Source: Geobacter sp. UBA6802
GTDB taxonomy: Bacteria; Desulfobacterota; Desulfuromonadia; Geobacterales; Pseudopelobacteraceae
Direction of reading: 5' to 3'
Length of the DNA: 8,989 bases
Assembly (NCBI GenBank): GCA_002452325.1
Contig: DKFG01000025.1
Span: 1-8,989, forward strand
The notes under the pieces were generated by a model, which worked only from the letters and a program-made list of their open reading frames with translations, ran no database searches and was not told the origin of the DNA. The position numbers and the translations under genes are program-made. This document shows, piece after piece, positions 1 to 8,989 of the stretch. Positions within the stretch are counted from its first letter, which is position 1; each line of letters begins with the position of its first letter.

Positions 1-151
1 TTTCCGCTTCAATCCGTTTCAGCATTGCCTGCATCTTGCGGACGTTTTCAGGGGTGTTTTCCAGCAGGGTCTGCTCACGACAGCGCTTTCCCTGATAGCG
101 GAAGTCAAAATACAGCTTGCCGGTTTCCTTCCGTACATTCACGTTACCCAT
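1..151 (-). CDS. int: Tyrosine (phage-type) integrase, N-terminal fragment; the gene continues beyond the left window edge
   Basis: My own minus-strand translation from ATG at 151-149 gives MGNVNVRKETGKLYFDFRYQGKRCREQTLLENTPENVRKMQAMLKRIEAE... The 'GKLYFDFRY.GKR.RE' block is typical of the arm-type DNA-binding N-terminus (DUF3596-like) of P4/CP4-57-type integrases. The start overlaps the stop of the upstream HTH gene by 8 nt (ATGGGTAA), implying an operon. This ORF is not in the supplied track because it is truncated. Confidence 0.72.
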   Translation of the reverse strand, partial: MGNVNVRKETGKLYFDFRYQGKRCREQTLLENTPENVRKMQAMLKRIEAE

Positions 152-392
152 GACAAACCCCTCCGTTCGCCATCGGTATCATCGGCAGCTGATGTGTTGA
201 GCTGCCCAGCATATCCCGCTCGATCGCTTCCCAGAGGTAAAGAATCTTTCTTCGTCCAAACGGCTTGATGTAGTGGACCCCTTCAAACAGCACCGAATCC
301 TTCAGGCAATTGAGGATATAGCGCGGTGCATAGTGCAGCCTGGCGGCCAATTCTTCAGTGGTCAGATAAGTTACCGATCCGTTTGCGTTCAT
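144..392 (-). CDS. Excisionase/AlpA-like helix-turn-helix DNA-binding protein (82 aa)
   Basis: This is ORF 144..428 trimmed to the internal ATG at 392-390 (MNANGSVTYLTTEELAARLHYAPRYILNCLK...GVHYIKPFGRRKILYLWEAIERDM). That ATG lies 5 nt after the SD GGGAGGTG (complement of 398-405). The longer start would sit inside the predicted promoter. The 'LTTEELA..L......I......G.....K.G.R.I.Y....IE' pattern resembles HTH_17/excisionase family proteins, and the gene sits directly upstream of an integrase. Confidence 0.68.
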   Translation of the reverse strand: MNANGSVTYLTTEELAARLHYAPRYILNCLKDSVLFEGVHYIKPFGRRKILYLWEAIERDMLGSSTHQLPMIPMANGGVCHG

Positions 393-423
393 AGTGACAC
401 CTCCCGTCTGTGTTGTTACATAC

Positions 424-453
424 ACCATACCAGAGTCAAAATAAACATGTCAA
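424..453 (-). promoter_or_regulatory. Putative sigma70-type promoter for the excisionase-integrase operon
   Basis: The minus strand reads TTGACA (453-448), an 18-nt spacer, then TATGGT (429-424), about 30 nt upstream of the ATG at 392. This is a sequence match only. Confidence 0.4.
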
Positions 454-464
454 GCATTATTATA

Positions 465-474
465 TCATATATGA
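465..474. promoter_or_regulatory. Perfect 10-bp palindrome TCATATATGA in the divergent xis-int / XRE control region (candidate operator)
   Basis: It is self-complementary on direct reading. It is flanked by ATGTCA (447-452) and ATGACA (471-476) half-site-like words. It lies between two divergent promoters. Confidence 0.35.
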
Positions 475-493
475 CAACAAAACAAATAACGAG

Positions 494-524
494 TTGCTAT
501 CGCTTTGCATATGATGCTATATGC
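494..524 (+). promoter_or_regulatory. Putative sigma70 promoter of the XRE gene, overlapped by inverted repeat GCATAT-N6-ATATGC (candidate autoregulatory operator)
   Basis: TTGCTA (494-499) is followed by a 17-18 nt spacer and then TGcTATATG, an extended -10-like element (515-523). The inverted repeat GCATAT (507-512) / ATATGC (519-524) overlaps the -10. The site is 32-49 nt upstream of the ATG at 556. Confidence 0.4.
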
Positions 525-555
525 GCACACAGGACATCTGACAGGGGGAGCAGCA

Positions 556-804
556 ATGATCAGGTTTTACCTGCAGGAAATGATTGCCGAGCAGAAATTC
601 AAAACGGGCAAGAAGATAACGCTTGAGGCGATCGCCAGAGATACGGGGATTAGCAAGGTCACACTTTCGAGGATCAGCAGTCAGCGGGGGTATAACACCA
701 CAACAGATAATATTGACAAGCTATGCGTCTATTTCGGCTGTTCAGTGGCACAACTCATGGAACATGTGCCTGATAACCTTGTCGGACAACAGCCAAAATC
801 ATAG
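556..804 (+). CDS. XRE/Cro-CI family helix-turn-helix transcriptional regulator (82 aa)
   Basis: This is ORF 505..804 trimmed to the ATG at 556, which lies 5 nt after the SD GGGGGAG (544-550). The sequence is MIRFYLQEMIAEQKFKTGKKITLEAIARDTGISKVTLSRISSQRGYNTTTDNIDKLCVYFGCSVAQLMEHVP. The 'ITL..IA..TGIS..TLS.I......N...DNIDKLC.YF.C....L.E' pattern is the classic HTH_3/HTH_26 small-repressor signature. Confidence 0.85.
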   Translation: MIRFYLQEMIAEQKFKTGKKITLEAIARDTGISKVTLSRISSQRGYNTTTDNIDKLCVYFGCSVAQLMEHVPDNLVGQQPKS

Positions 805-819
805 TGCACAGTTGGTAAA

Positions 820-856
820 GGGTTGCAGAATGTCACAACATGACACGCTGCAACCC
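820..856. terminator. Nested hairpin between the convergent XRE and 449-aa genes (likely bidirectional terminator)
   Basis: The outer stem GGGTTGCAG (820-828) pairs perfectly with CTGCAACCC (848-856). The inner stem is TGTCA (831-835) / TGACA (841-845) around loop CAACA. The hairpin lies between the stop at 802-804 (+) and the stop at 865-867 (-). The flanking U-tracts are weak (TTTA on the minus strand), so efficiency is uncertain. Confidence 0.5.
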
Positions 857-864
857 AAATCATG

Positions 865-2214
865 TCACAACAGCCTCATCTCCACCGGCTTGTCTGTCCC
901 CGGAGAGGTAAAGCCGATGGTCTTCCGCTGGTTATTCCACGTCATAGGCTTGCCTGTGTAGGGGCTGTAGAGTTCGGAGCCAGCAGTCGCCAGAAACGCA
1001 GGTATGGATGTCGGCGTTATCCTCTTTTCGTTTGCCAGCAGCTTCACCAGCGCCAAACGCCTGATCCCTTCCAGATCATGCACCCTGCGGGCGTAGCCGG
1101 TGTACTGCAAGCTGTAGCTCTTGACCGTTTGCGCCTCACCCAAGGGGCTGTAGATGAAGGGCAGGTCGAGTTTGCGTACCTGAATCGGATCTATTACGCC
1201 ATGTTTCTGCAGATGATCGACAAGCGCCGGGGCTGATAGGTTTGCAAGCTGACTATCATGCAGATATTGGGTATGCAGGTGGTTCATCATGGTATTGGGT
1301 TTCAGCCATGCCAGCAGCAACCAGTTTACCGGATTATATGAATTACCAGCCAGCATCCTGAAGGTAGCTGTGGTACGTTCAGCCCAGATCACTTCAGACC
1401 GCAGCACATCTACTGCTTGTAATCTGTTGGTATCGAACTGTAGCACCTGTGCCAATGTCTGTCGTTGTTCGGGTCTGATGCTTGGGTGACTGGCAAGCTC
1501 GGCAGCCAGATTTAAGCTGCTACGCAGGGCTGAAAAGGCATGGAACTTCATCATTAGGCTGGTATCGCTAGTTGCCAGGGCCAACCAAAACTCGGTTACC
1601 TGTTTCACGCCGTTTACAGCAGCGGCAAGATTCCCCTGTTCGGCCTGCTGTCCCAGGCTCATCAGATACAGCCTATGCAGCTCAAGCGTGGCAGTTGAGC
1701 TGGGCAAGGGCATCCAGATGCCAAGCTCCAGCGGTTCCTGATACTGGCGAAAGGTCAACAGAGTCCGGTAGCGGCTGAGCAACAGTTCGTTAGTCCTCAA
1801 CAACTCCGACATTTTTTGCGGATTCTGCGCCACATATTCCAACAGCTTTCCGTTCTTATCGCCTTCATGGAAGCTTGGCACGACTTCTTTCACCCTCAGG
1901 GCGGATCTTCTTTTTTCATACTCAGGCGGGTACTGGTAAAAATCGCTGAACTGCTTGTCCCGCAGCAGAGTTGTGCGATACCACTCCACCACCGCCCTAC
2001 CTTCAACAGCAGGATCGGAGGTTGCAGGAAAGTGCAGGCCGATCAGGTAGTAGTAGGCATTGTCTTGCTCTGCCACCACACCTTCAGGGCGCTGCATCAG
2101 GTTGCGGGCTGCAGTGGAAAGCGGCTGGTCATACCAGGCCAGGAAGGCCAACACGATGAGATAGCTGAAAAACAGGAACATTTTTATTTGGCGTGCAGTG
2201 ATTGCTTTTGTCAT
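865..2214 (-). CDS. Hypothetical protein, 449 aa, with an N-terminal membrane anchor or uncleaved signal and a large alpha-helical extracytoplasmic domain; family not recognised
   Basis: It is a long uninterrupted ORF. The SD GGAGGA lies 4 nt before the ATG at 2214. There is a hydrophobic segment FLFFSYLIVLAFLAW at residues ~12-27. The remainder is hydrophilic and helix-rich (many L/Q/R/E) with no catalytic motif I can name. Confidence 0.8.
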   Translation of the reverse strand: MTKAITARQIKMFLFFSYLIVLAFLAWYDQPLSTAARNLMQRPEGVVAEQDNAYYYLIGLHFPATSDPAVEGRAVVEWYRTTLLRDKQFSDFYQYPPEYEKRRSALRVKEVVPSFHEGDKNGKLLEYVAQNPQKMSELLRTNELLLSRYRTLLTFRQYQEPLELGIWMPLPSSTATLELHRLYLMSLGQQAEQGNLAAAVNGVKQVTEFWLALATSDTSLMMKFHAFSALRSSLNLAAELASHPSIRPEQRQTLAQVLQFDTNRLQAVDVLRSEVIWAERTTATFRMLAGNSYNPVNWLLLAWLKPNTMMNHLHTQYLHDSQLANLSAPALVDHLQKHGVIDPIQVRKLDLPFIYSPLGEAQTVKSYSLQYTGYARRVHDLEGIRRLALVKLLANEKRITPTSIPAFLATAGSELYSPYTGKPMTWNNQRKTIGFTSPGTDKPVEMRLL

Positions 2215-2239
2215 TTTATCCTCCGATTCACAGGAATAT

Positions 2240-2363
2240 AAAAAACGTTATGAGGAAGGCCGGATACAAGGCGCACGGAGCACAGCGACTGAGGCATAAC
2301 CTTTAGTTAGGCGAAGAAGCGAGCACCGCGCAACGCCGTAGACGGCCTCCGGAGTAGTTTTTT
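2240..2363 (-). other. About 125-nt long-range hairpin element with an A6/T6 clamp in the leader of the 449-aa gene (terminator/attenuator or unknown structured RNA)
   Basis: AAAAAAC (2240-2246) is complementary to GTTTTTT (2357-2363). Inside that pair, GGAAGGCCG (~2254-2262) pairs with CGGCCTCC (~2343-2350) with one bulged A. The ~80-nt GC-rich interior contains two related words (GGCGCACGGAGCAC / GGCGAAGAAGCGAGCAC) and small hairpins (TAAC-CTTTA-GTTA; GCCGT-AG-ACGGC). On the minus strand the element ends in ...CCGGCCTTCCTCATAACGTTTTTTAT, about 22 nt before the SD of the 449-aa gene. Confidence 0.35.
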
Positions 2364-2372
2364 AACGCTCTG

Positions 2373-2996
2373 CTAAAAGAACATCATCATCAGGTTAAGA
2401 TCAGCCAGCAGACTTTGGCGCAGGGCCAGAATAAACAGCCAGCCAAACAGAGCAATGCCGCCGCACCACACCAGGTCTGCCGCTAGGGATGGCAACAGAA
2501 AACGCCGGAGAGAAGTTATGCCCAATACCTGCATTGCAAGCCGGTTTGAAACCCACAGCAGATGAACAACCAGCAACAAGCCAACACAAATAAGAATCAA
2601 CTGCACTACACCCAATCCCCCCATGTAGTGCAAACCAAGGGTGCTTGCGGTAACCAGCAGGAAGATCAAACCGATCCCCGACATTTGCAAGGCACGCAGC
2701 ACCATGAGCTGTTTTTTTTCCTGTCTGGTTGCACCGCCAAAGCGTGAGATCGCCAGCCATTCAAGCTCTACACGCAACGAGATCAGAAAACCAAGCGGTG
2801 GTGCCAGCAGCAATGTCATGGCTAGCATAAGCGCCGGTGTTGCCAGAAAGCTGCCAGGGTTGATCATCAGGCTGGCGCTCAGCAGCAGACCGGCAAGCAG
2901 GTGTGCCAGTACACCAAAACGTTCGCCGTAGGTTGCCGTCAGGTTATGCAGGATGTTTGCAAAAGAGTATCGCGGGATGGATAGTGTTGTGGCCAT
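2373..2996 (-). CDS. Hypothetical polytopic inner-membrane protein (207 aa, ~6 hydrophobic segments); family not recognised
   Basis: This is ORF 2373..3077 trimmed to the ATG at 2996-2994 (MATTLSIPRY...), which follows the SD GGAGGA (complement of 3004-3009). The longer start would run through the upstream terminator and the conserved motif. The protein is dominated by L/V/G/A-rich transmembrane-like stretches. Confidence 0.78.
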   Translation of the reverse strand: MATTLSIPRYSFANILHNLTATYGERFGVLAHLLAGLLLSASLMINPGSFLATPALMLAMTLLLAPPLGFLISLRVELEWLAISRFGGATRQEKKQLMVLRALQMSGIGLIFLLVTASTLGLHYMGGLGVVQLILICVGLLLVVHLLWVSNRLAMQVLGITSLRRFLLPSLAADLVWCGGIALFGWLFILALRQSLLADLNLMMMFF

Positions 2997-3030
2997 GATG
3001 TCATCCTCCAAGATTAGTGGTCTTGAAGGA

Positions 3031-3042
3031 TTAGACGGACAG
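3031..3042 (-). promoter_or_regulatory. Conserved motif copy 1: cTGTCCGTCTAA (coding-strand reading), ending 34 nt upstream of the ATG at 2996
   Basis: It is an exact match to copies 2 and 4. It is intergenic, immediately downstream of the 3059-3096 terminator, and in the same orientation as the downstream gene. TCTAAT resembles a -10 hexamer and CGTC resembles ECF-type -10 cores. Confidence 0.5.
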
Positions 3043-3058
3043 ATAAGGGATTGCAGTT

Positions 3059-3096
3059 GAAAAAGAACCCCCGCCACGGCAGGTGCCGGGGCGGGG
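3059..3096 (-). terminator. Rho-independent terminator of the secreted MORN-like gene
   Basis: The minus strand reads CCCCGCCCCGGC-ACCT-GCCGTGGCGGGG, with 11 of 12 stem positions paired and a GC-rich stem, followed by GTTCTTTTTC. It starts 11 nt after the TAA stop at 3107-3109. Confidence 0.8.
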
Positions 3097-3106
3097 CGTA
3101 GTAATC

Positions 3107-4507
3107 TTATTCGCTACATATACTGTTACAGCGGCTCTGACAGCTGCTTCTAGCACTGTAGTCTTTAATGTCACTACAGCTACTCCAGCAACTTGCCTTT
3201 CGGTTACGACATTCTTTGGCATCTTTCTCACGTTCATATCTACGGTTTGATTCAAACTCGCTCTGCCTGCTGCTGGCGTCACTATCTGCCTTAATACCGA
3301 GCAAACGGTCATTTGCTTTTACTGCCCATGAACTTGACGGGAATCGCTCTACTATTGCTTCATAGATTTTTCTAGCATTGTAACTCTCGCCTTTACGCTC
3401 ATATTGTCCTGCAGCAAGATACATGCCCTGTGGATTTTTACCTCTGAGATGAGTGTTTAATGTTCGTTCTTCAACGCAGCTGCTAAAGCTTATTTTGTAG
3501 CCGTTTTTGTAATCCGATTCAGTATGTTTTTGACCATCCTTTGATTGCGCCTGCCGATCTAGCTTCAGAGCTTCTTCACAACGAAAGCTCTTAACTGACT
3601 GCTCAGCCCTTGCATAAATGGACTCTGTAGTTTTTTTAGCACGACACCCATCTGGTCCGCCTTCACAACGGTATTGTTCATCGCCACCTTCATACCATGC
3701 ATTATACATTTCATGCCCTGAACATCCAAAATAACCGCATTTTTTTAAATTTCGAGAACGAATATAACCATTTGCTTTGCCACCTACAAATTGTCCATTT
3801 AATGACTCGTAGTTTTTGGTACCTATTCCAGCGCTCTCTTGCCAGAACTTTACACCGACACCATGCGGCTCGTCATTCAAACATTGGCCACGGTAATCAG
3901 ACTTGCTACAAAAATTAGGGACAAGAGAGTGGTATTTTGAGCATTTATCTATACCTATACCTATATCAACTGTATCGTCAAACGCACCATTGAGAAAGCA
4001 GCTTAATTGAAATGGCACTCCATTTTGCTTCCAAATAATGATGCCGTTTAAAGGCTTCCCATCTCGGCATTCACCGTAGAAACTAGCTGTTTCGTTAAGT
4101 AAGGGGGATGGATTTGGCACATTTGCATCACAAGTCGCATTGCTACTTTGATACATATTAGCACTAGTCGTAGTACTGGCTACTGAAGTAATGAATGAAT
4201 CGCTACCATCTGTTTTTCGAAACATCTTACTTACCTTACGCCCACCAATATCTTCAAATTTAACACGTACTGTATCTCCAACATTAAGTGTTCCTTCTTG
4301 AAACTTGTTTTTTGTTAAACTGTCAGTAATTACAACTTCATGACTGTCACCTGTTGCGTTATCCTTAATCAATACAGTCATATCAGACGAATCCGGTGAG
4401 GCAGCTTTTGATACTACGCCACTGCGAATCAACGTGTCAGCATACACTGTTTCACCGCCAAGCAGTACCACCAGTGCTGCTGCCAATATAACCATCTTTT
4501 TAAACAT
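3107..4507 (-). CDS. Secreted cysteine-rich protein (466 aa) with degenerate MORN-like repeats and a C-terminal YbgF/BamD-like TPR motif
   Basis: The SD AAGGAG lies 7 nt before the ATG. There is a Sec signal peptide (MFKKMVILAAALVVLLGGETVYA|DT). About 20 Cys follow the signal peptide. The MORN-like units are YGECRDGKPLNG, YRGQCLNDEPHGVGV and LNGQFVGGKANGYI. GQYERKGESYNARKIYEAIVERFPSSSWAVKANDRLL resembles the 'F..I...YP.S..A..A' TPR of YbgF/BamD. The C-terminal tail is CX6CX3CX11CX3CX3C. GC content is markedly low (~40%) compared with the neighbours. Confidence 0.88.
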   Translation of the reverse strand: MFKKMVILAAALVVLLGGETVYADTLIRSGVVSKAASPDSSDMTVLIKDNATGDSHEVVITDSLTKNKFQEGTLNVGDTVRVKFEDIGGRKVSKMFRKTDGSDSFITSVASTTTSANMYQSSNATCDANVPNPSPLLNETASFYGECRDGKPLNGIIIWKQNGVPFQLSCFLNGAFDDTVDIGIGIDKCSKYHSLVPNFCSKSDYRGQCLNDEPHGVGVKFWQESAGIGTKNYESLNGQFVGGKANGYIRSRNLKKCGYFGCSGHEMYNAWYEGGDEQYRCEGGPDGCRAKKTTESIYARAEQSVKSFRCEEALKLDRQAQSKDGQKHTESDYKNGYKISFSSCVEERTLNTHLRGKNPQGMYLAAGQYERKGESYNARKIYEAIVERFPSSSWAVKANDRLLGIKADSDASSRQSEFESNRRYEREKDAKECRNRKASCWSSCSDIKDYSARSSCQSRCNSICSE

Positions 4508-4540
4508 TATTGCACTCCTTAGCTGATTATTTTCAGCAGT

Positions 4541-4569
4541 ATTTTAAATTTTTGAAATAGCCCTCACAA
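4541..4569 (-). promoter_or_regulatory. Putative sigma70 promoter of the AT-rich secreted-protein gene
   Basis: The minus strand reads TTGTGA (4569-4564), a 17-nt spacer, then TAAAAT (4546-4541), about 34 nt upstream of the ATG at 4507. A small hairpin GCTGA-N6-TCAGC (4522-4537) abuts the SD. There is no copy of the TGTCCGTCTAA motif in this intergenic region. Confidence 0.5.
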
Positions 4570-4580
4570 AGTTTCAGATG

Positions 4581-5084
4581 CTACCTCCCCAACGCATACA
4601 CCACCGTCATAACATTTGCAGCCAACATAACAGCAGTAAACGCCATAAATGCTCCGGCTGCCACACCACCCTTGCTGGTCGGATTTGCACCGGCCCTTAC
4701 TGGCAGCAGCAAAACTGCCGGGAGGGCGCCGTATATAGCACTGACAAACGACAGTGCAATGCCGGCCCCCAATTGAGCGCTATCCGAAAGATTGGCCATG
4801 GTTGCGATCATACCCGATACCATACCGATAACGCCAAACACAAAACCCAGGCTTACTGCAATATCAAAGGTTGCCAGATCAGATTCGGTAAGCCTCTGCT
4901 GACAGGCCCGCGACAACAGGCCAGGCAGATCGTTCCCCAGGCTGTACAGAATATACAGCAACACCGGCAGCAAGACAATCAGGGCTGCGGTTGGCTGCAA
5001 AAAAACACCCGCATGAATCCCCTGTAACGCTGCACCGCCCACAATACAACCAGCAAAGCCAATCCACAGTAGTATGGTTTTCAT
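4581..5084 (-). CDS. MotA/PomA/TolQ/ExbB-family proton-channel-like protein, short form (167 aa) lacking the large cytoplasmic loop
   Basis: The SD GGAGGG lies 4 nt before the ATG. The N-terminus ...GGAALQGIHAGVFLQPTAALIVL resembles MotA 'GG...G.....QP.A..IV'. The C-terminal half GVIGMVSGMIATMANLSDSAQLGAGIALSFVSAIYGALPAVLLLPV aligns by eye with the PomA/MotA channel motif GMIGTLIGL..ML.NL.DP..IG.GMAVALLTTLYGA.LA.....PI. Only ~25 residues separate TM2 from TM3, whereas flagellar MotA has ~100. Confidence 0.8.
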   Translation of the reverse strand: MKTILLWIGFAGCIVGGAALQGIHAGVFLQPTAALIVLLPVLLYILYSLGNDLPGLLSRACQQRLTESDLATFDIAVSLGFVFGVIGMVSGMIATMANLSDSAQLGAGIALSFVSAIYGALPAVLLLPVRAGANPTSKGGVAAGAFMAFTAVMLAANVMTVVYALGR

Positions 5085-5125
5085 CTATCCCTCCACATTT
5101 ATCGGCATACACCGCTTTACACTGG

Positions 5126-5137
5126 TTAGACGGACAG
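5126..5137 (-). promoter_or_regulatory. Conserved motif copy 2: cTGTCCGTCTAA, ending 41 nt upstream of the ATG at 5084 (MotA-like gene)
   Basis: It is an exact 11-mer in the 85-nt gap between the rhomboid stop (5170) and the MotA-like start. It is oriented with the downstream gene. Confidence 0.5.
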
Positions 5138-5169
5138 ATTGGTAAAACTATCTAAAAAGTTCCCACACA

Positions 5170-6714
5170 TTACTCCGGCTCCGGCACCAGGCCATAGTGG
5201 TACTCATGAGCCTCGTACTCTCGTGCCTGTTTCAGTATGTCACCAACTGTTTGCGGCTTGGGTAGCCGCTCAAACCTCATGCGGGCGCTGTCACCGAAGG
5301 CTGAAGCCGGAAACTGCTGCAGAAACCGTTGCCACTGTTCATAAGCGGCTTCCGGCAGCCCCATCTCTTCAAGGGTCTTGGCATACTGAAATTGTGCCTT
5401 TTCCTGTTGTTCGATAGTCAGTCGTTTACTATCAAGCAGGTGTTCCAGTGATCTGCTGGCCATATCCAGATCGCCATGCCGGTAGAGCAGCACGGCTGCA
5501 CGCATTTCAAACTCCAGGTCGTGGGGCCGCCGGTACACGCCGTAACATTCACGGTACACCTCCGGCAGTTCTGCAGGCGCATGCTTCAGCATCAGACCCA
5601 GCGCCCTGCGGTAATGGATCCAGCCCTGTTCGGTCGGATAGTTGAATGACTTGATGCGGGCCAGTTGCAGCCAGGCCAAATGGTTTTCCGGATTTTTACG
5701 CAGCACGGTCTGGAGCGACTTCTCGGCGCCGCTAAAGCCTCCGGCAGCGTCTGATCCGGCGGTGATAATGGTCTTGCCGCTCAGGATGCCCAGCCCCAGA
5801 TCAAGGTGGCGTTCTTCCACCCCGTCATGCTGCATCCCTTTGCGGTAGGCGATGATAATACCGGTTACAAGCCCGCCAATGTGCGCCCAATGACCGGTTG
5901 AGCTTTCAGACACGCCCAGCAACTGCCCGATCCCGTCTTGCAGGTCCAGCGCAAAGTAGAGGCCGATCAGGGCAAAGGCATTCATCCTGATCTTCATGTT
6001 AATCGGCAATATCCCCAACAGCGGCAAGGGAAACACCATCTGGCGATAGTAGCAGCGCACCAGATAGAGCCCCATCAGACCGGCTATGGCGCCGGATGCC
6101 CCCAGGCTGTGCAGGGTTTCACCAGCAAACAGACCATACATGATCAAAGATAGCAGGTTGCCGGCAACACCGGCCAACAGGTAATACTTTACAAATTGCC
6201 AGCGTGGCAGCCGCCGCTCCATGGCTGAGCCAAACACCCACAGAAAAAACATATTGCCGATCAGGTGGCCGGGCCCGGCATGCAGAAACAGGGAGGTAAA
6301 CAGACTGATCGGCACATTTAAAAGGGTGGAATCCATCGGCAACCAGATCAGATCCTGTGATGCCGCCTGCAGATCATCACTGGTCAGCAGGTAGCAGAAG
6401 CTGTTTAAGGCCAACAGACCAAAGGTAATCCAGGGGATCTCTTTACGCCGATCGGCGTCATCTGCATGGGGCATCCACCAGATGCTCAGGTTTTCTTTCA
6501 GGGTTTTGCGTATGCCCAGGCCACTGGTTGCAGAACTCAGCAGCAGATAAAAAATAAAGCCGCCGGAAAAGAGCCAGAGAAAAACAAGGCTTGAAAGCAG
6601 CTTCTGCCCGCTGAAGACCAGCAACATCAACGCCACCGATTTGGCGATGAAGAGCTGCTCGGGGTGCGCCTCGGCCCAGGCGTCAAAGCGGTTGTGGAGG
6701 GAGTCGATATCCAT
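5170..6714 (-). CDS. Rhomboid-family intramembrane serine protease with an N-terminal extra membrane hairpin and a C-terminal TPR-like domain (514 aa; GluP/YqgP-like architecture)
   Basis: The rhomboid signature motifs are HAGPGHLIGNMFFLWVFG (H..xH...N), GASGAIAGLMG (catalytic Ser207, codon 6096-6094) and HWAHIGGLVTG (catalytic His278, codon 5883-5881). The C-terminal ~200 aa are helical-repeat-like (LAWLQLARI..., AAVLLYRHGDLDMASRSLEHLL, AQFQYAKTLEEMGLPEAAYEQWQRFLQQFP). The SD is weak (GGA), but an in-frame TAA 7 codons upstream excludes a longer ORF. Confidence 0.9.
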   Translation of the reverse strand: MDIDSLHNRFDAWAEAHPEQLFIAKSVALMLLVFSGQKLLSSLVFLWLFSGGFIFYLLLSSATSGLGIRKTLKENLSIWWMPHADDADRRKEIPWITFGLLALNSFCYLLTSDDLQAASQDLIWLPMDSTLLNVPISLFTSLFLHAGPGHLIGNMFFLWVFGSAMERRLPRWQFVKYYLLAGVAGNLLSLIMYGLFAGETLHSLGASGAIAGLMGLYLVRCYYRQMVFPLPLLGILPINMKIRMNAFALIGLYFALDLQDGIGQLLGVSESSTGHWAHIGGLVTGIIIAYRKGMQHDGVEERHLDLGLGILSGKTIITAGSDAAGGFSGAEKSLQTVLRKNPENHLAWLQLARIKSFNYPTEQGWIHYRRALGLMLKHAPAELPEVYRECYGVYRRPHDLEFEMRAAVLLYRHGDLDMASRSLEHLLDSKRLTIEQQEKAQFQYAKTLEEMGLPEAAYEQWQRFLQQFPASAFGDSARMRFERLPKPQTVGDILKQAREYEAHEYHYGLVPEPE

Positions 6715-6767
6715 GAATGATCCAGTAGTTGACGGTTAGTAAGCTATACCATGTTTTTCTGTAGCGT

Positions 6768-6797
6768 ATAATCGGACGGGGTACCTGGAAACGTCAA
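6768..6797 (-). promoter_or_regulatory. Putative sigma70 promoter of the rhomboid gene; its -10-proximal part is a degenerate relative of the conserved motif
   Basis: The minus strand reads TTGACG (6797-6792), an 18-nt spacer, then GATTAT (6773-6768). The spacer end plus -10 reads CGTCCGATTAT, compared with the consensus TGTCCGTCTAAT. Confidence 0.38.
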
Positions 6798-6830
6798 GAC
6801 TCATGAAATGCAGCCCTCCATCCGGAAAAA

Positions 6831-7067
6831 CTAGTCCATCGGATCCCTGTCTGGCCTGATCAGATCATCGGTATCTCGTTTAACCGGCTCATCTTTTTTG
6901 CCGTTACTGATCACCAGCATAACTCCACCAACAGCCACAAAAGCCACCACCATGGCAATCAGGCGCGTAGCCCCCTGCAGGCCAAGCAGCGATACCCCGC
7001 CACTGGCGCAGGCTCCAGCGATCAGTATCTGCATGAAGCTCAGTTTTCCCTTTTCCGGTTCAAACAT
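6831..7067 (-). CDS. Small membrane protein (78 aa, two hydrophobic helices, acidic/basic C-terminal tail); family not recognised
   Basis: The SD GGTGGGG lies 5 nt before the ATG at 7067. The two TM-like segments are FMQILIAGACASGGVSLLGL and LIAMVVAFVAVGGVMLVI. It is preceded by motif copy 3. Coding status rests on the RBS, hydrophobicity pattern and GC-rich codon third positions only. Confidence 0.62.
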   Translation of the reverse strand: MFEPEKGKLSFMQILIAGACASGGVSLLGLQGATRLIAMVVAFVAVGGVMLVISNGKKDEPVKRDTDDLIRPDRDPMD

Positions 7068-7098
7068 GTTTACCCCACCTTGTTTTTGATATAGTTCT

Positions 7099-7110
7099 TT
7101 TGACGGACAG
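7099..7110 (-). promoter_or_regulatory. Conserved motif copy 3: cTGTCCGTCAAA (one mismatch), ending 31 nt upstream of the ATG at 7067
   Basis: It matches 10 of 11 consensus positions and is oriented with the downstream minus-strand gene. A possible -35 TTGAAA lies 16 nt upstream of TCAAAA. It forms an inverted pair with copy 4, which lies 41 nt away. Confidence 0.45.
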
Positions 7111-7150
7111 CAGAGGTAATTTCAACAAACTTTTTCATCTGCATAAATCG

Positions 7151-7162
7151 GTGTCCGTCTAA
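7151..7162 (+). promoter_or_regulatory. Conserved motif copy 4: gTGTCCGTCTAA, on the plus strand upstream of the 366-aa gene
   Basis: It is an exact 11-mer oriented with the plus-strand gene. It ends 80 nt before the mini-ORF ATG at 7243 and 91-103 nt before the candidate starts of the main ORF. Confidence 0.5.
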
Positions 7163-7253
7163 TCAATGTATGGCACAAACGTGCTGTATAAACAGTGAAT
7201 GCTGTCATGGACGTATTTCACGTTAGAAAGGACCAGAGCACCATGCAGGCCGG

Positions 7254-8354
7254 GTGTCTATGCAGATGAATCAGGAACAGAATAAAAATCCGCTGATTGT
7301 ACAAGAAGACGCAGAAGGCTTGAGCATTACGGTTCATACTGCTCCGACTGAGCCGGACTTCACCAGTATGCTGGTCTATTTTGTCGGAATTGCCATGACG
7401 CTGGCAGGTGGCGCTGTCATCGTCAACTCCAATAACTGGTTTGGCCTGCTGCCGCTTTTGACAGGGTTCAGCCTGACCATGCTCATGTATTGGTATCGCA
7501 CCATCAAAAAACAGGGGGCTGTCAACCACTACTGCGTATCAGTAGCAGGTGATACCGCAACCTTTATCCACAACAGACGTACTATGGCAGTGCTCTCCCG
7601 CTCAAAAATCGGGCGGATCTGGATAACCGAGCATCGACGCAGCGGTATGCCGGTCGGACATGACATTACTGTCTATCATGACGGTATTGAACAGCATCTG
7701 TTTACTATCAACGATGCCGTAGAAACACTGGGCAGCGGCGATCAACTGCTTGATCTGATTGTAACCTACCTGAACAGTGCACCTGCCGGAAAAGAATCAC
7801 CACAGGGCACGGCAACAGAACCGTCTGCTGCGGAAGCCGAGCCGCCTGCAGAGGCTGGCGGCACTATTCTTTCCGGCTATCGCAGTGACTATGCAACAAA
7901 CACAACACCGGCGGCACGTGACACCAGTGAACTGGCGCCGCTGAAGGTGCGTATTGGCTACTCGCTGGCAATGGCGCTGCTCCTGCTGCTGCTTGTCTTT
8001 CTGCCGTATCACCCATCAATTGCGTGGATAGTGCCGTTTTATGACGACAGTTTATGGAACTTCTTTATGATATTTGCCACCCAATGGATTATCGCCCCGC
8101 TGGCGTTTTCTATAGTTCTGAGTTTCTGCGGGGCCTGTAATTGTCGTCATGACGGCAAAGACTGGATCATGTGGCCGTTTCTGCCAATGGTCTCTGCCTG
8201 GCTCCTGCAAAGTGCCATAAACTTAGTGACAAAGCAGTTTGCTCTGGATATTCCTGATAGTGTGATTGTTGTGGCCATGGTTGCGTTGATGAGCTGGATA
8301 TTCTTCCGGGTGATCAACGGCTGTTCCTGTGGTTCGCACCCGGAACGGGGGTGA
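7254..8354 (+). CDS. Two-module membrane protein (about 362-366 aa): N-terminal TM hairpin plus a possible bacterial PH-like (DUF304-like) domain, a Pro/Ala/Glu linker, and a C-terminal 4-TM module with Cys clusters
   Basis: It is a long ORF with an ambiguous start: GTG 7254, ATG 7260 or ATG 7266. The first part is a TM pair (MLVYFVGIAMTLAGGAVIV / LLPLLTGFSLTMLMYWY) followed by ...YCVSVAGDTATFIH...LSRSKIGRIWITEH...ITVYHDG, which resembles the TM-TM-PH layout of YdbS/YdbT. The linker is APAGKESPQGTATEPSAAEAEPPAEAGG. The C-terminal hydrophobic module contains CGACNCRHDG and NGCSCGSH. Confidence 0.8.
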   Translation: MSMQMNQEQNKNPLIVQEDAEGLSITVHTAPTEPDFTSMLVYFVGIAMTLAGGAVIVNSNNWFGLLPLLTGFSLTMLMYWYRTIKKQGAVNHYCVSVAGDTATFIHNRRTMAVLSRSKIGRIWITEHRRSGMPVGHDITVYHDGIEQHLFTINDAVETLGSGDQLLDLIVTYLNSAPAGKESPQGTATEPSAAEAEPPAEAGGTILSGYRSDYATNTTPAARDTSELAPLKVRIGYSLAMALLLLLLVFLPYHPSIAWIVPFYDDSLWNFFMIFATQWIIAPLAFSIVLSFCGACNCRHDGKDWIMWPFLPMVSAWLLQSAINLVTKQFALDIPDSVIVVAMVALMSWIFFRVINGCSCGSHPERG

Positions 8355-8391
8355 ACAAGGACGTTTTATCCGTAAAATTTGTTGTACAGGC

Positions 8392-8420
8392 TTGATGACC
8401 TGGCGGAACCAGGCTATAGA
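8392..8420 (+). promoter_or_regulatory. Putative sigma70 promoter of the DUF4190-like gene
   Basis: TTGATG (8392-8397) is followed by a 17-nt spacer and TATAGA(AT) (8415-8420). The spacer contains the hairpin CCTGG-CGGAA-CCAGG (8399-8413). The SD GGTAGGAG is at 8425-8432 and the ATG at 8442. Confidence 0.42.
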
Positions 8421-8441
8421 ATCCGGTAGGAGATTGAATCA

Positions 8442-8681
8442 ATGAATCAATCACAACTTGATAGCATCTTGAAATGGGGGATTATCTTTTCCCTCTTCTG
8501 GTTGGCCGGTATTGGGTCGCTTGTGGCGGTTATACTGGGGCTTAAGGCACGCAAGGCGATTAGAGCATCAGATGGTAAACTTGTCGGTTCTGGCAGGGTG
8601 CGTTGGTGCCTGATCGTTGGTGGGTTGGGGCTGGCACTTTGGGTGCCGATTGTGGTTATTGGGGTGGTGAATCAGTTGTAG
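8442..8681 (+). CDS. Small DUF4190-like membrane protein (79 aa)
   Basis: It has two TM helices separated by a basic loop (GIIFSLFWLAGIGSLVAVILGLKARKAIRASDGKLVGSGRVRWCLIVGGLGLALWVPIVVIGV). This matches the 'hydrophobic-GL.AR..I......G.G.....I.GG.G' layout remembered for DUF4190 proteins. The SD is good. Confidence 0.72.
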   Translation: MNQSQLDSILKWGIIFSLFWLAGIGSLVAVILGLKARKAIRASDGKLVGSGRVRWCLIVGGLGLALWVPIVVIGVVNQL

Positions 8682-8690
8682 GGCGAGTAT

Positions 8691-8702
8691 TTGTCCGGCT
8701 AA
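8691..8702 (+). promoter_or_regulatory. Conserved motif copy 5: tTGTCCGGCTAA (one mismatch), ending 35 nt upstream of the ATG at 8738
   Basis: It matches 10 of 11 consensus positions and is oriented with the downstream plus-strand gene. It overlaps a sigma70-like arrangement of TTGTAG (8676-8681), an 18-nt spacer and TAATAT (8700-8705). Confidence 0.45.
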
Positions 8703-8737
8703 TATTTGGATACAATTCAACAGAGGAGGGAAAACGA

Positions 8738-8989
8738 ATGATGATGAAACGAATTGTTGCCGCACTGCTGCTTATCATGGGCTGTTTGCTGGTCGGCACG
8801 CCGGGTCCGGTCGAGGCTGCCTCTAGCAAACAGACGGCCTCTGACAAAAACGCACTATTTCCCTATGAGGTCGACGGCAAATACGGCTATATCAACAAAC
8901 AGGGCCAGATGGTGATGGAACCGCAGTTTGATAATGCATTTAGTTTTTCCGACGGCCTGGCCCTTATCAAGCAAGGTGGCAAATACGGC
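8738..8989 (+). CDS. Secreted WG-repeat (KWG-type beta-propeller-like repeat) protein, N-terminal fragment; continues past the right window edge
   Basis: My own translation from the ATG at 8738, which follows the SD GAGGAGGG at 8723-8730, gives MMMKRIVAALLLIMGCLLVGTPGPVEAASSKQTASDKNALFPYEVDGKYGYINKQGQMVMEPQFDNAFSFSDGLALIKQGGKYG. There is a signal peptide (VEA|AS). 'GKYGYINKQGQ.V.EPQFD.A..FS.GLA.IK..GKYG' is the WG_beta_rep consensus. The frame is open to the window end. This ORF is not in the supplied track because it is truncated. Confidence 0.85.
   Translation, partial: MMMKRIVAALLLIMGCLLVGTPGPVEAASSKQTASDKNALFPYEVDGKYGYINKQGQMVMEPQFDNAFSFSDGLALIKQGGKYG

Follow-up and report, generated by a model that had tools for sequence, protein, structure and literature searches.

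Extended -10, -35-independent promoters are known from sigma-70, which reads TGn-TATAAT, and from phage T4, whose late promoters (TATAAATA) are read by gp55. Group 3 sigma factors are furnished with dedicated anti-sigma factors, as exemplified by FliA/sigma28 and FlgM (-10 of GCCGATAA; -35 and spacing rule of TAAA-N15). Sigma factors of the ECF type are normally strict with regard to both the -35 and the spacer (PMC6411747), and the sigmaE promoters of Streptomyces coelicolor end in CGTCT (PMC6767563). Additionally, ECF-type sigma genes have been found coupled to caspase-containing conflict systems, where they are proposed to regulate "a multiplicity of genes" (Kaur et al., 2021; PMC8195603).

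The stretch of DNA analyzed here, a window of 8,989 nucleotides from Geobacter sp. UBA6802, a bacterium like Trichlorobacter lovleyi (Geobacterales), carries five copies of the 11-nt motif TGTCCGTCTAA, the fuller form of which is aTC-TGTCCGTCTAA-yC. It is likely that this motif is an extended -10-like promoter for a 295-aa sigma factor, lacking a fixed -35 and accompanied only by an A/T tract, and that it defines a local regulon of approximately 25-30 kb. The labels previously given to the genes of the window (MotA_ExbB, Rhomboid+TPR, DUF4190, WG repeat) hold, and its features are as follows.

865-2214, minus strand: 449-aa protein with an N-terminal transmembrane segment, without known family
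2373-2996, minus strand: 207-aa multi-pass membrane protein without known family; proposed regulon member
3004-3030, minus strand: inverted repeat TCCTTCAAG...CTTGGAGGA, beginning directly after the motif and containing the Shine-Dalgarno sequence of the 207-aa gene
3031-3041, minus strand: motif copy 1, exact TGTCCGTCTAA; extended form ATCTGTCCGTCTAATC at 3029-3044
3060-3096, minus strand: intrinsic terminator of the 466-aa gene, CCCCGCC...GGCGGGG followed by TTCTTTTT
3107-4507, minus strand: AT-rich gene of a 466-aa secreted, Cys-rich protein, without motif
4581-5084, minus strand: 167-aa MotA/ExbB-like membrane protein (PF01618, E = 1.7e-8); proposed regulon member
5126-5136, minus strand: motif copy 2, exact TGTCCGTCTAA; extended form ATCTGTCCGTCTAACC at 5124-5139
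5154-5164, minus strand: T tract GGGAACTTTTT, ending 17 nt 5' of copy 2
5170-6714, minus strand: Rhomboid+TPR protease gene, without motif
6831-7067, minus strand: 78-aa membrane protein; proposed regulon member
7099-7109, minus strand: motif copy 3, one-mismatch variant TGTCCGTCAAA
7127-7136, no strand assigned: central A/T tract AAACTTTTTC, common to the back-to-back copies 3 and 4
7152-7162, plus strand: motif copy 4, exact TGTCCGTCTAA
7254-8354, plus strand: 366-aa membrane protein; proposed regulon member
8442-8681, plus strand: 79-aa DUF4190 membrane protein, without a motif of its own
8692-8702, plus strand: motif copy 5, one-mismatch, degenerate TGTCCGGCTAA, preceding the WG-repeat gene
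8738-8989, plus strand: 5' part of the WG-repeat protein gene, the 3' part of which stands at the start of locus L164

A rescan of the window bore out all five copies of the original prediction in coordinates and strand, together with its statements that each (5/5) is intergenic, matches the strand of the downstream gene and ends 34 (207-aa), 41 (MotA-like), 31 (78-aa), 35 (WG-repeat) or 91 nt (366-aa) before the start codon; the leader between copy 4 and the 366-aa gene measures about 91-97 nt. The claim that such recurrence is not due to chance also stands: seven matches with at most two mismatches were found against a shuffle mean of 1.69, and none of 200 shuffles reached seven. The two of these seven that have two mismatches, at 3792 and 3850, both lie within the 466-aa gene and look like chance occurrences. 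Within the window, the copies are not embedded in a longer repeat, the sequence common to them extending over just 13-19 nt.

Copy 1, which is exactly kept 5' of the orthologous 208-aa gene in L083, L085, L087 and L088, is proposed as the promoter for the 207-aa gene and for the 449-aa gene behind it, which in every case comes after the 207/208-aa gene and presumably shares its transcript. Copy 2, kept 5' of the MotA-like orthologues in L085, L087 and L088, is the proposed promoter for the 167-aa gene, and copy 3, whose AAA variant also precedes the 78-aa orthologue in L088/L162, that for the 78-aa gene. Copy 4 is proposed as an operon promoter for the 366-aa, DUF4190 and possibly WG-repeat genes, the first two of which are probably co-transcribed, judging by the operon layout in L085. 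Copy 5 is present where it had been placed. Its mismatch sits within TGTCCGTC, the core conserved across the sigma family, and it is probably a weak or decaying site because a close relative (L085/L086), in which the intergenic region is otherwise near-identical, has TGTCCACCTAA there.

The 466-aa, DUF4190 and 449-aa genes do lack the motif, as first described. The "degenerate version" reported 5' of the rhomboid gene, CGTCCGATTAT, instead belongs to a different conserved block resembling a sigma-70 promoter; a conserved sigma-70-like block, TTATACGCTACAGAAAAACATGGTATAGCT, precedes this gene at 6742-6771, and the gene, having no motif, therefore lies outside motif control. The 466-aa gene has a candidate sigma-70-like promoter, TTGTGA-N17-TAAAAT, at 4541-4569. 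The rhomboid, sigma and AT-rich 466-aa genes each appear to possess a sigma-70-like promoter of their own, and the candidates of the rhomboid and sigma genes are kept in related loci.

Allowing at most one mismatch, 32 distinct sites were counted in the window together with five related loci of Trichlorobacter (L083, L085, L087, L088/L162, L164). All 32 are intergenic and share the direction of the gene that follows; their distance to the ATG is mostly 25-45 nt and ranges from 25 to 134 nt overall. Gene order shows L164 to be the continuation of the window; like L166, it derives from the two samples that gave the window's contigs. The 11-mer is kept at orthologous positions amid diverged flanks, also in loci whose rhomboid proteins share no more than 48% identity, and no exact copy turned up in 1.27 Mb of unrelated loci. 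There is about one motif per transcription unit. In L085, for instance, six genes (S41, Ank, Ank, 364 aa, DUF4190, WG) form an operon behind one motif, and the 364-aa gene among them has no motif of its own, unlike its 366-aa orthologue in the window.

The sigma gene lies outside the window in the same island, about 11-12 kb to the right, on L164. Its product, represented by L083 5664-6551, belongs to the sigma-70 family: it reaches 44-50 bits with TIGR02937, where the cut-off is 42.9, matches Sigma70_r4 and is named a sigma-70 family sigma factor by NCBI; no family-specific model matched, only the superfamily model TIGR02937. All top PDB matches (Foldseek) of its AlphaFold2 model are sigma factors, the best being SigB, sigmaS and sigmaA. 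The protein is 295 aa long and has an N-terminal extension of approximately 85 aa. An insertion of some 70 residues separates sigma2 from sigma4, the latter being of the group 1-3 type. The gene directly 3' encodes a membrane anti-sigma that combines a zf-HC2 domain with a transmembrane segment. A sigma/anti-sigma pair thus does accompany the motif, but the sigma is not a canonical ECF factor.

The 186aa-sigma operon has the motif in front of it in L083 and L162, and the 42-nt gap between the sigma and anti-sigma genes contains the motif in L083, L162 and L164. Among other, more distant Geobacterales, TGTCCGTC stands just past the stop codon of the sigma gene in L167 (51% identity of the sigma), Citrifermentans bremense (L168; 35%) and Geobacter hydrogenophilus (L170; 47%), and in an Acidobacteriota locus (L171; 29%) TGTCCGAC, one mismatch from TGTCCGTC, occupies the corresponding place. 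Second TGTCCGTC copies precede nearby genes in L168 and L170, and the AAA variant is also found at the sigma/anti-sigma junction in L167 and L170. Counting against dependence on this sigma, L083 has just three sites, and the motif heading its sigma operon is 3.4 kb upstream of the sigma gene itself. Taken together, cross-species conservation and the presence of a dedicated sigma/anti-sigma pair in the island support the originally predicted shared promoter or operator of a local regulon and, among the three options then offered, best fit the recognition element of an unusual sigma factor. The pairing of this sigma with the motif is one that we infer solely from their co-occurrence.

The surroundings of the motif are informative as to how it might function. 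The 466-aa terminator stops 18 nt before copy 1, the two forming a terminator-plus-promoter module of about 65 nt that is seen again before the 208-aa and PcfJ-like genes in L085, L087, L088 and L164. Several motif sites lie 14-20 nt past a strong intrinsic terminator, and there is therefore no space for another promoter. As was found in the window, no co-conserved -35 at fixed spacing exists in the related loci; upstream, all that recurs is an A/T tract at 16-18 nt from TGTCC. The earlier remark on AACTTTTT words 16-18 nt upstream, set aside at the time as too distant, is for this reason probably the relevant one, and the part conserved throughout the sigma family is TGTCCGTC rather than the TCTAA first taken as the -10. 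Runs of at least four T end 14-20 nt upstream at 16/32 sites, and the tract GGGAACTTTTT before copy 2 is a candidate -35-zone or UP-like element. The lack of a -35 at fixed spacing, on which ECF-type sigmas are normally strict, counts against the sigma reading, as do the presence of the A/T tract in only about half of the sites and the fact that some tracts are mere terminator tails. Copies 3 and 4 stand back to back 42 nt apart, and the same paired design recurs with 39-40 nt between motifs in L088 (4779/4829) and L162 (9266/9317).

From the sequence we infer one of two registers: either TGTCCG is the -10, which would place the start close to TAA, or the -10 is CGTCTA and transcription begins approximately 6-8 nt after TAA. 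The repeat at 3004-3030 (dG -12.3 kcal/mol, z = -3.75) may form a 5'-terminal hairpin hiding the Shine-Dalgarno sequence of the 207-aa gene, and like hairpins occur in the S41, PcfJ-like, 186-aa and L087 MotA-like leaders (5 of about 12 leader families). Inverted repeats that begin directly after TAA and take in the Shine-Dalgarno sequence are sensible only with a start at or before TAA.

Under the proposed sigma-dependent mechanism, basal transcription of the sigma gene would proceed from its own sigma-70-like promoter, and the anti-sigma would keep the product inactive at the membrane until an envelope signal frees it, possibly by way of an island protease (rhomboid, S41/PDZ or the caspase-WD40 protein). 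Freed sigma would then guide RNA polymerase to every motif copy and switch on some 9-12 transcription units encoding membrane, secreted and repeat-domain proteins over about 25-30 kb. The anti-sigma gene would also be induced, providing negative feedback, and in some genomes induction of the 186aa-sigma operon would provide positive feedback. If this reading is true, Trichlorobacter (Geobacter-like) bacteria use an unstudied sigma factor to switch on a variable island that holds genes for membrane and repeat proteins.

Other explanations of the motif merit consideration. Were it an operator, at which a repressor or activator overlapping the -10 or start of ordinary promoters co-regulated the island, the missing fixed -35 and the A/T-rich and TTGnnn-like words at variable distances upstream would be accommodated, as would the 11-14 invariant positions, which exceed most -10 elements; indeed, invariance across 11 nt is beyond that of a typical -10 and weighs against the sigma reading. 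Such an operator is nevertheless unlikely: the site is strictly asymmetric and orientation-locked, most operators being palindromes or repeats; no usable sigma-70 -10 (TAnnnT, A at -11) lies beside it; the motif follows the sigma gene across phyla; and the islands share no conserved DNA-binding regulator besides the sigma, with L085 and L087 lacking the XRE gene found at the left end of the window. It is a good deal to ask, and we regard it as quite improbable, that the motif is a conventional ECF (RpoE-like) -10 read by a sigma encoded elsewhere in the genome rather than by the 295-aa protein. The 3' half, CGTCTAA, corresponds to the classical -10 of alternative sigmas and, like TCTAA, fits classical ECF elements, and a metagenome scan with the 16-mer recovered the identical sequence at three autoregulated ECF sigma genes of other bacteria, whose promoters have the canonical form TGTAAC-N16-CGTCTAA. 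In the Trichlorobacter sites, however, the distance between AAC words and CGTC ranges over 4-58 nt without clustering at 16-17 nt; the part kept beside the 295-aa sigma in distant genomes is TGTCCGTC and not CGTCTAA, the 3' part varying as TCACA, TCTCA or TCAAA; sites are limited to the sigma-carrying island in L083, L085 and L162, with none in the flanking 8-10 kb; and the Trichlorobacter loci compared have no ECF gene.

The invariable sense orientation and the hairpins that begin exactly after TAA and pair with the Shine-Dalgarno sequence (z to -3.75) would also suit a 5'-leader mRNA element, such as a protein- or small-RNA-binding site or a processing site that controls translation jointly with the sequestering hairpin. 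This is very unlikely given that the nearby terminators leave no promoter to transcribe the motif, that more than half of the roughly 12 leader families compared show no hairpin and no compensatory changes were seen in those hairpins, that the distance to the ATG is so variable, that a sensitive Rfam scan gave no match, and that back-to-back pairs, held at a fixed 39-42 nt around the A/T tract between them, point to constrained geometry of the DNA. Were the motif part of a dispersed repeat or a recombination site (REP- or MITE-like, or a cassette junction) without a role in expression, this could account for the 65-nt module before two unrelated genes, the 22-mer ATCTGTCCGTCTAACCATGCAG on both sides of a 2.2-kb insertion in L088, and gene content between motifs that differs among strains. 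Most copies, however, have only 11-16 nt in common, terminal inverted repeats are absent, and the absolute strand and position bias and the orthologous positions kept across species render this explanation barely credible.

The sigma-dependent promoter that we favor resembles the regulons of E. coli sigmaE-RseA, B. subtilis sigmaW/sigmaX and S. coelicolor sigmaE in having a zf-HC2 membrane anti-sigma after the sigma, a regulon of envelope proteins, a -10 with CGTC/TCTAA, and a target promoter at the sigma operon and anti-sigma gene, the last with a parallel in the sigmaE-dependent promoter rseA P3 of E. coli (PMC8595263). It departs from these ECF systems in the size of the sigma (295 aa, with the N-terminal extension and the insertion between sigma2 and sigma4), in a sigma4 resembling those of group 1-3 sigmas, in the missing AAC -35 at 16-17 nt, in an extra invariant TGTC before CGTC, and in the additional sigma-70-like promoter of the sigma gene. 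As in extended -10 promoters, one contiguous element near -10 seems to hold nearly all specificity, with TG at its start and merely A/T-rich sequence upstream; the element is, however, longer (11-14 nt) and unrelated to TATAAT, and reading of its TG by a sigma3-like domain would be hypothetical. Likeness to group 3 sigmas is seen in the 250-300 aa size class, in the structural matches to SigB, sigmaS and sigmaA, and in a long -10 with CCG...TAA, whereas the match to the TIGR02937 superfamily only, the membrane zf-HC2 anti-sigma and the lack of the TAAA-N15 rules of sigma28 set the island apart. Finally, the gene neighborhood recalls the conflict systems of Kaur et al. (2021): in L164 the sigma/anti-sigma pair is followed by a giant WD40-caspase (Peptidase_C14) protein, and L167, L168 and L170 encode similar proteins no more than about 9 kb away. 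The Trichlorobacter regulon differs in consisting mostly of membrane and repeat proteins and not of the caspase gene, and neither a promoter motif nor a regulon is given in PMC8195603.

All five copies of the 11-mer were recovered by a pattern scan of the window at the coordinates and on the strands originally predicted, and none of 200 dinucleotide-preserving shuffles of the window (0/200) matched the observed count. The copies, with the gap separating each from its start codon, are as follows:

3031-3041, minus strand: copy 1, exact TGTCCGTCTAA, 34 nt before the 207-aa membrane protein gene
5126-5136, minus strand: copy 2, exact, 41 nt before the MotA-like gene
7099-7109, minus strand: copy 3, one mismatch (TGTCCGTCAAA), 31 nt before the 78-aa gene
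7152-7162, plus strand: copy 4, exact, 91 nt before the 366-aa gene
8692-8702, plus strand: copy 5, one mismatch (TGTCCGGCTAA), 35 nt before the WG-repeat gene

Each of the five is intergenic and directed at the adjacent gene, the gene distances, including the longer leader of the 366-aa gene, are exactly those first reported, and the gene labels are borne out by Pfam matches to MotA_ExbB, Rhomboid plus TPR, DUF4190 and WG repeat. Since the sequence common to the copies extends over just 13-19 nt, none of them is a fragment of a more extensive repeat. Copies 1-4 appear to be functional; copy 3 represents an AAA variant that is kept at the orthologous site and is also found at sigma/anti-sigma junctions in other genera. 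The proposed set of five holds less well for copy 5, in which the mismatch falls within the core of the motif and whose equivalent in a related metagenome-assembly scaffold (L085) reads TGTCCACCTAA in an otherwise near-identical spacer, suggesting that this copy is probably weak or decaying. The WG-repeat gene may be served by read-through from copy 4.

Conservation of the motif was assessed across related loci. The window sequence is also present on two metagenome contigs of ~9 kb each, and its rhomboid protein is 85% identical to the homolog of Trichlorobacter (formerly Geobacter) lovleyi. Orthologous loci were obtained from four relatives: a genome assembly whose proteins are named T. lovleyi by NCBI (L083), the scaffold L085, T. 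lovleyi CP058409.1, with a rhomboid of just 48% identity (L087), and a single Logan contig (L088/L162). The exact 11-mer is present in every one of these loci while the intergenic surroundings diverge, and it is absent from 1.27 Mb of unrelated loci. Together with the window and L164, a contig described below, these loci provide 32 distinct sites at no more than one mismatch, with a wider consensus of aTC-TGTCCGTCTAA-yC; all 32 fall between genes and read in the direction of the gene that follows, and the majority end 25-45 nt before the ATG. The genes headed by the motif are mutually unrelated and include those for the 207/208-aa membrane protein (with a 448-aa protein behind it), MotA-like, PcfJ-like, S41/PDZ peptidase, WG-repeat, MORN and ankyrin/PQQ proteins, as well as proteins of 78, 150, 186, 366 and 398 aa.

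Gene content between motifs varies by strain, and the island contains or adjoins toxin-antitoxin pairs, IS fragments and an integrase. In L088, a 22-mer (ATCTGTCCGTCTAACCATGCAG) comprising the promoter and the start of the MotA-like leader brackets, at 11580-11601 and 13787-13808, a 2.2-kb insertion carrying an ISL3 transposase fragment and a MORN-repeat gene; this arrangement suggests a shuffling of cargo genes through duplication, or recombination between short homologies, at the motif. At the left end of the window (1-871) are an XRE-type HTH gene (623-871, plus strand) and a 94-aa ORF (144-428, minus strand), while the matching position holds an integrase and a TraI_2/HD gene in L085 and a radical-SAM gene in L087. 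Because this left-end content differs by strain, the 449-aa gene appears to mark the island edge, beside a spot of mobile-element integration. The XRE-type gene, being unconserved in L085 and L087, was rejected as a candidate regulator of the motif.

Several observations indicate that the motif acts as a promoter. The motif occurs about once per transcription unit: in L085, one copy of the motif serves a tightly packed operon of six genes (S41, Ank, Ank, 364 aa, DUF4190, WG), whereas the orthologous 366-aa gene of the window, unlike the 364-aa gene, has a motif copy of its own. Several sites lie 14-20 nt 3' of a strong intrinsic terminator (for example window 3060-3096), and the interval from terminator to start codon at those sites contains no conserved feature besides the motif, so a new transcript would have to start within that interval. 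Back-to-back motif pairs (window 7099/7152, L088 4779/4829 and L162 9266/9317) are always 39-42 nt apart with one central A/T tract in common, a spacing that is a constraint on DNA geometry. A conserved, asymmetric element that is held at a constrained distance from genes, co-oriented with them and present once per unit is the pattern of an alternative-sigma promoter set, and it is the pattern found here.

A candidate for the cognate sigma factor is encoded in the same island. Among the unannotated proteins of L083 is one of 295 aa with signatures of sigma regions 2 and 4, and the product of the gene that follows, 230 aa long, combines an H-x3-C-x2-C zinc finger with a transmembrane segment; domain searches match the two to Sigma70_r4 and zf-HC2, respectively. 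The 295-aa protein also has PDB matches to sigma region 4, scores above the cut-off of TIGR02937 and is named 'sigma-70 family RNA polymerase sigma factor' by NCBI. The best PDB matches (Foldseek) of its AlphaFold2 model (pLDDT 69) are all sigma factors (SigB, sigmaS, sigmaA), the top ones being three-domain sigmas. Its sigma4 is of the 'RLRFPLDE' type, as in group 1-3 sigmas, and it carries an N-terminal extension (~85 residues) that includes an invariant cysteine. Its residues 89-283 align to 124 positions of TIGR02937, from which ~70 additional residues can be deduced between sigma2 and sigma4; the AlphaFold2 model places extra helices at residues 124-177. The family is of modest size: its profile matches 85 clusters (50% identity) at E ≤ 1e-30 and 1,791 looser relatives at E ≤ 1e-10, with members in Geobacterales and at least one Acidobacteriota genome.

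The arrangement of the sigma and anti-sigma genes, found in L083, L162/L163 and L164-L166, is one of autoregulation: the sigma gene lies within the locus, a motif heads the operon of the 186-aa and sigma genes (L083 9919, L162 9317), and a motif precedes the anti-sigma gene in 3/3 genomes (L083, L162, L164). The gene order in L162 is 78 aa; 398 aa, PcfJ-like, 171 aa and 150 aa; Ank/PQQ on the minus strand; and 186 aa, sigma and anti-sigma. Exact motifs stand there before Ank/PQQ, before the 186-aa-sigma operon and in the 42-nt gap 5' of the anti-sigma gene, and none occurs in the 10 kb beyond the last of these. Synteny with L162 would place a sigma gene beside L087 (T. lovleyi CP058409) as well, in an island of ~30 kb near 2.86-2.90 Mb of CP058409.1. 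L164 and L166 derive from the two samples that also yielded the window's contigs. The WG-repeat gene is split between contigs: the window ends with its 5' part and L164 opens with its 3' part, which is followed by PcfJ-like (motif), 150 aa (motif), Laminin_G_3, CsgG-like, Ank/PQQ (motif, one mismatch), sigma, anti-sigma (motif) and WD40-caspase genes. Taken together, the window and L164 give the window organism no fewer than nine sites across ~25 kb and place the sigma gene ~11-12 kb beyond the window's right end. The operon that includes sigma opens with a 186-aa gene (L083 9325-9885; L162 9354-9914) that encodes an N-terminal double CxxC zinc ribbon and several transmembrane segments, and its product could be a second membrane sensor or a co-anti-sigma; L164 lacks this gene, and the sigma gene there faces Ank/PQQ directly.

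Motif and sigma family also co-occur across lineages. The look-ups started from sigma homologs, such that the sigma was given and the motif was what was tested, and yielded the following (identities are those of the sigma):

L167: 51% identical; TGTCCGTCAAA directly after the sigma stop codon
L170, Geobacter hydrogenophilus: 47%; aatcTGTCCGTCAAA before an uncalled zf-HC2 gene, and exact TGTCCGTCTAA before a gene 2.8 kb away
L168, Citrifermentans bremense: 35%; TGTCCGTCACA after the sigma gene and TGTCCGTCTCA before an SLH-domain gene
L171, an Acidobacteriota MAG: 29%; TGTCCGAC 45 nt before the gene following sigma

The part conserved family-wide is TGTCCGTC-nn-A, with TGTCCGTC itself located after sigma in L167, L168 and L170. 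Rhomboid loci of other Geobacterales contain neither the motif nor a detectable ECF-type sigma gene. The original prediction had proposed a check for co-occurrence with a particular ECF sigma/anti-sigma pair; a sigma/anti-sigma pair does track the motif, but the sigma is atypical and is not a canonical ECF in its promoter rule. Giant WD40 or Peptidase_C14 (caspase-like) proteins are encoded 0-9 kb 3' of the sigma/anti-sigma pair in four genera:

L164: 11587-15354
L167: 15491-18733
L168: 18923 to the locus end
L170: 19774 to the locus end

At the caspase-equivalent position, L162 encodes an FtsH-like AAA+/M41 protease, an FHA protein, a PP2C phosphatase and a Ser/Thr kinase. PADLOC defence models gave only two weak matches (caspase; HEAT/ARM repeat; E ~6e-4), both to a 1255-aa protein.

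The explanation that best accommodates these data, and one that we consider probable, is that the motif is a compact promoter read by an atypical, island-encoded sigma factor and defines a local regulon of ~25-30 kb; from the co-occurrence and the autoregulatory layout we infer that the 295-aa protein binds it. The central claim of the original prediction, a shared promoter or operator of a local regulon, is thus supported by cross-species conservation and by the sigma/anti-sigma pair within the island. The competing accounts, namely an operator for a transcription factor, a conventional ECF sigma encoded elsewhere, an RNA leader and a dispersed repeat, are even in combination rather unlikely. 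A palindromic operator would find its only internal repeat in GTC-C-GTC; the 11-mer is asymmetric and its flanks are unconserved. As to regulators encoded nearby, the 615-aa PcfJ-like protein lacks signatures of DNA binding or of a sigma factor, has no relative in the PDB and is absent from distant loci that keep the motif. With regard to a REP- or MITE-like element, the copies share only 11-19 nt, and the lack of strand or positional bias expected of a dispersed repeat is not seen among the 32 sites, where the bias relative to genes is absolute. An RNA leader of the Rfam type would accord with the hairpins found after some motifs; these occur in some families only and without compensatory changes, and Rfam returned 0 matches in E-value mode. 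A phage link was likewise rejected: a scan of viral contigs with the extended 16-mer ATCTGTCCGTCTAAYC gave 14 matches, all coding or chance, eight of them in one gene conserved in ~260-270-kb contigs.

As to a conventional ECF sigma, CGTCTAA, the 3' half of the motif, is a textbook alternative-sigma -10, and canonical ECF (group 4) promoters combine a CGT-type -10 with an AAC-containing -35 located 16-17 nt 5' of it. Streptomyces coelicolor sigmaE promoters end in CGTCT (PMC6767563). The motif sites do not follow this rule: AAC-to-CGTC distances in the Trichlorobacter sites scatter over 4-58 nt without a peak at 16-17, and fits to sigma32, sigma28, sigma54, sigma-70 or AAC -35 elements, judged by eye and by distance counts, all failed. 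Genuine ECF promoters were encountered when a metagenome collection without Trichlorobacter contigs was scanned for the 16-mer followed by GGAG. Of the 59 loci retrieved, three (L105 1380; L127 98; L146 2283; 37-55% GC) carry TGTAAC-N16-CGTCTAA before ECF sigma genes of ~160 aa, with a spacer and -10 region identical to the 16-mer; these promoters are canonical and probably autoregulated. Some 40 of the 59 belong to one GC-rich (62-64%) family in which the word encodes ...KYLSV and a stop, a coding coincidence. In this family (L104, L107, L111, L119, L120 and ~35 further loci), the stop lies 27 nt 5' of a 409-aa gene (MPETLIKVDLTK...) whose product is, from its sequence, a putative formamidase or acetamidase. 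Matches of 16 nt in large collections can thus be one conserved gene.

How the proposed promoter would be read can be considered in two registers. A co-conserved -35, which the original prediction proposed to look for in related genomes, did not emerge at any fixed spacing; the only upstream regularity is an A/T tract, present in about half of the sites. Specifically, runs of at least four T end 14-20 nt before TGTCC in 16/32 sites, an A or T run falls in that zone in 19/32, and the same holds in L167 and L168. In one possible register, the A/T tract is followed after ~17 nt by TGTCCG as the -10, with transcription starting near TAA; this fits the family-wide core and the hairpins whose first base immediately follows TAA and which base-pair with the Shine-Dalgarno sequence. 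In the other possible register, TG is an extended -10 dinucleotide, CCGTCT or CGTCTA is the -10, and the start lies 6-8 nt after TAA, which fits the purines at that start and a C at '-5' (compare PMC6411747). Inverted repeats running from the base right after TAA and including the Shine-Dalgarno sequence are seen at window 3004-3030 (minus strand) and at L085 ~9875-9905 and ~1440-1475 (both minus strand), and leader hairpins of this kind occur in five of ~12 families (207/208-aa, S41, PcfJ-like, 186-aa and L087 MotA-like). Were transcription to start at TAA, the hairpins would be 5'-terminal and would mask the ribosome-binding site.

Genes that lack the motif carry candidate sigma-70-like promoters, those of the rhomboid and sigma genes being conserved in related loci:

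6742-6771, minus strand: rhomboid gene, ...CATGGTATAGCT
sigma gene: TCTGTATACT
4541-4569: 466-aa gene, TTGTGA-N17-TAAAAT

The conserved block 5' of the rhomboid gene, TTATAC(G/A)CTACA(G/A)AAAAACATG(G/C)TATAGCT (window 6742-6771, minus strand; L085/L088 ~9935-9965, plus strand), resembles an extended -10 promoter of the sigma-70 type, and rhomboid expression would accordingly be independent of the surrounding motif regulon. The motif-less 466-aa gene (3107-4507, minus strand) sits between two motif-driven units, is AT-rich (40-42% GC) and encodes a secreted protein whose C-terminus is Cys-rich and which matches TPR weakly; the gene seems to be an insertion acquired on its own, and L088 has a 426-aa gene at the equivalent position.

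A broader and decidedly tentative proposal is that these proteins represent an uncharacterized class of the sigma-70 family, of ~290-300 aa with a Cys-containing extension at the N-terminus and an additional helical module that separates sigma2 from sigma4, that would recognize a single contiguous 11-14-nt extended -10-like element (TGTCCGTC-nn-A) with no sequence-specific -35 and be held by an ECF-style membrane zinc-finger anti-sigma. Release of the sigma from the membrane anti-sigma could then involve the adjacent rhomboid protease or the caspase-WD40 protein as cutter. A promoter this compact would work as a portable 'plug' through which newly acquired genes join the regulon, which would explain the turnover of cargo genes between strains; recombination between short homologies at the motif, exemplified by the duplication in L088, may also contribute. 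While the category of alternative-sigma promoter is itself familiar, the sigma family, the -35-less element and the hypervariable cargo island are uncharacterized, and a literature search found no paper on this word, the regulon of this sigma, Geobacter ECF promoters or T. lovleyi transcription starts. If correct, our reading assigns a definite regulon and its target promoter to a sigma family of which no member has been studied, and it adds a promoter architecture that does not follow the strict -35/spacer/-10 rule of ECF-type sigmas. It would also offer a means of studying what the hypervariable island does, with its membrane, protease and repeat-domain proteins (rhomboid, MotA-like, S41, WG, LRR, ankyrin, MORN, PcfJ-like, caspase-WD40) in T. 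lovleyi, an organism relevant to bioremediation, and the apparently self-sufficient 14-16-nt element would make an attractive orthogonal sigma/promoter pair for synthetic biology.

Compared with known systems, the proposed regulon shares its function with the envelope regulons of ECF-like sigma/anti-sigma pairs, including a sigma-dependent promoter that precedes the gene for the anti-sigma, in parallel to rseA P3 of E. coli. It differs from canonical ECF systems in that its sites do not follow the -35/spacer rule; its sigma, at 295 aa, may also depart from the two-domain composition of ECF sigmas (sigma2 and sigma4 only, ~170-200 aa). With extended -10, -35-independent promoters it is alike in logic but unlike in sequence. 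Finally, ECF-type sigma genes beside caspase systems, guessed to control many genes, were described by Kaur et al. (2021; PMC8195603), an article that gives no motif; a WD40-caspase gene follows the anti-sigma gene of L164, and comparable genes lie within ~9 kb in L167, L168 and L170.
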